Of a stretch of 64,000 bases of DNA, positions 1 through 64,000 are shown one piece after another. Source of the DNA: a virus; the IMG/VR virus record IMGVR_UViG_3300043429_000130, positions 55,643 through 119,642 of that record, one strand, 5' to 3'. How positions within the stretch are numbered: the first letter of the stretch is position 1; every line of letters starts with the position of its first letter. The notes beneath the pieces were generated by a model. The model did not search any database, had not been told where the DNA came from, and worked only from the letters and a program-made list of their open reading frames with translations. Made by a program: the position numbers and the translations under genes.

Positions 1-250
1 GGCCTTCTGTAACTAAGTCTGTGTTATAATCTCCCTGGCGGGCTACTACAGCACCGGTTCTACCAAATACAGAACTAACAAGATTACCACCACTCTGTGT
101 GATAAGCTGTGCTATAGAAGCAGATGATATCCTACCTCCAGGTCCGGGTACAAGAACTTTATTCTGTGTACCGGTAGTAGCAGGTATAGAAGCTACAGAT
201 ACACCTGCAGGAAAATAAGCATTACCATAACTATCTACTTGATAAGACAT
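1..250 (-). CDS. Tail fibre-like protein, 5' part (runs off window edge)
   Basis: Not in ORF track. Manual translation from ATG at 250: MSYQVDSYGNAYFPAGVSVASIPATTGTQNKVL...VSSVFGRTGAVVARQGDYNTDLVTEG. The VSSVFGRTGAV..GDY motif is typical of phage fibre shafts. Overlaps the end of the 231..5042 gene. Confidence 0.75.
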   Translation of the reverse strand, partial: MSYQVDSYGNAYFPAGVSVASIPATTGTQNKVLVPGPGGRISSASIAQLITQSGGNLVSSVFGRTGAVVARQGDYNTDLVTEG

Positions 251-3200
251 TATCTAATTTGTTTTGTAGTTCTTCAATCTGTTTTTGTTGCTCTTTAATA
301 GCTTCAATAAGCAAAGGTACTATCTTCTCGTACTTAACTGTTAAGAAGTTCTCTCCTGATTTAGATACACCCATGTTATTATCAAATGGAGCTAATTTAA
401 CAGCTTCAGGTAATACCTCTTGTACTTCTTGTGCAAACACACCTGCTTCTCTTGTTTCTGTATCAGGTTCCCAACCATGTTTACTACCTACATTATTCCA
501 TTGATAAGTCATACCTGTTAGCTTCATCACCTTATCAATAGCATTATCTATAACTTGAATATTATGCTTTAATCTTTTATCAGAAGCATAAGCTATAATA
601 TCATAATACCCACGGAAGTGATTATCACCGTCATTTACAGAAGCTGTAATTGTAGCCCAGTCTGAGTTATTATAAAATCTAGTTCCATTATAACCATAGT
701 AAGCACCAATCTTAATACCTGTATGGAATGCAATATGTAAATCTGGGTAAGGATGAGACCATGATCCAGTTTGTCTATATATAGCATAACTATAATCTGA
801 GAAACTATTACTAAAATACAAACCAAATGGATGATCAGTAGCAACATCATGAATATTTCTAGTATAATGTGTAATTAAACTATGTAATCTTGAAGTACTA
901 TTTGGATCTAAATAATATGATGTATCATTTCTATCATAAAATATATTAGCATGTATCTCATTTACATCATAAACTGTATTACCATTTAAATACATAGTGC
1001 CATATAACCAGTTAGTACCTGTACTATATATACCTGATGGGTGATAAGATGCTGAACCAGTTCCTGCTACATTTGATGTTCCTTGAATAGAATAAGCAGA
1101 TAAGCCTGAAAATTTAACATCTGGATTTATAGTAGTACCAATTGTACCAAAAGAAGTAACTATTGATATATTCCAACCTGTACCTTGACTTCCTGCATCT
1201 GATGCTCTAAATCCAGAAGTAAAATCTAAAACACTAACTACTGGATATGACCATCCAGTGTTTGTTTCTCCAATCCATACACAGTCTACACCATCTTGAT
1301 TACCAAATCTTACAGTATGAACAGGTGCATTACTTCCACCTATAAAGGTAGCAGAAGAATTATATCCTCCTTGATCGTATGCATAGTTACCTAATAAATA
1401 CTCAGATGTTTGATTAGTAGAATAATTATAAATTCTAACTTTCATAGTCCACATAGGATTATTACCTCTAAAAGGTAATTTAATCCTTATAGCTCCAGTA
1501 GAACCGTCAGAAGAAAATGCTGCTCCTTTAGGTGCAAATACTCTACTAACAACGTTTGGAGATGAAGAAGAGTACCCATTACTACCAAAAGAACCATCAG
1601 AATGAATATTACCTGCAATACGTAAAGATGTACCTGATGTATTAGGATCTAAATAATATCCTCTATCGTTGTTATCATAGAATATAGTACCATAAACTGC
1701 TCCACCAGATTCTAAATATGAAGAAGCATATAAATAATCAAAACTTCTTTGTGAAGTTGTTCCAGAACTAGATGCGTAGTTAACGGATTGAGATCCAATG
1801 TTACCAGCATGTATAACAGGACTTCCTGCAGATATACCGCCACTAGTACCATTTATATATAACATACCTCTGATTTTAGTATTACCAGAAGTATCAACTA
1901 TTAATCTACCATGATGAGCATCGTTGCCTGACCAAGCATCACCAATACCATAATGACCATTACCATCTTGAAGATCGCTGTATCCAATGCTAAATATACC
2001 AGGATTATAGTTAGCAATACCCATAGTCCATAATCTATATCCTCCAGCACTTAAAGTTCCACTCATTACTATATAAGCACCATGAGTAGTATTAGTACCG
2101 TTATAAGCATTCAAGTGTAATGCTGGATAGTAATCAGCATTTATTGCAATAGCTTTTCTATTATCATCAGCATATATACGTGATGAAGTATCTATACCTA
2201 CACGTAGTGATGTATATGAGCTTGCATTAGGAATCTTTAATGCACTTAAGTTTGAAACACCATTAGGGTCTACATAATATCCTGTATCATTAGAGTCGTA
2301 GAATATTGGTGCTCTCATAGAACCTGCTGCTTCCATATAAACATGAGAGTACACTCTAGCATCTTCTATAAGAAGTCTACTATTACCACCAACCATCATA
2401 TTTACACTATGGCCTGTATAACTTCCTATAAATACAGAACCTGGAGTATGCACATACATACCTGCTTCAATACCAGGTGTTCTAGCATGTAATACAAATT
2501 TAACATGAGGACCATTACTAAATCTTACTTGAGTACCCCATCCACCTGGATCTGACCAATCATCTCCACTATCTCCTACATAAAGGTTTCTTAAACGTGA
2601 ACCTCCTGCTGGATTAAGATAATATGCTGTATCATTTGAATCGTAGAAAATAGGAGCACGCATGTCATCTCTAGCCCTAATAGAACCAGAAACAGCAGCT
2701 AAAAATGTACCATTTTCCATTACAAGAAGACCATGTGTATTAAGGTTTCCTGCTACACCACCTGCATTAGGATGAGACCAAGCTAAACCATAAAGTGAAC
2801 CTGTAGTTGTACCATCAGCAGGTAACTTATATGCGTCTCCCATTGCAAATACACCTTGATATCTAGTAGATGTATACACACCTACTACAGTGTTGCCATA
2901 GTTATCATCTATATAAAAATTACCATTAGCTCCATTTGCAGTAGTAGCATTACCACTAATATTCATACTAACACCACTCATAGCAGAAGCTAAACCTTGT
3001 AATGTATAACTTCTAATATAATAATCACCACTATTAAAACCAGCTATATAACTAATACCAGTACCTCTTTCAGAACCACCACCAGATGTATAGAAATAAG
3101 AGTTTTGAATGTAACCATTAGAATCACGTTGTACTATTGTATTAGCACCACCTGTTTGATTAGGACCATAACCTCCCAACTGTGAAGAGTTTGTTGCTGT

Positions 3201-5042
3201 AGAAGCATTACCAGATAAACTTCCACTAAATGTAGGAGCACTAACCGTACCTGTCATAGTAAGATTACCTGATTGGTCCATTACAAATACTTGAGTGCCA
3301 CTAGAATTTCTTATTTGGAAGTTAGTTTGAGAAACTATATTATAACTACCTGCACCTGTAGCTCCACTTGTATTAAATGATATTACAGCAGTTGAACCCG
3401 GAAGTCTGACGTTTTCATTATAGTTTCCTCCAGGACCTTGAGCTATTAATAATCCTACTGTAACAGCGTTTGATGTAGTGCTTCCTCTACTTGTTACCGA
3501 GTTTAATGTATCTGTCTCGGTATATGATGTAATATAACCGGGCCCATTAGTAAGTTGATTTAAATTAGTAAGATTACCACTATGATATATAGTGTTACCA
3601 TCCCAATATAAAACTTGATTTGTTCTCATTTCTAAGAACGTACCTTTTACACCACTAATATGAAATGCAATACCTGTTGCAGTATTATCATAAGATTCTG
3701 TCCATAAAGCTGCTGTAGTATAGTTACCAGCTGTTTGAGATTTTCTAGTTCTTAATCCACCATAATAAGTTGTTTCGGTAGAAGTAGTAGCTCCACGAGC
3801 TGTAACATTAGCAAGAGTAGAAGTCTCAGTATAAGAACTTATGTACCCACTTGGATTACTATTATTATAGGGTGTATACCCTAAAGCTGTTGTAACATTA
3901 GAAGAAGTTATTCCTGTAATATATCCAGATGGATTGGTAGAATTATAAGGTGTATACCCTAATGCATTGGTTACTTGAGTAGATGTAATACCTGTTAAAT
4001 AGCCACCACTTGCGTGGTTACCCCACCCATATGCAGTATTCCAGTTTGCACTATTGTCAGTTATGGATGTGCCCCAGGCAGTACCTGTAGATAAAGCTAT
4101 TCCTGCACTAGGATAAACCATTGAGTTAATAGTCCAACTACGGTTGGCTGTTAAATCATAGCTAGTTCCATTGATAGTTATAGTTCTAGCTTGTGGAACT
4201 TTTGTTCCTATAGAAGTAGAAACAGTTGTGGCAAAATTAGGATCATCACCAAGAGCTGCCGCAAGTTCGTTGAGTGTATCAAGAGTTCCTGGAGCTGCGT
4301 CTACTAAATTAGAAATAGCTGTACCTACATACGTTTCTGTAGCATACCCAGTTAAAGCAGATGATGTGATATATCCAGCTCCGTTAGTAAGCTGGTTGTT
4401 GTTAGTAATAGTATTAACTACGTTTAGGTTACCTCCTACAATAGATAAACTGATCCCAGCACCTGCTGAAGCAGTTAGTACACCTGTATTAATAACGTTT
4501 AAGTTCTGATCAACTACTGAAAGACTAATACCAGATCCGGCAGACGCTGTTAGTATACCAGTATTTATTACATTAAGATTCTGATTAACAACACTAAGGC
4601 TAATACCTAATCCAGCTGAGGCTGTTAATATACCTGTGTTTACAACATTTAAGTTTTGGTTTACAACACTTAAACTAATACCGGCTCCTGAACTAGCAGT
4701 AAGTATACCAGTATTAACAATGTTAAGGTTTTGATTAACTACACTTAATGATATACCTAAACCAGCACTAGCTGTCATCACACCTGTATCAATAGACCAA
4801 GCACGGTTAGAAGAAAGATCGTAAGAAGTTCCGTTGATAGTAATAGTTCTACTAGTAGGTGCATAAGCAGTTACAGCACCACCTACAATAGATCTTACCC
4901 ATGCAGTGGTTGGAACCTTTCCGCTATTATCTTCACCAGTAGGAGCTATGCCTAAAGCAAGACTAGCCGGTAATACCACATGACCGTCTGCATCATACTG
5001 AAATACATTAAGTATATGGGAGGTCTTCCTTTGTTTGTTCAT
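231..5042 (-). CDS. Long tail fibre protein with C-terminal intramolecular chaperone (Peptidase_S74-like)
   Basis: 1603 aa, G/S/T/N-rich. Shaft motif LDTLNELAAALGDDPNFATT. C-terminal SDKRLKHNI...G.FAQEVQEVLPEAV...YEKIVPLLIEAIKEQQ chaperone signature. Confidence 0.9.
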   Translation of the reverse strand: MNKQRKTSHILNVFQYDADGHVVLPASLALGIAPTGEDNSGKVPTTAWVRSIVGGAVTAYAPTSRTITINGTSYDLSSNRAWSIDTGVMTASAGLGISLSVVNQNLNIVNTGILTASSGAGISLSVVNQNLNVVNTGILTASAGLGISLSVVNQNLNVINTGILTASAGSGISLSVVDQNLNVINTGVLTASAGAGISLSIVGGNLNVVNTITNNNQLTNGAGYITSSALTGYATETYVGTAISNLVDAAPGTLDTLNELAAALGDDPNFATTVSTSIGTKVPQARTITINGTSYDLTANRSWTINSMVYPSAGIALSTGTAWGTSITDNSANWNTAYGWGNHASGGYLTGITSTQVTNALGYTPYNSTNPSGYITGITSSNVTTALGYTPYNNSNPSGYISSYTETSTLANVTARGATTSTETTYYGGLRTRKSQTAGNYTTAALWTESYDNTATGIAFHISGVKGTFLEMRTNQVLYWDGNTIYHSGNLTNLNQLTNGPGYITSYTETDTLNSVTSRGSTTSNAVTVGLLIAQGPGGNYNENVRLPGSTAVISFNTSGATGAGSYNIVSQTNFQIRNSSGTQVFVMDQSGNLTMTGTVSAPTFSGSLSGNASTATNSSQLGGYGPNQTGGANTIVQRDSNGYIQNSYFYTSGGGSERGTGISYIAGFNSGDYYIRSYTLQGLASAMSGVSMNISGNATTANGANGNFYIDDNYGNTVVGVYTSTRYQGVFAMGDAYKLPADGTTTGSLYGLAWSHPNAGGVAGNLNTHGLLVMENGTFLAAVSGSIRARDDMRAPIFYDSNDTAYYLNPAGGSRLRNLYVGDSGDDWSDPGGWGTQVRFSNGPHVKFVLHARTPGIEAGMYVHTPGSVFIGSYTGHSVNMMVGGNSRLLIEDARVYSHVYMEAAGSMRAPIFYDSNDTGYYVDPNGVSNLSALKIPNASSYTSLRVGIDTSSRIYADDNRKAIAINADYYPALHLNAYNGTNTTHGAYIVMSGTLSAGGYRLWTMGIANYNPGIFSIGYSDLQDGNGHYGIGDAWSGNDAHHGRLIVDTSGNTKIRGMLYINGTSGGISAGSPVIHAGNIGSQSVNYASSSGTTSQRSFDYLYASSYLESGGAVYGTIFYDNNDRGYYLDPNTSGTSLRIAGNIHSDGSFGSNGYSSSSPNVVSRVFAPKGAAFSSDGSTGAIRIKLPFRGNNPMWTMKVRIYNYSTNQTSEYLLGNYAYDQGGYNSSATFIGGSNAPVHTVRFGNQDGVDCVWIGETNTGWSYPVVSVLDFTSGFRASDAGSQGTGWNISIVTSFGTIGTTINPDVKFSGLSAYSIQGTSNVAGTGSASYHPSGIYSTGTNWLYGTMYLNGNTVYDVNEIHANIFYDRNDTSYYLDPNSTSRLHSLITHYTRNIHDVATDHPFGLYFSNSFSDYSYAIYRQTGSWSHPYPDLHIAFHTGIKIGAYYGYNGTRFYNNSDWATITASVNDGDNHFRGYYDIIAYASDKRLKHNIQVIDNAIDKVMKLTGMTYQWNNVGSKHGWEPDTETREAGVFAQEVQEVLPEAVKLAPFDNNMGVSKSGENFLTVKYEKIVPLLIEAIKEQQKQIEELQNKLDNVLSSR
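4413..4787 (-). repeat. Five tandem 75-bp (25-aa) repeats in the tail fibre N-terminus
   Basis: TG(V/I)(M/L)TAS(A/S)GxGISLS(V/I)VxxNLNx(V/I)N repeated five times, with diverged synonymous positions. Confidence 0.9.
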
Positions 5043-5051
5043 AACCTACTA

Positions 5052-8000
5052 TTATCTATTTATAAGTTGTTTTACTAAATCTTTAAGTTCTTCTATCTCA
5101 CTCTTCTGAGATTCTATTTGTGTCTGCTGCTCTTTTATAGCTTCTGTAAGTAATGCTACCATTTTGCTATAATCTATCGAATGCCTATCACTAATTCCAG
5201 CAAGTAGGTCAGGCTGTACGCTAACTACTTCAGGAACAATTTCCTTAACATCTTGCGCAATGAAACCAAGCTTAGTAGACTTATCTTCAATGTCTATTCT
5301 GTTATAATAAACACCTGTTAGCTGCAATACTTTTTCTAACGCATTCTTAACAGGGGTAATATTACTTTTAATCCTTTTGTCAGAATAAGCAGTTACGTCA
5401 CCAGACGCTGTAGCGTTACCTGAGTTGTCCACTCTAAATATCCAGTTTCTTCCAGTGTTTAAAAAACCGATTTCATTTGCGGCTGAGTTGTGAATATAAT
5501 TCCTAGTTGTGCCGCCACCTATAAAGTGTATAGACGCATCAGAGTTACCACTATGTACATAAAAATCAGAACCATTTTCTGGATATAAATGCCATCCTGT
5601 ATTAGACCAATAGATACCGTTGTTGTTGGTGTGATTTCTGAACCAACCACCGGATGTATAAACATCATTACCAGTTACACTACTTGCTGCAGTAAGACTA
5701 CCAGCCACAGTTACATACCCATTCCATATTCTAAATTGCTCTCCATTACCATACCTGAACTCCATTCTATCTGAGTATCCAAGTATAGATGTAGTAGGCA
5801 TACCTGATTCACCAGATGCACTAAAAGCAATTACAGATACTCCGTTTGGTGCATTGAACAGTCTTATATTTTCATTGTATGCATTAAAATTACCTCCATT
5901 GTTTATCCATACAGAACCATTACTTATCGTACTTCCAAAACTAGCAGCACCTGTACTAGAAAGAGTCATAGATGATGTTCTTGTTCCTCCTGTAGTAGTA
6001 TTGTAAAAAAACCAATCACCGCTAGGAGAAAATCTCATGTATGCCTGACCAAAGTTTCCATTAAATCTTCCGAAGCCACTTGGAGAACCTCCGTTATTAA
6101 TCACGTTATATCCAAAACCAGCCCAGTCCCATGTCACTCCGGGTTCAGAGCACCATTGATATAATACAACTCTTCCTGTTGCTGCTCCATTATTTGCAGC
6201 AGGTAATTCATTTTGAATATATGAAGTTCCGTGTCCTCCTGTATTTGTAAATCCATCTATTGAATAATATGCTCTACTTGCTACACTTGCACTGCCTGCA
6301 CTAGTAGCATAGTTAACAGATTGAGAACCGATGTTACCAGAATGTATTAATGTTCTTATTGTACCATTATCAAAAAAAGTACCATTAGCATAAATATAAT
6401 ATGTACCACCAACCGGTGAGCCAATATACGTTCCATAGCTTCCGTTATACCCAAAAGCATCGGTCATTGCACCATGTGAAAACATTGTACCACTACTTAA
6501 GCTAGAGTAAAATCTTGGGGCACGCATATCTCCCGCTGCAAATATTGTACTAGCCGACCAGATATATCCAGTGAAATTTGACATCATCCACTGAGCATAA
6601 GCTGATGTTGCTCCAACAAAATTAGATGTCAACACTCCATTGCCATTTACATTAGCTGCTGACATACCAAATAATTCAGCGCCAACTGTTGTATATCCAC
6701 CAAATGTGTGATTCCCAGAAGGATTATTTTTCCAATACAATCCCCAGTTAGCTGCGTTTTCTTGGAATATCCATGCATCAACTTCAGATACAGCATGCTT
6801 TAAAAGTATAGAACCACCAGGAGCAGTAAAAGTTATTCCACTAGCAGTACTAGAACCACGTGACATTACTGTTGCTAGTGTATCTGTTTCTGTATATCCT
6901 GTTATATACCCGGGGCCGTTAGTTAACTGGTTAAGATTAGTTAAGTTACTAGAATTCCAAACAGTATATTCTGTTCCGTTACTAGCGGCCCATTTTATTG
7001 ATCTACCTCTAAATACGTAATCTCCTGTATCAGTTGGTTCACCCCAATATACATTTTTACCAGATTCAAAATTATATACACCACTTACTGAACTATGTGC
7101 ACCTTTATACACAACTCTCCAGTATCCTGATGCTACATCTACTTTATATGCTGGATTAGTTATACCTGTATAATCACCACCAGCATTTGACCAAGCAGCA
7201 GCAAACACAGGAGTTCCACTCATTGTACCACCTGATAAAGGAAGAGCGTATGAATTATAATTACCGGCATGAATTATAGTATTGCCAAGTATACTAGCAC
7301 CAGTAGAAACAATTCTAAGTACTGAACTATTATTAGAACCTAAATGTAAAGGAGCATCTTGTACATTTATTATAGCAGCGTGGTTAGGTCCATGATATCC
7401 AGTAGGAGAACTTTCATTACAGTATCCAAGTAAGAGACCCCATGAACTATTATGACTAATATTCATTTGGTTATCTGTTCCACCTGTAACATTAAATATG
7501 CCACCATTTGTAGAACCACCTGTACCTATATTAGTCTTACCAGTTACAGTACCACCAGAAAGAGGTAAATAGTTACTAGGAATAAAATTTCCAGCATGCC
7601 AAACTTGGTTACCTCCTTGTTGAAGAGATCCAGTTACTACATTAACTGTTGAACCAGTAATGCGTAAAGTAGATGCTGATCCTTCAATATTTACAGTACC
7701 ATAAGTACTTGTTTGTCTGTTATAAGCTATTATATAAACTTGTCCTCCTGATGTACCTATTTCAGCTGCTAAACCTGTTGCAGCATTACCTGTATACCAA
7801 CCAGTAAAACGACCCATTCCACCTGTAGATATATCTCCACTAAAATCTCTCTGTGATACTGTTACAGCATTTCCTGAAATATTAGTTTGATCTCCTGTAT
7901 TAGTACCACTAAGATTTGCAGCTGTTAGTGAACCTGTAAAGTTAGCTGTACCATCTACAGCCATACTAAATCTTGTATCTGAATCTAAAGCTGCCCAACT

Positions 8001-9986
8001 TCTAGCTATTTTAAACTTATCACTATCTGAGTTATCAATACCCATTGACCAACCTTGCACACCTCCAATATCAAAAGAAAGTATTGGATCACCTCCAGTT
8101 GCAGAACTAGTTCTGATTGCTATAATAGCATTTGACGTAGCAGTTGTTCCTGTATTATATAAATATATAACAGGAACATTGGTACTTGCAGCAGTACTAT
8201 ACGTATCATTTGTATTAGTAATAGTAAAACCTGTATTAGTTGTACTATTTCTTAAAATAACACTTTGTAAAGTATCTGTTTCTGTATACCCAGTAATAAA
8301 TGCAGGAGCTCCAGTAATCTTAGACCAAGCCAAAGCTGTAATCCAAGAAGGATCTGAGTATGTACTAGTAGTATATACTAAACTATCTGTAATACCATAT
8401 CCTGCAATAGTAGTAGGTTTTGCAGATACGTTTGCAAAAGAAATACCTGTTATATAACCATTAGGGTTTGAAGCTAAGTAGTAAGTTGAGTTATCATAAC
8501 TCACTGTAGTACCGCTTACCTTTACAAAGCCTGTACCATTAAGTTGAGCTTGTTTTGTACCTATACTTGTTGCCACTGTAGTAGCAAAGTTAGGATCGTC
8601 TCCAAGAGCAGCCGCTAACTCATTCAATGTATCTAATGTACCAGGAGCAGCATCTACTAAATTAGAAACAGCTGTGTTTACATAAGATTGAGTAGCATAA
8701 GAATTATTTGTAAGGTAGGTTCCTACACGTGCGTCCGTGTAATATAAGTTAGTACCTTCTACAATGTTTGTAGTTGATGCAGCAACCTTAGTCCATAGAC
8801 CTGTAGATGCTACATATTTAATCATGTCTCCATCTGATGCATTCTTTACAGAAAGATCATGAAGTTCATCTAGCTCAAAACCGTTTTGTACTTTTACAAA
8901 AATCTCACCATTATTTTGTTGTACACGTGTAACAACACCAATAAATACTAGGTGAGCTGGAGCTGTAGGTTTATTTAATAAACCAAAAATAAGATTACCA
9001 TCTGTTCCTAACCATACAGGATCACCTGCATTTGCACCATTTGTATTTAATCCAGCAAGTAAACCTTCTGTTACAACAAAACCTTGACCATTTGTTGCTA
9101 AATTTTGAGCAACTAGTCCTAGTGTTTTACTAGATGTTTGTTCAGAAGCATTAGATGCTTTAGAAACAATCATATTAGTACCATCAGCAGATGATACATA
9201 AACCGCTTGACCTTTTGTTAAATCAACTCCTGCTTTTACAGTGTGTTGTACAGTACTTGTAAAATTAGGAATCCATGTAGTATTATAATCAGTACCATCC
9301 ACCTTAGCTAAGATGTCTCCAGCTATACCACCAGACGGAACTAGCCCTTGGTAGTTAGGTATATTAAATACTCCTGTAGAAGAATTATAAGTAGCTGCTC
9401 CTGATACTCCTGTAGTGGTTAAACTAACTGCGGCTCTTGCACGAGCATTTGTATAATATAAGTTTACAACTCCTTCAGGAAGTTGATCTGTAGTGGTTGA
9501 AGTTCCTTGATAAACAGGGCTAGCTACAATTACATCTATAATATCCCCAGTTGCCGCAGCTTCATTTAATGTAAATGTGCTACCGTTAGTAGCTGTACTT
9601 TGATTAGGAGATAAGTATACACCATTTAAGAATATATCAATAAGTCCTGGTGCATAACCATTTGTTACAGTGAATACGGTTTGTCCTTCTGTAACAACAA
9701 ATGTTTGTGTAGACTTAAGAGAGCTAGCACTACCACCAGTTACAGATAATACACCACTTCCTGAATCTATTGACAGACCAGTACCAACTTTAATACCTCC
9801 AAGTGTACTTGCAGAGGCAATAGGTAAGCTGTAAGGTTGAACGAAAGTTCTAACCCATGCAGTGGTTGCTAACTTAGTAGAATTGTCGTTAGCATCAGGG
9901 GTCTGACCAGTAGCAGTATTGTTAAGTGTAACTACACCATCTACTGTCAGACCAGCTTTAGCTAGTATGTCAGATAGAAATTTCAT
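5052..9986 (-). CDS. Second long tail fibre protein with C-terminal Peptidase_S74-like chaperone
   Basis: 1644 aa. Same LDTLNELAAALGDDPNF motif. C-terminal YSDKRIKSNI...GFIAQDVKEIVPEVV...DYSKMVALLTEAIKEQQ. Confidence 0.9.
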   Translation of the reverse strand: MKFLSDILAKAGLTVDGVVTLNNTATGQTPDANDNSTKLATTAWVRTFVQPYSLPIASASTLGGIKVGTGLSIDSGSGVLSVTGGSASSLKSTQTFVVTEGQTVFTVTNGYAPGLIDIFLNGVYLSPNQSTATNGSTFTLNEAAATGDIIDVIVASPVYQGTSTTTDQLPEGVVNLYYTNARARAAVSLTTTGVSGAATYNSSTGVFNIPNYQGLVPSGGIAGDILAKVDGTDYNTTWIPNFTSTVQHTVKAGVDLTKGQAVYVSSADGTNMIVSKASNASEQTSSKTLGLVAQNLATNGQGFVVTEGLLAGLNTNGANAGDPVWLGTDGNLIFGLLNKPTAPAHLVFIGVVTRVQQNNGEIFVKVQNGFELDELHDLSVKNASDGDMIKYVASTGLWTKVAASTTNIVEGTNLYYTDARVGTYLTNNSYATQSYVNTAVSNLVDAAPGTLDTLNELAAALGDDPNFATTVATSIGTKQAQLNGTGFVKVSGTTVSYDNSTYYLASNPNGYITGISFANVSAKPTTIAGYGITDSLVYTTSTYSDPSWITALAWSKITGAPAFITGYTETDTLQSVILRNSTTNTGFTITNTNDTYSTAASTNVPVIYLYNTGTTATSNAIIAIRTSSATGGDPILSFDIGGVQGWSMGIDNSDSDKFKIARSWAALDSDTRFSMAVDGTANFTGSLTAANLSGTNTGDQTNISGNAVTVSQRDFSGDISTGGMGRFTGWYTGNAATGLAAEIGTSGGQVYIIAYNRQTSTYGTVNIEGSASTLRITGSTVNVVTGSLQQGGNQVWHAGNFIPSNYLPLSGGTVTGKTNIGTGGSTNGGIFNVTGGTDNQMNISHNSSWGLLLGYCNESSPTGYHGPNHAAIINVQDAPLHLGSNNSSVLRIVSTGASILGNTIIHAGNYNSYALPLSGGTMSGTPVFAAAWSNAGGDYTGITNPAYKVDVASGYWRVVYKGAHSSVSGVYNFESGKNVYWGEPTDTGDYVFRGRSIKWAASNGTEYTVWNSSNLTNLNQLTNGPGYITGYTETDTLATVMSRGSSTASGITFTAPGGSILLKHAVSEVDAWIFQENAANWGLYWKNNPSGNHTFGGYTTVGAELFGMSAANVNGNGVLTSNFVGATSAYAQWMMSNFTGYIWSASTIFAAGDMRAPRFYSSLSSGTMFSHGAMTDAFGYNGSYGTYIGSPVGGTYYIYANGTFFDNGTIRTLIHSGNIGSQSVNYATSAGSASVASRAYYSIDGFTNTGGHGTSYIQNELPAANNGAATGRVVLYQWCSEPGVTWDWAGFGYNVINNGGSPSGFGRFNGNFGQAYMRFSPSGDWFFYNTTTGGTRTSSMTLSSTGAASFGSTISNGSVWINNGGNFNAYNENIRLFNAPNGVSVIAFSASGESGMPTTSILGYSDRMEFRYGNGEQFRIWNGYVTVAGSLTAASSVTGNDVYTSGGWFRNHTNNNGIYWSNTGWHLYPENGSDFYVHSGNSDASIHFIGGGTTRNYIHNSAANEIGFLNTGRNWIFRVDNSGNATASGDVTAYSDKRIKSNITPVKNALEKVLQLTGVYYNRIDIEDKSTKLGFIAQDVKEIVPEVVSVQPDLLAGISDRHSIDYSKMVALLTEAIKEQQTQIESQKSEIEELKDLVKQLINR

Positions 9987-9996
9987 TCAGAGTTTA

Positions 9997-11223
9997 TTAT
10001 TTCTTGATGATTACACGATATGCATTAGCAGAAGGAGCTACAGCAAAACTTACAGTTACTGTTGCAGCATCTGTAATTACTACATCTGTAATAACTTCTT
10101 CTAATGTAGTATTATCTTTAATCATGACAATTACATCAATAGTGTTTAAGCCGTGGGAAATAGCATAAGAAGTGCCAGCTCCACCAATGTTTACAGCATA
10201 ACCACCAGTTCTGTTATCTAATAAAGTCTTTAATTTAAGTGGAGTAACAATTGTAGTGTCATCTGTTCCAGCATCAGTCTCTGCTTGTGTTGCAAGTTCT
10301 GCAATACCTGTACGATATTCAGTAGCTGTACGAGCAGATAAACCAGATGGTGTTACTGCCTTTACAGTATCTGTACCAGTTTGTACTTCAATATCAGTTG
10401 CAATGTATACAAGACCTAATACTGTTGTAGTAGCTTGATCTCTATTAGTTTCTAAAACTATCCAATCTGCTTCTGTAATAGATTGAGCTCCATCATTTTT
10501 TGCTACAAAAACATCACCAATATTAACTTTAACTTGTGTAGCAGTATTTGTATTAATTAATCCGGCAGTAGTTGCATACCAGTAATCTCCTTTTTTAATA
10601 ACAGCAGGAGAAGTTACTTGAGGAAATGATGACCATAATGCTACATCCCAACCACCTTCTAAATTACCTAATCCACCAACAACAGTATCAATATAACTTT
10701 TAATTGCTGTAGAAGTAGCTAATGTAGAAGAACTAGAGTTAGCCATATCTGTGATAATAGTAACTTCTGCAGGATTAGCTGTAGCTCCGGATACGTTACC
10801 AATTACTGTTAGATTAGCAATCTGTTGTAACTTATCAAAAGTTACCGCATTAGCGTTAATTTTTACAGTGGTAACTGCAGAGTTAGCAAGTTTACCTGTA
10901 ATAATACCTAAGTCTTTTACTCTTAGACTATCATTATCAATTTCAATTGTAGCATTATCTACGTTTACATCCAACGTGATAACGTCACCGTTAGCTGATG
11001 TTGTAGCTGTTAAACCGCTACCTCCAAGAACATCTTGGATGTCACCTGACATATCAACCCATTGGGTTCCATCCCAGAAGAACATTCTTAATACTGAAGG
11101 AGTAGTGTCAAAATAGATTTGACCAACTACTGGACTTCCCGGTGCACCAGCATTGTTGTGTACCGCTACGTTGATAATCTGGTTTTTGGTGAGGTCCAGA
11201 TTGGTTAAAAACTTTTTAGACAT
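9997..11223 (-). CDS. Virion structural / tail fibre-associated protein
   Basis: 408 aa. Contains VTTVKI.ANAVT and ATQAETDAGTDDTTIVTP fibre repeats and a C-terminal ISHGLNT..V.V domain. Lies in the tail gene block. Confidence 0.7.
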   Translation of the reverse strand: MSKKFLTNLDLTKNQIINVAVHNNAGAPGSPVVGQIYFDTTPSVLRMFFWDGTQWVDMSGDIQDVLGGSGLTATTSANGDVITLDVNVDNATIEIDNDSLRVKDLGIITGKLANSAVTTVKINANAVTFDKLQQIANLTVIGNVSGATANPAEVTIITDMANSSSSTLATSTAIKSYIDTVVGGLGNLEGGWDVALWSSFPQVTSPAVIKKGDYWYATTAGLINTNTATQVKVNIGDVFVAKNDGAQSITEADWIVLETNRDQATTTVLGLVYIATDIEVQTGTDTVKAVTPSGLSARTATEYRTGIAELATQAETDAGTDDTTIVTPLKLKTLLDNRTGGYAVNIGGAGTSYAISHGLNTIDVIVMIKDNTTLEEVITDVVITDAATVTVSFAVAPSANAYRVIIKK

Positions 11224-11241
11224 GGTATATATATTTTACAA

Positions 11242-11769
11242 TTAGTTCAAAAATGCTTTCCCACTAAATGGTGCAGAAAACTTTACTGTTAATGAATTAG
11301 CGTTTATATGCTCCACTTCTCCTATAACTTCTTCATTACTAGAATCTACTATAGAAACAGATGGGTACTTATTTAAGTTGTGTGTAATGTTCCACGTGGA
11401 ACTTGACACGGTCTGATTATGAATATGAGAAAACTTATAACTATCTTGTATAGAAAGATTATCTCTATACGTAAGAGTTATAGTTCTATTTTGTGTATCA
11501 GAAGTAATATCAATTGCTACTACTGTTTTATTAAAAGCCTCCTCTATCTCAGTAATCTGTTCTTGAGATACACTCATCTGATCCCACTGATTACCATCCC
11601 AAGCATATAAAAGATGTAGTGTAGTATCATATACAACAACACCAGCATCACCAGAATTATACCCAGAAGCTAAAGCAATTCTTTCTGCTGTTGTTACAGG
11701 TTGTAACTTAGCATTAAGAATCTGATTTTTGTTAAAATCATAATCTACGTATATCTTCTGTACTGCCAT
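11242..11769 (-). CDS. Putative tail structural protein
   Basis: C-terminal HNQ...TWNITHNLNKYPSV...FSAPFSGKAFLN domain, shared with the neighbouring gene. Confidence 0.65.
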   Translation of the reverse strand: MAVQKIYVDYDFNKNQILNAKLQPVTTAERIALASGYNSGDAGVVVYDTTLHLLYAWDGNQWDQMSVSQEQITEIEEAFNKTVVAIDITSDTQNRTITLTYRDNLSIQDSYKFSHIHNQTVSSSTWNITHNLNKYPSVSIVDSSNEEVIGEVEHINANSLTVKFSAPFSGKAFLN

Positions 11770-12386
11770 TATGATAAGTATGCTCTACCAGCTACGGCTT
11801 GGTTAAATGTAATTGTAACAGTATTATTATCTACATACTGAATAACACCTTGAATATCTACACCTGATAAGTCTTCAGTAGTAATATTAGGTTTAAGTCC
11901 CATACCATGCACAATATTCCATACAGTGGCAGGTGTTTGTTGTGTAAACTCAAATGAGCTATTCTGATTAAAGTTAATAGCTGGGTTTAAGTTAATTCTT
12001 GTTACACAACCACCACTATTTACCTCAATAATATTTTTAGTACCATCACCGTAAGTGTAACCAAAACCTACTTGTTGTGGTGCATCAGCAGATGAAGACT
12101 TATAATAACCAGGACCCCACACATCACTACTTCTATCATATTGTACAGAAGTATCATTTCTATAACTAACTGGTAACCAAGTGGTATAGTTAATATTACT
12201 TTGACACAAAGCTCCTTCATCCTCAATAGCTTGCCAGTCTACAATCTGTTTTCTCATATCAATAAGATCATCATTTAAGTCTGGTCTGCATGAGTTAATA
12301 CCATAACGCATCTGTCTGTACACTCTATTAAGAGAGTCAGCAAACTCTTTATAGTACTTTTCTTTTTTAGGAAGGAGGGTTCTCAT
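11769..12386 (-). CDS. Putative tail hub/structural protein
   Basis: C-terminal FTQ..PATVWNIVHGMG...FNQAVAGRAYLS domain, paralogous to 11242..11769. TAATG coupling with the next gene. Confidence 0.6.
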   Translation of the reverse strand: MRTLLPKKEKYYKEFADSLNRVYRQMRYGINSCRPDLNDDLIDMRKQIVDWQAIEDEGALCQSNINYTTWLPVSYRNDTSVQYDRSSDVWGPGYYKSSSADAPQQVGFGYTYGDGTKNIIEVNSGGCVTRINLNPAINFNQNSSFEFTQQTPATVWNIVHGMGLKPNITTEDLSGVDIQGVIQYVDNNTVTITFNQAVAGRAYLS

Positions 12387-12549
12387 TTTGAGTTTCTGTT
12401 TTAGTATTTAAAGCAGCCATTAAAGCTTGTGCATTAATCTGAATCTCATAAGATGAAATACAGTTAGCACATACTCTTGTTCCGTTAGATGCTATTCTGT
12501 CTTGGCATCCACAAGTAATAGTAGTTCCGCAATTTGTACAAGTTCTCAT
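12367..12549 (-). CDS. Small Cys-rich protein
   Basis: CTNCG..ITCGCQ...VCANC pattern. AAAACCAAC leader before the ATG. Confidence 0.6.
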   Translation of the reverse strand: MRTCTNCGTTITCGCQDRIASNGTRVCANCISSYEIQINAQALMAALNTKTETQNENPPS

Positions 12550-12577
12550 ATATGTTGGTTTTTATGAAATCTTTATT

Positions 12578-13123
12578 CTAAGCACACTCTGAAGCGTACT
12601 TGTTTAGCTTCTTCTGAGCATACATCAATAGTTCCATACCAGCAGATGGTTCATGACAATACTCAACTTTAGCTTTAGCTGCGTCAATAAAACTTTTAAT
12701 AAGACGTAGCTCTTCTAGTTTATCTTTAACATCAGCATCTGGTTCACAGGCTGACATTTCTAGATCACAAAGTAAGTTAAAATATTTATTAGTTGTTTGT
12801 GTTGTGCGTAAATGATTATATTCTACGAACACATTTGTATTAGGACTAACAGAATAGTTAATCACATAAATACCATCAGGTAAAGGCTGAGAGGCTTCTG
12901 TACAAGAAGTACGTTGTAAACCTAAACTACATGCGTTTAGAACGATGTTAAAGTTAGGTAACACCTCAATACCTACAGGTAGATTAAACCCGGGAGAAGT
13001 AATTCTTAATGCTCCACAGTCTACAGGCAGACCATCTGCGTAGATACTAGTGTCAAAAAGACGTAAAACCTTGATATTGTTGGTATCAGGCAGCTCTAAA
13101 CTTAGCTGGTGTTTGCTTGCCAT
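12578..13123 (-). CDS. Putative crAss-like tail hub protein
   Basis: 181 aa with LPDGIYVINYSVSP motif. Position after the capsid block matches crAss-like gene order. Confidence 0.55.
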   Translation of the reverse strand: MASKHQLSLELPDTNNIKVLRLFDTSIYADGLPVDCGALRITSPGFNLPVGIEVLPNFNIVLNACSLGLQRTSCTEASQPLPDGIYVINYSVSPNTNVFVEYNHLRTTQTTNKYFNLLCDLEMSACEPDADVKDKLEELRLIKSFIDAAKAKVEYCHEPSAGMELLMYAQKKLNKYASECA

Positions 13124-13171
13124 AATAATAAACTTTAAATATTTATATAGATTGGAGAATACAAGTTCTCA

Positions 13172-13183
13172 ATAATAATATAC
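13172..13183 (-). promoter_or_regulatory. Putative late promoter GTATATTATTAT
   Basis: The same motif occurs upstream of four minus-strand gene blocks (13172, 20013, 30377, 58868). Confidence 0.55.
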
Positions 13184-13203
13184 TAATTTTTTGGGACATG
13201 TCC

Positions 13204-13240
13204 AAAAAACAAAAAGGGAGGGACGTGTGTCCTCTCCCTT
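13204..13240 (-). terminator. Intrinsic terminator
   Basis: AAGGGAGAGGAC-ACAC-GTCCCTCCCTT followed by a T-tract, after 13265..14611. Confidence 0.8.
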
Positions 13241-13264
13241 AGTGTTTAGATATTCTTAATATCC

Positions 13265-14611
13265 TTATACAGTCTCTAAAGATACTGCGTTACCAGCCGC
13301 ACTTGCACTTGCTGCAATGAAGTTAGTAATTGAGTCAGTGTTAGTACCAGCAGGTACGTGAACCACGATCAAATACTGATCATTATCAAAAGTACTAGTA
13401 GGGTTGTTAAAACGTGGAACGTTGTGTAAGATCAATACTTGATCATACAAACCGCTACGGTTAACAGTTGCCAAAGCTGGATCAGCTTCAATCTCACGCA
13501 TACGTAAGCTATCTACACGAGAGCTATCAGGATATGCATGCTGTAAGTAACGACCATCTAAGATCAACTCACGTAATACAGTTTCACCAACACCAGATGC
13601 TTGCTTAGGAGCTTTTGTTTCTGATACAGTGATACATTCTACTTTACAAGGCTCACCAGACTCGTCTACTACAGAAGCGTAGATAAACAAAGGCTCAAGA
13701 TCATACTTGTCAGTAGGAGTGAACGTACAGTTACCAAAAGTTGTGTCTACATAAGCAGCAACAATATCCAAGTGAGAGTTTACAGATCCCAAGCTAGAAG
13801 TAGCAGGAGTGTAACCAGCAGTAGTTTGTGCAGTAAATACTGCAGCATTACCGTTTGTAGAGCTAACTGCAGCAACAGAAAGAACTACGTTTGCATTACC
13901 AGAAGACGCTGAGTCAGCAGCACCAACACTTACAACAATGCTATTAGGAGCTAAAGAAGCATGAACTACTTTTTCACCAACTTGGAAAAGAGCAGCATCA
14001 GCGTTTGCTACAGCAATAGTTGCAGAACCTGAAGTAGGATCAATAGCTACAGAAGCTGTAGTTTCTAACCATACTTTAGCTTGAACGAAATCTTTCAACA
14101 AAGGAGCTTCGTTGATCTGATCAGCCCATTTCAAAAGAGCCACAGTGTGATCAATTGCAGCATTGTTTACATCACAGCATCCTGTGTAAGCATCCAATGT
14201 TTTGTACAACTGGTGGTTCAAGAAACGGAGAGCAGGAGAACCTTTAACATCAAGACGTAGACGGATAGTGCTGTCACAAGCAAGACCTGCACAAGCATTA
14301 GCTTCTACTTTGATAATTTGGTTCTGAGCTACATCAGAAGTCACCTTGATAAGGCGGCTGATGTACTTAGGGTTGATAGCTTTAGACTTCTTAGACTCTT
14401 TGTAACCACCGTGAACGGGGCCAATTTTGTCTGAAGCAAAACGACTACCTTCAGCTAAGATAAATGGAGCAGCTTGTGCAGAAACTACTTGGAAAGTCTT
14501 GGCATCAAAGAAACCAATCTGTCCAGCAGTCAAAGCAGCAGTTGATCCTGAGCTAGCAAGAGTTGTGCTAGCAGGCAAGAATGACTTGCGGAATGCATTA
14601 GGAAAATACAT
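13265..14611 (-). CDS. Conserved crAss-like structural protein (probable auxiliary capsid protein)
   Basis: 448 aa with biased, high-expression-type codons. Leader nearly identical to that of the MCP gene. Position downstream of the MCP and ring genes. Confidence 0.6.
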   Translation of the reverse strand: MYFPNAFRKSFLPASTTLASSGSTAALTAGQIGFFDAKTFQVVSAQAAPFILAEGSRFASDKIGPVHGGYKESKKSKAINPKYISRLIKVTSDVAQNQIIKVEANACAGLACDSTIRLRLDVKGSPALRFLNHQLYKTLDAYTGCCDVNNAAIDHTVALLKWADQINEAPLLKDFVQAKVWLETTASVAIDPTSGSATIAVANADAALFQVGEKVVHASLAPNSIVVSVGAADSASSGNANVVLSVAAVSSTNGNAAVFTAQTTAGYTPATSSLGSVNSHLDIVAAYVDTTFGNCTFTPTDKYDLEPLFIYASVVDESGEPCKVECITVSETKAPKQASGVGETVLRELILDGRYLQHAYPDSSRVDSLRMREIEADPALATVNRSGLYDQVLILHNVPRFNNPTSTFDNDQYLIVVHVPAGTNTDSITNFIAASASAAGNAVSLETV

Positions 14612-14654
14612 AGGGCTTTAATTTAAAGGGTTATAAATAAATAAAAAACAAATT

Positions 14655-15068
14655 TTAACTTAAAAACATTAACTTATACTTGGTTGCAGAGATTAAACTT
14701 TTCACCTCATCTAGTTGGTTTGTTACTTCTGAGAAAGGCATAATCTTTTGTAACTCAACAACTTCTGTATATAGTTCTTTCATGTGAGAGATTGCTTCCT
14801 GTACAGATCCGCACTTATACGGTGTTACTGTTGGAAAGTCTAGAAGCTTCTCACGAGCTCCTTGATACTGTTCTGCAACAGCATCTACTAAATCTGGCAT
14901 TCCATCATAAAACTCATTAAGAGCTTTATGTACTGAAAAAGAACCAGGTCCAGTAATCTTTAAATGCAACTGGTGCATACTTGTTGTAAGAGCTTGAGCA
15001 TGAGCCAACATTGCTGCTGTTTCCATGCAAGGTCCCATAGGTCCAGGTCTTTGTAACTTCTGTATCAT
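14655..15068 (-). CDS. Ferritin/Dps-like four-helix protein
   Basis: HQLHLKITGPGSFSVHKALNEFY...DAVAEQYQG resembles the Dps ferroxidase helices (H..HW...G..F..LH......D..AE). Confidence 0.7.
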   Translation of the reverse strand: MIQKLQRPGPMGPCMETAAMLAHAQALTTSMHQLHLKITGPGSFSVHKALNEFYDGMPDLVDAVAEQYQGAREKLLDFPTVTPYKCGSVQEAISHMKELYTEVVELQKIMPFSEVTNQLDEVKSLISATKYKLMFLS

Positions 15069-15772
15069 TAACTATTTCTTTGTGCGTTTTGTACTTCTCT
15101 CTGATACTGGTTCATAGACTCTATATCACCTGCTAAAATAGCAGCAGCTTCGTCTACTAAAATCTCACAAATGTCATCCTTTAACTCACACTCTACATTA
15201 GTTGTATACGTTTGTCCTGTAGAAATGTTACTACAACCTAAGATTTGAATATCTTTTGGCTTTCTATAGTATACAAGCTTAGTATCATGTACAGTAAATA
15301 AACCGTTTGTATAGATTCTAATCTTATCTCCAAATATTGTACAGAAAGTTTCAGCCCATTCAAAAGAAGGTGACTTAAAACTATCTGCTAATAAAATGTC
15401 AACGTTAGCTTCTTCAGCTTGGTATACAGTAGACAAAACTCTTTTTGGGCAGCAGTCATTCTTTATATTAGCACTAACTCTTACAAAATGTAAATAGTTA
15501 GCTGGAATAGCAACTGTTTCAAAAAACTTTGGCTTCTCATCACCTCTTAAGTCAACCTCATTTAGTAATATCTGAAGATCATCAACAACTGTTACACTCT
15601 GTTCTGAAGACTCTTTAAGAGCATTTAACCCATGAAGACGTCTACGTACCCATTCAAGTTGAGCCTTATTAAAAGCCTCTTGGATCATCCAACACTCAAT
15701 GTTGTCATAATCAAAAGAGCCAAGCTTATTAAGCCTCTGCTTTATCTTTATCTGTAACAGGTTGTTGTTCAT
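15068..15772 (-). CDS. crAss-like ring/neck (head-tail) protein
   Basis: 234 aa with FNKAQLEWV and YYRKP motifs. Syntenic with crAss-like ring protein genes. Confidence 0.6.
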   Translation of the reverse strand: MNNNLLQIKIKQRLNKLGSFDYDNIECWMIQEAFNKAQLEWVRRRLHGLNALKESSEQSVTVVDDLQILLNEVDLRGDEKPKFFETVAIPANYLHFVRVSANIKNDCCPKRVLSTVYQAEEANVDILLADSFKSPSFEWAETFCTIFGDKIRIYTNGLFTVHDTKLVYYRKPKDIQILGCSNISTGQTYTTNVECELKDDICEILVDEAAAILAGDIESMNQYQREVQNAQRNS

Positions 15773-15825
15773 ATTTTATAAAGACCTGGGTGCTGTTCTT
15801 AAGGGAAGCAACCCAGGTACTGTTT

Positions 15826-16842
15826 TTACTGGTTCCAGTACTTCTCTACCTTCTTTGTTAAATCTACCAAGATCTCTTCATTCAAAGGGTTCTTTAAGTA
15901 TTCTACACAATCACTAGGAGTACGTCCTAACATTGTTGTAGTTTCCATGTGGTAGATAAACCCGTCAGCCTTAGTTGCAATAAACTTATAATATGTACAG
16001 TCTTTTACAATAGCTCTAATCTTTAATGTTTCCATATCAAGAGTAGCAACATCTAAGAATCTCTGAGCGGTTTTACGCTTATCTTTCTCTACAAGATCAC
16101 CGTTAATATACTTATCCATGTTGTCATAGACAATATCATTTGGTGTAGACTTCTTATACTGAGCACTGTTAGGGTCTAACACTTTTGCTACGTATAGAAG
16201 CTTGTTCTGGTTCTTGTCAAATAACTTCTGAAGTTCAGCTAACGCCTTATTACGCATCTTCTTAACTTCTGTTTGTACTGATGCAGTTTCTTCTAGCTTA
16301 TCTAAATAAAACTTAGGAGGAACTGGCATTCTGCGTGCTTCTTCTAAGCTCTTAGCTACGATTGAGAAACCTCCTGCTTCAATAGCATACAATCTAATTA
16401 GATCATATGGATCTTTATCAGGTTCTAAATACGTTGGCTCGTTACCACATCTAATCTTGATCTTGTCCCAGAAAGCTGAATTATCAGGTTTCATCAACTT
16501 AATCTTATTCCAGAAGTTTTCATCTGTTGGATCTACTACGTTAGCTGCTAGTTCTTTTTCCAACTGTGCAACCACTGCTCTGATCTGCTTAACTTTAGCT
16601 TCTTGATCTTCTGCAGGTAGTCCTTTAACGTCTGGAGAAAACTCATTTAATCCAGTGATGTATCTTACGATACCGTTAATCTCTAGACAAGCTAATTGTT
16701 CCTCGTGGAACGCTCCGTCAAAAAGACTTAATCCGTACTTCTGTAGTCCCATATTATCTACCATTGGATCAAAGAATGGTCTAATAGCAATAGTGGACTT
16801 CTTGTTCTGTGGATACTTCTCCACGATGGTTACTCCGCTCAT
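15826..16842 (-). CDS. Conserved crAss-like protein downstream of MCP
   Basis: 338 aa immediately after the MCP in the conserved crAss-like capsid block. Confidence 0.6.
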   Translation of the reverse strand: MSGVTIVEKYPQNKKSTIAIRPFFDPMVDNMGLQKYGLSLFDGAFHEEQLACLEINGIVRYITGLNEFSPDVKGLPAEDQEAKVKQIRAVVAQLEKELAANVVDPTDENFWNKIKLMKPDNSAFWDKIKIRCGNEPTYLEPDKDPYDLIRLYAIEAGGFSIVAKSLEEARRMPVPPKFYLDKLEETASVQTEVKKMRNKALAELQKLFDKNQNKLLYVAKVLDPNSAQYKKSTPNDIVYDNMDKYINGDLVEKDKRKTAQRFLDVATLDMETLKIRAIVKDCTYYKFIATKADGFIYHMETTTMLGRTPSDCVEYLKNPLNEEILVDLTKKVEKYWNQ

Positions 16843-16901
16843 GTTTGGTTTGTTTGGTTTTTACTATAACTGGTCACAATATATGACCTTTTATATTTAG
16901 A

Positions 16902-16957
16902 ACCTATTGAGAGTTGCAAGCTCCCCATGTGATCATCATGGTATGCGTACAATAGGT
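16902..16957 (-). ncRNA. Small tRNA-mimic-like structured element between MCP and the next gene
   Basis: ACCTATTG/CAATAGGT closing stem, CCATG-ATGATCA-CATGG hairpin (5 bp, 7-nt loop), GGAG-CTTGCAA-CTCT hairpin. Confidence 0.45.
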
Positions 16958-17038
16958 GGCCTGCAGAGACTATCTACAGGGTGGCACTGTTGTACCTTTT
17001 GGCAGGGGATTTTAACCCCCTGCCTCAGATACTATTTT

Positions 17039-18658
17039 TTAGAATGATCCTCCAGTAACTGGGTTTCTCATAACAATCTTCAACACCTTGGTTGGGTCTT
17101 TAACCCAGATAGCTGGCATTGTTTGTGTCATGAATACACGGTAACCGTTGAACTGTCCAGAAGACTGGAAGCCTTGAGTACGACCCATGTAGTCCATTGT
17201 ACCGTTTTGGTAGAACCACTTCAATTGATTATCCCAAGATAACTTCAACAAGAAGATGTTGTCGTTAGTATTCTCAGTAATATCAAAGATAATGAAATTA
17301 TAAGAAGATAGAGGGAAACCATCAATGATTGGGTTCTCAATATCATTAGTGTGGATGTTATCAAACGCTGGGTTCAATACAAACTTAACGTTAGCCAAGA
17401 ACGGAATAACGTATTGAGTGTATGCAAAACCAAAGTTTAGATCCATACCTTTACCAGTGATAGCTCCTACTTCTGATGCATTGATTACCAAGCCAGAGTT
17501 AATAGCTTCACGCTTAATAGCCTCGTTAACAAGCTTCATACCACCAAGTCCAGTTTGTACAACCAACTCACGCTTAGGATCTGGACCTTGGAACTCAACT
17601 TTACCATTAAAGAAGTTGAAGATCTCAGACTTAAACAAGTCTAGGTTGAATGAACCTTTGTTGTAAATACGCTTGTAAGAGTTATCAAGCTGCTTCCAAA
17701 GACCTACAGATAGACGGATATCATCTGGACCATCTTGCTTAACTTTACCACCTTGACCCCACATTAAGTAAGTTTCAATGTCGTTAGCAATCTTAGTCAA
17801 ATGAGCTGCTTCCATAGAAGTTAAGAATGTACGAGTAAGCTGTCCTGATTCGTAAGCTTTCTTTACATAATCTTTACCCATTTTAGAAGCCATTGTCTCT
17901 AAAGAAGAAACAGAAGGATCAACATTCTTGTCAAAGTTTCTCCACATTTCAATAACTGGAACTGTACCGTCAGCTTTCATACCACCTTTCATCATTAAGT
18001 CAGCTCTAGAGCTTACAGAATAATGAACGTGAGCTTCAGCACCACCTACATAGTTGTAGAATTCACGGAATCCAGCGTTGATGTTACCAATGTCAGAGAA
18101 TCTTTCACCGTACTCACCACGAGCAGAACCTTTACGGAACACCTTAGTACCAACTTTCAAGTACTTGTTATCCAAATACTTAGCATTGTCGTTGTTTACT
18201 AACTGTACAGTGTAGATGAAACCGTCACCAGCTGGGATAATATCGTCAGCAGTGATGTACATTTCAACACCATTGTACTTGTCATAAGTGATGATATCAC
18301 CATGACCAAAAGAACGCTTATTAATTTTAATCTTGAAGGTCTGACCATCAATACCTTTAGTGGCATTAGCTGATTCAATATCTTCTGTAATGTATGGAAG
18401 ATCCTGCGTTACTGGAATCTGCCACTTGTACTCACCACGTGCGTTATCTACAGAGATAACGTTCTTACCGCCAAAGCTAGACATCTGGTACAAAGGCATT
18501 TCTACTTTTTGTGCCATAGCCCATAAATCCACAGGACCTAAATCAGTAGGTTCTGCTGACTTCAGCAAGTTTGAAAGGTGGTAGCTGTCTACGTGCGAGC
18601 TAGTCTGATAGCTGGTATCTCGTAGAAATATACCATTGTTCAAAACTGGAGTTGCCAT
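17039..18658 (-). CDS. Major capsid protein (crAss-like)
   Basis: 539 aa with biased codons. Order TerL-portal-acidic protein-MCP matches crAss-like phages. C-terminal IWVKDPTKVLKI. Confidence 0.85.
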   Translation of the reverse strand: MATPVLNNGIFLRDTSYQTSSHVDSYHLSNLLKSAEPTDLGPVDLWAMAQKVEMPLYQMSSFGGKNVISVDNARGEYKWQIPVTQDLPYITEDIESANATKGIDGQTFKIKINKRSFGHGDIITYDKYNGVEMYITADDIIPAGDGFIYTVQLVNNDNAKYLDNKYLKVGTKVFRKGSARGEYGERFSDIGNINAGFREFYNYVGGAEAHVHYSVSSRADLMMKGGMKADGTVPVIEMWRNFDKNVDPSVSSLETMASKMGKDYVKKAYESGQLTRTFLTSMEAAHLTKIANDIETYLMWGQGGKVKQDGPDDIRLSVGLWKQLDNSYKRIYNKGSFNLDLFKSEIFNFFNGKVEFQGPDPKRELVVQTGLGGMKLVNEAIKREAINSGLVINASEVGAITGKGMDLNFGFAYTQYVIPFLANVKFVLNPAFDNIHTNDIENPIIDGFPLSSYNFIIFDITENTNDNIFLLKLSWDNQLKWFYQNGTMDYMGRTQGFQSSGQFNGYRVFMTQTMPAIWVKDPTKVLKIVMRNPVTGGSF

Positions 18659-18705
18659 AAGGCTTTTAAATTTAAAGGGTTAATAATAAAATAAGTTAAT
18701 GTAAA

Positions 18706-19983
18706 TTAGCGTTTAAATATGTTTGTAGGTCTAGCAATTTTTCTAGATCTACTTTCATCTTCTTCCTGATAAGTAGAAACATTCTTACGAGCTTGTTCAG
18801 TTTTTAACTGTCTCACTGTTTGTTCTACTGCTTGGTTCTTCCCTTGCTTTACAAGGTTCTGACGGTATTCTTCAGGATTAGATAGTAACCAGAGTGCTTC
18901 AGCAATCAGTGGATAATTTGGCTCTACAAACTGATACTTCTCTAAAAGATGACCTAACTGGTTAGTTGGTCTTCCACTAATAGAAGGATAGTTTGGTTGA
19001 ACTAGTCCACTATATAACTGAGCTTGAGTCTTTTTATCCAACTTAAGTCCGTTGATCTCTGCTGGTCTAAGGGCTTCAAATACATTTTTCATGTAAGCAT
19101 CTGCCGCTTGTTCCTGTTGCATCTTTCTACTTTCTTGTTCAGCAAGTTGAGCTTGTACATACTCTTCTTGCATCTGATCCAACTTAGGCTTGAACTGCTT
19201 GGCTTTTTTCTCTAGTACTCCTAGATCTTTCCAAGTAGTAAGTTCTTCTTCAATCTCCTCTTCTGAACCAAAACCGGTAGCTTGTAAATAACTTTTTACA
19301 ATACCTTCTTGGTCATACTCATTAGTAGGATCAAGTTGACGAACTTGTTCAACTTGAGCTAGAGCTTGGAAAAGACCTTTTAAGTCTTGTCCTCCATCTG
19401 CTACGTACTTAGCTGCATATTGCAACTCTTCTGGTAATGATTCAAAGAACTCTTGAGGAGTCTTAGCAGCAACTTCTTGTTTTAAGTTATCAATGTTGGC
19501 TTGCCATAGCTCCTCAACATCTTTCTCTCCAAGACTACCTAAGTAATCTTCTAAAGACTGCTTGTTCTCATCATAGTCATCAAAGGCAAACATTTCCTTT
19601 GACTCAATACGTTTTTTAAGAAACTCAACTAAGCCAGACTTTTCTGTCTTAGGTCTTCCACCTTTAGATTTACCAGATTGATCATCATCATCATTATCTT
19701 GGTTATCATCCACAAGGTTATCAATAAAGTCTTTAGCTGCTGCTGGATCAATCTTCTTATCATCAGCTGGATCTTTATCATCCGTATCATCACTATCATC
19801 TTCATCATCTAAAAAGCTTGTGTCAAACTTTCCTTGACTAAAGATGTTTGGTTTTTGATCTTTCTTATCATCAGTTCCTGTAGGAGTTACAATGCTATCT
19901 GCACCTGGTGCTCCTAACCAACTATCAATATCAAGATCTACTTGTTGTACAGAAGTCTGCACACTGGTTTGATTATCAGTCAT
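18706..19983 (-). CDS. Acidic coiled-coil protein between portal and MCP (putative scaffold/assembly protein)
   Basis: D/E-rich N-terminus and coiled-coil C-terminus. Conserved crAss-like position. Confidence 0.65.
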   Translation of the reverse strand: MTDNQTSVQTSVQQVDLDIDSWLGAPGADSIVTPTGTDDKKDQKPNIFSQGKFDTSFLDDEDDSDDTDDKDPADDKKIDPAAAKDFIDNLVDDNQDNDDDDQSGKSKGGRPKTEKSGLVEFLKKRIESKEMFAFDDYDENKQSLEDYLGSLGEKDVEELWQANIDNLKQEVAAKTPQEFFESLPEELQYAAKYVADGGQDLKGLFQALAQVEQVRQLDPTNEYDQEGIVKSYLQATGFGSEEEIEEELTTWKDLGVLEKKAKQFKPKLDQMQEEYVQAQLAEQESRKMQQEQAADAYMKNVFEALRPAEINGLKLDKKTQAQLYSGLVQPNYPSISGRPTNQLGHLLEKYQFVEPNYPLIAEALWLLSNPEEYRQNLVKQGKNQAVEQTVRQLKTEQARKNVSTYQEEDESRSRKIARPTNIFKR

Positions 19984-20012
19984 TTTTTGTTTGGTTTTAT
20001 GTGTATCTCTAC

Positions 20013-20025
20013 ATAATTAATATAC
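20013..20025 (-). promoter_or_regulatory. Putative late promoter GTATATTAATTAT
   Basis: Variant of the repeated motif, followed by GTAG as at 58868. Confidence 0.5.
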
Positions 20026-20093
20026 AACTTAAATCTTAAAAATTTACTTTTACCGTAAAAATATCATCTAAGGTGCGGATAATAGAGCTATAA

Positions 20094-22847
20094 TTATTTC
20101 TTCTTTTTTCCAGCAGATCCACCTACATCATACTTGTTCTTATTTTCCCTAGCAATCTGTAGTTGTTTATCCGCTATTTCTTTCTGAGTCTGTATTTTTT
20201 CACGTTCAATCTGAAGTTTCTGACCACCTTGTTCTTTTCTTGTTAGCTCAGACTCACGCTTCAAGTTTATTTGATCTTGATAACGTTGTTCACTTCTAAT
20301 ACCTTCTAATGCATCTTGGTAGTCAGACATCTGATTTTGGTTAATATCTACACCTGCACCATATCCAGCTGCTCTAATTTCAGCTACAGTAAGCTGAGTT
20401 TGTCTATCTAGATCAGCTTGCTCAGCTCTAAACTGAAGATCCATTTGTTTCTGACGTTCTTGAGACTCAATCATCTGCTGCTGCATTTCTTGTTGCTGCT
20501 GCATTTCTGACTGCTTAGCTTCTTGAGTTTTCTTTTCAGCATCTTTAAGAACACCTGTTAACTCTGCAATAGACTCAGACTTAATAACATTACCAAGGTC
20601 ATAAATAGATGCACCAGTAGTATTATTACTTAGAGCAAGTTGTTTAAGCTGCTCCATAACAGAACGAGAGTTGGTCTTTGTAGTACAGAAAATATTTAGA
20701 TCTCTCATTAACAACTCGGTACCGTTCATCTCAAAATTAACCTTTTCATCTTTACCTGTGATATACTGAAGACGTACACTTGGTTTTTTAGAATGATAGT
20801 ATTGAGCCAAGTCTGTACGCATTTGGTGTACACGTGGCATCAAGTTATCAGAATGCTGAATAAAATACTGCTCTGTTTGGGCATAAGAAGCATTCATAGC
20901 TTGTTCTATACCAGTAGCAGTTTGTTGTTGAGCAATCTGCTGACCCATCCGTTGTGGATTAAGACCAATAGTTTCAAAAGCTTGATTCTTAAAGTAACTA
21001 GCTAAGTTAACACGAGAAAGCAAACGGTTAGTTTGTTCTAAGTTTAACACTTGATAATGCTGGAAGTTAAGAGCATTCTCTGTATTAGTAATAGAAGTAT
21101 CCAATGGTAACATCTGGAAGTTCTTCATAGCCACATAGGCTTTGGCCAGATTATTTTTACCCCAGTCTTCTCCCATAGAGTGACGTGGTAAAGAGTTCTG
21201 GTCCAGCATAATAACCGTACCTAGCTCATCCACAAGGATGTCAGCTATTTGGTTATTTACAATGTTGTAACCTATCTGGTATGGCTTCATAAGATCTACC
21301 AATGAAATACTGCGGGTGTTTCTATCACCAAATACAGAACCTTCCACTGGAAGCTTACATCCATAAAGAGTTGCGTCTCCTTTAAACTGGAATGGAATAC
21401 GTCCTGGTTTACCACCATTAAGACCTAAGTAAATAGGATTAATGCCTCCAGGGTTATTCATTCCCCAGAATGCAGGTCTATTAGGGCCAATCTTAATACC
21501 ACCCCAGGTTTCGTTAATCCAGATCCAGTCAATATGTTCACCAAAGATTAAATTATCTTTAGACTTTTGTTTGTATATAGAAGTGTTGTATAAAGGCTTA
21601 TCAGTGATCTTGTAGTTTTCACCAATAATATCTTGAATAACTTCTCCTTCTTCAGTAATCTTAGTCAAGTGACCAATCTTACGTTGAGACTTCCAATAGA
21701 TCTGAGATACACGTAGTAAGTGTGACTTACCAAAATCTACAGTATCTTCTGAGTCAGCTAAAATCCACTCTACAATATCTCCTGTACCAAACTTAGTATC
21801 GTATAGAGAAGCATATTGTCTGTACCCCAATGATGGCATTTCTGTATTCCAATCATGGGATTTAGTAGGATCATAGTAAGTACCATCATTTTGGTATCCT
21901 TGTACAGCATATCCGGCTGAACGTACAGGATAGATGGCTTCTAAAGACTCTAATTGATCTTGAGTCATCATCCAACCATACTTGTCAATAACGTCTGATA
22001 CAGACATCATATCCATCTTACCTACCCAGTTACCCTGAGAAATGTAACGTACGTCTGGAGATTTATGGTAGAATGTAAGCAATGGATTCCATAGCTCTAC
22101 ATCATAATCATCTTCATTCATTTTAAAATGCCAAAACTCACGGTCAGTAATAAGCATGTCTCTAAAACCACGCTCTTCTAACTCTTGCATTTTAAATCTT
22201 TCTTCATCTACTGACATCTGGTGGCTAGCCCACTCTTCAATCATAGATCTATAATCTTTACGGAAAAATCCTTCAATCTCTGGAAGTTGTTGTAGATTTT
22301 CTGGGGCTAGAGCTTTCTGCATTTCTTCAGATTCTAGCTCAATACCCATGTTCATCATCTCAATCATCATCTTCCTCTCAGCATCCTCTAATAAGACTTT
22401 CTCTATCATAGAACGCTTTTCTTCCATCATTTCATTATATGAAATGTCATCAACGGCTTTAAACATAATGCGTGAGCTTCTTTTAGAAAACTCATTACAC
22501 AATACGTTAATTACGTTAGGAATAATAGGATAGAACTTAAGCTCTAATGCAGACTCATCTTCTTTTGTTAGAGTGTCAATAAGATCTGCCATCTCATTAT
22601 CTTCTTCTACAATGTAGTCAGCCTTATCAATAATACCCTTAGCTAGCTTGTAGTTCTTCATGAGTCTACGAGCATTACGTCTAAGTTGTTTCATACCTTG
22701 GAACTCTAGCCAATCTAGATTCCATGCTCTCCATTCCTCGTCCTTTTCCTTTTCAGGTAAAAACTGGATAGGTTGCGTAAGCGTACCCATCTTATTATAG
22801 TCAGCCTTTTTACCAGATTTAAGATCTAGAGCATTGTATATCTGCAT
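20094..22847 (-). CDS. Portal protein
   Basis: 917 aa with YPIIPNVINVL, SLVDLMKPYQIGYNIV and a Q-rich coiled-coil tail. Lies between TerL and the capsid genes. Confidence 0.85.
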   Translation of the reverse strand: MQIYNALDLKSGKKADYNKMGTLTQPIQFLPEKEKDEEWRAWNLDWLEFQGMKQLRRNARRLMKNYKLAKGIIDKADYIVEEDNEMADLIDTLTKEDESALELKFYPIIPNVINVLCNEFSKRSSRIMFKAVDDISYNEMMEEKRSMIEKVLLEDAERKMMIEMMNMGIELESEEMQKALAPENLQQLPEIEGFFRKDYRSMIEEWASHQMSVDEERFKMQELEERGFRDMLITDREFWHFKMNEDDYDVELWNPLLTFYHKSPDVRYISQGNWVGKMDMMSVSDVIDKYGWMMTQDQLESLEAIYPVRSAGYAVQGYQNDGTYYDPTKSHDWNTEMPSLGYRQYASLYDTKFGTGDIVEWILADSEDTVDFGKSHLLRVSQIYWKSQRKIGHLTKITEEGEVIQDIIGENYKITDKPLYNTSIYKQKSKDNLIFGEHIDWIWINETWGGIKIGPNRPAFWGMNNPGGINPIYLGLNGGKPGRIPFQFKGDATLYGCKLPVEGSVFGDRNTRSISLVDLMKPYQIGYNIVNNQIADILVDELGTVIMLDQNSLPRHSMGEDWGKNNLAKAYVAMKNFQMLPLDTSITNTENALNFQHYQVLNLEQTNRLLSRVNLASYFKNQAFETIGLNPQRMGQQIAQQQTATGIEQAMNASYAQTEQYFIQHSDNLMPRVHQMRTDLAQYYHSKKPSVRLQYITGKDEKVNFEMNGTELLMRDLNIFCTTKTNSRSVMEQLKQLALSNNTTGASIYDLGNVIKSESIAELTGVLKDAEKKTQEAKQSEMQQQQEMQQQMIESQERQKQMDLQFRAEQADLDRQTQLTVAEIRAAGYGAGVDINQNQMSDYQDALEGIRSEQRYQDQINLKRESELTRKEQGGQKLQIEREKIQTQKEIADKQLQIARENKNKYDVGGSAGKKKK

Positions 22848-22852
22848 GATAT

Positions 22853-23146
22853 TTAATTATTTAAGTCTGCTGAACTATCAGCAATTGTATTAGTAAACGT
22901 TACATTAGATCCTGTTAAAGGCATAGTGGTACCACTTAAATATGTTGGATAAGTAACTGTGTATGGAGTAGTTCTCCAAGTACTTGTACCAGTTTGAGGA
23001 ACATACTTGGGTTCTTGTACAACATCCTCTTCTATAGCGTCTTCTTCTTTTAAAAGAAGTAAAGCTTCCTCAAGTGTGAGAGAGCTTTCCTTGATCAATC
23101 TAGAAAGAATAGTTACCTTTTGAGCATGAAGTTCTTGATTTTCCAT
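22853..23146 (-). CDS. Hypothetical protein
   Basis: Fills the TerL-portal gap, with an LTLEEALLLL helix. Confidence 0.6.
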   Translation of the reverse strand: MENQELHAQKVTILSRLIKESSLTLEEALLLLKEEDAIEEDVVQEPKYVPQTGTSTWRTTPYTVTYPTYLSGTTMPLTGSNVTFTNTIADSSADLNN

Positions 23147-23148
23147 AT

Positions 23149-25341
23149 CTATTTCATATTTTTAAAGGGGTTACGGTGTCCTTTAGAACCGAGTGTACTA
23201 CCTTTAGAGCCACCGATATGTCTAAAGGGGCTCCAATTTAATTTACTAAATTTCTGGGAGTTATCCAAGTTTTCTTTTGTAACTTCTACACGTTTAGTCA
23301 GTCCTCTGTTACTTTGTTGGACCTTTGCAAAGGCTATAAGGGCACAAAATGCTACTAACCTATCCACGTTTAGTCCATCTCTGTAAGCTTGCATTTCACG
23401 TAGAAGCATAATATCTGGTATACGTTCTGCTCCGTATATTGTTTTTACAATGTCTCCGTTCTCTTTAGTCTCATGATCAAGCTCTTCTTTTAAGAATTCA
23501 ATCCCATAAGACAACACTGTACCCTTGAATAGTGTACCCACGTTCTTCCATCCATATTCTTGGAATACGTTACGGTTGGCACCAATGTCTTTTAAGAACA
23601 AGATCATATCTTTTGGTACAAGATATCTCTGCTTTTTCTTGCTTATCATATACTGAATGAATAAAGCTACGTTATTTTCTACAACGGTCCAAGCATTATA
23701 CCATTCTATAAGAAGCTCTAGACGTTCATGGGTTTTGTTAAGATCATCAAAACGTCCACACCATGATGCTACAATCATGTCACGTTCTATCTCGTTTTTA
23801 ACCCTACCGTTACCGTCATCTTTAATAACCTCCACTGGATTCTTATATACGTATATAGAACATAGTGATTCAGATGTAGTGGTCTTTCCTTCTCCAACAG
23901 GGTCCACAGAAGCATAGTACATCCCAAATGGTGGATCTTTATGAGGTCTTTCGTAGATACAGATCACTCCCTCTTTGTCTTCAGTCTTTTTAGATATAGG
24001 AAACTCCATGATAGGAATCTTTCTAGATGGTTTGTCTACTATCTTACCCTCAGCATTTCTAGAAAGCTCTAAGTATTCTACAGAATATTCTTTATCCTGA
24101 ATACGTTGCATCTGTTTAGCAACCAAGTGTGGAGGGAACACACTCACTTTACGGGTAGCAAAAGCTTCTTCAATACAACGTGGTTGCTGAGATACAGTAA
24201 GTTGATAAGCTGCCGGGTCTAAATCCCTTTTCATCTTCTCAAATTCTTTCTCTAGAGCCTCTAAAGCTTCCTCCACCTTAGAGTTGCCCCACTGATCAAT
24301 ATAAGGGGGCATAGACCACTGTTCTGGAATAAATAGACCAGTTATACCAATTGTTCCGTCCTTGTCTACAAGGCTACTTTCTACCCCATAGAAGCCATTC
24401 TCTTCTGGGTGTAGGATATATTCCTTCATTGGCTCACACTGATCTAGATCACCGACTGATCCAGCTGCAATAAACTGACCAGTGATCATGTGACCAGACT
24501 TAAGTGCTGGCTTCATAAATCCATACGTGTCATCCATCTTAGGTGCGATACCTGCTTCCTCATGAAAGAAGTATGTTACAGGTCCACCGACACCATGTGT
24601 AGGGTCTTTTTCAAAGGAGTATAGGTTGATCGTGGATTTCAAACCTTTATACGTGTCACGACCACCTATCCTCACCTTAATCTGTTGCTGCCATGCCCCA
24701 ACCTTGTCAGGCTCAGCTGGACGATACCAGGCTGTGTGTTCATTTAAGAAGTTCTTATATTCATTAAGAAACTTCCATGAGCCTTTCTCGTTTATATAAT
24801 CTTTTAAAGAAGCCCCTATCTTTAATACAGCTCCTTCTTCAAACCAATATTGGTTGATAAGCTTAGCCATATGGAAATAAGAAGAGGCTATCTGACGCTT
24901 CTTTAGAATAATAGCGTGTTTCCAGTGTAGTTCAGCTAAATGCTCATATAGAGCCATGTGATATTGTGCATCCCTCACCTTAGCAAAGTCAAACCTTTTC
25001 TCTTCTTTGTCATAAATAGGTAAGAAGTTCAACCACATATAGTAGTCTCTGCTTATATACCACTTTTCATCACCGTCTTTTACAATGATTCCATTACGGC
25101 ATTTTGCTTTTTGGTCATTCCAGTAGGCAATAAAGTCTTTTGTCTTTACAGGAGCTGCACAATAATATCCTTGTTTTTGAAACTTACGACCTTCTTCATT
25201 AAAGATCTTACTAGTTTCATTAAAGTTATACTTACCAGGCTCTTTAAAAATAAACAACAAGAAGTCTCTAAACTCTTCTCTTGTATAGAAGGTGGTTACG
25301 TCCCATTGACCATTCTCGTATGTAGGTATTTCTCTAAACAT
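23149..25341 (-). CDS. terL: Terminase large subunit
   Basis: Walker A-like LKKRQIASS, Walker B FFHEEAG, RNase H-like YASVDPV, VVENN and DRLVA motifs. Confidence 0.9.
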   Translation of the reverse strand: MFREIPTYENGQWDVTTFYTREEFRDFLLFIFKEPGKYNFNETSKIFNEEGRKFQKQGYYCAAPVKTKDFIAYWNDQKAKCRNGIIVKDGDEKWYISRDYYMWLNFLPIYDKEEKRFDFAKVRDAQYHMALYEHLAELHWKHAIILKKRQIASSYFHMAKLINQYWFEEGAVLKIGASLKDYINEKGSWKFLNEYKNFLNEHTAWYRPAEPDKVGAWQQQIKVRIGGRDTYKGLKSTINLYSFEKDPTHGVGGPVTYFFHEEAGIAPKMDDTYGFMKPALKSGHMITGQFIAAGSVGDLDQCEPMKEYILHPEENGFYGVESSLVDKDGTIGITGLFIPEQWSMPPYIDQWGNSKVEEALEALEKEFEKMKRDLDPAAYQLTVSQQPRCIEEAFATRKVSVFPPHLVAKQMQRIQDKEYSVEYLELSRNAEGKIVDKPSRKIPIMEFPISKKTEDKEGVICIYERPHKDPPFGMYYASVDPVGEGKTTTSESLCSIYVYKNPVEVIKDDGNGRVKNEIERDMIVASWCGRFDDLNKTHERLELLIEWYNAWTVVENNVALFIQYMISKKKQRYLVPKDMILFLKDIGANRNVFQEYGWKNVGTLFKGTVLSYGIEFLKEELDHETKENGDIVKTIYGAERIPDIMLLREMQAYRDGLNVDRLVAFCALIAFAKVQQSNRGLTKRVEVTKENLDNSQKFSKLNWSPFRHIGGSKGSTLGSKGHRNPFKNMK

Positions 25342-25631
25342 TATTTGTTACCATCTACACTGGTTATCTTATTAATATGCTCAAGATTACCTTTACCTCT
25401 ATGTAGTAAATACAACAGTGTATTTATGTCTTTACTACGCAGAATACCTTTCATTTCATAGTTACTCCAGTAACCAGTGTACAAATGTCTAGGAATAGCA
25501 TTCCATAAACTAGTGTAAGGGTTAAAATGAAAAACCCAGTCTTGCATAAACTCATACTTCACATCTGATTGTTCCTCCACTGGAGAAAACTCCTTGATGT
25601 TTTCATAATCTGTGTAAACTTCTTGTTTCAT
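25341..25631 (-). CDS. Hypothetical protein (likely start ATG 25631)
   Basis: MKQEVYTDY...WVFHFNPYTSLWNAIPR. The longer ORF in the track runs through the RNA region and is probably over-extended. Confidence 0.7.
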   Translation of the reverse strand: MKQEVYTDYENIKEFSPVEEQSDVKYEFMQDWVFHFNPYTSLWNAIPRHLYTGYWSNYEMKGILRSKDINTLLYLLHRGKGNLEHINKITSVDGNK

Positions 25632-25653
25632 AATATTTTTATTTAATAATTTA

Positions 25654-25757
25654 GGAAAGCAGAAGATGGGTGCGTGGACATCTGCTTTTACAACTGGCAT
25701 TTCTAACCGATCACGTACGGCCCTTTCTACAGTTAAAAGTACGTTATTCCAGTCAAC
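25654..25757 (-). ncRNA. Structured RNA element directly downstream of the tRNA-like gene
   Basis: Stems TGACTGG/CCAGTTG, ACGTAC/GTACGT and AAAGCAGA/TCTGCTTT. GC-richer than the flanks. Confidence 0.4.
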
Positions 25758-25763
25758 CTTTTG

Positions 25764-25933
25764 CTGTAGAGGGTGGACTCGAACCACCAAGGTGAGATTC
25801 AATTGATAACACAACGCTTGCAAGCTGGTGGTCTACCCCATATTATCAATCTATTTCTGCATCACCGCCCACGAGACAGGTGGGTACGTTTGCCAAGGCC
25901 ATAACTGAGACAGCCAAATTTCGTCACTCTACA
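25764..25933 (-). tRNA. Atypical 170-nt tRNA-Asp(GTC)-like gene with expanded D-loop and 79-nt variable region
   Basis: Acceptor TGTAGAG/CTCTACA plus discriminator G. T-arm GGTGG-TTCGAGT-CCACC. Anticodon arm CCCAC-CTGTCTC-GTGGG. D-stem ACG/CGT. No encoded CCA. Confidence 0.7.
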
Positions 25934-25939
25934 ATTTTA

Positions 25940-26590
25940 CTACTTGTTATACTCATATTCTAGTATCTTACCAACAATATCACTACGATGGTTTTCTTTT
26001 AGTTTGATCCACTTAATCTCACTAATCTTTTTAGATAGTTCAATAGCATAAGTCAAACCTGTAACACTATGTTTAGTGTCTTGTTGTTCATTATCACCGT
26101 TAATAATAATCTTACCTGTTTTACCAAGTCTAGTTAGAATAGCCAGCATCTCAGTTTTAGTGAGGTTTTGTGCTTCTTCTACAACTAAGATATCATCTAT
26201 AGTTTTACCACGGATAAACTGTACAGGATAAGCAATGATCTTCTCATCTTTTACCATAGACTGAATCTTCACTTTGTCTGCACACTTTACTAGATTCTCC
26301 TGAAAAGCTTCTAGATAAGGATTAAACTTCTCATCTAGAGATCCTGGGAGGAATCCTAAAGAGCTACCTACCTCTATAGTGGCACGTGTTACAAATATTT
26401 GGTCACACTGCTTCTTATTTAGGAAATCTAGTGCACTTAATGCACATACTAAAGATTTACCACTACCAGCTCTACCTGTAACTATTACAATCTGGTTTTC
26501 AATAATTAAACGTCTAGCTTCTCTCTGTTCATCATTAAGAGTTACATGATATTTAATTTCTTGTTTACGTTCTCTGTTTGGCTCTCTCAT
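25940..26590 (-). CDS. phoH: PhoH-like ATPase
   Basis: GRAGSGKS Walker A, LGFLPG, FIRGKT, EEAQN, LTRLG, GDNEQQD and NHRS motifs. Start likely MREPN at 26590. Confidence 0.92.
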   Translation of the reverse strand: MREPNRERKQEIKYHVTLNDEQREARRLIIENQIVIVTGRAGSGKSLVCALSALDFLNKKQCDQIFVTRATIEVGSSLGFLPGSLDEKFNPYLEAFQENLVKCADKVKIQSMVKDEKIIAYPVQFIRGKTIDDILVVEEAQNLTKTEMLAILTRLGKTGKIIINGDNEQQDTKHSVTGLTYAIELSKKISEIKWIKLKENHRSDIVGKILEYEYNK

Positions 26591-26597
26591 GTTTTTA

Positions 26598-27110
26598 CTA
26601 TTGGTCATACGCTAAGTTTTGTCCTCCTCTAACTTGAGACTGTTGTTCTTCCATTAAGTCTCTGTACACTCCCTTAAAACTTTGTCTAACAGAGTCAAAT
26701 CTTTCTGCAATTCTAAGGATGGCTGTAGCAGATCCGTCTCTGCCAGATGTCACTTTTTCTGTAGCCATAAAGCCGGCCATGTTATCTAGTGCAATCTTAA
26801 TACCCTGGTATGCTCTATATGTAGGAGTTTCGTACATTTTCTTACACATACGTAATCCATTTATTACAAGATCATCTTCTGTAGAAAAATCACCGTCCAC
26901 TTCTGCTAGAATGATATCTTCTTTATCTGTTTCAGGAACATCAAAGAAAGGATTTAAATCTGGGTTAGGACATGTCATGTAGAATAAGTAAGAATACACC
27001 TTAGTAGATTCATCACCATACTCATCCATAATATCTTTTAAAAACTTTAAGGTGTAACAGTGTTCACTAGGAACCACCTTACCATTAGCTATATCAAATA
27101 ATCTTACCAT
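26598..27110 (-). CDS. Conserved crAss-like hypothetical protein
   Basis: 170 aa ending RGGQNLAYDQ, in the packaging gene neighbourhood. Confidence 0.65.
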   Translation of the reverse strand: MVRLFDIANGKVVPSEHCYTLKFLKDIMDEYGDESTKVYSYLFYMTCPNPDLNPFFDVPETDKEDIILAEVDGDFSTEDDLVINGLRMCKKMYETPTYRAYQGIKIALDNMAGFMATEKVTSGRDGSATAILRIAERFDSVRQSFKGVYRDLMEEQQSQVRGGQNLAYDQ

Positions 27111-27628
27111 TAATTCCAGTGTTTATTATATCTTTCAAAATAGAAAGTTAAATCTTGTTTACTATCATCGTAGTATTCTCCTACAACGTCACTCTTAAAC
27201 TTACTACCTACATTTTCATACAAGGTAGTAGTAATTATATTACCAACCACTTTCTTTTTTAACAAATTAGTAAGCCATGTATATGTGCCTCCACGAATTA
27301 CGCCTGCTTCTACTAAAACATAGTTAGTATAAAATGTATCAGTAAACTGAAAATGGAAATGTAAATCCATAGTAGCTCTATCAACATATTTGTTTATAGT
27401 CTCATCAGGATAGGATACATGTATAGGTAGGATATCACACATTTCTCCATCTGCACTTAGATGATGAGCTACATGCATAGCCACTGTAGCAGAATAGTCT
27501 GGACTCACCATAATAACAAGTGTGTTCTTAGGTGTTAAGTCTGGATATTTTTCCACTATCTTTTTACACAACTCAGGAATTAGTTTCCTTTCCTTTAAAG
27601 GACTAACTAACAAGGTTTTTCTTGGCAT
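27110..27628 (-). CDS. Phosphoribosyltransferase-like protein
   Basis: YVLVEAGVIRGGTY resembles the PRPP-binding loop (hhhhDDhhxxGxT). C-terminal SDVVGEYY...FYFE. Confidence 0.5.
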   Translation of the reverse strand: MPRKTLLVSPLKERKLIPELCKKIVEKYPDLTPKNTLVIMVSPDYSATVAMHVAHHLSADGEMCDILPIHVSYPDETINKYVDRATMDLHFHFQFTDTFYTNYVLVEAGVIRGGTYTWLTNLLKKKVVGNIITTTLYENVGSKFKSDVVGEYYDDSKQDLTFYFERYNKHWN

Positions 27629-27785
27629 TCTTTGTCATTTTACGTCTGTTTCTTTTCTTCTTATTCTGCTCTTTAAGAAGCTCTAGTAAAAGCTGCATTC
27701 TTCTAGCTTGACTTTTATTAAACTCATCTATGATTGCATCAAACATGGGATCTGTAATCCAATTACCGTTCCTTAATTTATACAT
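27603..27785 (-). CDS. Small hypothetical protein
   Basis: 60 aa, coupled to neighbours by TAATG overlap. Confidence 0.5.
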   Translation of the reverse strand: MYKLRNGNWITDPMFDAIIDEFNKSQARRMQLLLELLKEQNKKKRNRRKMTKNAKKNLVS

Positions 27786-28624
27786 TAGTGTTTAGCTTTT
27801 AGTTTATCTCTGTTATCTTCTAACCAATGTAGTAAGTTAATAACCTCAGCTTTTAAATATGGAAGATCATACTGTACAATATCCTTCACTATAGGATCAC
27901 CATTTGTATCAAGAGCGGTGATTGGGTTACCAAACTTATCTGTACCCACTGTCTCAAATACAATGTGGTGAATAGTAAGTACTCCGGGCTTAAGTCTTGG
28001 ATTGTGCTTAAGAATAATATACATGTACAAGCTAAGCTGTAATGCATAGTGGTTTACGTTACAATCATCTAAATGATTAACAGGAAAGTTCATTTTGGTA
28101 GTTATACCTTCCCAGTTAGTAAAGCCTTCTGTCTTGATTTCTTTGTTAGTCTTATAGTCTGTAATATGTACTTCTCCATTAATCACTTCTACTAAATCTG
28201 ACTGACCACATAAGCCAGCACTCTTTAGGTAAACCATGTGCTCAGGATATACACCATCTGTGAGCTTCTGGTTTGGAGAAAATTTAGTACCCTCAATCTC
28301 AATTGGTTTAAAAATAGGAACAGTACTACCATGTCGTTCCATTGTTTCTAGTGAACATATATCTGATTCTCTGCAGTTGTGATACCATGTACCTAATGTT
28401 GTTGCTCTAAGAGCCTCATTAGCCCATGCTTGTTTAATTTCTTCTGGCGTCATGCCGTACCATTTAGACTTCTTAGACTTAGACGTCTTTTCAGCAATCT
28501 TATCTGCGTCAAATGGTTGTTTAAAGTTACCAATAAAACTTGTAACTGATATCCATTTAGTTATATCCTCTGGATTAATACTTGTGTAACTGTGATCGTG
28601 TGGGGTGAATCTCAAAATGCTCAT
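27785..28624 (-). CDS. PD-(D/E)XK exonuclease (Cas4/lambda-exo-like)
   Basis: WISVT, GTWYH, GQSDLV, ITDYKTNK and YALQLSLY motifs. Confidence 0.85.
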   Translation of the reverse strand: MSILRFTPHDHSYTSINPEDITKWISVTSFIGNFKQPFDADKIAEKTSKSKKSKWYGMTPEEIKQAWANEALRATTLGTWYHNCRESDICSLETMERHGSTVPIFKPIEIEGTKFSPNQKLTDGVYPEHMVYLKSAGLCGQSDLVEVINGEVHITDYKTNKEIKTEGFTNWEGITTKMNFPVNHLDDCNVNHYALQLSLYMYIILKHNPRLKPGVLTIHHIVFETVGTDKFGNPITALDTNGDPIVKDIVQYDLPYLKAEVINLLHWLEDNRDKLKAKH

Positions 28625-28634
28625 ATGTTTATGT

Positions 28635-28964
28635 TTATATTCCTAATTTCTGATTAATCATGTCCTCTTCTTCCTGACTCACTTCAGCTTTCCAGTGTCC
28701 CTTTGGACAATCTGAAGATAGGGATCTAGTTTTGAACCCTAGTGAACAACCGCAACCTCCTACTAAATGATTGCAACATGGGCCAGTGCCGGCCACCATG
28801 CATCCTGTGTCTTCTTCTGTATATGTATCACATGTTTTACAAATATGCATTCTCTGTTGTGCAATTTGCTCTACATCCTCTCTCTTAAAGATAGAATTAG
28901 TCACTCCCTCCAGTATCTGACCCTTGGCTTTCCATATCTTTATTATGTTCTCTTTTAGATTCAT
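28635..28964 (-). CDS. Cys-rich putative metal-binding protein
   Basis: RMHICKTC...CGCSLGFKTRSLSSDCPKGHW. Confidence 0.7.
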   Translation of the reverse strand: MNLKENIIKIWKAKGQILEGVTNSIFKREDVEQIAQQRMHICKTCDTYTEEDTGCMVAGTGPCCNHLVGGCGCSLGFKTRSLSSDCPKGHWKAEVSQEEEDMINQKLGI

Positions 28965-29328
28965 TACTTTTGGTTTTATGAAGCTTAATAAAATCTTTTC
29001 TTTGTTTCTCTTCTTCCATCAGAGCTTTAATAGCTTTTAGATCAAAAAGAGATTCATCTGTTCTAAATCTAGTGACAATTTCTTGTAAGCCTTTCTGTCT
29101 AAAGTTTTCTTTAAACGTCTCAAGCTTTTCTATCTTGTCATCTAGCTTCCAATGTTTGATTGTAAAATCTCCTAAATTGGTTACATGTATACGAGCGTGT
29201 TTTAAACTAGACAAACTCTTTCTTATTTCCTGCCAGTAAAACGATGTCACATCTGACACCATTTGCTGAGAAACTCCTAGCTGTTCAGCTACTATAGGAA
29301 TAAGATCTTTAGATTTTCTAGGCTTCAA
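28897..29328 (-). CDS. HU/IHF-like DNA-binding protein
   Basis: LIPIVAEQLGVSQQMV...IHVTNLGDFTIK matches the HU/IHF pattern. Typical of the crAss-like packaging block. Confidence 0.65.
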   Translation of the reverse strand: MKPRKSKDLIPIVAEQLGVSQQMVSDVTSFYWQEIRKSLSSLKHARIHVTNLGDFTIKHWKLDDKIEKLETFKENFRQKGLQEIVTRFRTDESLFDLKAIKALMEEEKQRKDFIKLHKTKSNESKREHNKDMESQGSDTGGSD

Positions 29329-29680
29329 CGCTTAAAAATTTATAGTCTAACAGAATATTCCCGTGTGCATGTAGCTTAAGAGTGGGCTCAATAAATATCT
29401 TTTTCTTATTCTTTCCTTCCTTCTTAATAAGCCCTTTCTTTTCAGCTTTAGTTAGACAGTTACGTACAGACTGTGTGCTAGAGAATATCTTCTTGTCGTG
29501 TGCTTTGTTACAAAAATGTGTAAGTTCTTGAGCTCCCTCTATAGCCAGAAGTGTGAGGCAGTTTAGATCTGCCTCACTCACTGGTATATCAAAGAGGTAG
29601 CAATGTGTGAGTATCTGATACTTGACAATCTGCCAAGTGGTCATCCTCACTCTTTTATCCACCTGATTAACTAATGCCAT
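29318..29680 (-). CDS. Hypothetical protein, possible winged HTH
   Basis: SVRNCLTKAEKKGLI motif. Confidence 0.6.
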   Translation of the reverse strand: MALVNQVDKRVRMTTWQIVKYQILTHCYLFDIPVSEADLNCLTLLAIEGAQELTHFCNKAHDKKIFSSTQSVRNCLTKAEKKGLIKKEGKNKKKIFIEPTLKLHAHGNILLDYKFLSVEA

Positions 29681-29686
29681 GTTGAT

Positions 29687-30037
29687 TTATTTTTCTTTCT
29701 TTAATGATCTCTGCTTTTCTACAGGAGGCATTTCAGGAATAATCACTTCATCCCCCACTTTAATACCTTCTTCAGCAAGCTCTGGATTATTATCCATGTC
29801 TTCCTGTGTAATTGTGTGAGGTGTGCCCTGTGGCTTAGCCCCTCCCTGTTGTGTCATTTGAGCAATGAACGCTAAAGCCTTAAGTTCTTCTGCTCTAGAC
29901 ATAGCTAAACCTGTGTTTAACTCCTGTAGCTCTAGCTGAACTTTCTTTACATCAATCTGCTCGTTAATAAAAGCAATGATCTCTTCTTTTGTAGGAACCT
30001 TTTGTTCTTCTACTGTTTGGTTTTCTGTAGTACTCAT
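29687..30037 (-). CDS. Hypothetical protein
   Basis: 116 aa, coiled coil followed by HTITQEDMDNNPELAEEGIKVGDEV. Confidence 0.7.
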   Translation of the reverse strand: MSTTENQTVEEQKVPTKEEIIAFINEQIDVKKVQLELQELNTGLAMSRAEELKALAFIAQMTQQGGAKPQGTPHTITQEDMDNNPELAEEGIKVGDEVIIPEMPPVEKQRSLKKEK

Positions 30038-30057
30038 CTTTTGGTTTGTTTAAATTG

Positions 30058-30360
30058 TTAAAAGTCTAAATCACTATCATCACCCCCTTCCTCTTCTATA
30101 GAGGATGAGAAGTTAAATTCTGTAAATATTGGTAGGAATTCTAAATACGGGGTGTCAATAATGTAATTATCCCCATGCTCTGTAAAAACCGTGGTGCAGT
30201 TGTAAACAAAAGAATCTTCTTCATTAGAGGTGAGCTTAATAGCCACCACTACACCTAGATGGAAAGCAAACGGCATCCATTGCCCCTTGTCTTCTATACC
30301 CATCATCTCCACTTTATCTATATCTATACTGTGGCAGTGGATGTTGCAACTGTGTATCAT
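30058..30360 (-). CDS. Hypothetical protein, first gene of the late block
   Basis: 100 aa with an acidic tail. AAACCAAAC leader. Confidence 0.65.
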   Translation of the reverse strand: MIHSCNIHCHSIDIDKVEMMGIEDKGQWMPFAFHLGVVVAIKLTSNEEDSFVYNCTTVFTEHGDNYIIDTPYLEFLPIFTEFNFSSSIEEEGGDDSDLDF

Positions 30361-30376
30361 TTGTTGTTTGGTTTAT

Positions 30377-30388
30377 ATTATAATATAC
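30377..30388 (-). promoter_or_regulatory. Putative late promoter GTATATTATAAT
   Basis: Identical 12-mer at 58868-58879. Heads the minus-strand block. Confidence 0.6.
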
Positions 30389-30607
30389 TTAATAAGTTTA
30401 AACTTAACAAATTTAATAATAGATTCCAAACTTACCATAATAATTTTTCAACATTTGTGTATAACCCCCACCTCTTAGTGTACATATATAGACCCCCCCC
30501 CTTGATAACATCCGTAGTAGAGGTTGTGAGTACCCGCCCAACCAAGCTACCCCACCATAAATTTGACGGGGGAATACCCCCTCGTTTAACAAGTTAAACT
30601 TAAATTT

Positions 30608-30898
30608 ATGGCAGCAACATCATTGCATCTGCTTGCAAAGCAAGCCTTGACCGAAGGTTCAGAGAACCTTACGTTCAACATTTCTACCGTGGAAACTAAG
30701 GCGTTCCCACGTACGAAAAACGTGGCCTTCAGAGCCACGACAGACCAAGGTACTGTCGTGACCTTCTGGGCCAGTAACATGGACTCTGTGGTAGAGTCCA
30801 TTGATGACGACGGAAACTTCCGTGTCATCCCCGGCACCCGCAGAGCGGATGACGGCAGCCTTTGGGATGACTCCCAAAGAAAAGGAATCTGGGATTAA
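30608..30898 (+). CDS. Hypothetical protein, first plus-strand gene
   Basis: 96 aa with visibly GC-richer codons. Preceded by TAAATTTG and a GGGGG-AATA-CCCCC hairpin, followed by a terminator. Confidence 0.7.
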   Translation: MAATSLHLLAKQALTEGSENLTFNISTVETKAFPRTKNVAFRATTDQGTVVTFWASNMDSVVESIDDDGNFRVIPGTRRADDGSLWDDSQRKGIWD

Positions 30899-30916
30899 CC
30901 CAGATTTCTTTTTTCT
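30878..30916 (+). terminator. Intrinsic terminator
   Basis: AGAAAAGGAATCTGGG-ATTAA-CCCAGATTTCTTTTTTCT. Confidence 0.75.
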
Positions 30917-30982
30917 GTTCAGTCATACCACAACTCGGTACTACGTCTTATATAGTTTTTCTGTTAGGATGCAGTACTGAGT

Positions 30983-31171
30983 TTGTCCTATTTATCCACC
31001 ATCCTTAACTTATGTCTTATGATTAGATCTAAGAACCTTATGTTTGCTACCTGGGAAGTATTCCGTAACTGGTATGCATACATGAAACTACGCTTTGTTA
31101 ACCTAAAGCTTAGACTAGCCAAGCTAGCACCTGGATATACATCCAAAGTTTTTGTTGTCATTACGTATTAA
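30983..31171 (+). CDS. Hypothetical protein (start uncertain)
   Basis: ORF track. Followed by hairpin GTGAGTGGTAG...CTACCACTTAC and a short T run. Confidence 0.45.
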   Translation: MSYLSTILNLCLMIRSKNLMFATWEVFRNWYAYMKLRFVNLKLRLAKLAPGYTSKVFVVITY

Positions 31172-31330
31172 ACAACATTTATACACGTTAACGTATGACA
31201 CTGTGAGTGGTAGTTAACCTCTACCACTTACTTTTATCCTTTAAATAGCATCTAAACCACCCTTTTGGAGCGGATAAGATAGCTATAAATACACTAATCC
31301 ATTCACTCACCCTCTTAATAATTAGATATT

Positions 31331-31549
31331 ATGAAATCTATTATGTTATTAGTTATCTACTTTGTCTCATACATATTCTTCTTCCTCTTACTCTCCACTG
31401 TAGGTATGTTCTTTACTTCCTATATAGAGACTATTACATCTGACGGCTGGTTCATAGCTTACAGCATGTTCCTTGGTTGGTGGTTAGCCATCTTCCCAGC
31501 CCGTGAGTACTACATCATGAATGAAGAGTATTTTGAAAGAGTATTTTAA
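31331..31549 (+). CDS. Small membrane protein
   Basis: Two hydrophobic segments. Confidence 0.7.
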   Translation: MKSIMLLVIYFVSYIFFFLLLSTVGMFFTSYIETITSDGWFIAYSMFLGWWLAIFPAREYYIMNEEYFERVF

Positions 31550-31649
31550 GACAGCTCATATTTGACCCCATTAACATAGATATTATATAGTATACTCTAT
31601 ACTGTGTTAAGGAGAGCTCAAATATGAGCCCACTAAAAGTTTTATTCCT

Positions 31650-31826
31650 ATGGAAAACATGAGATTTTTCCCCCTCAAAGTAGTTATGCCAGATGGTCAA
31701 GTGTACACACAATCTGTGTATGCTTGTACCAGATGGCATGCTATAGAGAGATTATACTCTAGAATGTCAGAGTATCAGCCCAATCGTGCTATGTACAAGC
31801 TGGCACGCAAGACTAAAAACGCATAG
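31650..31826 (+). CDS. Small hypothetical protein (58 aa)
   Basis: Manual translation MENMRFFPLKVVMPDGQVYTQSVYACTRWHAIERLYSR... Confidence 0.6.
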   Translation: MENMRFFPLKVVMPDGQVYTQSVYACTRWHAIERLYSRMSEYQPNRAMYKLARKTKNA

Positions 31827-31922
31827 TTTAACGATAGGAGTTTATCTGGTCTACTTCATTGATCAGAGGCTTTGTAGGTAGAGGCTCAAAACCTACATAT
31901 TTTCTATTTCTTATATACGTCC

Positions 31923-32057
31923 ATGAAAAAGCTCCACAAACTCAGCCTAATAGAGACAGTGTTCTTTATTATAGGTTTATCATTACTTATCACTGGCCTA
32001 ATAGTATGGTGGTCACGCTTCCTAGAAGTGCACAAATTCCTACTAATGACAGTTTAA
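31923..32057 (+). CDS. Small membrane protein (44 aa)
   Basis: Manual translation MKKLHKLSLIETVFFIIGLSLLITGLIVWWSRF... Confidence 0.5.
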   Translation: MKKLHKLSLIETVFFIIGLSLLITGLIVWWSRFLEVHKFLLMTV

Positions 32058-32146
32058 CTTAATATGGATGGTTAGTGAATCCCTGGAGATCATATCAAAG
32101 GGGAAACTAACTTCCTAAATCATTTACTAATTCTTAATCTAACTAT

Positions 32147-32518
32147 ATGGTAAAGAAATTTTATCAAGAAGAAAACGGACGATGGTACATAGATCTACCA
32201 GAGTACATAGAATCAGGAGTTGGCACCAAAGCCAATCTTGAAATGGTGGCAGGTGCAGATACATTCTTATCTACACTAGCAAAAGGTGAAAGAACAATCA
32301 CTATTGAGTTTACAGATGAACACTTTGATGGTCATGATGTACAGCTTATTAGATCATCAAATTATGGTTATACATCTGAACTAATAGATGAAGCAGAACT
32401 TGACGCAGGTGCATGGTATACAGTGAAAGACAACAATCATGATTTATGGTTATGTCCTGTTGTACTATATCTGTTCAATAACACCTACCCAGAAAACATA
32501 TTTATTAAAATTCATTAA
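32147..32518 (+). CDS. Hypothetical protein (DUF6717-like)
   Basis: WYIDLP...LEMVAGADTFL...LWLCPV..YLF...YPENIFI. Confidence 0.7.
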   Translation: MVKKFYQEENGRWYIDLPEYIESGVGTKANLEMVAGADTFLSTLAKGERTITIEFTDEHFDGHDVQLIRSSNYGYTSELIDEAELDAGAWYTVKDNNHDLWLCPVVLYLFNNTYPENIFIKIH

Positions 32519-32528
32519 ATCAAGTACA

Positions 32529-32660
32529 TTGAAAAAGTTATTAATCCTTAGCATTATCACTATGCTAGGAACAAGTTGTGTAGTTTACAACCCTTACAAA
32601 CCACATCCACCAAAACAATATAGATGTGTGGTAGGTAAGACAAACTACTGGATTAAGTAA
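32529..32660 (+). CDS. Small lipoprotein
   Basis: TTG start, MKKLLILSIITMLGTS-C lipobox. Confidence 0.55.
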   Translation: MKKLLILSIITMLGTSCVVYNPYKPHPPKQYRCVVGKTNYWIK

Positions 32661-32683
32661 TTAACCTCCTAAATTCATTACAA

Positions 32684-33172
32684 ATGAAAGTATTCAGTTT
32701 AACTGCCTTTGGGCATAAGAGAAGTATAACTGTTAAGGTAGATAGATACCTTAACAACCGTATTGCATTACAATTAAATGATGCAATAGATGGACAACCG
32801 TATGCTGTGGCTACGGTCAATATGCCAGAAGTATTACTGGCTGATAACGAAGTGCTTATTAAAGACTACTCAGAGAATGAGGGTATGATGGACTTCTTAA
32901 CAAAGTATAACATTGTTACACCTACACAGAATGGTATACAATCTGGCTTTGTGTGGTTACCTGTAGCTATTGTTAACGATGAATCTGTATGGGGTGAAGT
33001 ACCTAATCCATATTCTCTTAACGAAGAGCCAGAATATAACCAGTTAGATCCGGCACCTGATGAGATTAACACCACTACAGGTAAATCTATGTGGATCATC
33101 AAAGACTATCGTATATGGGCAGATAGTTATAAACAAGCCCTTGAGTTATTACCTTTAATAGAACAAGCATGA
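32684..33172 (+). CDS. Hypothetical protein (DUF4313-like N-terminus)
   Basis: PYAVATVNMP...IKDYSENEGM...SGFV. Confidence 0.7.
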   Translation: MKVFSLTAFGHKRSITVKVDRYLNNRIALQLNDAIDGQPYAVATVNMPEVLLADNEVLIKDYSENEGMMDFLTKYNIVTPTQNGIQSGFVWLPVAIVNDESVWGEVPNPYSLNEEPEYNQLDPAPDEINTTTGKSMWIIKDYRIWADSYKQALELLPLIEQA

Positions 33173-33399
33173 CCAGAATAAATAAAATTACGGTGGCTAT
33201 TGTTGGTATTATACTACTATGCATAGCCATAACTTATTACAATGCTCTTAAGCATTACAAATTACAACAGGTAACTTATGATCTACCTGAAGAGTTTAAT
33301 CCTCAGACCATATCACATGATAGATCTGATGCAACTCAGATGATGGTGGTGTATGATACACTTACCAATACTTACATTTTTGAGTTCATGGATAAATAA
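33169..33399 (+). CDS. Small membrane-anchored protein
   Basis: N-terminal TM segment. ATGA overlap with the previous gene. Confidence 0.6.
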   Translation: MTRINKITVAIVGIILLCIAITYYNALKHYKLQQVTYDLPEEFNPQTISHDRSDATQMMVVYDTLTNTYIFEFMDK

Positions 33400-33404
33400 T
33401 TAAA

Positions 33405-33650
33405 GACGGTGAAGCTAGCATGAGCTAGTAGGGCACGCTCATGCTCAAATCTGGAAAACAGGACTGATCAACCATGAGCTACTACAGATGATATGGCTGT
33501 CGTGAGGGGGGCTTATGAAAAGGACTGCTGCTTTGATTAACTTCATGTTAGTCAGTATGTCTCAGTAGTAAATAAAACACTGACACTAACAGCATAGCTG
33601 CTTAGCATTAAGGAACACCAACCACAATCAGTACGTTAAGCTGATTATTT
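33405..33650 (+). ncRNA. Candidate structured ncRNA
   Basis: ORF-free gap with AGCATGAGC/GCTCATGCT, CTG-GAAAA-CAG and TGTTAG-TCAGT/ACTGA-CA-CTAACA stems. Shares a motif with the 35.5-36.2 kb element. Confidence 0.45.
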
Positions 33651-33681
33651 TCTAAATTAATTCTTTACATACATACTAATC

Positions 33682-34089
33682 ATGTCACAGAAAAAACTAA
33701 CACCCACAATTGCTAAAGCATTAGCAGAACAAGTTCGTGAAGAACTTAAAAAGAATGCCTCTGCTCATGCAGAGAAGATTAAACAAGATATTAAAGCTTC
33801 TAAGGATTACAAACAGCTTTGTAAGTATGACCAGCAGATGTCAGAAATTAGAACTAAAATAGATGAACTAAGACATGCTATACAGGATAAACATTCTGGC
33901 ATGCTGGCTGACGTATCTATCTATTCTTATAGAGCAGGAGAACAAAGTATTACTATCAGAGAAACTGCTATGGTTTCTGTAGAAGGTATTAAGAACATGA
34001 TCTTGTTAGATGATTACTTCTCTAACAGTAGTGATACTCCAGAAGAACTAGTACAACGTATTGTACAGAAGATTATTAAAACTAAGTAA
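33682..34089 (+). CDS. Hypothetical coiled-coil protein
   Basis: ORF track, AT-rich leader. Confidence 0.7.
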   Translation: MSQKKLTPTIAKALAEQVREELKKNASAHAEKIKQDIKASKDYKQLCKYDQQMSEIRTKIDELRHAIQDKHSGMLADVSIYSYRAGEQSITIRETAMVSVEGIKNMILLDDYFSNSSDTPEELVQRIVQKIIKTK

Positions 34090-34123
34090 AAAGATTATTT
34101 ATTAATTCCTAAAAACAAATAAG

Positions 34124-34495
34124 ATGGTTAATCAACAAAAGCCACAGAAATTCTTCGTTAATGAAGAAATCAGTAAGTTAATGCCATATATTAATGGCAG
34201 TCTTAAGTTTGACTACAATGTAGCTAAAACATTGGCTACAGAGTTGTCTAGAACTACAAACTCTGTTTATCAGTATGTTCGTAAGCAGAAGAAAAATTAC
34301 AAGAACATGGGTAGAGTTACTAGAAAGTACACTAAAAGAGTTAAAGCAGACTCAACTAAGTCAGTTGATAAATCTGTAGTTAACAACCAAGGTGTGCTTA
34401 AACATGGTGAGTTTATCATCCCAATCAACTCTTTTGAACTACGTAGTGACAAAGGAGTAACAAGCTTAGTTCTTAAGTTTGAAAAGTCTATTTAA
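34124..34495 (+). CDS. Hypothetical protein, possible HTH
   Basis: LATELSRTTNSVYQYVR. Confidence 0.65.
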   Translation: MVNQQKPQKFFVNEEISKLMPYINGSLKFDYNVAKTLATELSRTTNSVYQYVRKQKKNYKNMGRVTRKYTKRVKADSTKSVDKSVVNNQGVLKHGEFIIPINSFELRSDKGVTSLVLKFEKSI

Positions 34496-34502
34496 TTCAC
34501 AC

Positions 34503-34530
34503 AAGAGGGACTGTAACAGGTCCCTCTTTT
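34503..34530 (+). terminator. Intrinsic terminator
   Basis: AAGAGGGAC-TGTAACAG-GTCCCTCTT then TT. Confidence 0.75.
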
Positions 34531-34542
34531 ATAATTAGTGTT

Positions 34543-35124
34543 ATGATACTAAAAAACAGAGAGTTTGATCACACTCAAGACCATTTTCATGAAGCTATGC
34601 AGATTCCTAGTTATATAAGAACTAGATGTCGTGAACGTATATTCTTTTCAGCTTTTTCTAATGCTTTACAAAGAATAGAACTATTTGAGGATGAAGATGA
34701 CGCCCCTAAAGAAATGTCTACTGTAACAGGAGACTTGCAACGTACTCTTAGTATGATTACTGATGATTTAGAGTACGAATACACATTACTTACTTTCTAT
34801 GGTCATCAAAAGATGGCTATGGAAGCATTTGGTAGGTATAAGTATTTAAATTCTAAGGATCAATCTAAAGAAGATAAGCTTAAACTAAGTATTATCAATC
34901 TTATTCAAGAGCTTAAGGATAGAGACGATGATGATGATGACAAGAAAGAAGAAGAGGATGAGATTGATAACATCACTGTTAATACTATTATTAAAAGAAT
35001 ATCTATTGTTAAAGACTCACACTATAACTTTGATGTATACTTAAAACAGCTTACTCAAAAGCTAAGTAGCCGTCCAGATGGTGATTTTAACGTAGATGAC
35101 TTTCTAAAAAATATCTTTGATTAG
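34543..35124 (+). CDS. Hypothetical protein
   Basis: 193 aa with an acidic patch. Confidence 0.7.
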   Translation: MILKNREFDHTQDHFHEAMQIPSYIRTRCRERIFFSAFSNALQRIELFEDEDDAPKEMSTVTGDLQRTLSMITDDLEYEYTLLTFYGHQKMAMEAFGRYKYLNSKDQSKEDKLKLSIINLIQELKDRDDDDDDKKEEEDEIDNITVNTIIKRISIVKDSHYNFDVYLKQLTQKLSSRPDGDFNVDDFLKNIFD

Positions 35125-35146
35125 GATTTAGGGTTAGTGAGTAAGG

Positions 35147-35182
35147 TGTAGATGGGAGTCTTTGACTCCCTCTACATTTTTT
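35147..35182 (+). terminator. Intrinsic terminator
   Basis: TGTAGATGGGAGTC-TTT-GACTCCCTCTACA followed by TTTTTT. Confidence 0.75.
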
Positions 35183-35208
35183 ACATATCTAATACAATCA
35201 CATAGTAC

Positions 35209-35496
35209 ATGAAAAGCATAAATCCACGTTTAATAAAAGGCTTTGGTCAAGTCTCTAACGAAGTTATGAGAGACCCAGAACTATCCTTAAAAGACAAAGG
35301 CTTGTATGCATATTTATGTACATTTGCTGGTAGTCAAACTAATGAGTTAACTGTTAGTGTCTACCGTATGGCAGATGAATGTGGTACAAGTCCGTCAACT
35401 ATAAAGAGAAGTATAGAAACTCTTCAGTCTAAAGGAATAATAGATAGATTGTTTATGGGTAAAGGAAAGACCCGTAAGACTATCATCTTAAAATAA
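35209..35496 (+). CDS. Winged helix-turn-helix protein (phage replication-initiator N-terminal type)
   Basis: FGQVSNEVMRDPELSLKDKGLYAYL...MADECGTSPSTIKRSIETLQSKGII. Confidence 0.8.
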   Translation: MKSINPRLIKGFGQVSNEVMRDPELSLKDKGLYAYLCTFAGSQTNELTVSVYRMADECGTSPSTIKRSIETLQSKGIIDRLFMGKGKTRKTIILK

Positions 35497-35499
35497 CAT

Positions 35500-36190
35500 C
35501 CTCCCAGCACTAATATCACATAGGTGGTAGCCTGCGAAACTATGCACCTGTTGGATGCTAGTGGGAGGGCCCTCTTAAAGGCAAGTGGGACACGTGCACA
35601 TATATTAGGTGTATATACACGCTAGTATATGATTAAGTCCTGTCCCCACGCCAGTCATTGTGCAAGCCTGATCAACAGAGCTAGTAAAGAGCGTACATGG
35701 TAGCGAAAGGTTGAGCTGAGTATGGTAAGGAATTTTCTCCTGCACTGTAGAAATACAGACTATACTAAGTGCTCCCCAAGTGACGTATTCTTGCTGAAAT
35801 GCACTATCCTGTGATAGTCTTGCACAAACCCATTAAGAGTTATGTGATAATATCATATGCAAGCAGCATCCTGCTAAGGTGTGTTTAGCTGTACGGTGTT
35901 ATGCATAACTCTTGTAACGCATTAGCTGATTATAGCAGCCTCAAGTGAGTCTAAAGCCCTCGGCCAGCATTGAACTGTTATAGTAGCTATTTATTAAAAG
36001 GTCTGATCTCAGGAGCTAAGTAGCGTATTAAATATAATTACCTAGGACAAGTATCCGCAAACAGTTCGTGTATAGTTAGTAGTACGACATGATGATAGAG
36101 CTCCGTCAAACGAACAGTATATCAACTTAGTAGCCTGATCAGGACAATGGTAGATCCGTAAGAACTATGGAACCCTGAGATAGACCTTTT
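35500..36190 (+). ncRNA. Large multi-domain structured ncRNA candidate (about 690 nt, strand inferred from context)
   Basis: No ORF of 60 aa or more. At least six nested long-range helices, including AAAAGGTCT(G)ATCTCAGG 35996-36013 / CCTGAGATAGACCTTTT 36174-36190, TTGTGCAAG/CTTGCACAA and AAGAGTTATG/CATAACTCTT. Confidence 0.7.
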
Positions 36191-36204
36191 TAAATTTTAA
36201 TATT

Positions 36205-36636
36205 ATGACTATAGAAGAACTAATTAACAAGTATCCTAAAATATTTGAAGACTATGAGGGTAATCCAGGTAGAGTAAACTGGTATGGCTTACCTAAAGGT
36301 TGGATATCTATAATAGATAAACTTTGCGGATGTATGCAAAGCTATATAGATAATCATGTTACTTATTCAAAAGATGGTGAATATAGACCACAACAAGTGA
36401 CTTGTTCTCAAATGAAAGAGAAGTTTGGTGGTCTACGCTTTTATACAAATGGTCATGATAATGTCATAGAAGGTATGATTAGCATGGCAGAATACATTTG
36501 TGACAATACCTGTCAGCAATGTAGGTCAGAACAAGATCTTGGTGTTACATCAGGTTGGATAACTGTATTATGCAGAACCTGTGTAATAGAACATGGTGAT
36601 AGAGCAATGAATGCTTGGACACCTCTAACTAAATAA
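36205..36636 (+). CDS. Hypothetical phage protein with QxKEKFGGLRFY motif
   Basis: GWISII..L...QMKEKFGGLRFY...TCQQC...GWITVLC..C, a pattern common in phage proteins. Confidence 0.75.
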   Translation: MTIEELINKYPKIFEDYEGNPGRVNWYGLPKGWISIIDKLCGCMQSYIDNHVTYSKDGEYRPQQVTCSQMKEKFGGLRFYTNGHDNVIEGMISMAEYICDNTCQQCRSEQDLGVTSGWITVLCRTCVIEHGDRAMNAWTPLTK

Positions 36637-36637
36637 A

Positions 36638-36916
36638 ATGGCAGACAAACAATTATTGTTATTATGCAGCTGTTATAGTTGTGAACATCAAATGATAATA
36701 CATTTAGATGAAGGTGGAGATTTATACCCTCCAGAAGCATATGTACATGTACATTTAATTAGACGGTCCTTTTGGTACCGTGTGAAGTATGGTATAAAAT
36801 ATATATTTGGATTTAAATCTAGATACGGTGCATGGGATGAATTTATATTAGATAAAACTCATGCAGACTCACTTAGAGAAATAGCTAAACACTTAGATGA
36901 TGAAACAGTATACTAA
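36638..36916 (+). CDS. Hypothetical protein
   Basis: CSC..CEH and FWYRVKYGIKYIFG motifs. Confidence 0.7.
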   Translation: MADKQLLLLCSCYSCEHQMIIHLDEGGDLYPPEAYVHVHLIRRSFWYRVKYGIKYIFGFKSRYGAWDEFILDKTHADSLREIAKHLDDETVY

Positions 36917-37469
36917 ACTAGTTATACCTAAAGAAACAGCTTGGGAGCATAAAACCTATAAAAGTAGATTCTTAAGAATCATACACTGGCGTATAAAAAA
37001 CTTCTTTCAAGGTATATGGAATGTTATAAGATGGGCACCCACTATTTATAAAGACAAAGATTGGGATGACTATTACATTACTAAAATGCTTCAGAAGAAG
37101 ATTGAGCATCAACGTGCTTATTTAGTAAAAGCTAATAGACATGTACATGTAGACAGAGATAATTTCTGGATGACTGTTGTTCTTAATCTAATAGAACGTA
37201 AGCATGCTGATTATTATGACATGGAACGCTATGACTATATAGTTCTTAATGATGAAGATATACTTGGAGATCCATTATCTGAAACTCTTGATAAGTATAT
37301 TGTAAAATATCCAGGAGCTAAACGAGCAGCTTTAAAAAAGTATAATGAAAATTCACGTTTAGATGATAAAGAAACTATATCTCTGTATATGGGGCATATA
37401 CGTCAAGAAAAATGTGACAATCTAATTTATGAAATTCTTAAAAGACATTCTGCCGAGTGGTGGGACTAA
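36897..37469 (+). CDS. Hypothetical protein
   Basis: WAPTIYKDKDWD, ending WWD. Confidence 0.7.
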   Translation: MMKQYTKLVIPKETAWEHKTYKSRFLRIIHWRIKNFFQGIWNVIRWAPTIYKDKDWDDYYITKMLQKKIEHQRAYLVKANRHVHVDRDNFWMTVVLNLIERKHADYYDMERYDYIVLNDEDILGDPLSETLDKYIVKYPGAKRAALKKYNENSRLDDKETISLYMGHIRQEKCDNLIYEILKRHSAEWWD

Positions 37470-37481
37470 ATAACAACACAC

Positions 37482-38537
37482 ATGAATAACGTCTGGACAC
37501 AATCAGCCAACAACTTTGCTTTAAAAGAGATTAGTCAACAGGTACCTTTATTACCTGTAGGTATATACAAATACCAGTTAGACCAGTTTGAGAATCCATA
37601 TCTTACACAGATTACAGATAAGTTTCACTTTCCATATAAGATATATGGTATAGAACGTGCTTTTATAGACCGTGTAAAACGCTCATGGCAAGAAACTACT
37701 GGAAACTTTGGTGTATTACTTAATGGTGTTAAGGGTACAGGTAAGACTGTTACTGCAGAAATGATCTGTAATGAGATGAACCTACCAGTTATCATCATTC
37801 CTTTTCACCATAAATCTATAGTATCCTTCTTAAACGAGATACAACAAGACGTTATTGTCTTTATAGATGAGTTTGAGAAAATCTATGATGGATATAACAA
37901 CTCATTACTTCCTATCATGGATGGTGCATTAAAGACTAAGCATAGACTTATGTTCTTGCTTACTACTAATGAACTACGTATTGAGCGTAACTTATTACAG
38001 CGTCCAAGCCGTATTAGATATGTAAAGACATTTGATGATATGACTCTTAATGTAATTATGCAAGTAGTAGATGATACTCTTCTTCATCCAGAATTACGTG
38101 AGTGTACAATCAAAATGATTTCTGAGCTACCTATTATTACTATGGACTTAGTTAAGTCTATTGTACAAGAAGTAAACATCCATCATGAAGATCCACAAAT
38201 CTTTAAACCAATCTTTAATGTACATGCAGATAGAGATGACCTCTACAATGTTTACAAATTGACAGATAATGGTACAAAAGAAGAAGTGGATACTTTTACA
38301 ACCATTGAGCCAAGATGGATTACAGCTCAAGGATCTGTTGGTAATGACTTCTATATAGGACATTCTTATAAAGGTAGGATTGTATCTGTTATATCTGAAA
38401 GTCAATTAGTTGTAAAAGAATATACCACTGAGAAATCAGCTGATGGCACTAGTTTAGAAGAATTTGAAGAGGATATAATTTATTTCTTAGAGAAGACTAA
38501 CAAAACTCATAGATCATTTAACTCTTATGCATTCTAA
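37482..38537 (+). CDS. AAA+ ATPase
   Basis: GVKGTGKT Walker A, VFIDEFEK Walker B, LLTTN sensor and RPSRIRY arginine finger. Confidence 0.9.
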   Translation: MNNVWTQSANNFALKEISQQVPLLPVGIYKYQLDQFENPYLTQITDKFHFPYKIYGIERAFIDRVKRSWQETTGNFGVLLNGVKGTGKTVTAEMICNEMNLPVIIIPFHHKSIVSFLNEIQQDVIVFIDEFEKIYDGYNNSLLPIMDGALKTKHRLMFLLTTNELRIERNLLQRPSRIRYVKTFDDMTLNVIMQVVDDTLLHPELRECTIKMISELPIITMDLVKSIVQEVNIHHEDPQIFKPIFNVHADRDDLYNVYKLTDNGTKEEVDTFTTIEPRWITAQGSVGNDFYIGHSYKGRIVSVISESQLVVKEYTTEKSADGTSLEEFEEDIIYFLEKTNKTHRSFNSYAF

Positions 38538-38539
38538 TT

Positions 38540-39076
38540 ATGACAGATCAACAGTTTATAGAAATTAAGAATGAGTATCTTCAGAACATGAAAGAAATGT
38601 TGTTAGAGACTGGTAATATACAACCAACTGTAACAATCATAGCTGATCATTTAGAAGAGAATAAGCCCGCTATTGTACATATACCTCTTCCTGAAAAGAT
38701 AGCAAACTCAGACAGCGGCAAACAGATGTTTGTAGATAAAATGATACCTGAGATAGCTGTGAAAGTAAAGGAAAGATTTAGTATAAAAGCAGTGGCTTAG
38801 GCCTCAGAAGCTTGGATGCGTGAGTCTCCAGCAGATGACTTTGACCCAAAAGTAGATGACTACAAGAAAATACCTATTAAAAAAGAAATTCTAATATTAA
38901 CCATAGATACAGGAGCTAAAATAGAAAGCTATGTGTATGAAATAATTAGATTGTCTGTCTCTCCTACAGGAGACTTGGTAGAAGATATAGAACTTGTAGA
39001 TATGCCTGAGTTAAGTAATCAGTTTGCTGAAAATGGAGGCAGATTTGGTAACTTATATAAAAAGTTTACAGCTTAA
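38540..39076 (+). pseudogene. Single gene interrupted by an in-frame TAG (38798-38800)
   Basis: 38540..38800 and 38816..39076 are in the same frame and read IKAVA*ASEAWMRE. Confidence 0.7.
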
Positions 39077-39090
39077 ATAAATTTATAATT

Positions 39091-39261
39091 ATGATTGAAT
39101 GGCTTAAAAGCTTATTTACAAGCTATAAGAAAGTAAAAGAGCTTGAGAAAGAAGTAGAAGTACTTAATGAAAAGATATCTGAGAAACAAGATATTATCAA
39201 TAAGACCAATGCTTATTGGAAGAAAAAGTTCTATAACCAGAACAAAAAGGTTAAAGAGTAA
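39091..39261 (+). CDS. Small coiled-coil protein (56 aa)
   Basis: Manual translation MIEWLKSLFTSYKKVKELEKEVEVLNEKISEKQDIINKTNAYWKKKFY... Confidence 0.65.
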   Translation: MIEWLKSLFTSYKKVKELEKEVEVLNEKISEKQDIINKTNAYWKKKFYNQNKKVKE

Positions 39262-39354
39262 CACCTTATAGCTCTATTATCCGTAGTTTATCTATATAGT
39301 AGTTGTATGTATTATTATTATACTTAGTTTTATGATAGTTAAACTATCCATGAA

Positions 39355-39618
39355 ATGCTCTATCAACTACCTAACGGAAGGGTAATAGAAATAAGTACCG
39401 AGCAGTATTTTGAAATGACTGATGAAGAGCTTGAGTATCTCATAGCTTATAATTATGGTGACACATTAGAAGATCCATGGTTTGGCTCCGTTATACAAAA
39501 GAAATCTTCAGCTGTTTATGAAGAAGAAACTCCTGATGTACTACCTGACTTGACTAATATATCAAATGAAGATAAGATTAGTTATACAGATATAGACTAT
39601 CAACCTGAAGAAGAATAA
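39355..39618 (+). CDS. Acidic hypothetical protein
   Basis: MLYQLPNGRVIEISTEQYFEMTDEELEYL... Confidence 0.75.
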   Translation: MLYQLPNGRVIEISTEQYFEMTDEELEYLIAYNYGDTLEDPWFGSVIQKKSSAVYEEETPDVLPDLTNISNEDKISYTDIDYQPEEE

Positions 39619-39642
39619 TTAATTCCTATGTTAAACTTGTAT

Positions 39643-39670
39643 GCCTCTAGAGAAATCTAGGGGCTTTTTT
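39643..39670 (+). terminator. Intrinsic terminator
   Basis: GCCTCTAGA-GAAA-TCTAGGGGC followed by TTTTTT. Confidence 0.8.
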
Positions 39671-39693
39671 ATTTATTTTAAAACAATGTTCGT

Positions 39694-40197
39694 ATGAAAC
39701 AAAGTAAAGTTAGAGTTACCGCAGATACAAATGGTAACGTAATTGGGGTATCCCAAAACAACCCAGAGTACGGATACGTACGTGTTGAGCAATCAGTTAC
39801 ACAAATCAGTGAAGCTGGTTGGTTAAAGCCAGTAAAACGCTCAGCATTAATTAAGGGTAAAGTAGAAGACTTAGCACAAGCTGGGTTTGTAGAAGGCTAT
39901 GAGCTTTCAGGTAAAATTATTGTAAAAGAATCTCTTACACCGTTCAATCCTGAGAATCCTGATAAGGATCTTAAGATTGCAGGTCAAACAGGTGTAGTAT
40001 GTAGAATAGATGATCAACCTATCTATCGTCAAACATTCTTTACTTCTAATCAAGATGCATATGATGAGCTTATTACTCATGATAACAGTATTGAGATTAA
40101 AGAAGTACAAGTTGCACAAAAACAAATTAGTTCTCTTAAAAACAGTGCTCTTGCGGACTTAGGACGTAAGATCTTAGCTGAAGAGACTACTTTATAA
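39694..40197 (+). CDS. Hypothetical protein (possible OB-fold)
   Basis: 167 aa, beta-rich, flanked by terminators. Confidence 0.7.
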   Translation: MKQSKVRVTADTNGNVIGVSQNNPEYGYVRVEQSVTQISEAGWLKPVKRSALIKGKVEDLAQAGFVEGYELSGKIIVKESLTPFNPENPDKDLKIAGQTGVVCRIDDQPIYRQTFFTSNQDAYDELITHDNSIEIKEVQVAQKQISSLKNSALADLGRKILAEETTL

Positions 40198-40204
40198 TTG
40201 TAAT

Positions 40205-40234
40205 AAGAGGGCTCAGAAATGAGCTCTCTTTTTT
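40205..40234 (+). terminator. Intrinsic terminator
   Basis: AAGAGGGCTCA-GAAA-TGAGCTCTCTT followed by TTTT. Confidence 0.8.
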
Positions 40235-40271
40235 ATACCAATCCATTAATGTCCTAACAATCTACATCCAC

Positions 40272-40793
40272 ATGCACAACCCAAACAAAACAGTGTCAGC
40301 TAACTCTAAAGGCATAGTAGTGTCTTTTGGAGATGTGAACAAGCACAGATTCATAAAGTATGAGTCTACAGCTGTTCAACAAATTCAACTTTATGGTACA
40401 GTTAAGTATCAGAAGATTGAACACCCGGGATTTACACCTATACAAGAACAGCTATATGCTGAAGCCTTGTATGGTTTAAACTTCTACACTGCACAGGAGC
40501 TTAAAGCTATGCCTGCAGAAAAGAAGAGAAGTGTAATTGTTCTCTACACAAGAGTACAAAAACTACTTAACAGATGGAAGCAAGAAATCATATGCAAACA
40601 AGTAGATAGTCTACTATTAGCTATGTTTCCTAACTCTCCTATAGTAAAATTTCTTTCTGAAAATGAATACTATGACAAAGATCTTGAATGTCCTATGTCC
40701 CTTAGAGACCTTGGCATAACAAGTGAAACTGCTATAGCAGAAAGACTAGTACAAGCTAAATTATTACCTTACAATTTTTTCAAACTAACTTAA
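40272..40793 (+). CDS. Hypothetical protein
   Basis: 173 aa ORF. Confidence 0.7.
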   Translation: MHNPNKTVSANSKGIVVSFGDVNKHRFIKYESTAVQQIQLYGTVKYQKIEHPGFTPIQEQLYAEALYGLNFYTAQELKAMPAEKKRSVIVLYTRVQKLLNRWKQEIICKQVDSLLLAMFPNSPIVKFLSENEYYDKDLECPMSLRDLGITSETAIAERLVQAKLLPYNFFKLT

Positions 40794-40800
40794 TTAAAAG

Positions 40801-41037
40801 ATGCAATATACATTTGTTATTAATGGAACATCACAACTAGTTCTTATTCCAGAGAATGATCTAGATAGAATGATGTTAGAAAGAACCCTTGAAGCTGGTG
40901 CTACAATAGAGGTGGAAAAAATATCACAACCTGTGAGTATTTTAGGTAAGCCAGTTATGGATAGTTATGTATTAAAGCGTAAATTACATTCTACTCAAAC
41001 AGCTTTAAATACTAAAAATGATCCAACCGAAGCTTAA
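40801..41037 (+). CDS. Hypothetical protein
   Basis: 78 aa ORF. Confidence 0.6.
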   Translation: MQYTFVINGTSQLVLIPENDLDRMMLERTLEAGATIEVEKISQPVSILGKPVMDSYVLKRKLHSTQTALNTKNDPTEA

Positions 41038-41401
41038 ACAGTGTGCTGGTTGTAACCAGATGAAACACATATGGAAGTCTCAAGGAAAAGATAAATACTG
41101 CAAGGAATGCTGGTATAGTATTGAGAAACCTAAGTCTATAGCTCCTGTATCTAAAAAGATGCGGGAGACTATAGATCAGTATTCTAAAATACGTACTGCA
41201 TACCTTGTAGTTAACTCTTCTTGTAAAGCAAGACTTCAAGGATGTACTAGTGCAGCTACAGAAGTACATCATAAAGCAGGTAGAGGTGAAAACCATCTAC
41301 GCATTGCTACATGGTTACCTGTATGTAGAAACTGCCACACATGGATAGAGCTTCATCCTAATGAAGCTAAAGAACTTGGATTATCTGAAAACAGATTGTA
41401 A
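41018..41401 (+). CDS. Zn-finger HNH-like nuclease
   Basis: CAGC...CKEC zinc knuckle, then EVHHKAGR...LPVCRNCHTWI. Confidence 0.75.
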   Translation: MIQPKLKQCAGCNQMKHIWKSQGKDKYCKECWYSIEKPKSIAPVSKKMRETIDQYSKIRTAYLVVNSSCKARLQGCTSAATEVHHKAGRGENHLRIATWLPVCRNCHTWIELHPNEAKELGLSENRL

Positions 41402-41526
41402 TGAAAAATAATCAAAAACGTAAAGACCAAGTTAATGCTGGAGCTTATGATGGTAGATACCGCACTAAAGTTGTGGTAGATAAAAAAAAGAAAGCTAAGC
41501 GTAACTGGGCTCGTAAAAACAAATAA
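41401..41526 (+). CDS. Small basic protein (41 aa)
   Basis: MKNNQKRKDQVNAGAYDGRYRTKVVVDKKKKAKRNWARKNK. TAATG coupling. Confidence 0.6.
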   Translation: MKNNQKRKDQVNAGAYDGRYRTKVVVDKKKKAKRNWARKNK

Positions 41527-42008
41527 CCTATGAAAAAAGAATTTATCCCTTATGAACAAGCATTGGAACTTAAAGAATTAGGTTTTGGTGAAGATACAGT
41601 AGCTATTTATGATCAATCTAAAGAGTTAGAAAATACTTTATTTAGTACTGGGTTTGAATTAAAAGCACCACTATACCAACAAGCATTTAGATGGCTTAGA
41701 AATCAGTACATCACAAAAAGGTCTATTAATGAAAGAGGAGATTATATTGAAGGAAATTTCTTTATGTTACCATTAATTTTCCCTAATGGATATGAAATTA
41801 AACTACTAAAGCCATCAACTTCTTATACAATAGTAGGTGGTAGAGAAATACCATTTTACGCAAAACCAGAAGCTGTGTATAAAGAAACTACTGAATCATA
41901 TGAAAGTGCAGAACTTGCTTGTCTTAAAAAATTAATTGAAATAGTTAAAGGTAAAGAGGTAGCTATCTGCTGCCATACTAATAGCTAAAAACAAATAACC
42001 TATGAAAA
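41514..42008 (+). repeat. Perfect 23-bp direct repeat flanking gene 41530..41988
   Basis: TAAAAACAAATAACCTATGAAAA at 41514-41536 and 41986-42008. Confidence 0.85.
41530..41988 (+). CDS. Hypothetical protein, paralogue of 42795..43193
   Basis: YEQALELKELGF...APLYQQAFRWLR...YESAELACLKKLIEIVK. Confidence 0.75.
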   Translation: MKKEFIPYEQALELKELGFGEDTVAIYDQSKELENTLFSTGFELKAPLYQQAFRWLRNQYITKRSINERGDYIEGNFFMLPLIFPNGYEIKLLKPSTSYTIVGGREIPFYAKPEAVYKETTESYESAELACLKKLIEIVKGKEVAICCHTNS

Positions 42009-42205
42009 GATTAATTGTCTTATTAGTATTATTTACAAGCTGTAGTGTAACTACTCCCTCTGAAGATATGGAAAGTCTTCAAAAGAAATATGATGTAGTA
42101 TATCGTATATCTAATCATGAATACATAGTTATTGACTCTCTAGGTACATATGATATAAGAGTAGAAGATGACGGTACACCTTATTCCAAAGTTAAAATTA
42201 AATAA
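42002..42205 (+). CDS. Small lipoprotein
   Basis: MKRLIVLLVLFTS-C lipobox. Confidence 0.7.
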   Translation: MKRLIVLLVLFTSCSVTTPSEDMESLQKKYDVVYRISNHEYIVIDSLGTYDIRVEDDGTPYSKVKIK

Positions 42206-42208
42206 TCT

Positions 42209-42394
42209 ATGAAAGAGTATATGATCATAAGTGGTATAATAACACTTATTCTTGCAATTCATAGAGCTATTAAAACCTCTGCTAGTATAAGTATACTTGA
42301 TCTTATGGGTTTAATTTTTGGTAGTTTGATAATTGGTTGGTGTATACTTCCTATACTTGTGATAGTTTTATTAGATGAAATTAAAATCAGATAA
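42209..42394 (+). CDS. Small membrane protein
   Basis: Two hydrophobic segments. Confidence 0.6.
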   Translation: MKEYMIISGIITLILAIHRAIKTSASISILDLMGLIFGSLIIGWCILPILVIVLLDEIKIR

Positions 42395-42397
42395 CTT

Positions 42398-42805
42398 ATG
42401 GAAGAAGATAAATTATTAGACTATTTTTATCCGGATAAACTCTTAGATGAGGATGGCTATCCTACTACAGAAGCTCTTTTATATATTAGAAACTGGGGCA
42501 CTGAAACAGTAGATGGTGACTATAGATTTGGTAAATGGTTTACTACTCCTGAAATGTATCCATTAATAGATTACATAAAGTCAATCTATACATATGATGA
42601 TGCTATTAGAGAAGAAGATGGATTATTAGAAATTCACACTTTTGGTTGGTCTGGAAACGAAGAAATTATTTATGAGCTTAAGAAAACTAGCTTATGGATG
42701 TTTAAATTTGTAGCACAACAAACGGGTGGACACTATTACTTCTGTCTTGATAGTGATAGTGAATATACATGGTCTGTAGAAAAAGTCAAAAGATATGAGC
42801 AGTAA
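42398..42805 (+). CDS. Hypothetical protein
   Basis: DGYPT...HTFGWSGNEEII...GGHYYF. Confidence 0.7.
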   Translation: MEEDKLLDYFYPDKLLDEDGYPTTEALLYIRNWGTETVDGDYRFGKWFTTPEMYPLIDYIKSIYTYDDAIREEDGLLEIHTFGWSGNEEIIYELKKTSLWMFKFVAQQTGGHYYFCLDSDSEYTWSVEKVKRYEQ

Positions 42806-43193
42806 TACAAAAGAACCAGAAAAGGATATTATATCTTTCGATCAAGCACTAGAACTATGTAGCCTTGGGTTTGATGAACCTACATTCTGTATGTATGAAA
42901 TAGAAAATAGACAGCTATGCCTGTGTTATTTAGATGAAGAAGGTTTATACATGCCTGATAAAGACTTACATGCTCCTACTAAAAGCCAAGTATTTAGATG
43001 GTTTAGAGAGAAGTATGATTTAGTATCTTGGGTATCACTTGGCTCTCAAAATAGTAGAGAGTATATTTTTGGTATTTTAACAGACTCCACTTTTATTGGT
43101 AGTTGGAATACTAACTTTTCTACCTACGAAGAAGCAGAGAATGCGTGTATAGATAAACTTATTTCAATCTGTAAACAACAAGATAATGACTGA
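42795..43193 (+). CDS. Hypothetical protein, paralogue of 41530..41988
   Basis: FDQALELCSLGF...APTKSQVFRWFR...YEEAENACIDKLISI. Confidence 0.75.
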   Translation: MSSNTKEPEKDIISFDQALELCSLGFDEPTFCMYEIENRQLCLCYLDEEGLYMPDKDLHAPTKSQVFRWFREKYDLVSWVSLGSQNSREYIFGILTDSTFIGSWNTNFSTYEEAENACIDKLISICKQQDND

Positions 43194-43389
43194 AGATGAA
43201 GTATATAGTGCTATAGAAAACACTATCATAAAATGGGTTATTGATGGTACTAAAACAGCAGGTTCTTTAACAAGAGAGATTATGCCAATCGTAAAAAAGT
43301 ATAAACCAACTCCTTACCAGGAACATCGTAAGCTTAAAGATGAGTGGGGTAATACCGACTGGAGAGACACAGGTGAAATGGGAGGCTAA
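43186..43389 (+). CDS. Hypothetical protein
   Basis: ORF track, overlaps the previous gene. Confidence 0.65.
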   Translation: MTEDEVYSAIENTIIKWVIDGTKTAGSLTREIMPIVKKYKPTPYQEHRKLKDEWGNTDWRDTGEMGG

Positions 43390-43400
43390 ATAACAAGAAG

Positions 43401-43610
43401 ATGGCAGAACTAAGTAAACAAGATGTAGTTAATGACCAATACTATATTTCTACTACAGCTTCTCTTAGTGGGGAAGGTAAGTATCTAAGTACAGTGTTTG
43501 GCTACCACAATAAGAAAATTATGTGGTCAAAGGTGTATAAACAAGTATACTATGCTACTGTAAAAGAAGCAGAAGAAGGTCATAAAGAGCTTAAAAAACA
43601 ATATTCGTAA
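43401..43610 (+). CDS. Hypothetical protein
   Basis: YISTT...EAEEGH. Confidence 0.65.
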   Translation: MAELSKQDVVNDQYYISTTASLSGEGKYLSTVFGYHNKKIMWSKVYKQVYYATVKEAEEGHKELKKQYS

Positions 43611-43855
43611 TGGAAAAAGTAAACAGAAGAAGTCTATCAGGTATTTATATCTTCCACAAGTTTGATGAAGATGAACGTAGAGAACCAACAACTTTTGAAG
43701 ACTGTCCTGAAGAAAAGCAAGATGAGTGGTTAAACTCATTAGATCCAGAAGCTGTAAAACACTTAGCTAAAGAATTAGGTAATGTTTTACGTAAGATTGG
43801 TGATCAATTTGATATCATGCAGGGTGAAGAGCCTGAAGATGACGAAGTAAATTAA
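43610..43855 (+). CDS. Hypothetical protein
   Basis: RRSLSGIYI...FEDCPEEKQDEWL. Confidence 0.7.
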   Translation: MEKVNRRSLSGIYIFHKFDEDERREPTTFEDCPEEKQDEWLNSLDPEAVKHLAKELGNVLRKIGDQFDIMQGEEPEDDEVN

Positions 43856-43860
43856 ATATT

Positions 43861-44142
43861 ATGGATAATAACTGGCAAGAAACAAGGGACAAGTACAGAG
43901 CTGCTGCAGTCCACTTTGCAAACAGATACAATACAGAAGTATCTGAACACATTATAGATGTAATGATATCTGTAATGATGACTAGAGATAATGTTTTACA
44001 AGGCGGTAGCTTTGTACAAGCAGTAGTAGCTAACAATCTAAGAGACTCTATCAGTAAAGCTGATGCAGAATGCAGTAAACAGCTTAGAATTATTACATTA
44101 TGCAGTAATTTTTGTTACGCAGAATATGAATTAGATGAGTAA
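43861..44142 (+). CDS. Hypothetical protein
   Basis: GGSFVQAVVANNL...KAD motif. Confidence 0.7.
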   Translation: MDNNWQETRDKYRAAAVHFANRYNTEVSEHIIDVMISVMMTRDNVLQGGSFVQAVVANNLRDSISKADAECSKQLRIITLCSNFCYAEYELDE

Positions 44143-45259
44143 AAGAGATGAAATCCAACAAGAAGCTCTTGATATGGCCATAGCTAACAAACGTTGTGGC
44201 TTGGGCATATCAATGGGTGTTGGTAAAACCTTAATAGGTTTACGTTATATAGATTACTATCAAAAAGCTAATATGAAGAAGCTTAGAGTGTTAATTGTAG
44301 CACCCAAGGTTTCTATATTTGATAGCTGGGATAGTGACGCAGCTAAGTTTGGTATATCACTAGACAATGCTGAATATACAACCTATCTGTCTTTACATAA
44401 AAAGAATCCAGGTCATTATGATATAGTGGTCTTAGACGAATGTCATAGTCTTCTTATATCTCACACTGTGTTTCTAGCACAGTTTACTGGTAGAATACTG
44501 GGCCTAACTGGTACTCCACCTAGACATTTTCAGTCTGAAAAAGGTAAGATGGTACATCAGTTTTGTCCTATCCTTTACAAGTATATTACTGATGATGCAG
44601 TGAGTGATGATATTCTAAATGATTATAGAATTATAGTACACACTATGCCTATATCTAATATTAATAGTTTACCTGTTAATATGAAAGATGGTAAGCAATT
44701 TTATACATCAGAACGTAAAAGTTATGACTACTGGACTAAAAGAATAGCAGGTGCACAATCTAAAAAACAGGAGCAAATAGCTTCAGTTATGAGAATGCGG
44801 GTGCTAATGGATTTTAGAACCAAGGAAACATATGTAAAGAAGCTTCTTGGTGATATAGAAGATAAATGTATTATCTTTTGTAATACACAAGATCAAGCAG
44901 ATAGGATATGTAAGAACTCTTATCACTCTAATAATGAAGAGTCAGAGCAAAATCTACAAGATTTTAAAAAAGGTAAGATATCAGAACTATCATGTGTACT
45001 ACAACTAAACGAGGGTATTAATATTCCTGAGCTTAGAGCTGGTATTATCATGCATGCATATGGTAACGAGCGTAAGTCTTCTCAAAGACTAGGACGTTTA
45101 TTACGTCTTAATCCTACAGAAACTGCTTATGTACACATACTTTGTTATAAAGACACTGTAGATGAGAGATGGGTAGCTGAAGCTCTTAGAGATTTAGACC
45201 CAAGAAAAATTAAGTATTTTGATGTAAACATATCTTCCTATGAATCATCAGCCCTTTAA
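44135..45259 (+). CDS. Superfamily 2 (DExH) helicase
   Basis: MGVGKT, VLDECH, GLTGT, LNEGINIP and QRLGRLLR motifs. Confidence 0.92.
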   Translation: MSKRDEIQQEALDMAIANKRCGLGISMGVGKTLIGLRYIDYYQKANMKKLRVLIVAPKVSIFDSWDSDAAKFGISLDNAEYTTYLSLHKKNPGHYDIVVLDECHSLLISHTVFLAQFTGRILGLTGTPPRHFQSEKGKMVHQFCPILYKYITDDAVSDDILNDYRIIVHTMPISNINSLPVNMKDGKQFYTSERKSYDYWTKRIAGAQSKKQEQIASVMRMRVLMDFRTKETYVKKLLGDIEDKCIIFCNTQDQADRICKNSYHSNNEESEQNLQDFKKGKISELSCVLQLNEGINIPELRAGIIMHAYGNERKSSQRLGRLLRLNPTETAYVHILCYKDTVDERWVAEALRDLDPRKIKYFDVNISSYESSAL

Positions 45260-45638
45260 TGGTAAGTTTATAAAGAGGAACGGCAGGCTAGAGTTTTCTA
45301 GCTTGGCTGTTTCTAAACAACATGAACTCTTTGTATCAGAAGTTCCAGATGGAACTATTGTAGAGTTTTTTTTTGAGGTACAACAAGATGATGGTACACT
45401 ACCTCAATTAGCTAAGCTACATGCAATGATAAGAGAATTAGCATTACATGTAGGAGAGCCGTTTGATAACATGAAGTTATTAGTAAAAGATAAAGCAGGA
45501 TTATGCTTGGCTAGGGAAGTTAGTGGCAAAGAGTATTTCTTAGCCAAAAGCTTTGGTGAATGTTCTAGAGAAGAACTATCACTAGCTATACAAGCAGCAA
45601 TAGATATTGGTATTAGTGTTAACTGTCCAATTGGCTAA
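45240..45638 (+). CDS. Hypothetical protein (NinB/DUF1367-like possible)
   Basis: TLPQLAKLHAMIRELA...KSFGECSREELS. Confidence 0.6.
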   Translation: MNHQPFNGKFIKRNGRLEFSSLAVSKQHELFVSEVPDGTIVEFFFEVQQDDGTLPQLAKLHAMIRELALHVGEPFDNMKLLVKDKAGLCLAREVSGKEYFLAKSFGECSREELSLAIQAAIDIGISVNCPIG

Positions 45639-45897
45639 TGTCAGCATCATAAGTAAAACCTTGCTCTTCAGCTTGAGTTTCAATCTCATTCATTAGAAGC
45701 ATCATAGTAGACAGATGTTCCATCCAGTCTAGTGTAAGTTCTTCTTTTGCTACAGCTAACCTCTGAAACTCAGCAAGTTCTTCATCTGTACGTTCATTAA
45801 CCATATGAACTACAATAGCTTGTATTTTCTGTATAAAACCAGAGCCGAAGGCTACTTGTATAGATGCATCCTTCTTAATCATCTTAATATTTGACAT
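45619..45897 (-). CDS. Hypothetical protein, lone minus-strand gene
   Basis: 92 aa. Has its own TAAATTTG -7-like box at 45918-45925 and an AAAACAAACC leader. Confidence 0.7.
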   Translation of the reverse strand: MSNIKMIKKDASIQVAFGSGFIQKIQAIVVHMVNERTDEELAEFQRLAVAKEELTLDWMEHLSTMMLLMNEIETQAEEQGFTYDADISQLDS

Positions 45898-45934
45898 AAT
45901 ATTAGGTTTGTTTTACACAAATTTATAAAAGTTT

Positions 45935-46651
45935 ATGACACAAACAGTAAATCTAGAAGAAATAAAGTGTAAGCTTATAGAAAAGCTCACTCCTTCAGGA
46001 TGGGCCACAAAACTACGTGGCTTTATTCAATCTAGTGACTTTGACAAGATACTAGAAGCTCTTTATTTACAAAGAGAAGCAGGTAAAAGGTTCACACCTC
46101 CACTAAAACATGTCTTTAAAGCATTTGAAGAGTGTCCAGAAAAAGATGTTAAAGTGGTTATTATAGGACAAGACCCCTATCCTAGCATGAATGTAGCTGA
46201 TGGTATAGCATTTAGCTGTAGTAATACAGGTAAACCGCAACCAAGCTTGAGATATATCTTTGAAGAGATAGAACGTACTGTATATCAAGAGTGGCCTACA
46301 TATCAAGATCCAGACTTAAAACGCTGGGCTAACCAAGGTGTACTCTTAATTAACACAGCTCTTACTTGTGAAATAGATAAAGTAGGTAGTCATTACGATA
46401 TATGGAATGACTTTATAATGTATTTACTAGATATGTTAAACTTGACTAACTCAGGTATAATATTTATCCTATTGGGAGCCAAGGCTCAAGAATTAGAGAC
46501 TGTACTTGGACAAAACCATTACGTTCTTAAAGCATCACACCCTGCTTCTGCAGTATATACTGGTCATAAGTGGGACTGTAAAGATGTATTTAATAAAGCT
46601 AATGAGATTATTGTAGCAAACAACGGGCCTCAGTATAAAATTAATTGGTAA
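45935..46651 (+). CDS. ung: Uracil-DNA glycosylase, family 1
   Basis: VVIIGQDPY, ADGIAFS, QPSL, WANQGVLLINTALT and ASHPAS motifs. Confidence 0.95.
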   Translation: MTQTVNLEEIKCKLIEKLTPSGWATKLRGFIQSSDFDKILEALYLQREAGKRFTPPLKHVFKAFEECPEKDVKVVIIGQDPYPSMNVADGIAFSCSNTGKPQPSLRYIFEEIERTVYQEWPTYQDPDLKRWANQGVLLINTALTCEIDKVGSHYDIWNDFIMYLLDMLNLTNSGIIFILLGAKAQELETVLGQNHYVLKASHPASAVYTGHKWDCKDVFNKANEIIVANNGPQYKINW

Positions 46652-46670
46652 CCTTTAAAATCTAACAAAG

Positions 46671-47084
46671 ATGGCAGTAAACAAAGTGGAGATCTATGTA
46701 TCTCAAATTTTAGAAGACTTAGACAATGGTCTAACATGGTTGAAAAGAGATGATCTAGGATATGGATCTATTCAAGAAAAGTATAATGCTAAAGATCAGC
46801 AGATTGCTATGATCCGTAAACATCCTGTATTAAAAGATGCAGAAACTACTGTAACAGTATTTACTGTAATTGATGACACTAAACAAGACTATAATGGAGG
46901 AACAACCACCGTATCCGCTACAGACACCATACATGAGGAGTCTTTGGTCAGCGTACCTGTCACTGAAGGAGAGCACAACGGACCAGTTTCTGATGTCAGC
47001 TTACAAAGTATCAGTAGTGGATCTACTACAAAAAGAAACGATGAAGTTACAGCAGACGACCTCTCAGCCTTCGCAAACTTATAA
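46671..47084 (+). CDS. Hypothetical protein
   Basis: VSQILEDLDNGLTW...SIQEKY...KHPVLK, with a disordered tail. Confidence 0.7.
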   Translation: MAVNKVEIYVSQILEDLDNGLTWLKRDDLGYGSIQEKYNAKDQQIAMIRKHPVLKDAETTVTVFTVIDDTKQDYNGGTTTVSATDTIHEESLVSVPVTEGEHNGPVSDVSLQSISSGSTTKRNDEVTADDLSAFANL

Positions 47085-47217
47085 AGATCTCACTAGGAGA
47101 ATTAATGGTGGATATCACATGTCCGCACAAACAGTTACTGACTCAGGTGGTAAAATGACTTGGGTTGATACAACAATTGATAAAACAGTAGAACAAAAAT
47201 TCAAAATTAACAGAAAC

Positions 47218-48384
47218 ATGTCTAAAGTAAAATCTATTACTAAAAGAACCACGCAAGAAGTGCGTCAGATTGAAACCTCTCTAATTAATAAAGAGGAAGT
47301 ATTTAAAATGCTAGCTTTGGCTGAAGCAACAGGACTACCATGTCTATTAATCGGTCAGCCAGGTGTAGCAAAGACTAAAACTGTAGTTGATTATGCTAAG
47401 GCTTGGTTAAACAAAGATGGTAAGATGACAGCAAAAGACTTTGCTGAGAAGATCTACATCTTAGAAACTGATGAAGGAACTAAAGCATCAGAAATCAAGG
47501 GTATGCCTGACTTAGGCAAGTTGTTTACAGATAATGAGTACTCTCTTAGCACACCTATTGCTGATGCAGAGATTGTAATCATCAACGAGGTAGATAAAGC
47601 TAGCTCAGCTATCCGTAATGCCATGTTAGGTGTAATGAACGAGAAGTTCTTGTTCAATGGTAAGCACAAGATTCCATGTAAGTGGAAACTGTTTGTAGCT
47701 ACATGTAATGAAATCCCTAAAGAAGAGAAAGGTTCTCCATTCTGGGACCGTTTTATGTTAAAACATACAGTTAACCGTGTATCTGCAGGTGAGATGGTTA
47801 AATACTACAACAAAGGTGGCCGTGATTACCGTGAGAAGTTTAACATCGGTATCCCTAATAAGATGGAAATCAACGAGGTAGAAATTCCAGCAACTAAGCT
47901 AGAAAAATATCTAGAAGTTGGTTACCAGCATAGCTCTGACCGTACACTTACTTTCGTACCTACACTTTCTAAAGCTGTATCTTATATCTGGGATATCTCA
48001 GTAGATAAGGCTCTTGTAAAAACAGCTCAGATCATGATTGATCAAACTGCAGGTTCTGAATTACAGAATAAACTAATGTCACCAGAGGTTAAAGCAGTAA
48101 TGAGTAAGGTGGAGATGCTACACAGCTATCAAACCAATGCTCAGTTAGAGTTGGCTATTGCAGAGATTGAAGGATTGATCAATACATATGCGGGTAGAGG
48201 TATTATGGATGCAGGTCAAGTTGGAGAGATTGAGCTTTCTATGCAGTATATCTTACAGAATCATCCAGCACGTGTTGATAATGTAGACAACAATGAATTA
48301 GAAGCTATGATGTCTGAGATGGAATCTGGTCCAATGGAAATGGAGCATGCTTCTATGCCAGTTGATGCTAGCAACCCTTTCTAG
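47218..48384 (+). CDS. MoxR/RavA-type AAA+ ATPase (start 47218 or 47119)
   Basis: LLIGQPGVAKT, IINEVDKAS..RNAMLGVMNE, ATCNEIP and FWDRF motifs. The ORF-track extension to 46870 overlaps another gene. Confidence 0.85.
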   Translation: MSKVKSITKRTTQEVRQIETSLINKEEVFKMLALAEATGLPCLLIGQPGVAKTKTVVDYAKAWLNKDGKMTAKDFAEKIYILETDEGTKASEIKGMPDLGKLFTDNEYSLSTPIADAEIVIINEVDKASSAIRNAMLGVMNEKFLFNGKHKIPCKWKLFVATCNEIPKEEKGSPFWDRFMLKHTVNRVSAGEMVKYYNKGGRDYREKFNIGIPNKMEINEVEIPATKLEKYLEVGYQHSSDRTLTFVPTLSKAVSYIWDISVDKALVKTAQIMIDQTAGSELQNKLMSPEVKAVMSKVEMLHSYQTNAQLELAIAEIEGLINTYAGRGIMDAGQVGEIELSMQYILQNHPARVDNVDNNELEAMMSEMESGPMEMEHASMPVDASNPF

Positions 48385-48520
48385 AACAGGGTTATAGACA
48401 CTTAACAGAAAATTTCTACTGGAAAAGTGGTGAGATCTATTTCTTAAACGATGAAGGTGAGATGCATCTATTAGTAGGTGCATCTCTATCTTCATAACTA
48501 TAACCCATAACTTTGTAAAC

Positions 48521-50023
48521 ATGGCTAGTCCTAAACAATATAAGAATGTATACACCATTCTTGAGAAAGTAAAAAAAGGTGAGATACAGTCTTACTATAA
48601 TGACGATGATGATGGATTGTTTGGTAAGATTAACTTTTATAAGAAAGCTGATCTTATTAAGCCATACATGCATTACATAGATGAGCGTAAAGTAGATACT
48701 GTAGTAGATACTTATATGCAAAACCAAGATGCAATAGCAGATGCATACCGTAAGCTATCCTCTAGTACTAAGATCAACCCTGATCAAAAGCCAGACTATG
48801 ATACTTTTACAAAGAAAGTACAAGAGAACTATAGAAAGTTTCCTAAGCACATGTCTAAAGACATTCATAAGCTTTTCTATCATAAGATGGAAAACTTAGA
48901 ATTTGAAGACCGTGAAGATACTAACTACACTAAGTTCAAAATGCTTGAGAGAGCTAACAACCCTGTTGCTAAGATTATGACTGAAGGTAGTAACCTTAAG
49001 TCTACGATCTTTGCTAGAAATATTATGGCATATTTTGCTGTAAGATCTGCTATGATGGAGTATATAGATCCAGATACACAACAGCAGTTCATGAGTGGCA
49101 TGAATGGTGAAGGTGACCCTGATGATCTAGATCAAGCAATGGATAAGATGTTTAATGATAAACAATCTAAGAACATGCTTGACCAAGCTCTTAAAGATGC
49201 AACAGATACTTGTAAAGGTCTTGATGAATCTGTAGACAAAGAAACCCAGGAAAAAATGTTTGATAACGTTAATAAAGACGGAGGAAGACAAGCTGGTAAC
49301 CTTAGTCCAGATTATATCAGAAAGGTTGTACAGGAACTATCTAAGCTTAGTATGTCTTTAGGTAGTCTTAAAGATAAGATTAAGAAGCTTATGGATAAAT
49401 CTGCTTCTTATTTTAGTGCTAAGAAAGAGACTGTATATGAAGACTTGTTTAACTCTGATAATCTAGGTGGTCTTAATGACTATATTGAGCTACATCCTAA
49501 ACTACGTAAAATCTTTGCAGAAGATATACTAGTCAAAGATGAAAAGTCAATTGGTAAGGTAGATATCTACATAGATATTTCAGGATCAATGTCTGATAAC
49601 TGTGGCGTTAAAGATGCTCATGGAAATAGAATTAGTAAGCTAGACTTCTGTAAAGCATTTACAGTTAAGCTTAGTGAGATGGGTATGCTAAATGAGGTTT
49701 ACTTATTTAATAACTCTGTTACTAAATTCAAGAACGATCCTATTTCTTTAGCTATGCTTGATACATCAGGTGGTACTACCACTGATAATGCTATTAGAAG
49801 CATTGAAAAAAACGGTGTTAACGCAATAGTTATTACAGATGCAGAAGATACTTGTAGAGAATACTCAGATAAAGCATTCTTTATAGGTGTTAAAGGATCT
49901 AGATTTAGTCACTTTAAAGATGATATTATCAAACAGTACTCAGATAGCAATCAAGTGGTTGTATTTGATGGTACAAAAGTGTACAATGTAGATCGTAAAG
50001 GTAACACTATAGGTTTATCTTAG
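48521..50023 (+). CDS. VWA (MIDAS) domain protein, ViaA-like partner of the MoxR ATPase
   Basis: IYIDISGSM, SGGTT and VITDAED MIDAS motifs at the C-terminus. Confidence 0.85.
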   Translation: MASPKQYKNVYTILEKVKKGEIQSYYNDDDDGLFGKINFYKKADLIKPYMHYIDERKVDTVVDTYMQNQDAIADAYRKLSSSTKINPDQKPDYDTFTKKVQENYRKFPKHMSKDIHKLFYHKMENLEFEDREDTNYTKFKMLERANNPVAKIMTEGSNLKSTIFARNIMAYFAVRSAMMEYIDPDTQQQFMSGMNGEGDPDDLDQAMDKMFNDKQSKNMLDQALKDATDTCKGLDESVDKETQEKMFDNVNKDGGRQAGNLSPDYIRKVVQELSKLSMSLGSLKDKIKKLMDKSASYFSAKKETVYEDLFNSDNLGGLNDYIELHPKLRKIFAEDILVKDEKSIGKVDIYIDISGSMSDNCGVKDAHGNRISKLDFCKAFTVKLSEMGMLNEVYLFNNSVTKFKNDPISLAMLDTSGGTTTDNAIRSIEKNGVNAIVITDAEDTCREYSDKAFFIGVKGSRFSHFKDDIIKQYSDSNQVVVFDGTKVYNVDRKGNTIGLS

Positions 50024-51356
50024 AACCTATAACACCAAAAAATAACATAGGGATATCAGGACTAGAACTTATGCTAGTCTTGAGCCCTATGTTTAATTTA
50101 AATCTTTTAGTAAAAGAGTAATCAATCCCCATCCCGGAAAGTATACTGACATCAGTAGATTCAGTAAATGTCCCATCTTTAGTAAGATATACAAGGGGAC
50201 TACCAGAAAAATATATATCTGGTGATAAAGTTAATCTACGAGTAAGAGTAAAAGGCTTTGTGTAGAAGAGAAGAATAGAACTAGTGACACTCATTTGTTT
50301 CATAGGGTCACTAGAAGGAGTAGGTAAGTAATCTGCTCCAGCAAAAGAAACAGTCAGGTTAGCTCCTGTCACACCCCACTTACCCATAGGATAAATGTAT
50401 GCGTAGGTACCAAAACCAAACACTGTACCAAAAGCATAGGCTGCAGTGAAACCAAAGTTAGATATACCTTGAAGCTTACCTGCATCAAAATGCATAGCTG
50501 TATATCTACCACTAAGAGCAAACTGTTGAAAGTTGCTCCACACCATGCCGGTTAGTCCCCAGGAAGATTGCCCAGTCATAGAAGACTGAGATATCCCACC
50601 GGTCATAATAATACTGAAACTATTATCTAGACTTTGCCCACCAGTAAAGTCAGAGTTAAATAATATAGGATTTACTTTAGCAGGGCCTTTAGCTGCACTC
50701 TTAGATTTAGATCCACCCCCACTTGATTTAGATTCTGATTTAGACTCAGACTTAGATTCTGAGCTACTACTAGATGATTCTGAACTACTAGATTCAGAAC
50801 TTGAAGAACTTTCCCCACTGCTAGAGCTGCTGCTACTAGATTCTGAGCTCGATCCTTGAGAATTGCTTGAACTACTAGCAGAGCTACTAGCTGAGGAAGA
50901 AGCTGAACTTGCTGCAGAAGAACTTGCAGATGATGCTGCACTACTAGAAGCAGAAGAAGCCGCAGAACTAGCGGCTTGAGATGCTGCACTGGAGGCAGCT
51001 GAAGCAGCGGCAGTAGAAGCAGCTGCTGATGCGGCAGCACTTACAGCAGCAGAAACAGCACCGGCTGTAATCTGAGTGCTAGTTGCTGAAGCTTGAGCCA
51101 CAGAACAAGGAGATAGCTTTCTATAGTCTTCATATACTTGATTAAGCCACGTGTTAAACGCACCACTCCTAACGTCAGCTGCAGTAAAGACTTTAGACTT
51201 ATTATAAAAAACGATAACAGTACTACCAGTAATAGGGATAACAAACGTAGAAACAGTCTTTGTACAAGGATCAACAAATGTCTGAACCAAAGTTTGAGAA
51301 TAGCCATACAATGGTAGTATTACTACAACAATAAGAGTGATAATATACTTTTTCAT
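50007..51356 (-). CDS. Secreted protein with Ser/Ala-rich linker and C-terminal putative outer-membrane beta-barrel
   Basis: Signal peptide ending YGYS-Q, about 110-aa S/A/E linker, alternating aromatic/Gly strands, terminal GVIGSKINL. Confidence 0.65.
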   Translation of the reverse strand: MKKYIITLIVVVILPLYGYSQTLVQTFVDPCTKTVSTFVIPITGSTVIVFYNKSKVFTAADVRSGAFNTWLNQVYEDYRKLSPCSVAQASATSTQITAGAVSAAVSAAASAAASTAAASAASSAASQAASSAASSASSSAASSASSSAASSASSSASSSASSSSNSQGSSSESSSSSSSSGESSSSSESSSSESSSSSSESKSESKSESKSSGGGSKSKSAAKGPAKVNPILFNSDFTGGQSLDNSFSIIMTGGISQSSMTGQSSWGLTGMVWSNFQQFALSGRYTAMHFDAGKLQGISNFGFTAAYAFGTVFGFGTYAYIYPMGKWGVTGANLTVSFAGADYLPTPSSDPMKQMSVTSSILLFYTKPFTLTRRLTLSPDIYFSGSPLVYLTKDGTFTESTDVSILSGMGIDYSFTKRFKLNIGLKTSISSSPDIPMLFFGVIGSKINL

Positions 51357-52087
51357 TACTTGTCAAAGATTCCCTTTTTAACCATACGGTCCAGGATTCT
51401 TGCACAAGCAATGTCTAGAGCTTTTTTAGTAGCAATAGAGATAGAAGATTGATTAAACTTTACAGGATCTAAACTAGCATCTGACAAACCAGATGTTTCT
51501 TTAGTAGTCTTAGCTTCACCTAAGCCAGAACCAGATATAACTGTACCAGTCTCAGCGTTTGTAAATCTAACCTGAAGACCAATACGTGTTACTAGTAGCT
51601 GCTTGGTATCACCTTTGATATATACTGACTCATCCTCTGATATAGAGTAGTCATAACATTCAATGGTAACAAAGTATTCAGCTAGATTAATTTTCCCCCT
51701 GCCGTCTAATTTGTTTTCTGATATACCTGCTTGAGAAGCCTGAAACTGCTTAACCATACGGTTCTTAATCTCAGTTTTGTCTTCTGTAAACTTAAATCTG
51801 TTTAGGTTTTCTAAGTATTCCATAGAAATGTTAGCTACACCTAAACCTACACGCTTTTCTTTAAGCTCAGGAAATAACTCATACATTTCTTCAGAGATTC
51901 CAGCCTTTAAGATCTGGATAGGAATCTGCTTACCTTCATAATCTAGGAACTGACTGATGTCAATAGCCTTTTCAAAATCTGCTTTATAATTCTCAGTAGT
52001 AGTCTTAGCTACCTGAGAAAAACCAGCATGCCCCACCAGGAGCATGCCGGAAAAAAACATAAACCAAACAAAATATTTCTTTCTCAT
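51356..52087 (-). CDS. CsgG/HfaB-like envelope protein
   Basis: Signal peptide AGFS-Q. LGVANISMEYLENLNRFKFTE...AEYFVTIECYD...GLQVRFTNAETGTVISGSGLGEA resembles CsgG-family proteins. Confidence 0.7.
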   Translation of the reverse strand: MRKKYFVWFMFFSGMLLVGHAGFSQVAKTTTENYKADFEKAIDISQFLDYEGKQIPIQILKAGISEEMYELFPELKEKRVGLGVANISMEYLENLNRFKFTEDKTEIKNRMVKQFQASQAGISENKLDGRGKINLAEYFVTIECYDYSISEDESVYIKGDTKQLLVTRIGLQVRFTNAETGTVISGSGLGEAKTTKETSGLSDASLDPVKFNQSSISIATKKALDIACARILDRMVKKGIFDK

Positions 52088-52305
52088 GTCTTCAGTTTAT
52101 TAGAGTATTTGGATAGACCCCAGTACAAAAGCCAAAATACCCCTGATAAGCAATAGAATATGATATCTGTAGCCCAAAAGCTCCCAGTGACGTTTAAGAG
52201 CGTCTTGAATAAAAGATCGTAGCCTAGTGGTAAAAAAAACATGGCTAGCATTAGACTTATATCTTTCAGAGAGTTTACTCTCCGTAGTGTGGTTCTTTTG
52301 TTCAT
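52084..52305 (-). CDS. Small two-TM membrane protein
   Basis: LMLAMFFLPLGYDLLF...IFYCLSGVFWLLY. ATGA overlap with the next gene. Confidence 0.65.
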   Translation of the reverse strand: MNKRTTLRRVNSLKDISLMLAMFFLPLGYDLLFKTLLNVTGSFWATDIIFYCLSGVFWLLYWGLSKYSNKLKT

Positions 52306-52329
52306 CAGAGTCCATGGGAGTTAATTAAG

Positions 52330-52962
52330 TTAAACAATATCTTTTATTTTGCCACACTTAAGACATTCTTCATCTCCGTCTCCATCAGCGTCACCCCAAA
52401 CGTGCTCACACTGACGGTGTGCAAAATACTCATCAATCTTACCATCACCATCAAAGTCTAGACCGTCCATTACACCGTCTCCATCTTCATCAATTTCTAC
52501 ACCTTTTTTAGCTGGTGTAGCAACTGGAGCTTCAGACTTTACTTCTTCTTCTTTAACCTCTTCTTTAGAAGCTTGTGATTGAGCATTAGCTCTATCAGCT
52601 GCAGCTAAGAAAGCAGGGTCCACAAGAGGAGTAGATGGCTTGTTAGAGTCTTTCATATCATTAGTATGTGATAATGAAACTCCGTCTTCTTCATCCATTT
52701 TCTGTACTAACATTTTATCCTTGTCAGTATCAGAGAACCAGTAATCAATAATCTTACCATAAGAGCCAATGAAAGCTCCTAGTAATAATAACAATAGTTC
52801 TTTCCATTCACCTTGGATTGCTGTACCGTAAGTAATAGCGGTAAAGATACCTGCTATAATAAGCATAAAAGATCCAAGTACTAACGCTGTAATAAACCAG
52901 CGTCTCATCATCATTGAGCTAAGTAGTTCTTTAAAACCACTAGGTTGTGTGTTGTTTTCCAT
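52330..52962 (-). CDS. Two-TM membrane protein with Ca-binding DxDGDG repeats and a C-terminal Cys motif
   Basis: Two TMs then KIIDYWF. DEDGDG, DFDGDG and DADGDG repeats. CEH...CLKCG. Confidence 0.7.
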   Translation of the reverse strand: MENNTQPSGFKELLSSMMMRRWFITALVLGSFMLIIAGIFTAITYGTAIQGEWKELLLLLLGAFIGSYGKIIDYWFSDTDKDKMLVQKMDEEDGVSLSHTNDMKDSNKPSTPLVDPAFLAAADRANAQSQASKEEVKEEEVKSEAPVATPAKKGVEIDEDGDGVMDGLDFDGDGKIDEYFAHRQCEHVWGDADGDGDEECLKCGKIKDIV

Positions 52963-52981
52963 ATAAACGTTTATTAATTAA

Positions 52982-53302
52982 TTACCACTTTGGTGCTTCT
53001 TCCTTAAACTCATCACCTTCTTTCTTTTTAACTTTAGCAGCAGGTTGAGCTGGCTGAGCTGCAGGTTTTTCTACAACTCTTTCAATTACTTTAGTTCCAC
53101 CACCAGCTTGTTGAGCTTGTTGGTTAGAGTTAGTAATGTTAATTACAGGGGCTGGAGCTGCAACAGGAGCTGCTTCTTTATCTCCACCACCTAATAGTGT
53201 AGTTAACCATACACCACCGGCTGTAACAACAGTACCTAATACACCTACGATAGTCTTCTTAAGACTTGACCAGGTTCCTTCTTCTTGTGTTTCTTCTGAC
53301 AT
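52982..53302 (-). CDS. Membrane-anchored P/A/Q-rich protein
   Basis: TM segment IVGVLGTVVTAGGVWL and a low-complexity tail. Confidence 0.7.
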   Translation of the reverse strand: MSEETQEEGTWSSLKKTIVGVLGTVVTAGGVWLTTLLGGGDKEAAPVAAPAPVINITNSNQQAQQAGGGTKVIERVVEKPAAQPAQPAAKVKKKEGDEFKEEAPKW

Positions 53303-53308
53303 GATATT

Positions 53309-53686
53309 CTATTTTATAATTATTGGATGTTTAACTTCTTTACCGTTTATGTCTATAAAGATAAGATCATAATCTTGCTTAGCCAGCTGTTTAAGATCAA
53401 ATACTTTTTTAGTTACTTCTTCTGTAGCTGTAAAGCCTTCTTTCTTAACTGGCTCTTCTTTACCAAATGGTACAATTAATACAGAATACTTAGCTCCAAC
53501 TGTAGTAGCAAACTCAGCTGTAATAATATTGCCACTTTGTGTAATAGACTTAATACTTGTAGATGTAGACTGTACGCCTAGATTAATAGGAGTAGGCTCT
53601 TCTAATTCTACCTTAGTACAAGAATAAATTACAAAAATTAATATAAACAATAAGTATATACCTAGTATTTTATTAGTCTCTTTCAT
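53309..53686 (-). CDS. Lipoprotein with T9SS C-terminal-domain-like region
   Basis: IYS-C lipobox. C-terminus FDLKQLAKQDYDLIFIDINGKEVKHPIIIK resembles type A CTDs. Confidence 0.55.
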   Translation of the reverse strand: MKETNKILGIYLLFILIFVIYSCTKVELEEPTPINLGVQSTSTSIKSITQSGNIITAEFATTVGAKYSVLIVPFGKEEPVKKEGFTATEEVTKKVFDLKQLAKQDYDLIFIDINGKEVKHPIIIK

Positions 53687-53687
53687 T

Positions 53688-55820
53688 TTAGAAGTTATTA
53701 TAACCTGTTAATTTAATTTGAGTAGAGTTAAGATTAATACCTAACTGATTTCCTTTTATATCTGCAGCATCCATAAGAGGTGATACCTTTACAGATGTAA
53801 CAATATCAACACCTTGACCTATTGTACTAAATTTAAGTTTAAATGGTACACTAGTTCCTTTGATAGCCTCTGAGTTGTTTTTATCTAGAGCACCAAACTT
53901 AACACGACCATCTTTAGAGCTTGCAAATACATACCAAGTGTTTGGTACAGTAGCTAATAGCTCTTCAAACTTAATCTTAGCTGGATCAAATGTAAATTCA
54001 AATTGTAATCCAGTGACAGATGCACCTTTTGTATCTATACTAACTGGAATTTCTACAGTGTTAGATGTAACAGTTAAATTATTTAAGTTTACATCAATAA
54101 CATTTAAACTTCCAGGTGTAGTAATTGAAGTACCTGTACTATTAGATTGAACAGCCATAGTTCTAAAAGCAGTGTTGGTAGCCAAGCTATTAACTGCATT
54201 AGTCTGTACTGAAGTGTTTCCTCCACTCATAGCAACTACTTGAGAAGAATGAGATCTATTTACATCACCCCATAAAAGATACTTAAGATCTAAAACAGCA
54301 TTAGTACCAAGTGTGCCTGTTTTAAATAAAGTACGAGGCATAGTAATAGTCTTCCAGTTTGACTTAGTAATAGAGCCCCAAGAATTATTTACAGATGTAT
54401 TCATCTCAAACTCTGCTCTAAAGCCATAATCAGATCCCTGCATATTTCTTATAGAAGAGATATATGTACTAGAACCGTCAGTAACTTTTGTTAGAGAAGA
54501 TGGTAGTCTGTATATAGCCCATGTTCCATCATTACTTACAAACTCAACAGGGCCAGTGTAAACGTCAAACAATTGTACAGATTTAATCTGATCAGCTGTA
54601 ACACCACTAGGAAACTCTCTTGCATCAATATGTAACTTACTTATACCATTAGAGTATCCGTTTACAGTAACGTAAGCCCATTCTACTTGACCTGCAATAG
54701 TTGTAGCATTAGCTGCATTCCATGTAGGAAGACTCATCCATCCACCACTACCTGATGTATAACCATTAGGAAGCATCATTAAAGTATCTATACCAGCTAC
54801 TTGTGCTAATAATTGTGGTAGATCACCACCATCAATAGACTTATTACGGTTAATATCTGCAGCAAATAATGATTGTCCAGTATTTAAACTTTGACCATTA
54901 GATCCATCCAGTCCCATAGATGTAAATTCACCTTGAGCTGAAGTAAAATCTGAGATAGTAATAGCGTTGTTATAAATATTATATAACTGATCCATATCAT
55001 GCATTACACTAACATCATATACAGTATTAGCATTTAACTGAGATTGATTAATATCAACCTCTCCTGTAGATGTAATAGGAAATAATACACCCTGGTTAGT
55101 AAGAGTATCTCTAAATGAAACTCTTAAATTAGATAGATTAAATAAGTTAGAGTTAATATCTACTTTAGCTGACACATACTTACCAAAGTTTTGGTTCATC
55201 AAAACAGAAGTAGATAATGGAGCTTCCATTATTGTATTGTCCCATGTACCATCTGCTTTCCAACCTGCTACAAAGTTTAATTTAATAGGATTAAACGTAT
55301 ATGCTGTAGAAGCAGCTTTAAGTCTAAATCTTATTCTAATAAAATCACTATAACCACTATATGGCATAGGTGAATTAGTAGCCCAAGATAGTGTTGTTCT
55401 TAAAATAGCATTAGGTCCACCAACTCCATTAAATGTATAACTAGCATATTGATAGTTAGTAGTACCATTAGCTGTGTTATTAGCAGCAGATCCTGATGTA
55501 ACTGAATTCCAGGTATAGTTAGGATAGTTATTCCAAGATAACTGTATTGTAGAGTTTTGAGGAAGAATACCACCGTTTCCCCCTGTCCCGGTATGGTTAA
55601 CTGAAACTAACTCAAAGTTTACCTGATCATACATAATATCAAATAACAACTGACGTGTAGTGTTGTTATTCATACCATTACCATAGATGATATAGTCAAA
55701 AGTGTCTCCTCGGTTAAGAGAAGACCCTCCTACAAACGTAGAAGCTTTAAACTTTTGCTGAGCAGAAACCTGTACAGCAAAAGCCAATAAAACCGTAACA
55801 AAAAGTAATACTTTTTTCAT
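53688..55820 (-). CDS. Secreted cohesin/dockerin-like domain protein
   Basis: Signal peptide VSA-Q. Cohesin-like LFDIMYDQVNFELVSV and VEIPVSI...GLQFEFTFDPAKIKF. Dockerin-like ADINRNKSIDGGDLPQL and GDVN. Confidence 0.7.
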   Translation of the reverse strand: MKKVLLFVTVLLAFAVQVSAQQKFKASTFVGGSSLNRGDTFDYIIYGNGMNNNTTRQLLFDIMYDQVNFELVSVNHTGTGGNGGILPQNSTIQLSWNNYPNYTWNSVTSGSAANNTANGTTNYQYASYTFNGVGGPNAILRTTLSWATNSPMPYSGYSDFIRIRFRLKAASTAYTFNPIKLNFVAGWKADGTWDNTIMEAPLSTSVLMNQNFGKYVSAKVDINSNLFNLSNLRVSFRDTLTNQGVLFPITSTGEVDINQSQLNANTVYDVSVMHDMDQLYNIYNNAITISDFTSAQGEFTSMGLDGSNGQSLNTGQSLFAADINRNKSIDGGDLPQLLAQVAGIDTLMMLPNGYTSGSGGWMSLPTWNAANATTIAGQVEWAYVTVNGYSNGISKLHIDAREFPSGVTADQIKSVQLFDVYTGPVEFVSNDGTWAIYRLPSSLTKVTDGSSTYISSIRNMQGSDYGFRAEFEMNTSVNNSWGSITKSNWKTITMPRTLFKTGTLGTNAVLDLKYLLWGDVNRSHSSQVVAMSGGNTSVQTNAVNSLATNTAFRTMAVQSNSTGTSITTPGSLNVIDVNLNNLTVTSNTVEIPVSIDTKGASVTGLQFEFTFDPAKIKFEELLATVPNTWYVFASSKDGRVKFGALDKNNSEAIKGTSVPFKLKFSTIGQGVDIVTSVKVSPLMDAADIKGNQLGINLNSTQIKLTGYNNF

Positions 55821-56464
55821 TATAATAGTTTATTTACTAATGAAACAGAAGCTTTTTTCAAAGCAGAACTTAAGTTTTGTTGGTTAAATTTACCCCCTTC
55901 ATCTACAAGAACAGCTGACATAGATATTTCATCAGCAGACTCTTCTACAATAATTTTCTTTTCAAGCTTTCCCTCTTTATATAAAAGACCACGTAGTCTA
56001 ATGACGACTGACTCTTTATTATTATGTAGTACGGAAAAACTAGATTGCGTCTTTAATACATCTAAATAGATTATCTCTACAGATAACTTAAGATTAGCAT
56101 TCTTGTCTAACTCATACTCTTTCTCTTGAAGTGCTTCTTCTAGTACATTCTTTACACCAAATTCTAAGTTACGGTTACCAGCAAGAGAACCTACTACCAC
56201 TTTATTAGTAACAGCAGATATATCTATCTTCTTAGGTTGTTCATACCAGATATTACCTGGATCATTTTTGAACGTACCGTCAAACTTCCAACTGAACCAG
56301 TTAGAAATTGCTAAAGTCTTATCTTCTTGCCCAGAAAAGTGCAAGTAGATCATGTAAACCTGAATGCTTAATGCAAAAGCTATCCATAGACATACTATAC
56401 CTATAAATATCTTAGCAATAAAGTCCCCAAGTTTGCTTGTGTAGTTAAGTAAAACAGCCCTCAT
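55820..56464 (-). CDS. Membrane-anchored CsgG-like paralogue
   Basis: N-terminal TM. FGVKNVLEEAL and KFNQQNLSSALKKA match LGVANISMEYL and KFNQSSISIATKKA in 51356..52087. Confidence 0.6.
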   Translation of the reverse strand: MRAVLLNYTSKLGDFIAKIFIGIVCLWIAFALSIQVYMIYLHFSGQEDKTLAISNWFSWKFDGTFKNDPGNIWYEQPKKIDISAVTNKVVVGSLAGNRNLEFGVKNVLEEALQEKEYELDKNANLKLSVEIIYLDVLKTQSSFSVLHNNKESVVIRLRGLLYKEGKLEKKIIVEESADEISMSAVLVDEGGKFNQQNLSSALKKASVSLVNKLL

Positions 56465-56494
56465 ACTTTCTTCTTTTGTGAGAGCTAAGAGTTA

Positions 56495-56620
56495 TTACCT
56501 CCCTTGCCCTCTGTATTTTTTAACATGTTTCTGTTTTGGTCCACTAGTCTTACTGTGACGACCAAGTCTTCTTTTACCGAAGCTGATTTTCTTAGCTTCA
56601 GATCCTTTAGCTTTTGCCAT
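56495..56620 (-). CDS. Small basic protein (41 aa)
   Basis: MAKAKGSEAKKISFGKRRLGRHSKTSGPKQKHVKKYRGQGR. AAAACCAA leader. Confidence 0.7.
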   Translation of the reverse strand: MAKAKGSEAKKISFGKRRLGRHSKTSGPKQKHVKKYRGQGR

Positions 56621-56632
56621 AGTTATTGGTTT

Positions 56633-57232
56633 TTATGCAAGTAATGCGTGATACTCTTTAAAATGCTTGATACGATCAGCTAAACCAATAGTACCACCGT
56701 TTACACGCTTAGTAATTTTGGTTACTACTTCATTACTAGAGCCAGTATCAGCAATAAGATTAAGTCCGTTCTTTTTCCAGAACCAAGCTGCAGACGCTAA
56801 TGCATGTTTAGTAGATACTAAATCAGGATTAGCAAGGATATCATCAGGTACAGCAGCATCAAAAGCAGTATAGTTTTGCTTACCCGTCAATTGGATATAG
56901 CCTCTTCCACGGAACTTGAACCCCTCTCCAGATGCTTCAGGACCATTACCCATACGTCCACCGTATACACGGTTAGCAATCTTTTCTGGTTTACGAGCGT
57001 AAGCGTCAGCTAGTGCTTGTGTAGGAAAGTATTTCTTAAAAATACCCATAAGACCCTTAGCTGAATAGTTAAGGTTTTCCTGAGTAAGTCTGAATCCACC
57101 TGATTCATGTCCACACTGAGCTAAGAAGTGAGCCAGTCTCAATGGTGTATTAACACCAAAGCTTTCCATTACGCCAGGAATTTGTGCAATCACAGTATCC
57201 GGAACGTGTCCTTTTAGTTTGTCTAAGTTCAT
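56633..57232 (-). CDS. Endolysin, glycoside hydrolase family 19
   Basis: HFLAQCGHESGGF, ENLNYS, FRGRGYIQLTG, SAAWFW and TKRVNGGTIGLADR motifs. Confidence 0.92.
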   Translation of the reverse strand: MNLDKLKGHVPDTVIAQIPGVMESFGVNTPLRLAHFLAQCGHESGGFRLTQENLNYSAKGLMGIFKKYFPTQALADAYARKPEKIANRVYGGRMGNGPEASGEGFKFRGRGYIQLTGKQNYTAFDAAVPDDILANPDLVSTKHALASAAWFWKKNGLNLIADTGSSNEVVTKITKRVNGGTIGLADRIKHFKEYHALLA

Positions 57233-57247
57233 ATCTATAATTGTTTA

Positions 57248-57379
57248 CTACTTCTTCTTCTTAGCAGCAGCTTTAGGAGCTACTTTCTTAACTTCTTTCA
57301 CTACCTGAGCAGCAACTACAGCCTTCTGTACCTTGCTACCAAATAAGAACTTCTTTACTAATTCAATAATCTTTTTCAT
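57248..57379 (-). CDS. Small Lys/Ala-rich protein (43 aa)
   Basis: MKKIIELVKKFLFGSKVQKAVVAAQVVKEVKKVAPKAAAKKKK. Confidence 0.6.
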   Translation of the reverse strand: MKKIIELVKKFLFGSKVQKAVVAAQVVKEVKKVAPKAAAKKKK

Positions 57380-57380
57380 A

Positions 57381-58007
57381 CTATTTATTTTTTTTACCGA
57401 TCTTCCAGTAAGTCTGGAAACCATAAGAAATGTTACCGTTTATATCAGATCCGGCTTTAAGTCCGTATATCTTATCTTTTTTAGTCTTTAGAATAAGTCC
57501 TGCTTCTGCAGAATGCAATCCTAAAGTTTGGGTTGTATTTATACCACCTCCTACATACAATTGTGTTTTAGCAGGAGCTTGATTAGTGACAGTTACTGTC
57601 TTAGTAACAAATGGAATCTTGTAATCATACTTCCAAGATCTACCAGTTATCTTGTTTTCCCTGATACTGTCAGTTACAACAACATAACCAAGTGTATCAA
57701 GCTTTACACTGTCAACGTATATAGCTAATGCAGTGTACATCTTAACAAGATTATCAAACTGTACCTTTAGAGCAGCATAATTAGTATCAGCTAAGTACTC
57801 TGTCTTACCTTCTATAAACAAACTATCATGAATAATCTGAGCCGGTAACGGTTTTGAGTATATTAAACTATCCTTTTTGAACCAGGTAGTATCGTGTACA
57901 ATAGTAGTATCAGATGTAGAACGGTCTCCACCGCCCACACAACCTTTATTCTGTAAAAGAACAAAGACTACTAGTACACCTATAATAAAGATGTATATCT
58001 TATTCAT
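57381..58007 (-). CDS. Membrane-anchored lysis-region protein (spanin-like or beta-rich)
   Basis: Start MNKIYIF at 58007, N-terminal TM with a Cys, DTTIVHDT repeats, C-terminal beta strands ending YWKI. Confidence 0.55.
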   Translation of the reverse strand: MNKIYIFIIGVLVVFVLLQNKGCVGGGDRSTSDTTIVHDTTWFKKDSLIYSKPLPAQIIHDSLFIEGKTEYLADTNYAALKVQFDNLVKMYTALAIYVDSVKLDTLGYVVVTDSIRENKITGRSWKYDYKIPFVTKTVTVTNQAPAKTQLYVGGGINTTQTLGLHSAEAGLILKTKKDKIYGLKAGSDINGNISYGFQTYWKIGKKNK

Positions 58008-58242
58008 CGGTTTTCTTTTTAAGTGAGAACTTATCCCCTGTATCACCAATTAAAGCTGCAATACAGATGTACATTACAGCATCTACTAAAGCATCAGAGG
58101 GTTTAATGTCCCCATGGGTAAAACTATTAGCTGTAAGAGTGATACATAGAAACAATGCACACATAAAACCTACCACTGGTTTAATAGAGGTAGATCCACG
58201 CTCATCTTTAAAAAGATCTAAGACCCATTGTTTAAAAGTCAT
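58000..58242 (-). CDS. Putative holin
   Basis: FKDERGSTSIK followed by two TMs and a charged tail, near the endolysin. Confidence 0.6.
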   Translation of the reverse strand: MTFKQWVLDLFKDERGSTSIKPVVGFMCALFLCITLTANSFTHGDIKPSDALVDAVMYICIAALIGDTGDKFSLKKKTDE

Positions 58243-58528
58243 ACTTAATTGTTTTTAGTTTCATAGCTTTGTCATCAGGTAATACAGCTACAACTTCTTG
58301 ATACTCAGGTACTTCTGGAATTGGAGCTATTGGAGCTGATGCAGCTTTAAACATTTGACGTTCTAAGTTATCAATCCTGGTCTTGTCAATATTAGACTGA
58401 GCCATTAGTAACTTTACGTCAGCTTTTATTTCGTTTACATCATTCCAAATGAGTAAACTAACAAGAGATACTAAGGATGGAAATATCCAAACCTTAAAAG
58501 CTGCTATAGACGGATTCTCTCTAGTCAT
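58232..58528 (-). CDS. TM plus coiled-coil protein (holin/antiholin-like)
   Basis: WIFPSLVSLVSLLIW then a coiled coil. Confidence 0.55.
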   Translation of the reverse strand: MTRENPSIAAFKVWIFPSLVSLVSLLIWNDVNEIKADVKLLMAQSNIDKTRIDNLERQMFKAASAPIAPIPEVPEYQEVVAVLPDDKAMKLKTIKYDF

Positions 58529-58536
58529 TTAGAATT

Positions 58537-58812
58537 CTATTTTAAAAGTTTAAACTCATAAACAGAACCTGCGGGCTTCTTCAGACTGATAGTCAATGTG
58601 TTAGGTACAATATTTCCTTTAGAATCTTTACGTACAAAGTAACGTAAGCCTGAAGGTTGAGCTACCACTGATTGACCAACACCTGGAGCTACGTCTGCTG
58701 CAGGAATAACAATAGTATCAACTGGAGTTTTAGCTGTACTAGCAACAGACATCATAGTACCCGGAATTGGGAACCCTAGAGCGTCTTTTTGGGCATAAAA
58801 TTTTTTAGCCAT
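58537..58812 (-). CDS. Hypothetical protein
   Basis: Internal duplication FYAQKDALGFPIPGT / YFVRKDSKGNIVPNT. Confidence 0.7.
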   Translation of the reverse strand: MAKKFYAQKDALGFPIPGTMMSVASTAKTPVDTIVIPAADVAPGVGQSVVAQPSGLRYFVRKDSKGNIVPNTLTISLKKPAGSVYEFKLLK

Positions 58813-58867
58813 TGTGTAAAGTATTTATATATAAATATTTAAAGTGTAGATTTTCTATAATCCCTAC

Positions 58868-58879
58868 ATTATAATATAC
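58868..58879 (-). promoter_or_regulatory. Putative late promoter GTATATTATAAT
   Basis: Repeated motif heading the lysis/envelope operon. Confidence 0.6.
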
Positions 58880-58928
58880 AAAATATCCAGGAATTAACCT
58901 AGATTTGTGCATAAAACTAGAATAACGT

Positions 58929-59426
58929 ATGGAAACCACAGCTTACGCCAACAAGCTTGAAAAAAAGCTTATCACAGAGTTTAAAGACCTGTTCTATGAA
59001 AAAATGGGGTACTATCCTATTATTGTCAGCAGTTCTAAAGTCCATGGGGATACTTCTATTCCCATCATGAGTCTTCATAGTCTGAAGAAAATGTTTGATC
59101 CTTTCTTACCTAAGAGATTTAATGAGGTGATACCTTTAGAGTCTAAGCTTAGAGAAAGAAACATTGTAGAGTTACGATCTATTTTCTGCCACATGGCTAG
59201 GTCTATGAAGTATAACTTAACTTCTATAGGTGAAATGCTAGGAAACAGAGACCACACTACCATCATTCACAACGTTAATGCATTTGCTGACTTAGTAGAA
59301 ACTAATGAAGCATTTCGTCTAAAGTATTTTACTATCCTTAAACATATCAGAGAACAGCATGAGTCACCAATTATGGACAACACTAATCAAGTACAACGTC
59401 AGCCCCAATCAGATTTACTTTCTTGA
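58929..59426 (+). CDS. DnaA C-terminal (domain IV)-like HTH protein
   Basis: RSIFCHMAR...LTSIGEMLGNRDHTTIIH matches the DnaA-C signature. TAGATTTG box at 58900-58907. Confidence 0.8.
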   Translation: METTAYANKLEKKLITEFKDLFYEKMGYYPIIVSSSKVHGDTSIPIMSLHSLKKMFDPFLPKRFNEVIPLESKLRERNIVELRSIFCHMARSMKYNLTSIGEMLGNRDHTTIIHNVNAFADLVETNEAFRLKYFTILKHIREQHESPIMDNTNQVQRQPQSDLLS

Positions 59427-59967
59427 CTGCTGCAGAAACAGAATTAAGCCTACTGGTATAATAAACCAAGAAGCTGAAGGACATATCTGTAGAGCTAAAG
59501 GATTTATAAATGATGAGGGACAACTAACAGACAAAGCAGTATTAATTTTAGATGAGTTTCAAACCTTTCTCCTCAAAAGTAAAAAAAAGGTTACTAGTGA
59601 AGTGCTGGGAGACCAGTTCCTTGATAAGATAAAGTACTATAGAGAGTTATTTCCTAAAGGTACACTGCCATCAGGAGCTGTATCTAAGCAAAGTGTAGCA
59701 CAACTTAAAGATAAGTTTATCAAGTTCTTTCAAACTTATCCTGAATATGAATGGCCCATAGTTCATTTAGCTACAGAGTATTACATCTTTGAAAAAGAGA
59801 AAGTAAACTTTGAGTTTATGAAAAATAGTGGCTACTTTATAGATAAGTTTGGTGTATCTGAACTAGCAAACTACTGTGATCTGTTACTAGAAAGTCCAGA
59901 AATTCTAGAACCAGCTATGGAACAGTATAAAAAACAAAATAGTAAGTGGTTTCAGGAAAACCGTTAG
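59359..59967 (+). CDS. Hypothetical replication-region protein
   Basis: 202 aa with YRELFP and FMKNSGYFI motifs, upstream of DnaB. Confidence 0.65.
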   Translation: MSHQLWTTLIKYNVSPNQIYFLDCCRNRIKPTGIINQEAEGHICRAKGFINDEGQLTDKAVLILDEFQTFLLKSKKKVTSEVLGDQFLDKIKYYRELFPKGTLPSGAVSKQSVAQLKDKFIKFFQTYPEYEWPIVHLATEYYIFEKEKVNFEFMKNSGYFIDKFGVSELANYCDLLLESPEILEPAMEQYKKQNSKWFQENR

Positions 59968-59973
59968 AAAAAT

Positions 59974-60004
59974 TTTGTTTTTTCCCTAATTAGTCATATA
60001 TTTG
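59974..60004 (+). promoter_or_regulatory. Bacteroidota sigmaA-type promoter
   Basis: TTTG (59974-77), 19-nt spacer, TATATTTG (59997-60004). Matches the -33/-7 consensus TTTG/TAnnTTTG. Confidence 0.7.
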
Positions 60005-60025
60005 AATTACATTAAACAATTTAAC

Positions 60026-60250
60026 ATGAGTAACACAACCCACAATTCTGAGGACTTAAAAGATTTCTTTAAGACACTCCCCGTAGTAGACGAGTCAAGA
60101 CCTGATCTACGTATTATAAACCTTGAGATACTAGAGACTGTAGTCAGAAATGCTGAACACAGAGCCTCATTAAACGCCAGTATGAAAAGTTTAGCACAAG
60201 CTAAAGACATCGTACAAGAAGTGTTTGGTAAATCATTAGTTAGTTTATAA
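60026..60250 (+). CDS. Hypothetical protein
   Basis: ATG start MSNTTHN downstream of the promoter. Confidence 0.65.
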   Translation: MSNTTHNSEDLKDFFKTLPVVDESRPDLRIINLEILETVVRNAEHRASLNASMKSLAQAKDIVQEVFGKSLVSL

Positions 60251-60261
60251 TACAATCTTAC

Positions 60262-61314
60262 ATGGATCAAAAAATAGAGAGAGCCTATGGTGCTATTACG
60301 CACGCTGAAGGTTTACGTAAAGGTCTAAAATACATTAATGATAGACGTAAAGGACGTATTAAGTCCTTAAAAACACCTTGGGATGCTATTAACAATGCAA
60401 CCATTGGTGGTATAGAGTGGGGCAGCCTAGTTACAATAGGTGCACGCCCCGCTGCAGGTAAGACTATGTTCATTAGTCATATCCTGAGAGAGTCTAAAAG
60501 ACTTAATCCAGATCAGGATTTTTCTATCCTAGAGTTTCAATTTGAGATGGGTGACGAGTCCTATGCTGCAAGAGAGTTTGCGGCACAGGTTGCTATGGAC
60601 TATAACGTAGTGTTATCTTCTAAAAGAGAGCTTGATGACTTTGCATACCAACAGATGGAAAACTATCTCAAAGATGCAGAAGAGTTAGAAAAGCTTGGCG
60701 TACAGAGGATACGTATTAAGAAGCCTCTTACTTCTGCTGATATGAAGAAAGCTATCCATCACTATTTTAATGAGCTAGGTGGTAAACCTATGATTGTAAC
60801 TATTGACCATAGCTGGCTTGTAAAAAAAGCAGCAGATGAGAGAGAGAAATTACAGACTCTTTACAATATAGCAGATATGCTTATAGATGTAAAGCGTGAC
60901 CTACCCGTTATTGTTATTATCCTTACACAGCTTAACCGTACCATGGAAGATGTATCACGCAGAACTCCAGGTACAATTGCTAACTATCCTAGTTCATCAG
61001 ATATCTTTGGTGGTGATGCTCTTATGCAAGGCTCAGACTTAGTCTTTGCTATAAGTAGACCATTTACACTAAACATAGAAGACTACGGGCCAGAGCATTA
61101 TCAAGCTAGTAAAGAAAATGTATTCTTACATTTATTAAAACTACGTAATGGTGCTACAGATGATAATATCATTTTCTTACAAACAGATTTTAAAAGACAA
61201 CGTATGATTGAGTCTCCTCCTCCACCTACAGTTCAGCAACAACCGCAGACATGGACACCAAGGGGACCTAGAAATGCACAAAGACCTTCGGCTGATGTTG
61301 GCCAAGAATTATAA
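60262..61314 (+). CDS. dnaB: DnaB-like replicative helicase
   Basis: GARPAAGKT, FQFEM, VTIDH, ILTQLNR and LKLRNG motifs. Confidence 0.9.
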   Translation: MDQKIERAYGAITHAEGLRKGLKYINDRRKGRIKSLKTPWDAINNATIGGIEWGSLVTIGARPAAGKTMFISHILRESKRLNPDQDFSILEFQFEMGDESYAAREFAAQVAMDYNVVLSSKRELDDFAYQQMENYLKDAEELEKLGVQRIRIKKPLTSADMKKAIHHYFNELGGKPMIVTIDHSWLVKKAADEREKLQTLYNIADMLIDVKRDLPVIVIILTQLNRTMEDVSRRTPGTIANYPSSSDIFGGDALMQGSDLVFAISRPFTLNIEDYGPEHYQASKENVFLHLLKLRNGATDDNIIFLQTDFKRQRMIESPPPPTVQQQPQTWTPRGPRNAQRPSADVGQEL

Positions 61315-61330
61315 AACAAAAACACACAGT

Positions 61331-61906
61331 ATGACAAGTAACACACCACAAGTAACAGATGTTAAAGAGCTTAAAAAACTTAAGCTAGAAGCTATCAGAG
61401 ATTTCCATCAAGATTTAATTGATGACTTAGAAATCCCACGTACAGACTTTAACATGAAGATGCCGTTCTATGACAAGCATGGTAGAATGGTAGTAGGTAT
61501 TTTCTCTTCTGAGTTTAGAAAAGAAAAAGGTTTCTTCTTTGAGCTAATCACTCGTGATCTTGCACCTGCAGATGCAGAACGTAAAGTTTACAGAGTACCA
61601 TTTAGCACAGCATTTGAAGAAGAGTATGAGCTTAATGAAAAAGGATCTTACCTAGTTCCTTTAGAAGAACTAAGAGTAGTTAATCCTACATCAGTAGCTA
61701 TCAAGAAAACAGCTAGGTTTGGTGATCAAGAAGAACAGTTACCTTCTTCTCTACCTAAGACGCCTATGCAAGCTTACAAAGCACCAGCTACCATGGAAGA
61801 TGCTCCTTACAGTGAGATGACTATTAGAGACTACTACGCTATCCAAACAGGTAAGCCAGTAAGTTCTAAGACATGGTTAAATGAGTTAATTAAATCTACA
61901 AAATAA
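61331..61906 (+). CDS. Hypothetical protein (start about 61331)
   Basis: MTSNTPQV...SEMTIRDYYAI. The ORF-track start overlaps dnaB. Confidence 0.65.
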   Translation: MTSNTPQVTDVKELKKLKLEAIRDFHQDLIDDLEIPRTDFNMKMPFYDKHGRMVVGIFSSEFRKEKGFFFELITRDLAPADAERKVYRVPFSTAFEEEYELNEKGSYLVPLEELRVVNPTSVAIKKTARFGDQEEQLPSSLPKTPMQAYKAPATMEDAPYSEMTIRDYYAIQTGKPVSSKTWLNELIKSTK

Positions 61907-61909
61907 CAT

Positions 61910-62593
61910 ATGGCACAGGGAATCCTAATTATTGCAGAGTCTGGTTCAGGTAAGTCTACTAGTATAGAAAACCTAGATCCAGCAGAGACGTTCATTATTA
62001 ACGTAGCTAACAAAGCTTTACCTTTTAAAGGGTGGAGAAAGAAGTATGTACAGTGGAGTAAAGATAACCCAAAAGGTAATCTATATTCAGCTAGTTCATC
62101 ACAACAGATAGAAGCATGCATGAAGTATGTTTCAGAGAAGCGTCCTGATATTAAGAACTTAGTTATTGATGACTTCCAGTATATGAGTTCTTTTGAGTTC
62201 TTTGAGAGAGTAGACGAGAAGGGTTACGAAAAGTTTACCCAGATCGGTGCTAACCTGGCACGTATTGCACGTATGCCTAAAGACTTAAGAGAAGATTTAA
62301 TGGTATTTATCCTTACACATGCTGAAGAATCTACAGACATGGAGGGTAAGAAAAAGTTTAAAGCTAAGACCATTGGTAAAATGGTTGACGAAAAGCTTAC
62401 ATTAGAAGGATTATTTTCTATAGTTTTGTTTGGCAAAGTTAAGAAAGACAAAGATGGTGTTATCAGATACGTATTTGAAACAGCCAACAACGGTGAGAAC
62501 ACATGTAAAGCACCAAGAGGTATGTTTGACGAGTTTGAAATTATCAATGACTTAGCTATTGTTAGACAGAGCATTATAGATTACGAAAACTAG
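61910..62593 (+). CDS. AAA_24/Sak4-like P-loop ATPase
   Basis: AESGSGKST, LVIDDFQY, ILTHAE, KTIGKMVD and CKAPRGMF motifs. Confidence 0.85.
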   Translation: MAQGILIIAESGSGKSTSIENLDPAETFIINVANKALPFKGWRKKYVQWSKDNPKGNLYSASSSQQIEACMKYVSEKRPDIKNLVIDDFQYMSSFEFFERVDEKGYEKFTQIGANLARIARMPKDLREDLMVFILTHAEESTDMEGKKKFKAKTIGKMVDEKLTLEGLFSIVLFGKVKKDKDGVIRYVFETANNGENTCKAPRGMFDEFEIINDLAIVRQSIIDYEN

Positions 62594-62631
62594 TACTCAA
62601 TTTTTCATTCACATAAATAAATAACAGACGT

Positions 62632-63243
62632 ATGTTTAGTACAAAAGGACAAGAAGTAAAACAAGGTGGAGGTACAGCTAAATCTCTACAAGCAGGAGTA
62701 GTTTATGCACACATTCACAGTGGGCAAGTTAGAACATCTAACAAAGGTGATAAGAAAACCTTAGAGTTAGTATTAGAAGGCCCAGCATCTGAGGGCTTTG
62801 AAGGTTGGGCTATTGATAAAAATAACCCAGACGGACCTAAGTATACAGGACAATCTAGTCGTGTATCTGCAACTATCTGGACTGACCAGTTCAATGATAG
62901 TAACGTATCTAAAAATGAGATCATGTACAAGCTTGCAGTTATTGCATCAGAACTTGGCTTAAGAGATCAGATTGATAATATTTCTGCATCTAGTCTTGAA
63001 GACTGGGTTGAGAAAGCTGTATACATCTTGAAAGGACACAACTTACATTGGTTCTTGAAAGGTACAGAAGAAGAGTACAACGGTAAGACTATTATTAAGT
63101 TGTCTTTACCTAAGTACAAGTTTGTTTCTGCAGAAGAAGCTAAGCTTGAAAAGTTTGATAAGAACAACCAGTATCACTATAAGGCTTTACAAAATAAGCC
63201 AGTAGCTAGCTTTGAGCCAGTGAATAGTGATTTTGATATGTAA
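62632..63243 (+). CDS. Putative single-stranded DNA-binding protein
   Basis: Follows the Sak4-like gene. Beta-rich with an acidic DFDM tail. Confidence 0.5.
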   Translation: MFSTKGQEVKQGGGTAKSLQAGVVYAHIHSGQVRTSNKGDKKTLELVLEGPASEGFEGWAIDKNNPDGPKYTGQSSRVSATIWTDQFNDSNVSKNEIMYKLAVIASELGLRDQIDNISASSLEDWVEKAVYILKGHNLHWFLKGTEEEYNGKTIIKLSLPKYKFVSAEEAKLEKFDKNNQYHYKALQNKPVASFEPVNSDFDM

Positions 63244-63261
63244 TTAGCTGCCCAGAAGATC

Positions 63262-63290
63262 AGGGGGAGAGGTATTGCTCCCCCTTCTTC
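63262..63290 (+). terminator. Probable terminator hairpin
   Basis: AGGGGGAG-AGGTATTG-CTCCCCCTT then CTTC. Confidence 0.55.
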
Positions 63291-63305
63291 ATTTAACTCT
63301 AGATC

Positions 63306-64000
63306 ATGTTTAAGATAAAAAATATGGTGCATGACATCAAGGATGTCCCAGCATCATGGATATTTGAACACTTCTGTAAGCTTGGTGAAAAGCTTAGCGG
63401 GCATGATATAAAGATTAAAAGCTTATTTAATTCTAAAGAACGTACACCTAGTATGTGTATATACTACGATCCTACTAAGGATACGTATAAGTATAAAGAC
63501 TTTAGCTCTGGTAAAGGAGGTTCTGCAATTGATCTAGTAAAAGATATTACAGGACTTAACTATCATAAAGCTTGTACTTTAGTAGTAGAGAATTATAATG
63601 ACTTTGTCCTCCACAATAACGGAGGATATGATGTACAAAAATTTAAACAAGCGTCTAAATATAAAGTTAGTCAGTTTGTTTTCAGGTCCTGGACCACACA
63701 AGACCAGTATTTTTGGACCCAGTTTAATATTGGATCTAAATTACTAAACGAGCATAATGTAAGACCGTTAGATAGTTACACTATGCATAAGGATTGTGAT
63801 GATGGTCCCATTGATCTAACCATTAAAGGTAACTACTTATACGGTTACTTTAAAGATGATGGTACACTGTACAAAATCTATCAGCCCAAAACTCTAGACA
63901 AGAAGTTTATTAAAGTTCAGGATTATATTCAAGGTTTTGAACAGATTAAGAAAGCTCCTTATCTAGTGATCACCTCTTCTCTAAAAGATGTAATGGCTCT
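63306..64000 (+). CDS. DNA primase, partial (runs off window edge)
   Basis: Manual translation MFKIKNMVHDIKDVPASWIFEHF...SLFNSKERTPSMCIY...YKDFSSGKGGSAIDLV...KIYQP...ITSSLKDVM. Primase N-terminal domain-like, leading toward the TOPRIM region. Confidence 0.8.
   Translation, partial: MFKIKNMVHDIKDVPASWIFEHFCKLGEKLSGHDIKIKSLFNSKERTPSMCIYYDPTKDTYKYKDFSSGKGGSAIDLVKDITGLNYHKACTLVVENYNDFVLHNNGGYDVQKFKQASKYKVSQFVFRSWTTQDQYFWTQFNIGSKLLNEHNVRPLDSYTMHKDCDDGPIDLTIKGNYLYGYFKDDGTLYKIYQPKTLDKKFIKVQDYIQGFEQIKKAPYLVITSSLKDVMA

Follow-up and report, generated by a model that had tools for sequence, protein, structure and literature searches.

The window analysed here, a stretch of 64,000 nt of DNA from a lake phage, contains on its minus strand (25933-25764) a tRNA-like RNA gene of 170 nt in which, as read from the sequence and folded with RNAfold, all four tRNA arms are intact. 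The RNA has the body of a class II tRNA, a look-alike of tRNA-Leu, combined with an aspartate-type anticodon loop and a giant variable arm, and it is the phage copy of an uncatalogued RNA family that is kept by many Bacteroidota. We consider it very probable that this is a real, conserved, tRNA-derived RNA gene that does not serve in decoding. More tentatively, and with a confidence that stops somewhat short of an even balance, we propose that the RNA matures like a tRNA and receives an amino acid, most likely aspartate, at its invariant U1-A72/G2-C71/U3-A70/G73 end, and that it is excluded from the ribosome and acts as a carrier or sensor. The data establish the structure and its conservation, the family, its gene surroundings and its occurrence in RNA libraries; maturation, charging, ribosome exclusion and any part played by GatCAB are inferences.

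Structure and covariation of the RNA

Position p of the RNA corresponds to window coordinate 25934-p. The parts of the RNA, all on the minus strand, are as follows.

25764..25933, minus strand: whole tRNA-like RNA gene, 170 nt, from sequence and fold; a row of the phage-variant alignment
25927..25933, minus strand: acceptor stem, 5' strand UGUAGAG, paired with 25765-25771 (7/7 pairs)
25764..25771, minus strand: acceptor stem, 3' strand CUCUACA, and discriminator G (25764); CCA not encoded, next base C
25886..25924, minus strand: D arm, 3-bp stem ACG/CGU (25924-25922 with 25888-25886); the loop keeps A14, G18 G19 and A21
25897..25915, minus strand: hairpin inserted in the D loop, 19 nt, 5' of G18 G19; 6 bp (2 G-U), loop CUCAGUU
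25868..25884, minus strand: anticodon arm CCCAC / CUGUCUC / GUGGG, 5 pairs; GUC at 25877-25875, U37 at 25874, C38 at 25873
25789..25867, minus strand: variable region, 79 nt; 5-bp basal stem (25866-25862 with 25795-25791), 11-bp second stem (25850-25840 with 25812-25802, 2 G-U) and apex
25827..25839, minus strand: conserved apex motif of the variable arm, GGGGUAGACCACC, containing GAC (25833-25831), complementary to the anticodon GUC
25772..25788, minus strand: T arm GGUGG / UUCGAGU / CCACC, with a canonical T loop

The D arm is of the class II, tRNA-Leu-like type, the anticodon loop reads U33, G34 U35 C36, U37, C38, and the internal loop between the basal and second stems of the variable arm is AGAAAUAG / UGAAUC. 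The gene is followed by CAAAAGG and hence has no encoded CCA. An initial annotation made from the sequence had described a 170-nt RNA with canonical acceptor, anticodon and T arms, a hairpin in the D loop, a long-stemmed variable region, a pyrimidine at position 37 and no encoded CCA; the arms and both inserted stems were recovered as listed above, and U37 and the lack of CCA can be read directly from the sequence. The heptamer CTGTCTC, which it had noticed in both the D insert and the anticodon loop, indeed occurs twice in the RNA (25913-25907 and 25879-25873), and is not enriched window-wide (7 matches compared to 6.9 expected). RNAfold reproduces the cloverleaf with an unexceptional energy (z = -0.82; 40 of 200 shuffles fold equally well or better), so that support for the structure comes from covariation and not from folding stability.

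Covariation was examined in 30 distinct phage variants of 95-170 nt and in a bacterial set of more than 150 copies. The phage alignment has 97.2% of its cells paired and 14 of 42 pairs changing on both sides; in the bacterial alignment, made of 105 distinct rows fitted to a model, both sides change in 27 of 36 pairs. None of 500 shuffles reached the observed values in either case. The D stem is invariant among the phages and covaries in bacteria (3/3 pairs), the anticodon stem has two covarying pairs among the phage variants, and the T arm has two in phages and three in bacteria. Within the variable arm of the phage variants, two pairs of the basal stem have changes on both sides; of the 11 pairs of the second stem, seven change on both sides, three on one side only and one never varies. 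The large, sequence-specific internal loops of this arm are also conserved, and an apex motif of the GGGUUGACCAC type is found in long-armed copies from both phages and bacteria.

The D-loop hairpin is present in 16 of the 30 phage variants, with all cells paired; one C-G pair has become U-A in 5/16 and one U-G has become U-A in 2/16, and a bacterial copy carries a different hairpin at the same D-loop site. The loop of the hairpin is 6 or 7 nt long and reads CUCAGUU, CUCAGU, CUCAGC, CUCUGUU or AUUAAUU. Its resemblance to a second anticodon loop, to which the initial annotation had drawn attention, does not hold up among relatives: the loop varies in length and sequence although the stem covaries, which argues that the hairpin is not a second anticodon loop.

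The acceptor end is conserved in a different manner. Among the bacterial rows the first pair is U1-A72 in 102/103, the second G2-C71 in 103/103 and the third U3-A70 in 103/103, while pairs 4-7 covary. The end is therefore fixed in sequence and not merely in pairing, the pattern expected if an enzyme acts on it. A C follows the discriminator in all 155 distinct bacterial and all 29 distinct phage copies (184/184), a count from which copies lacking a terminal CAG were left out, so that all those counted carry the discriminator G at their end. Full CCA is encoded in 13 of the 155 bacterial copies and in none of the 29 phage copies.

The anticodon loop is invariant in the 30 phage variants, a result to be read with the search pattern, which demanded that loop. 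U35, C36 and C38 are kept in every parseable loop, short-armed bacterial copies included. All long-armed copies seen have U at position 37; G37 or C37 occurs in some of the short-armed bacterial copies, so U37 is not universal in the family, and some members have G33 or C33. The GAC of the variable-arm apex may pair with the anticodon GUC, judging by complementarity. The two always occur together, in 144/144 copies of which most were found by a pattern requiring both, and in 10/10 of a sample found by the model only. This co-occurrence is not covariation, because 15 of 16 armless copies of the latter sample also have G34; the counts do not discriminate, copies with the core all having GUC and most coreless copies having it as well.

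Standard tools do not call this RNA. At default settings ARAGORN reports neither a tRNA nor a tmRNA, whether run on the window or on the full record of 119.6 kb, and it misses all 132 long-armed viral copies. For the 96-nt form carried by close relatives it returns tRNA-Asp(GTC) at 5 of 60 loci. Relaxed ARAGORN calls were mutually inconsistent (Asn with an 89-nt intron, Asp(atc) and others) and were set aside. No Rfam family matched the window at gathering scores, and nothing tRNA-like was found at E up to 10 in 25600-26100, where the sole match was Atu_C9, on the element downstream of the RNA and at chance level (13.9 bits against a gathering score of 40). The gathering score of the tRNA family RF00005 is unreached by the window RNA, by the 95-117-nt phage forms and by the bacterial forms. 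The initial annotation had proposed searches with tRNA finders and with Rfam, Y-RNA-like families included; no Y-RNA-like family matched the window RNA, and Rfam 15 holds no family for the giant-armed RNA, which to that extent belongs to no family already described. As the RNA is missed by ARAGORN and Rfam, it is unannotated by these two tools in every genome examined. Neither megablast of 25000-27000 nor blastn of 25640-25940 gave a match among 50,697 phage records, and near relatives are absent from the cultured phages of that collection. We found no title or abstract describing such an RNA family; supplementary files might contain such sequences.

The failure of tRNA finders and of the Rfam tRNA model, together with the unexceptional fold energy, would suit a decaying tRNA gene riddled with insertions. 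Such a gene would not be expected to keep every stem intact and covarying, and full-length copies of the 170-nt RNA occur at 94.7-97.1% identity in seven other viral contigs. The stretch is moreover present in DNA runs from many studies, and the family spans bacteria and phages. The initial annotation had named decay with unconserved inserts as what would overturn its reading, and had suggested a homologue alignment to look for covariation; in the alignments the inserts are conserved, and the D hairpin and the variable stems covary. Decay appears to be refuted by these data, as far as sequence analysis tells, and we regard it as barely conceivable.

Gene contexts in phages and in Bacteroidota

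In the window, the RNA lies between a PhoH-like gene and a second structured element that is followed by the terminase module.

25940..26608, minus strand: PhoH-like gene, upstream; stop codon 6 nt before the RNA; Pfam PF02562, E 9.3e-49
25656..25758, minus strand: another conserved structured RNA, lying 5 nt beyond the discriminator; ends in a hairpin before the next ORF
23149..25341, minus strand: large terminase, downstream; 730 aa, distantly crAss-like

In a tblastn comparison the terminase matched those of crAss-like and Flavobacterium phages at about 25% identity, with 85-89% of the protein aligned. The element at 25656..25758 is conserved in many related loci, with its core in 67/228 viral and 0/192 bacterial loci; on this distribution it is judged a separate, phage-specific element. 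It matched no Rfam family, and no Rfam HDV family at E up to 10. An HDV-like theta ribozyme, with a nested double-pseudoknot HDV fold, has been described directly after a phage tRNA (PMC10879173). When the element was compared with it, the HDV helices could not be mapped by eye. A promoter and terminator scan of 25300-26700 gave four promoter-like sites compared to 4.5 expected and no terminators, the scan being one that excludes Bacteroidota promoters.

The presence of the RNA in RNA libraries was examined in four metatranscriptome runs. Contigs at least 85% alike cover it in three of the four, from different studies, at a summed depth of 15-365, and the phoH stretch has a depth of 0-15 in the same runs; these depths add up relatives and hosts. 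Run X18 gave no cover on the RNA, and the downstream element was covered in all four runs. The runs consist of contigs, which cannot show ends; in none of the four is 25762-25773 covered by a contig, or the RNA linked by one to phoH or to the downstream element. The contigs carry the inserts, which leaves the initial annotation's suggestion of a processed precursor with excised inserts without support. Two contigs from two studies stop, with adapter, at the junction of the T stem and the acceptor stem. In one contig the ...ACAG-CC of one copy is joined to A-A-U and the 5' end of a second copy; at this junction the contigs do not separate tandem genes from a CCA end, and these observations are not counted as evidence.

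The RNA could be viewed as tRNA-shaped punctuation, cut by RNase P and RNase Z to serve as a processing or stability signal between the phoH and terminase genes. It begins 6 nt after the phoH stop and is followed by the second element and the terminase module, and in more distant relatives a normal tRNA-Met fills the slot after phoH. This explanation seems to us very improbable: the same RNA stands alone and linked to a regulator in bacteria, it occurs in many unrelated phage contexts, and punctuation needs neither a conserved anticodon loop nor a conserved 79-nt arm. Under our preferred reading, the RNA would be co-transcribed with the phoH and terminase genes and excised by host tRNA-processing enzymes, after which CCA would be added.

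According to ARAGORN, this phage has no other tRNA gene in its whole 119.6-kb record. The family is found in many other phages, often inside tRNA arrays with normal tRNA-Asp. In 65 of 132 viral loci canonical tRNA genes are found no more than 400 nt from the RNA, which usually shares their strand and stands at the end of the array, and phages thus treat it as a tRNA gene. Canonical tRNA-Asp(GTC) is held together with the RNA in 15 distinct arrays. The most frequent array neighbour is tRNA-Ser, with 36 genes (18 tga, 18 gct) within 400 nt in the 65 loci. Outside the lineage of this phage, the regular neighbours are an RNase H-like protein, a metallophosphoesterase, an M23 peptidase, a lysozyme and unknowns; no aminoacyl-tRNA synthetase, amidotransferase or other partner gene was a regular neighbour in phages. 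In the viral loci examined there was no ORF of at least 400 aa on the RNA's own strand within 150 nt. Five own-strand ORFs of at least 330 aa lie within that distance (330-359 aa), one of them in a cluster whose representative was Pfam-scanned.

In Bacteroidota chromosomes the family was detected in 13 of 151 genomes of a phylum sample and 29 of 151 of a class sample. Of 119 loci, 89 have a divergent Lrp/AsnC-type regulator, with domains PF01037 and PF13404, 31-306 nt upstream, and so do 20 of 24 loci from a search with the model only. The location of the host gene is conserved, with housekeeping neighbours (the regulator and often sufB), and is not a defence island. We also considered the regulator as a gene of the suf operon; this was ruled out by its absence within 1.5 kb of sufB in 30/30 loci of the phylum sample, an absence which indicates that the regulator goes with the RNA. 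It is proposed that in the hosts the adjacent regulator sets the level of the RNA. The phage has no regulator homologue (best tblastn E 0.26), and the phage copy might therefore escape host control. The family model also scores 82-89-nt RNAs of the hosts at 28-50 bits; from their length we read these as class II tRNAs. Experiments are within reach, since cultured carriers of the family include Dyadobacter, Spirosoma, Emticicia, Aquirufa, Arcicella and Flectobacillus.

Charging, exclusion from the ribosome and asparagine

We infer that AspRS would charge the invariant acceptor end, most likely with aspartate, reading G34, U35, C36, C38 and G73. These are the five strong determinants of Asp identity (PMC9976931), and all five are present in the window RNA. 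The initial annotation had listed them, with G2-C71, as AspRS identity elements that are all present. This is correct for each base named, and the list is incomplete: G10 and G1-C72 are also part of bacterial Asp identity (PMC9976931), and the window RNA has A10 and U1-A72, with only G2-C71 in place there, which counts against charging with aspartate. Once charged, the RNA would be excluded from the ribosome and from decoding by U37, the folded 79-nt variable arm and the D-loop hairpin, the arm loop with GAC possibly masking the anticodon, and would act as a carrier or sensor outside translation.

If the extra arms were tolerated, the RNA could instead be a specialised but true tRNA-Asp that reads GAC and GAU codons during infection. 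The window RNA does have U33 and GUC, members of the family lie in phage tRNA arrays, the 96-nt relatives are called tRNA-Asp(GTC) in the loci mentioned above, and position 37 is a purine in some of the short-armed relatives from bacteria. Of the features of a decoding elongator, the window RNA has U33 and lacks the purine at 37. As the initial annotation had supposed, a normal decoding tRNA is a poor description: this RNA shares U37 with all long-armed copies seen, G33 or C33 occurs in relatives, and canonical tRNA-Asp coexists with the RNA in the 15 arrays. The 79-nt arm far exceeds known class II arms, and a single-purpose host gene under its own regulator is unlike the upkeep of an elongator tRNA. 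We consider decoding improbable.

A different synthetase could charge the RNA. SerRS, reading the long arm and G73 and ignoring the anticodon as in allo-tRNAs, would produce a missense or regulatory seryl-RNA. Bacterial Ser identity comprises G73, G2-C71, R4-Y69, C11-G24 and a large variable region (PMC9976931), all five of which are found in the window RNA; allo-tRNAs resemble class II tRNAs, and many of them have the anticodon GUC (PMC5389517, PMC7609411), and tRNA-Ser is the most frequent array neighbour. Set against this, C72 is replaced by A72, among 104 bacterial rows the C11-G24 pair appears as U-A in 79 and as U-G in 14, and the acceptor/T layout of 7/5 differs from the 8/4 or 9/3 of allo-tRNAs. 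SerRS would gain nothing from the strict conservation of U35, C36 and C38, and no adjacent serS was found among the 132 viral loci examined. Charging by SerRS is accordingly given no better prospects than decoding.

It is also conceivable that the RNA is never charged and is a tRNA mimic with which the phage floods the cell; as a decoy, sponge or regulator it would use its tRNA core and extra arms to bind a protein that handles tRNAs. Proposed targets are an anticodon nuclease, tRNA-guanine transglycosylase, a synthetase or a starvation sensor. The non-decoding features and the large, conserved, sequence-specific internal loops of the variable arm fit this explanation, as does the fact that the RNA is the only tRNA-like gene the phage keeps; phage tRNAs are reported to counter tRNA-targeting defences (PMC10264068, PMC11464382, PMC11555353), and a regulator beside the host gene fits a regulatory RNA. 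An anticodon-nuclease decoy, on the other hand, needs no invariant acceptor end, fixed discriminator or following C, and the host gene sits at a conserved chromosomal place among housekeeping neighbours. We think an uncharged mimic rather unlikely, yet it deserves more weight than either decoding or SerRS. Of the three possibilities raised in the initial annotation, the aminoacylatable mimic agrees best with the data, and the anticodon-nuclease decoy fits poorly with a conserved chromosomal host gene that has its own regulator.

Within the proposal of a charged RNA, the version that we favour, itself unlikely in absolute terms, is that GatCAB selects U1-A72 and would convert aspartate to asparagine on the RNA. 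U1-A72 is a positive mark for bacterial GatCAB (PMC1635274, PMC2811023) and is present in the window RNA. GatB's tail binds to the D loop and sits close to the variable loop, and an additional base in the D loop prevents amidation (PMC2811023); the giant arm and the phage D-loop hairpin, located where this tail docks, could therefore hinder GatCAB. Compared to tRNA-Asn, the substrate of GatCAB, the window RNA shares U1-A72 and G73 and differs in its anticodon, GUC instead of GUU, and in these two inserts.

The enzyme make-up of the hosts is compatible with a link to asparagine. All five named host genomes have AsnRS, GlnRS and GatB (5/5 each), none has AsnA and none has AsnB over the curated cut-off (0/5 each), and in the phylum sample all 13 RNA-bearing genomes have GatB and no AsnB over the cut-off. 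Over the sample as a whole, GatB is present in 126/151, AsnB in 16/151 and AsnA in 4/151 genomes, and AsnB is almost confined to GatB-negative genomes (13 of the 16 AsnB genomes are named among the GatB-negative ones listed). The chance that 13/13 RNA-bearing genomes fall in the class with GatB and without AsnB is about 9%, this class being the commonest make-up in the sample. Proteins with the Asn_synthase domain PF00733 (E <= 1e-50) are found in 10/13 RNA-bearing and 69/138 other genomes, so at the level of this domain there is no negative link of the kind expected if the RNA replaced asparagine synthetase. Deinococcus, Thermus and Bdellovibrio are named in PMC4206432 as having both synthetases and GatCAB. 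A link to asparagine is possible; the genome counts are compatible with it and do not discriminate.

The fullest form of this idea, to which we give slightly less credence than to amidation by GatCAB itself, is a tRNA used as a metabolic cofactor. AspRS would load aspartate (GUC, C38, G73), GatCAB would convert it to asparagine, control would be of the AsnC type, in bacteria that possess GatCAB, AsnRS and GlnRS and have neither AsnA nor AsnB, and the giant arm, U37 and the GAC loop would block insertion of asparagine at Asp codons; the unregulated phage copy would raise the asparagine supply during infection.

Relation to known tRNAs and tRNA look-alikes

Bacterial class II tRNAs, above all tRNA-Leu (RF00005), are closest in overall architecture. 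The window RNA has their 7/5 acceptor/T layout, 3-bp D stem and canonical T loop, with one base before the variable stem and two after it as in tRNA-Leu, and its D loop, AAAUUGGCA..., is presumably also close to that of tRNA-Leu. The variable region of class II tRNAs is roughly 13-21 nt in length. The window RNA differs from tRNA-Leu in its 79-nt variable region, the D-loop hairpin, G73 in place of A73, GUC and U37. With bacterial tRNA-Asp(GUC) it shares G73, G34 U35 C36, C38 and G2-C71, and differs by U1-A72 for G1-C72, A10 for G10, the class II body and U37.

The allo-tRNAs (Mukai et al., PMC5389517; see also PMC7609411) resemble the window RNA in being long-armed, with G73 and non-serine anticodons among which GUC is one of the commonest, in occurring in bacteria and phages, and in perhaps being regulatory. 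Their acceptor/T layout is 8/4 or 9/3, their arms are of ordinary size, and they are described from Clostridia, Proteobacteria and Acidobacteria; the word Bacteroidetes occurs 0 times in the main text of PMC5389517 or PMC7609411. The window RNA is distinguished from them by its 7/5 layout and 79-nt arm.

Several tRNA look-alikes have roles outside translation, among them tRNA-Other of Bacillus cereus, the staphylococcal cell-wall tRNA-Gly and the tRNA-like domains of YrlA/Y RNA. These combine tRNA shape and processing with a job outside decoding, and some are charged. To our knowledge, a structured variable arm of 80 nt, a D-loop hairpin and a dedicated Lrp/AsnC neighbour are each absent from all of them. 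If our reading is correct, a whole branch of the Bacteroidota and many phages, from 120-kb crAss-like phages to contigs of more than 300 kb, keep a non-decoding, tRNA-shaped RNA, with its own amino-acid-type regulator. This would explain why a phage without other tRNA genes keeps this one, would offer a testable way into asparagine handling by these bacteria, which lack AsnA and AsnB, and would add a new class to the few tRNA look-alikes that function outside translation.

The tRNA-like RNA and a second structured RNA

The 119.6-kb virus record is estimated to be 92% complete, and the window represents its 3' half. The 730-aa terminase of the phage is about 25% identical to terminases of crAss-like and Flavobacterium phages, a likeness which indicates that the host is probably a member of the Bacteroidota. 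The stop codon of a PhoH-like gene is followed after 6 nt by a 170-nt RNA, the sole tRNA-like gene of the phage. Re-reading of the sequence confirmed the coordinates and structural features given in the initial annotation.

Features of the tRNA-like RNA and of the element behind it
25764-25933, minus strand: 170-nt tRNA-like RNA, with the five parts that follow
Acceptor stem, minus strand: perfect 7 bp plus discriminator G
D arm, minus strand: 3-bp stem; loop keeps A14, G18 G19 and A21, with a 6-bp hairpin 5' of both Gs
Anticodon arm, minus strand: 5-bp stem, loop CUGUCUC
Variable region, minus strand: 79 nt, with 5-bp basal stem, internal loop, 11-bp stem and apex
T arm, minus strand: canonical
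25656-25758, minus strand: second conserved structured RNA, starting 5 nt past the discriminator of the tRNA-like RNA

CCA is not encoded after the 170-nt RNA. RNAfold returned the same cloverleaf with an ordinary energy (z = -0.82). The initial annotation had named ARAGORN and Rfam as checks; ARAGORN called no tRNA in either the window or the complete 119.6-kb record, and Rfam yielded nothing for the 170-nt RNA. Its relatives likewise correspond to no Rfam family, and no paper on them was found in a literature search of articles without their supplements.

In the element at 25656-25758, an outer helix (GACUGG/CCAGUU) is accompanied by a hairpin, the stem of which covaries between relatives, by the conserved stretch GAUCGGUUAGAAAUG and by a closing hairpin, whose loop is C-rich. 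The loop of the variable hairpin contains CUGUAGA in this phage, a sequence complementary to the 3' acceptor strand of the tRNA-like RNA. The core of the element was present in 67 of 228 viral loci, compared with 0 of 192 in bacteria, and no Rfam family matched the element.

DNA runs from many studies contain the 170-nt stretch. Four metatranscriptome runs from four studies were analyzed as contigs, which show neither ends nor strand. Contigs at least 85% alike covered the RNA in three of the four runs (summed depth up to 365, 31 and 15). The downstream element was covered in all four (27-388), being the deepest-covered part in each and present in two copies on one contig; the phoH stretch reached 0-15. 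Some of the covering contigs come from relatives, probably hosts, in which the flanks differ. This cover shows only that family members are abundant in RNA libraries with their inserts in place, which is a statement about the family and not about transcription of this phage's own copy. In a contig of one run (X17), aligned at 25787-25936, the 3' end of a copy (...ACAG then CC) is linked through A-A-U to the 5' end of another copy whose acceptor stem differs; the contig could derive from a relative with two tandem genes separated by 5 nt, or reflect something stranger.

Conservation, covariation and context in phages

A PhoH protein search returned 281 related stretches of viral DNA, and 80 of these were retained. 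The RNA is full-length at 94.7-97.1% identity in 7 of the 80, and others match its anticodon and T-arm parts only. Reading of intergenic DNA and a pattern scan (54 stretches) gave 79 phage copies including that of the window, which reduce to 29 different sequences between 95 and 170 nt long; with a further one of 157 nt, this makes 30 variants. The shortest form is 95 nt by extraction, with a 25-nt variable arm, and was called by ARAGORN as a 96-nt tRNA-Asp(GTC) in 5 of 60 loci. Longer forms add stem-loops at a single point of the variable arm, generating a size series.

When the 30 variants were aligned, 97.2% of cells paired and 14 of 42 pairs changed on both sides; 0 of 500 shuffles reached either value, and slid partners paired at 38-51%. 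The inserts are thus structured, their stems covarying in the homologue alignment that the initial annotation had envisaged. Decay of a tRNA gene would not be expected to preserve pairing in this way, and we consider it extremely improbable.

The D-loop hairpin is found in 16 of the 30 variants. One of its pairs changes from C-G to U-A in 5 of the 16, and its loop differs between variants in both sequence and length, demonstrating that this is a real hairpin and not a second anticodon loop, to which its loop had been likened. The heptamer CTGTCTC, noted in both the D insert and the anticodon loop, is repeated exactly in 11 of the 16 variants, reads TTGTCTC in 4 and is absent in 1; the motif is not enriched in the window overall. 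A bacterial family member (copies L146, 801-964, and L393, 1501-1664, both minus strand) has an unrelated 8-bp hairpin, identified by eye, at the same D-loop site. The site therefore tolerates insertions, and the comparison suggests that the phage and bacterial hairpins were inserted independently.

The pattern described below for bacterial contigs also matched at least 119 viral contigs, some larger than 300 kb. Among the 132 viral loci analyzed, 55 belong to the lineage of this phage, with the RNA ahead of the terminase, and in 65 the RNA has ordinary tRNA genes at a distance of no more than 400 nt, usually standing as the final array gene, on the same strand and often behind tRNA-Ser; no synthetase or other partner was a regular neighbour in the 132. 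Because a canonical tRNA-Asp(GTC) accompanies it in 15 distinct phage arrays, the RNA is not the phage's tRNA-Asp. Its placement in tRNA arrays indicates that phages treat it as a tRNA gene, making tRNA-type maturation likely. A processing signal would not call for the conserved anticodon loop and is a very improbable reading. In more distant PhoH relatives (L070-L080), the region approximately 20-250 nt past the phoH stop is occupied by another conserved non-coding sequence, about 130 nt long, and then by an ordinary tRNA-Met(CAT); in L073, L074 and L080 ARAGORN identified a candidate tmRNA a further 200 nt or so along.

The family and its regulator in Bacteroidota

A pattern that joins the anticodon loop and the T loop to a conserved apex motif matched at least 120 stretches in one-genome-per-species bacterial contigs. 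Nearly all of the matches listed are from Bacteroidota (Dyadobacter, Spirosoma, Larkinella, Emticicia, Arcicella, Flectobacillus, Aquirufa, and further carriers in the Cyclobacteriaceae, Saprospiraceae and Chitinophagales); the few strays, from Streptomyces and others, have the look of chance matches. A covariance model derived from the phage alignment gave 108 matches in the first 100 of these at least 120 loci, all but two at 78-125 bits, copies often being tandem with 2-3 per locus. Each of five named genomes contained 1-2 strong copies, and RNAs of 82-89 nt, read from their length as class II tRNAs, scored just 28-50 bits. The model matched 13 of 151 genomes in an even phylum sample (two of the 13 being seeds) and 29 of 151 in a class sample. 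Neither the 95-117-nt phage forms nor the bacterial forms reached the gathering score of the Rfam tRNA model.

In the bacterial alignment (105 distinct rows, fitted to the model), double-sided changes occur at 27 of 36 pairs, a value reached by 0 of 500 shuffles. Acceptor pairs 4-7 covary, and U1-A72, G2-C71 and U3-A70 keep their sequence (102-103 of 103). Counts for the 3' end cover copies that finish in discriminator G, those without the CAG ending having been excluded; C comes next in 184 of 184 distinct bacterial and phage copies. A complete CCA is encoded by 13 of the 155 distinct bacterial copies and by 0 of the 29 from phages. In the anticodon loop U35, C36 and C38 are always kept across the family, and positions 33, 34 and 37 vary in short-armed relatives. 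One class-sample genome contains a 76-nt relative without the long arm (L420, 1501-1576, minus strand; 65 bits) that shares the UGU...ACAG acceptor end and has CUAUCUC as its loop, possibly a class I-sized family member or ancestor.

Bacterial contexts were examined by neighbouring-ORF clustering, Pfam and a targeted count. An Lrp/AsnC-type regulator lies directly upstream and divergent in 89 of 119 loci among the matches listed (median gap 156 nt), and 9 of the 30 loci without it had less than 400 nt of upstream sequence to examine. It was also present in 20 of 24 loci found by the covariance model alone. SufB comes next after the regulator in 55 of these 89 loci. No such regulator was found within 1.5 kb of sufB in 30 of 30 phylum-sample loci, which rules it out as a suf gene and indicates that it belongs with the RNA. 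Regulators of this type are usually placed divergently from their target, and we infer that amino-acid supply sets the RNA level in the bacterial host. The phage itself lacks a homologue of this regulator, as well as any class IIb synthetase.

Charging and the asparagine question

The fixed acceptor end and discriminator point to an enzyme acting on the 3' end, and fixed U35, C36 and C38, together with G34 in nearly all copies, to one that reads the anticodon. Taken together, these bases are the five strong aspartate determinants (G73, G34, U35, C36, C38) listed in PMC9976931, and this combination makes AspRS the best candidate for the charging enzyme, although G10 and G1-C72 are missing from the 170-nt RNA. 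We propose that AspRS would charge the RNA at its acceptor end, and that the charged RNA would be kept from decoding and act as a carrier or sensor. The long arm and G73 could alternatively permit charging with serine, as in allo-tRNAs; this would leave the fixed anticodon bases without a role and seems improbable.

U37, the G33 or C33 of relatives, the giant arm, the tRNA-Asp alongside and the dedicated regulator argue for a non-decoding RNA, in agreement with the initial annotation's view that this is probably not a normal decoding tRNA. The same features weigh against a specialised decoder, which we doubt strongly. An uncharged mimic or decoy would accommodate them, leaving the fixed 3' end to be explained, and is rather unlikely. 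The apex of the variable arm contains GAC, complementary to the anticodon GUC; self-covering of the anticodon is geometrically conceivable, and counts of apex versus anticodon do not amount to covariation.

According to PMC1635274 and PMC2811023, U1-A72 is the mark by which bacterial GatCAB selects Asp-tRNA-Asn. The five named carriers have GatB, AsnRS and GlnRS, with neither AsnA nor AsnB above the curated cut-off. Mark and gene set together make an aspartate-to-asparagine carrier attractive. Asparagine tests did not single out RNA-bearing genomes: GatB-positive, AsnB-negative genomes are the norm in the phylum sample (GatB in 126 of 151 genomes, AsnB above cut-off in 16, AsnA in 4), and Asn_synthase-domain proteins are equally frequent with and without the RNA. 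Thirteen of the 16 AsnB genomes are named among the GatB-negative ones; GatB and E. coli-type AsnB are thus close to mutually exclusive and AsnA is rare, so that most sampled Bacteroidota may make asparagine on tRNA. The GatB tail, from the docking described in PMC2811023, docks where the extra arms of the RNA sit. Taking the unspecific tests and this docking together, we tentatively favour a charged, non-decoding carrier or sensor in its general version, and consider the asparagine version unlikely. Both synthetases occur together with GatCAB in Deinococcus, Thermus and Bdellovibrio, as stated in PMC4206432.

What the first reader, a model, noticed from the sequence alone, without database searches (positions are those of the whole stretch)
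35500..36190. About 690-nt ORF-free, multi-domain structured RNA
Seen: the largest non-coding gap in a dense window, tiled end to end by nested helices. These are CCTCCCA/TGGGAGG (35500-35568), GTGGGACA/TGTCCCCAC (35585-35649), TTGTGCAAG/CTTGCACAA (35658-35827) enclosing AGTATGGT/ACTATACT, AAGAGTTATG/CATAACTCTT (35835-35913), AGCTGATTATAGCAG/CTGTTATAGTAGCT (35924-35988), and a 17-bp bulged helix 35996-36013/36174-36190 enclosing CTAAGT/ACTTAG and GTTCGT/ACGAAC. AGCCTGATCA occurs twice. It follows a wHTH gene. Established: phages carry large ncRNAs such as GOLLD and ROOL. Inference: this is a large ncRNA, or an array of RNAs, possibly a new class. I cannot match it to a known family by eye.
Basis: partly seen in the sequence, partly recalled or inferred. 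Interest (0 to 1): 0.85.

Follow-up and report, generated by a model that had tools for sequence, protein, structure and literature searches.

The report
Phage island of small structured RNAs
The gene-free stretch of this lake phage is a row of separate folded non-coding RNAs; related phages keep them by matched mutations and lake RNA samples contain them, but they match no catalogued RNA family and their job is unknown.

Summary
Window 35497-36204 is closed in all six frames by all three stop codons, is richer in G+C than its flanks, and folds better than shuffles on the + strand only.

It is not one 690-nt RNA. It is a tandem array of six stem-closed modules (A-F) that occur independently in related phage contigs.

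Modules E and F are the conserved core. F occurs in 27 distinct versions, always just downstream of the same 95-aa winged-helix gene. Compensatory changes support its 14-bp closing helix and E's 13-bp helix. E, F and probably C (a diverged copy of F) share a closing stalk with a bulged G.

In relatives the same gap also holds tmRNA and tRNA-like genes, so this is the phage's stable-RNA gene island. Metatranscriptome contigs from two studies cover E-F; one from a third covers B-C.

No Rfam family matches the gap; the weak matches that touch it look like chance. The function is unknown. My best guess is stable RNAs cut from the winged-helix gene's transcript that dock a protein through the stalk.

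This scan had already noted the same bulged-stalk RNAs in a related genome (e1-6026493).

The parts
35154..35170 (+). Terminator-like hairpin with a T-rich tail, upstream of the winged-helix gene. It marks the likely start of a separate transcription unit.
   Evidence: Consensus scan, (7-bp stem, 5 G-C pairs). A match to a consensus only.
35209..35496 (+). 95-aa winged-helix (HTH_36) gene. In every relative examined that carries the RNAs it lies directly upstream of the RNA island.
   Evidence: Pfam PF13730 E 2.9e-10. PHROG matches to the N-terminal part of replication initiators and DnaD-like loaders. Position in relatives.
35500..35568 (+). Module A: irregular hairpin closed by a 7-bp stem. 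Found only here and in L009.
   Evidence: Helix verified and z -2.45. BLAST match in L009 only. By my reading, L009 lost one U-A pair of the closing stem on both sides (alignment).
35585..35649 (+). Module B: long hairpin. Here it stands before C; in L046/L052 it stands directly before E.
   Evidence: z -3.49. 27 predicted pairs, 3 with compensatory changes and 1 broken cell, in 8 low-diversity sequences. Positions in relatives.
35658..35827 (+). Module C: a 170-nt stem-closed RNA, probably a diverged paralogue of F. It has the same bulged-G stalk motif and similar 5' and 3' sequence.
   Evidence: Second-best hit of the F covariance model in the window (35664-35821, 11.7 bits, E 0.32). Its L009 counterpart scores 24 bits, E 0.002. 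Seven-sequence alignment. z -2.46 on +, -0.76 on -.
35835..35913 (+). Module D: long hairpin rich in G-U pairs.
   Evidence: z -5.07 on +, -2.68 on -. 31 predicted pairs, 13 with compensatory changes, in only 3 sequences.
35923..35989 (+). Module E: 67-nt RNA domain. A 13-bp closing helix with a bulged G (35928) encloses a small hairpin and conserved unpaired stretches.
   Evidence: 23 sequences: helix 95.7% paired, 9 of 13 pairs with compensatory changes, 0 of 500 shuffles reach any of the five measures. RNA contigs from 35934/35935 onward.
35996..36191 (+). Module F: the family-wide core RNA, about 190 nt. P1 is 35999-36004 plus 36006-36013 paired with 36174-36187, with G36005 bulged. After an internal loop with invariant AGC comes P1b, 36020-36023 with 36165-36168. 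P1 is flanked by AAA (35996-35998) and by a run of five T (36187-36191).
   Evidence: 27 distinct sequences: P1 99.7% paired, 5 of 14 pairs compensatory (33 cells), 0 of 500 shuffles reach the covariation score. In the distant subgroup P1b is 100% paired with 3 of 4 pairs compensatory. In the near subgroup my own script found the corresponding 4-bp helix with one double-changed cell, which I read as L053. CM hit of 178 bits. RNA contigs to 36173/36179.
36205..36636 (+). 143-aa Cys-rich ORF that bounds the island downstream. It matches no family and is present in only some relatives.

Best explanation
SHOWN. Window 35497-36204 is a tandem array of independently folding, independently exchangeable small non-coding RNA modules on the + strand. 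They sit in the slot where related phages also keep their tmRNA and tRNA-like genes, so this is a phage stable-RNA gene island.

The conserved core is E plus F, about 270 nt (35923-36190), present right after the same 95-aa winged-helix gene. C is probably an old duplicate of F. A, B and D are accessory hairpin RNAs.

E, F and C are each closed by a stalk with the same feature. The 5' strand reads G-N-C-U-[G]-A-U and the 3' strand reads A-U-A-G-N'-C. The bracketed G is bulged and the core letters never vary, while the flanking pairs covary.

INFERRED. The island is transcribed together with the winged-helix gene, from a promoter upstream of or inside that gene. In L010 and L014 E starts about 4 nt after the stop codon. 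F's stalk plus the run of U ends the transcript.

The stem-closed modules survive as stable RNAs. They act in trans as protein-docking RNAs, and the invariant bulged-G stalk is the recognition or cutting site for a host or phage protein. This is the way Y RNAs present a conserved bulged stem to Ro60. The partner protein and the cellular process are not known.
For: - Non-coding: all six frames are closed under any stop reassignment.
- Strand-specific folding, with many G-U pairs in the conserved helices. These would be C-A mismatches on the other strand.
- Modularity: L009 has A-D and F; L013 B-F; L010 only E-F; L011/L012 parts of B, C and F; L014-L016 E-F; L017-L021 E and F. B stands before C here but before E in L046/L052.
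- Covariation:
  - E helix: 9 of 13 pairs compensatory, 95.7% paired, 23 sequences.
  - F P1: 99.7% paired, 5 of 14 compensatory, 27 sequences.
  - F P1b: 3 of 4 compensatory, 10 sequences.
  - D: 13 of 31 pairs, 3 sequences.
  - B: 3 of 27 pairs, 8 sequences.
- Spread of F: the F model finds it in 28 of the 45 loci searched, 27 whole and one cut off at the locus end, and once in each of 5 of 5 related phage genomes.
- Shared stalk: in the 119.6-kb genome a strict search for the stalk motif finds E, F and one other place. Shuffles give 0.32 on average.
- Island character: Rfam tmRNA above gathering score sits downstream of F in 8 distinct relatives (L017, L020, L030, L033, L050, L069, L071, L072). 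tRNA-like hits lie in the island in L016 and L050, and in L076 about 0.7 kb after F.
- Expression hint: the RNA-library contigs X17 (245 nt, depth 14.8, 35935-36179, 0 differences) and X18 (240 nt, 35934-36173) come from different studies. They are the only whole pieces of the 3-kb stretch laid in those runs. X16 has a 269-nt contig over 35557-35825.
- Transcription-unit layout: terminator-like site at 35154-35170 before the gene and a T5 run after F.
Against: - The function is pure inference. No partner protein was found and no test of binding was possible.
- The RNA evidence consists of assembled contigs. They give no strand and no true ends, and RNA libraries can hold DNA. X16 also covers a neighbouring gene at similar depth.
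- Only P1 is common to the whole F family. The interior differs between subgroups, and no family-wide interior fold emerged.
- The C-F paralogy rests on weak model scores (11.7 and 24 bits) plus alignment by eye.
- Module A has only one homologue. C's closing stem hardly varies, which says nothing for or against pairing.
- Sequences are related, so the shuffle control overstates significance. The slid-partner control is cleaner, and it also drops sharply: to 24-53% paired for E and 16-52% for F.
- F's stalk followed by U's could simply be the terminator of the winged-helix gene.
Confidence: 0.6

Rival explanations
1. The modules are purely cis-acting parts of the early transcript. They would be 3'-UTR stabilisers, RNase III-type processing stalks and a long-range terminator that insulate the winged-helix gene from the downstream genes. 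They would have no function as free RNAs.
For: The island starts within a few nt of the stop codon in every relative. F's stalk, 14 bp plus 3 A-U pairs, is followed by T5 just 14 nt before the next gene. Long terminal stalks that pair the 5' and 3' flanks are how rRNAs are released by RNase III (recalled knowledge).
Against: A terminator or a processing site does not need 150-220 nt of interior with conserved sequence blocks, nor an invariant stalk sequence shared by three modules. RNA contigs in two studies hold E-F but not the coding region it would be stabilising. The same slot holds bona fide RNA genes, tmRNA and tRNA-like, in relatives.
Confidence: 0.2
2. One large multi-domain RNA of about 690 nt, of the GOLLD/ROOL kind.
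For: The modules abut with 5-15 nt linkers and the whole region folds with z -3.0. All modules lie on one strand and are probably made as one precursor.
Against: No helix joins distant modules in the minimum-energy fold, except a weak outer one absent from relatives. Relatives carry subsets: L010 has only E-F, with an upstream gene 96% identical. Module order changes, with B before E in L046. RNA contigs are separate. GOLLD, ROOL and OLE do not match, even at E up to 10.
Confidence: 0.08
3. A true Y RNA system. E, F and C would be Y RNAs that bind a host Ro60/Rsr protein through the bulged stalk and redirect a host exonuclease.
For: - Several RNAs in tandem share a conserved bulged terminal stem.
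- F's 5' strand reads GGUCUGA, against the GGUCCGA contacted by Xenopus Ro60 (motif as quoted in PMC4201824, section 6).
- Mycobacterial YrlA and YrlB are processed from a single precursor (passage).
- Likely Y RNAs were reported near Ro60 genes in 22 bacteriophages (passage).
Against: - No Y_RNA or YrlA family appears among the Rfam matches at E up to 10.
- No tRNA-like T or D arm was seen in F or E.
- The bacterial motif GNCGAAN0-1G is not present in the stalk.
- No TROVE gene in 0 of 6 phage genomes of this clade, whereas reported phage YrlA lie within 4 kb of the Ro60 gene.
- The bulged base is a G one position further along, not the C of GGUCCGA.
Confidence: 0.07
4. DNA-level element. The region would be the replication origin bound by the winged-helix protein, which resembles the DNA-binding head of phage replication initiators. 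The inverted repeats would be protein sites or cruciforms.
For: The gene matches the N-terminal domain of replication initiators and helicase loaders. The stalk arms read as inverted copies of G-W-C-T-(G)-A-T-C.
Against: - There are no iteron arrays; only five two-copy repeats of 10-20 nt were found.
- The region is richer in G+C, not A+T, than its flanks.
- The 5' arm always carries the extra G and the 3' arm never does.
- Helices are kept through G-U pairs and compensatory changes, and fold on one strand only.
Confidence: 0.03
5. Decaying remnants of tmRNA or tRNA genes, that is, pseudogenes left in the RNA island.
For: This genome has no tmRNA, while 8 relatives have one in the same island. 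A module of about 60 nt inside F of L021/L065/L070 is also found inside the tmRNA of L033.
Against: - No similarity of the window's 708 nt to eight relatives' tmRNAs better than E 0.35.
- The F and E stalks are under structural selection.
- F co-exists with intact tmRNA in relatives, so it is not a replacement.
- A tmRNA-like tag frame inside F is not kept: the frame shifts between close relatives and 6 of 27 lack the start motif.
Confidence: 0.02

Closest known systems
Y RNAs with Ro60/Rsr (vertebrate Y RNAs; bacterial and phage YrlA/YrlB; PMC4201824: passages and section 6 read)
   Same: Several small RNAs are encoded in tandem and made from one precursor. Each is closed by a terminal stem that carries a conserved, bulged recognition sequence near the 5' end. 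F's GGUCUGA differs by one letter from the vertebrate GGUCCGA. The interior varies.
   Different: There is no Rfam match and no tRNA-like domain. The bacterial YrlA motif is absent. No Ro60 (TROVE) gene occurs in 0 of 6 phage genomes of the clade. The bulged base differs. This is a resemblance of design, not membership.
Phage T4 small stable RNAs C and D (species 1 and 2) in the T4 tRNA gene cluster (recalled; no paper read here)
   Same: Both are phage-encoded stable RNAs of unknown function that sit among tRNA-type genes and are released from a common precursor.
   Different: No sequence was at hand, so homology was not tested. Here the partners in the island are tmRNA and odd tRNA-like RNAs, in relatives only, and the RNAs share a bulged-G stalk.
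tmRNA (Rfam RF00023)
   Same: It occupies the same island in 8 distinct relatives. One pseudoknot-like sub-module is shared between F of some relatives and the tmRNA of L033.
   Different: No tRNA-like domain, no conserved tag frame, no Rfam match.
GOLLD and ROOL (large ornate phage/prophage RNAs; Rfam families)
   Same: Both are phage-borne, ORF-free, densely folded RNAs found near tRNA-type genes.
   Different: Neither appears among the matches at E up to 10. The region is a set of separable modules of 65-195 nt, not one ornate RNA.
Candidate structured RNAs mined from IMG/VR (PMC10690425: passages read)
   Same: Same data source and the same kind of object: 8,495 covariation-supported candidates from IMG/VR phage contigs.
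   Different: The text names no motif with these features.

Membership tests
Any Rfam 15 family (including GOLLD, ROOL, OLE, group I/II introns, RNase P, tmRNA, 6S, SRP, Y_RNA, YrlA, C4) | A covariance-model match at or near the family's gathering score | tested here: not met
   0 matches at gathering score in the 64-kb window. At E up to 10 over 35100-36300 there are 5 weak hits. Those touching the gap are nos_TCE on the - strand (16.1 bits against a gathering score of 60) and mir-553 on its first two bases. No family recurs at the E/F position in 5 relatives.
tmRNA | tRNA-like domain (acceptor stem, T arm, CCA end) | tested here: not met
   RF00023 finds nothing in the own genome, while 14 of 14 control genomes match and 9 are over the cut-off. 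ARAGORN finds no tRNA or tmRNA in the window.
tmRNA | Conserved tag reading frame after a resume codon | tested here: not met
   A GCN-AAC start is seen in 21 of 27 F sequences. However, the frame, length and C-terminus are not kept, and close relatives read the conserved block in different frames.
Y RNA / YrlA | Conserved Ro60-binding motif in the terminal stem (GGUCCGA in vertebrates; GNCGAAN0-1G in bacteria) | tested here: inconclusive
   F has GGUCUGA, E GCUGAUU/GACUGAU and C GCCUGAU. This is one letter from the vertebrate motif but does not fit the bacterial one.
Y RNA / YrlA | Encoded within about 4 kb of a Ro60 (TROVE) gene | tested here: not met
   PF05731 is absent from the own genome and from 5 related phage genomes, 0 of 6, while the control rings in 2 of 14 genomes. 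The host genome was not available.
Y RNA / YrlA | tRNA-like T and D arms in the interior (YrlA) | tested here: not met
   No tRNA or YrlA match at E up to 10. None was seen in the alignments.
Group I/II intron splitting the replication-initiator gene | Intron core fold, and a downstream exon that encodes the rest of the protein | tested here: not met
   No intron family match. Full-length homologues (312-343 aa, L024-L026) match the own genome only over their first ~80 residues.
Replication origin | Iteron arrays and an A+T-rich unwinding element | tested here: not met
   Only 2-copy repeats of 10-20 nt. G+C is 0.434, above the flanks.
Intrinsic terminator | G+C-rich stem directly followed by a run of U | tested here: inconclusive
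   F's P1 is followed by T5, but it encloses about 160 nt. The scan tool, which allows loops of 3-8 nt, does not call it.
Phage stable RNAs in tRNA/tmRNA islands (T4 RNA C/D kind) | Located among tRNA-type genes, non-coding, accumulates as a discrete RNA | tested here: inconclusive
   Co-location with tmRNA or tRNA-like genes is seen in relatives, but this genome has neither in the island. RNA contigs are a hint of accumulation only.

The most novel reading that the evidence does not exclude
E-F, with its older duplicate C, would be a new class of phage RNP-forming RNAs. The invariant bulged-G stalk would dock a protein that is not Ro60, from the host or the phage, possibly even the small winged-helix protein encoded just upstream. 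The variable interiors would be exchangeable cargo or decoy modules, which these phages also swap into their tmRNAs. The island would then be an RNA toolkit, expressed early, that redirects host RNA decay, ribosome rescue or an RNA-targeting defence.
Probability: 0.2. Interest if true: 0.8.

Novelty: new variant of a known kind. Interest (0 to 1): 0.55.

Why it matters
Phage genomes are mined mostly for proteins. Here a clade of widespread lake phages devotes 0.5-1.3 kb of a tightly packed early region to RNAs. These RNAs are conserved by structure, appear in environmental RNA samples, and match nothing catalogued.

One invariant bulged stalk on RNAs with different interiors gives a concrete handle for finding the partner protein, by pull-down with the stalk. 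Modules exchanged between these RNAs and phage tmRNAs suggest that RNA genes in phages evolve by shuffling domains, much as proteins do.

If the partner turns out to be a host RNA-decay, ribosome-rescue or defence factor, this would be a new way for phages to take over cells. If the modules are only processing and terminator signals, the finding is a useful annotation and little more.

Tried and rejected
- **Other genetic codes.** Every frame has TAA, TAG and TGA.
- **Small ORFs in the gap.** ORFs of 33, 46 and 30 aa exist, but relatives have different ORFs there, so I did not follow them.
- **tRNA.** ARAGORN finds none in the window or in 12 relatives.
- **Similarity to cultured phages.** blastn of the 708 nt against the phage collection gave no match. 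tblastn of the neighbouring ATPase found only relatives below 60% identity, so no host could be read from this.
- **Host-genome homologues of F.** The genome search 'relatives' does not work for a virus record, and the single genome-contig scan went to the winged-helix protein. It returned one locus, a plasmid at 34% identity, with no F. Whether bacteria carry F-like RNAs is therefore untested.
- **Promoters.** The sigma-70 scan is at shuffle level (18 found, 16.6 expected). A Bacteroidota-type -7 motif (TANNTTTG, recalled) is also at shuffle level (75 against 77), and the host phylum was not tested here.
- **Family-wide interior fold of F.** RNAalifold on the MAFFT alignments and on the model-fitted alignment returns only P1. 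Subgroup folds differ.
- **tmRNA-like tag frame in F.** Rejected.
- **Split initiator gene or intron.** Rejected.
- **Origin of replication.** Rejected.
- **Target search by complementarity.** I looked for 12-14-mers of the gap elsewhere in the genome, in either sense. There were four 14-mers, two of them in C's non-conserved interior. I ran no shuffle control, so nothing is interpretable.
- **The gap at 33400-33660.** It shares the word CTGATCAAC...GAGCTA with C, but folds weakly (z -1.41) and the F model does not find it.
- **Parts of the 3-kb stretch without RNA contigs.** These are not evidence of silence.
- **Rows left out.** Of 29 distinct F sequences I aligned 27. L063 and L073 were dropped because their printed ends looked the same as L015 and L020. 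Of those 27, the E alignment holds 23. L060 was dropped because its E looked the same as L011's. L072, L076 and L077 were dropped because they have no recognisable E upstream. Of the 26 pattern matches, 16 have the 3' partner arm and 10 do not and look like chance.
- **Literature.** Two full-text searches and one on Y RNAs turned up no description of these RNAs. The supplementary lists of PMC10690425 could not be opened and may bear on novelty.
Full report
**What is there.** The window is part of a 119.6-kb IMG/VR virus record that CheckV rates 92% complete. Between the stop of a 95-aa gene (35209-35496) and the start of a 143-aa ORF (36205) lie 708 nt with no ORF of 60 aa or more.

All six frames carry 11-24 stops of all three kinds, so no recoding opens the region. 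G+C rises to 0.434 in 35501-36000, against 0.31-0.37 in the neighbouring bins.

The + strand folds at -209.9 kcal/mol (z -3.0). The - strand folds at -181.9 (z -0.43). Each of the six stem-closed modules folds better than 200 dinucleotide shuffles on the + strand (z -2.25 to -5.07). C, D, E and F lose most of this on the - strand.

**No known family.** Rfam 15 gives no match at gathering score in the whole window. With permissive filters there are five chance-level matches in 35100-36300. Those touching the gap are one on the opposite strand and one that reaches only its first two bases. ARAGORN finds no tRNA or tmRNA. A permissive Rfam scan of the corresponding loci of five related phage genomes shows no family recurring where E and F lie.

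**Relatives show an array, not one RNA.**
- The upstream protein, a winged helix (Pfam HTH_36), led to 18 related loci in IMG/VR and 34 in metagenome contigs.
- Nearly all have an ORF-poor gap of 0.5-1.3 kb right after that gene.
- BLAST of the window's gap against them is patchy. L009 has A-D and F, L013 has B-F, and L010 has only E-F although its upstream protein is 96% identical. L011/L012 have pieces of B, C and F, L014-L016 have E-F, and L017-L021 match only within E.
- Module B precedes C here, but directly precedes E in L046/L052.
- The modules are therefore separable and are exchanged between phages.

**The conserved core: F and E.**
- A 16-nt word from F's 5' arm found 26 places in IMG/VR, of which 16 also have the matching 3' arm.
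- In all I collected 29 distinct F sequences and aligned 27.
- F's closing helix P1 has 14 pairs and one bulged G. It is paired in 99.7% of cells. Five pairs show changes on both sides (33 cells). No shuffle of 500 reaches the covariation score. Sliding the partner by 1-3 columns drops pairing to 16-52%.
- The central letters never vary: G-U-C-U-[G]-A-U on the 5' strand and A-U-A-G-A-C on the 3' strand.
- After a small internal loop with invariant AGC the stalk continues (P1b). In the ten most distant sequences P1b is 100% paired, with 3 of 4 pairs compensatory. In the nearer group my script found the corresponding 4-bp helix with one double-changed cell, which I read as L053.
- E lies 8-12 nt upstream of F in 24 of the 27. 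Its 13-bp helix is 95.7% paired, with 9 pairs compensatory (23 sequences). No shuffle of 500 reaches any of the five measures.
- Many pairs in both helices are G-U, which fits an RNA on the + strand and not a DNA palindrome.

**A shared stalk and a paralogue.** E's helix has the same design as F's: N-C-U-[G]-A-U on the 5' side and A/G-U-A-G-N on the 3' side. A strict scan for this design in the whole genome finds E, F and one other place. Shuffles average 0.32.

A covariance model of F scores F at 178 bits. Its second-best hit in the window is module C, end to end (35664-35821, 11.7 bits, E 0.32). C's counterpart in L009 scores 24 bits, E 0.002. C also resembles F in the sequence after the 5' arm and before the 3' arm. 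I read C as an old, diverged duplicate of F. That is probable, not proven.

**The accessory modules.** D has 13 of 31 predicted pairs with compensatory changes in only three sequences. B has 3 of 27 in eight similar sequences. A has a single homologue, in which by my reading one U-A pair of the closing stem was lost on both sides.

**The interior of F.** Only P1 is found by consensus folding of the whole family. Subgroups have different interiors, with insertions of about 40 and about 80 nt.

**The slot is an RNA-gene island.**
- In relatives, Rfam finds tmRNA above gathering score downstream of F in L017, L020, L030, L033, L050, L069, L071 and L072.
- tRNA-like matches lie in L016 and L050, and in L076 about 0.7 kb after F.
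- The L016 match is a cloverleaf with a 4-nt anticodon loop, which ARAGORN does not call.
- This genome has no tmRNA, and 2 of 5 related genomes have one. All five have exactly one strong F.
- These tmRNAs are long, 411-684 nt. A module of about 60 nt inside F of L021/L065/L070 recurs inside the tmRNA of L033.
- So sub-modules move between RNA genes.

**Expression.** 20 of the 22 public runs listed hold at least part of the 3-kb stretch, 14 of them DNA runs, mostly labelled freshwater or lake. I laid four RNA-library runs.
- X17 has one contig of 245 nt, depth 14.8, identical to 35935-36179.
- X18, from another study, has one of 240 nt over 35934-36173.
- Apart from a 34-nt fragment that runs on unlike the window, these are the only pieces of the stretch in those runs.
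- X16 has a 269-nt contig over 35557-35825 (end of A, then B and C). It also has contigs on the upstream gene and on a relative's F.

These are assemblies. They show neither strand nor true ends, and DNA carry-over is possible. Two studies stopping about 11 nt inside both ends of E-F is a hint, no more, that E-F accumulates as one RNA of about 270 nt.

**How it probably works.** A terminator-like hairpin precedes the winged-helix gene. In L010 and L014 E starts about 4 nt after the stop codon. F's stalk, extended by A-U pairs, is followed by five T's, 14 nt before the next gene.

I infer one early transcription unit of gene, then modules, then F as its end. The stem-closed modules would persist from it as stable RNAs. 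An invariant sequence in a helix whose neighbours covary, repeated on three RNAs with different interiors, is what a protein-recognition or cleavage site looks like. I therefore favour trans-acting, protein-docking RNAs. This step is inference.

**Comparison with Y RNAs.** The nearest known design is the Y RNA. In that family several tandem RNAs can come from one precursor, and each presents a conserved bulged stem to Ro60. The vertebrate contact motif is GGUCCGA and the bacterial one GNCGAAN0-1G (PMC4201824). F reads GGUCUGA. Membership fails, however:
- there is no Rfam match;
- there is no tRNA-like domain;
- the bacterial motif is absent;
- no TROVE gene occurs in any of six phage genomes of the clade.

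**Other readings tested and set aside.**
- Replication origin. The gene resembles the DNA-binding head of initiators. But there are no iterons, no A+T-rich stretch, and the arms are systematically asymmetric.
- Intron in a split initiator gene. Full-length homologues match the genome only over their first ~80 residues.
- tmRNA remnant or tmRNA-like tag. There is no similarity better than E 0.35 to eight relatives' tmRNAs, and no conserved frame.
- Purely cis-acting stabiliser, processing site and terminator. This is not excluded, and I give it 0.2.

**Novelty and limits.** The kind of thing is known: phage stable RNAs of unknown function beside tRNA-type genes. T4 RNAs C and D are examples (recalled), and thousands of candidate phage RNA motifs have been mined from IMG/VR (PMC10690425, passages read).

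These particular RNAs match no Rfam family. My three literature searches found no description. The supplementary lists of PMC10690425 were closed, so prior listing there cannot be excluded.

This scan had already noted the same bulged-stalk RNAs in related genomes (e1-6026493, e1-5937645, e1-6145830). My analysis reached the same design before I saw those notes. It adds the family-wide statistics, the C paralogue, the tmRNA link and the RNA contigs.

The host, the partner protein and the true RNA ends remain unknown.

Noticed in passing
L030:2397-3080, L033:2017-2659 (-), L071:3789-4338, L017:5204-5717 and others: The tmRNAs of related phages are unusually long (411-684 nt against a 374-position model), with large insertions. 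One inserted module in L033's tmRNA is homologous to a module inside F of L021/L065/L070.
   Followed up: partly
L016:4292-4364: A tRNA-like gene sits right after the winged-helix gene. It has acceptor, D and T arms but, by my reading of the Rfam alignment, only a 4-nt anticodon loop. Rfam scores it at 39 bits and ARAGORN does not call it. It is probably a non-decoding tRNA mimic.
   Followed up: partly
window 33400-33660: A second ORF-poor gap shares the word CTGATCAAC...GAGCTA with module C (also noted in e1-6151981). It folds only weakly (z -1.41), and the F model does not find it.
   Followed up: partly
window 30501-32146: The longest stretch without an ORF of 80 aa or more is 30899-32146 (1248 nt). 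The adjacent bin 30501-31000 has the highest G+C of the window (0.472). It lies where gene orientation switches, by GC skew. It could be a control region or could hold more RNAs.
   Followed up: no
window 35209-35496; L024-L026: The winged-helix domain stands alone here (95 aa). In distant relatives (33-35% identity) it heads proteins of 312-343 aa, each followed by an ORF of about 430 aa. The own genome has no match to the rest of those proteins.
   Followed up: partly
window 36205-36636; L007, L008: The 143-aa Cys-rich ORF after the island matches no Pfam, PHROG or NCBIfam family. It has 43%-identical relatives on contigs of 501 kb and 308 kb.
   Followed up: no
L050:4607-5341 (-): In one relative a weak ParB/RepB-like 244-aa gene sits between F and the tRNA-like and tmRNA genes.
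   Followed up: no
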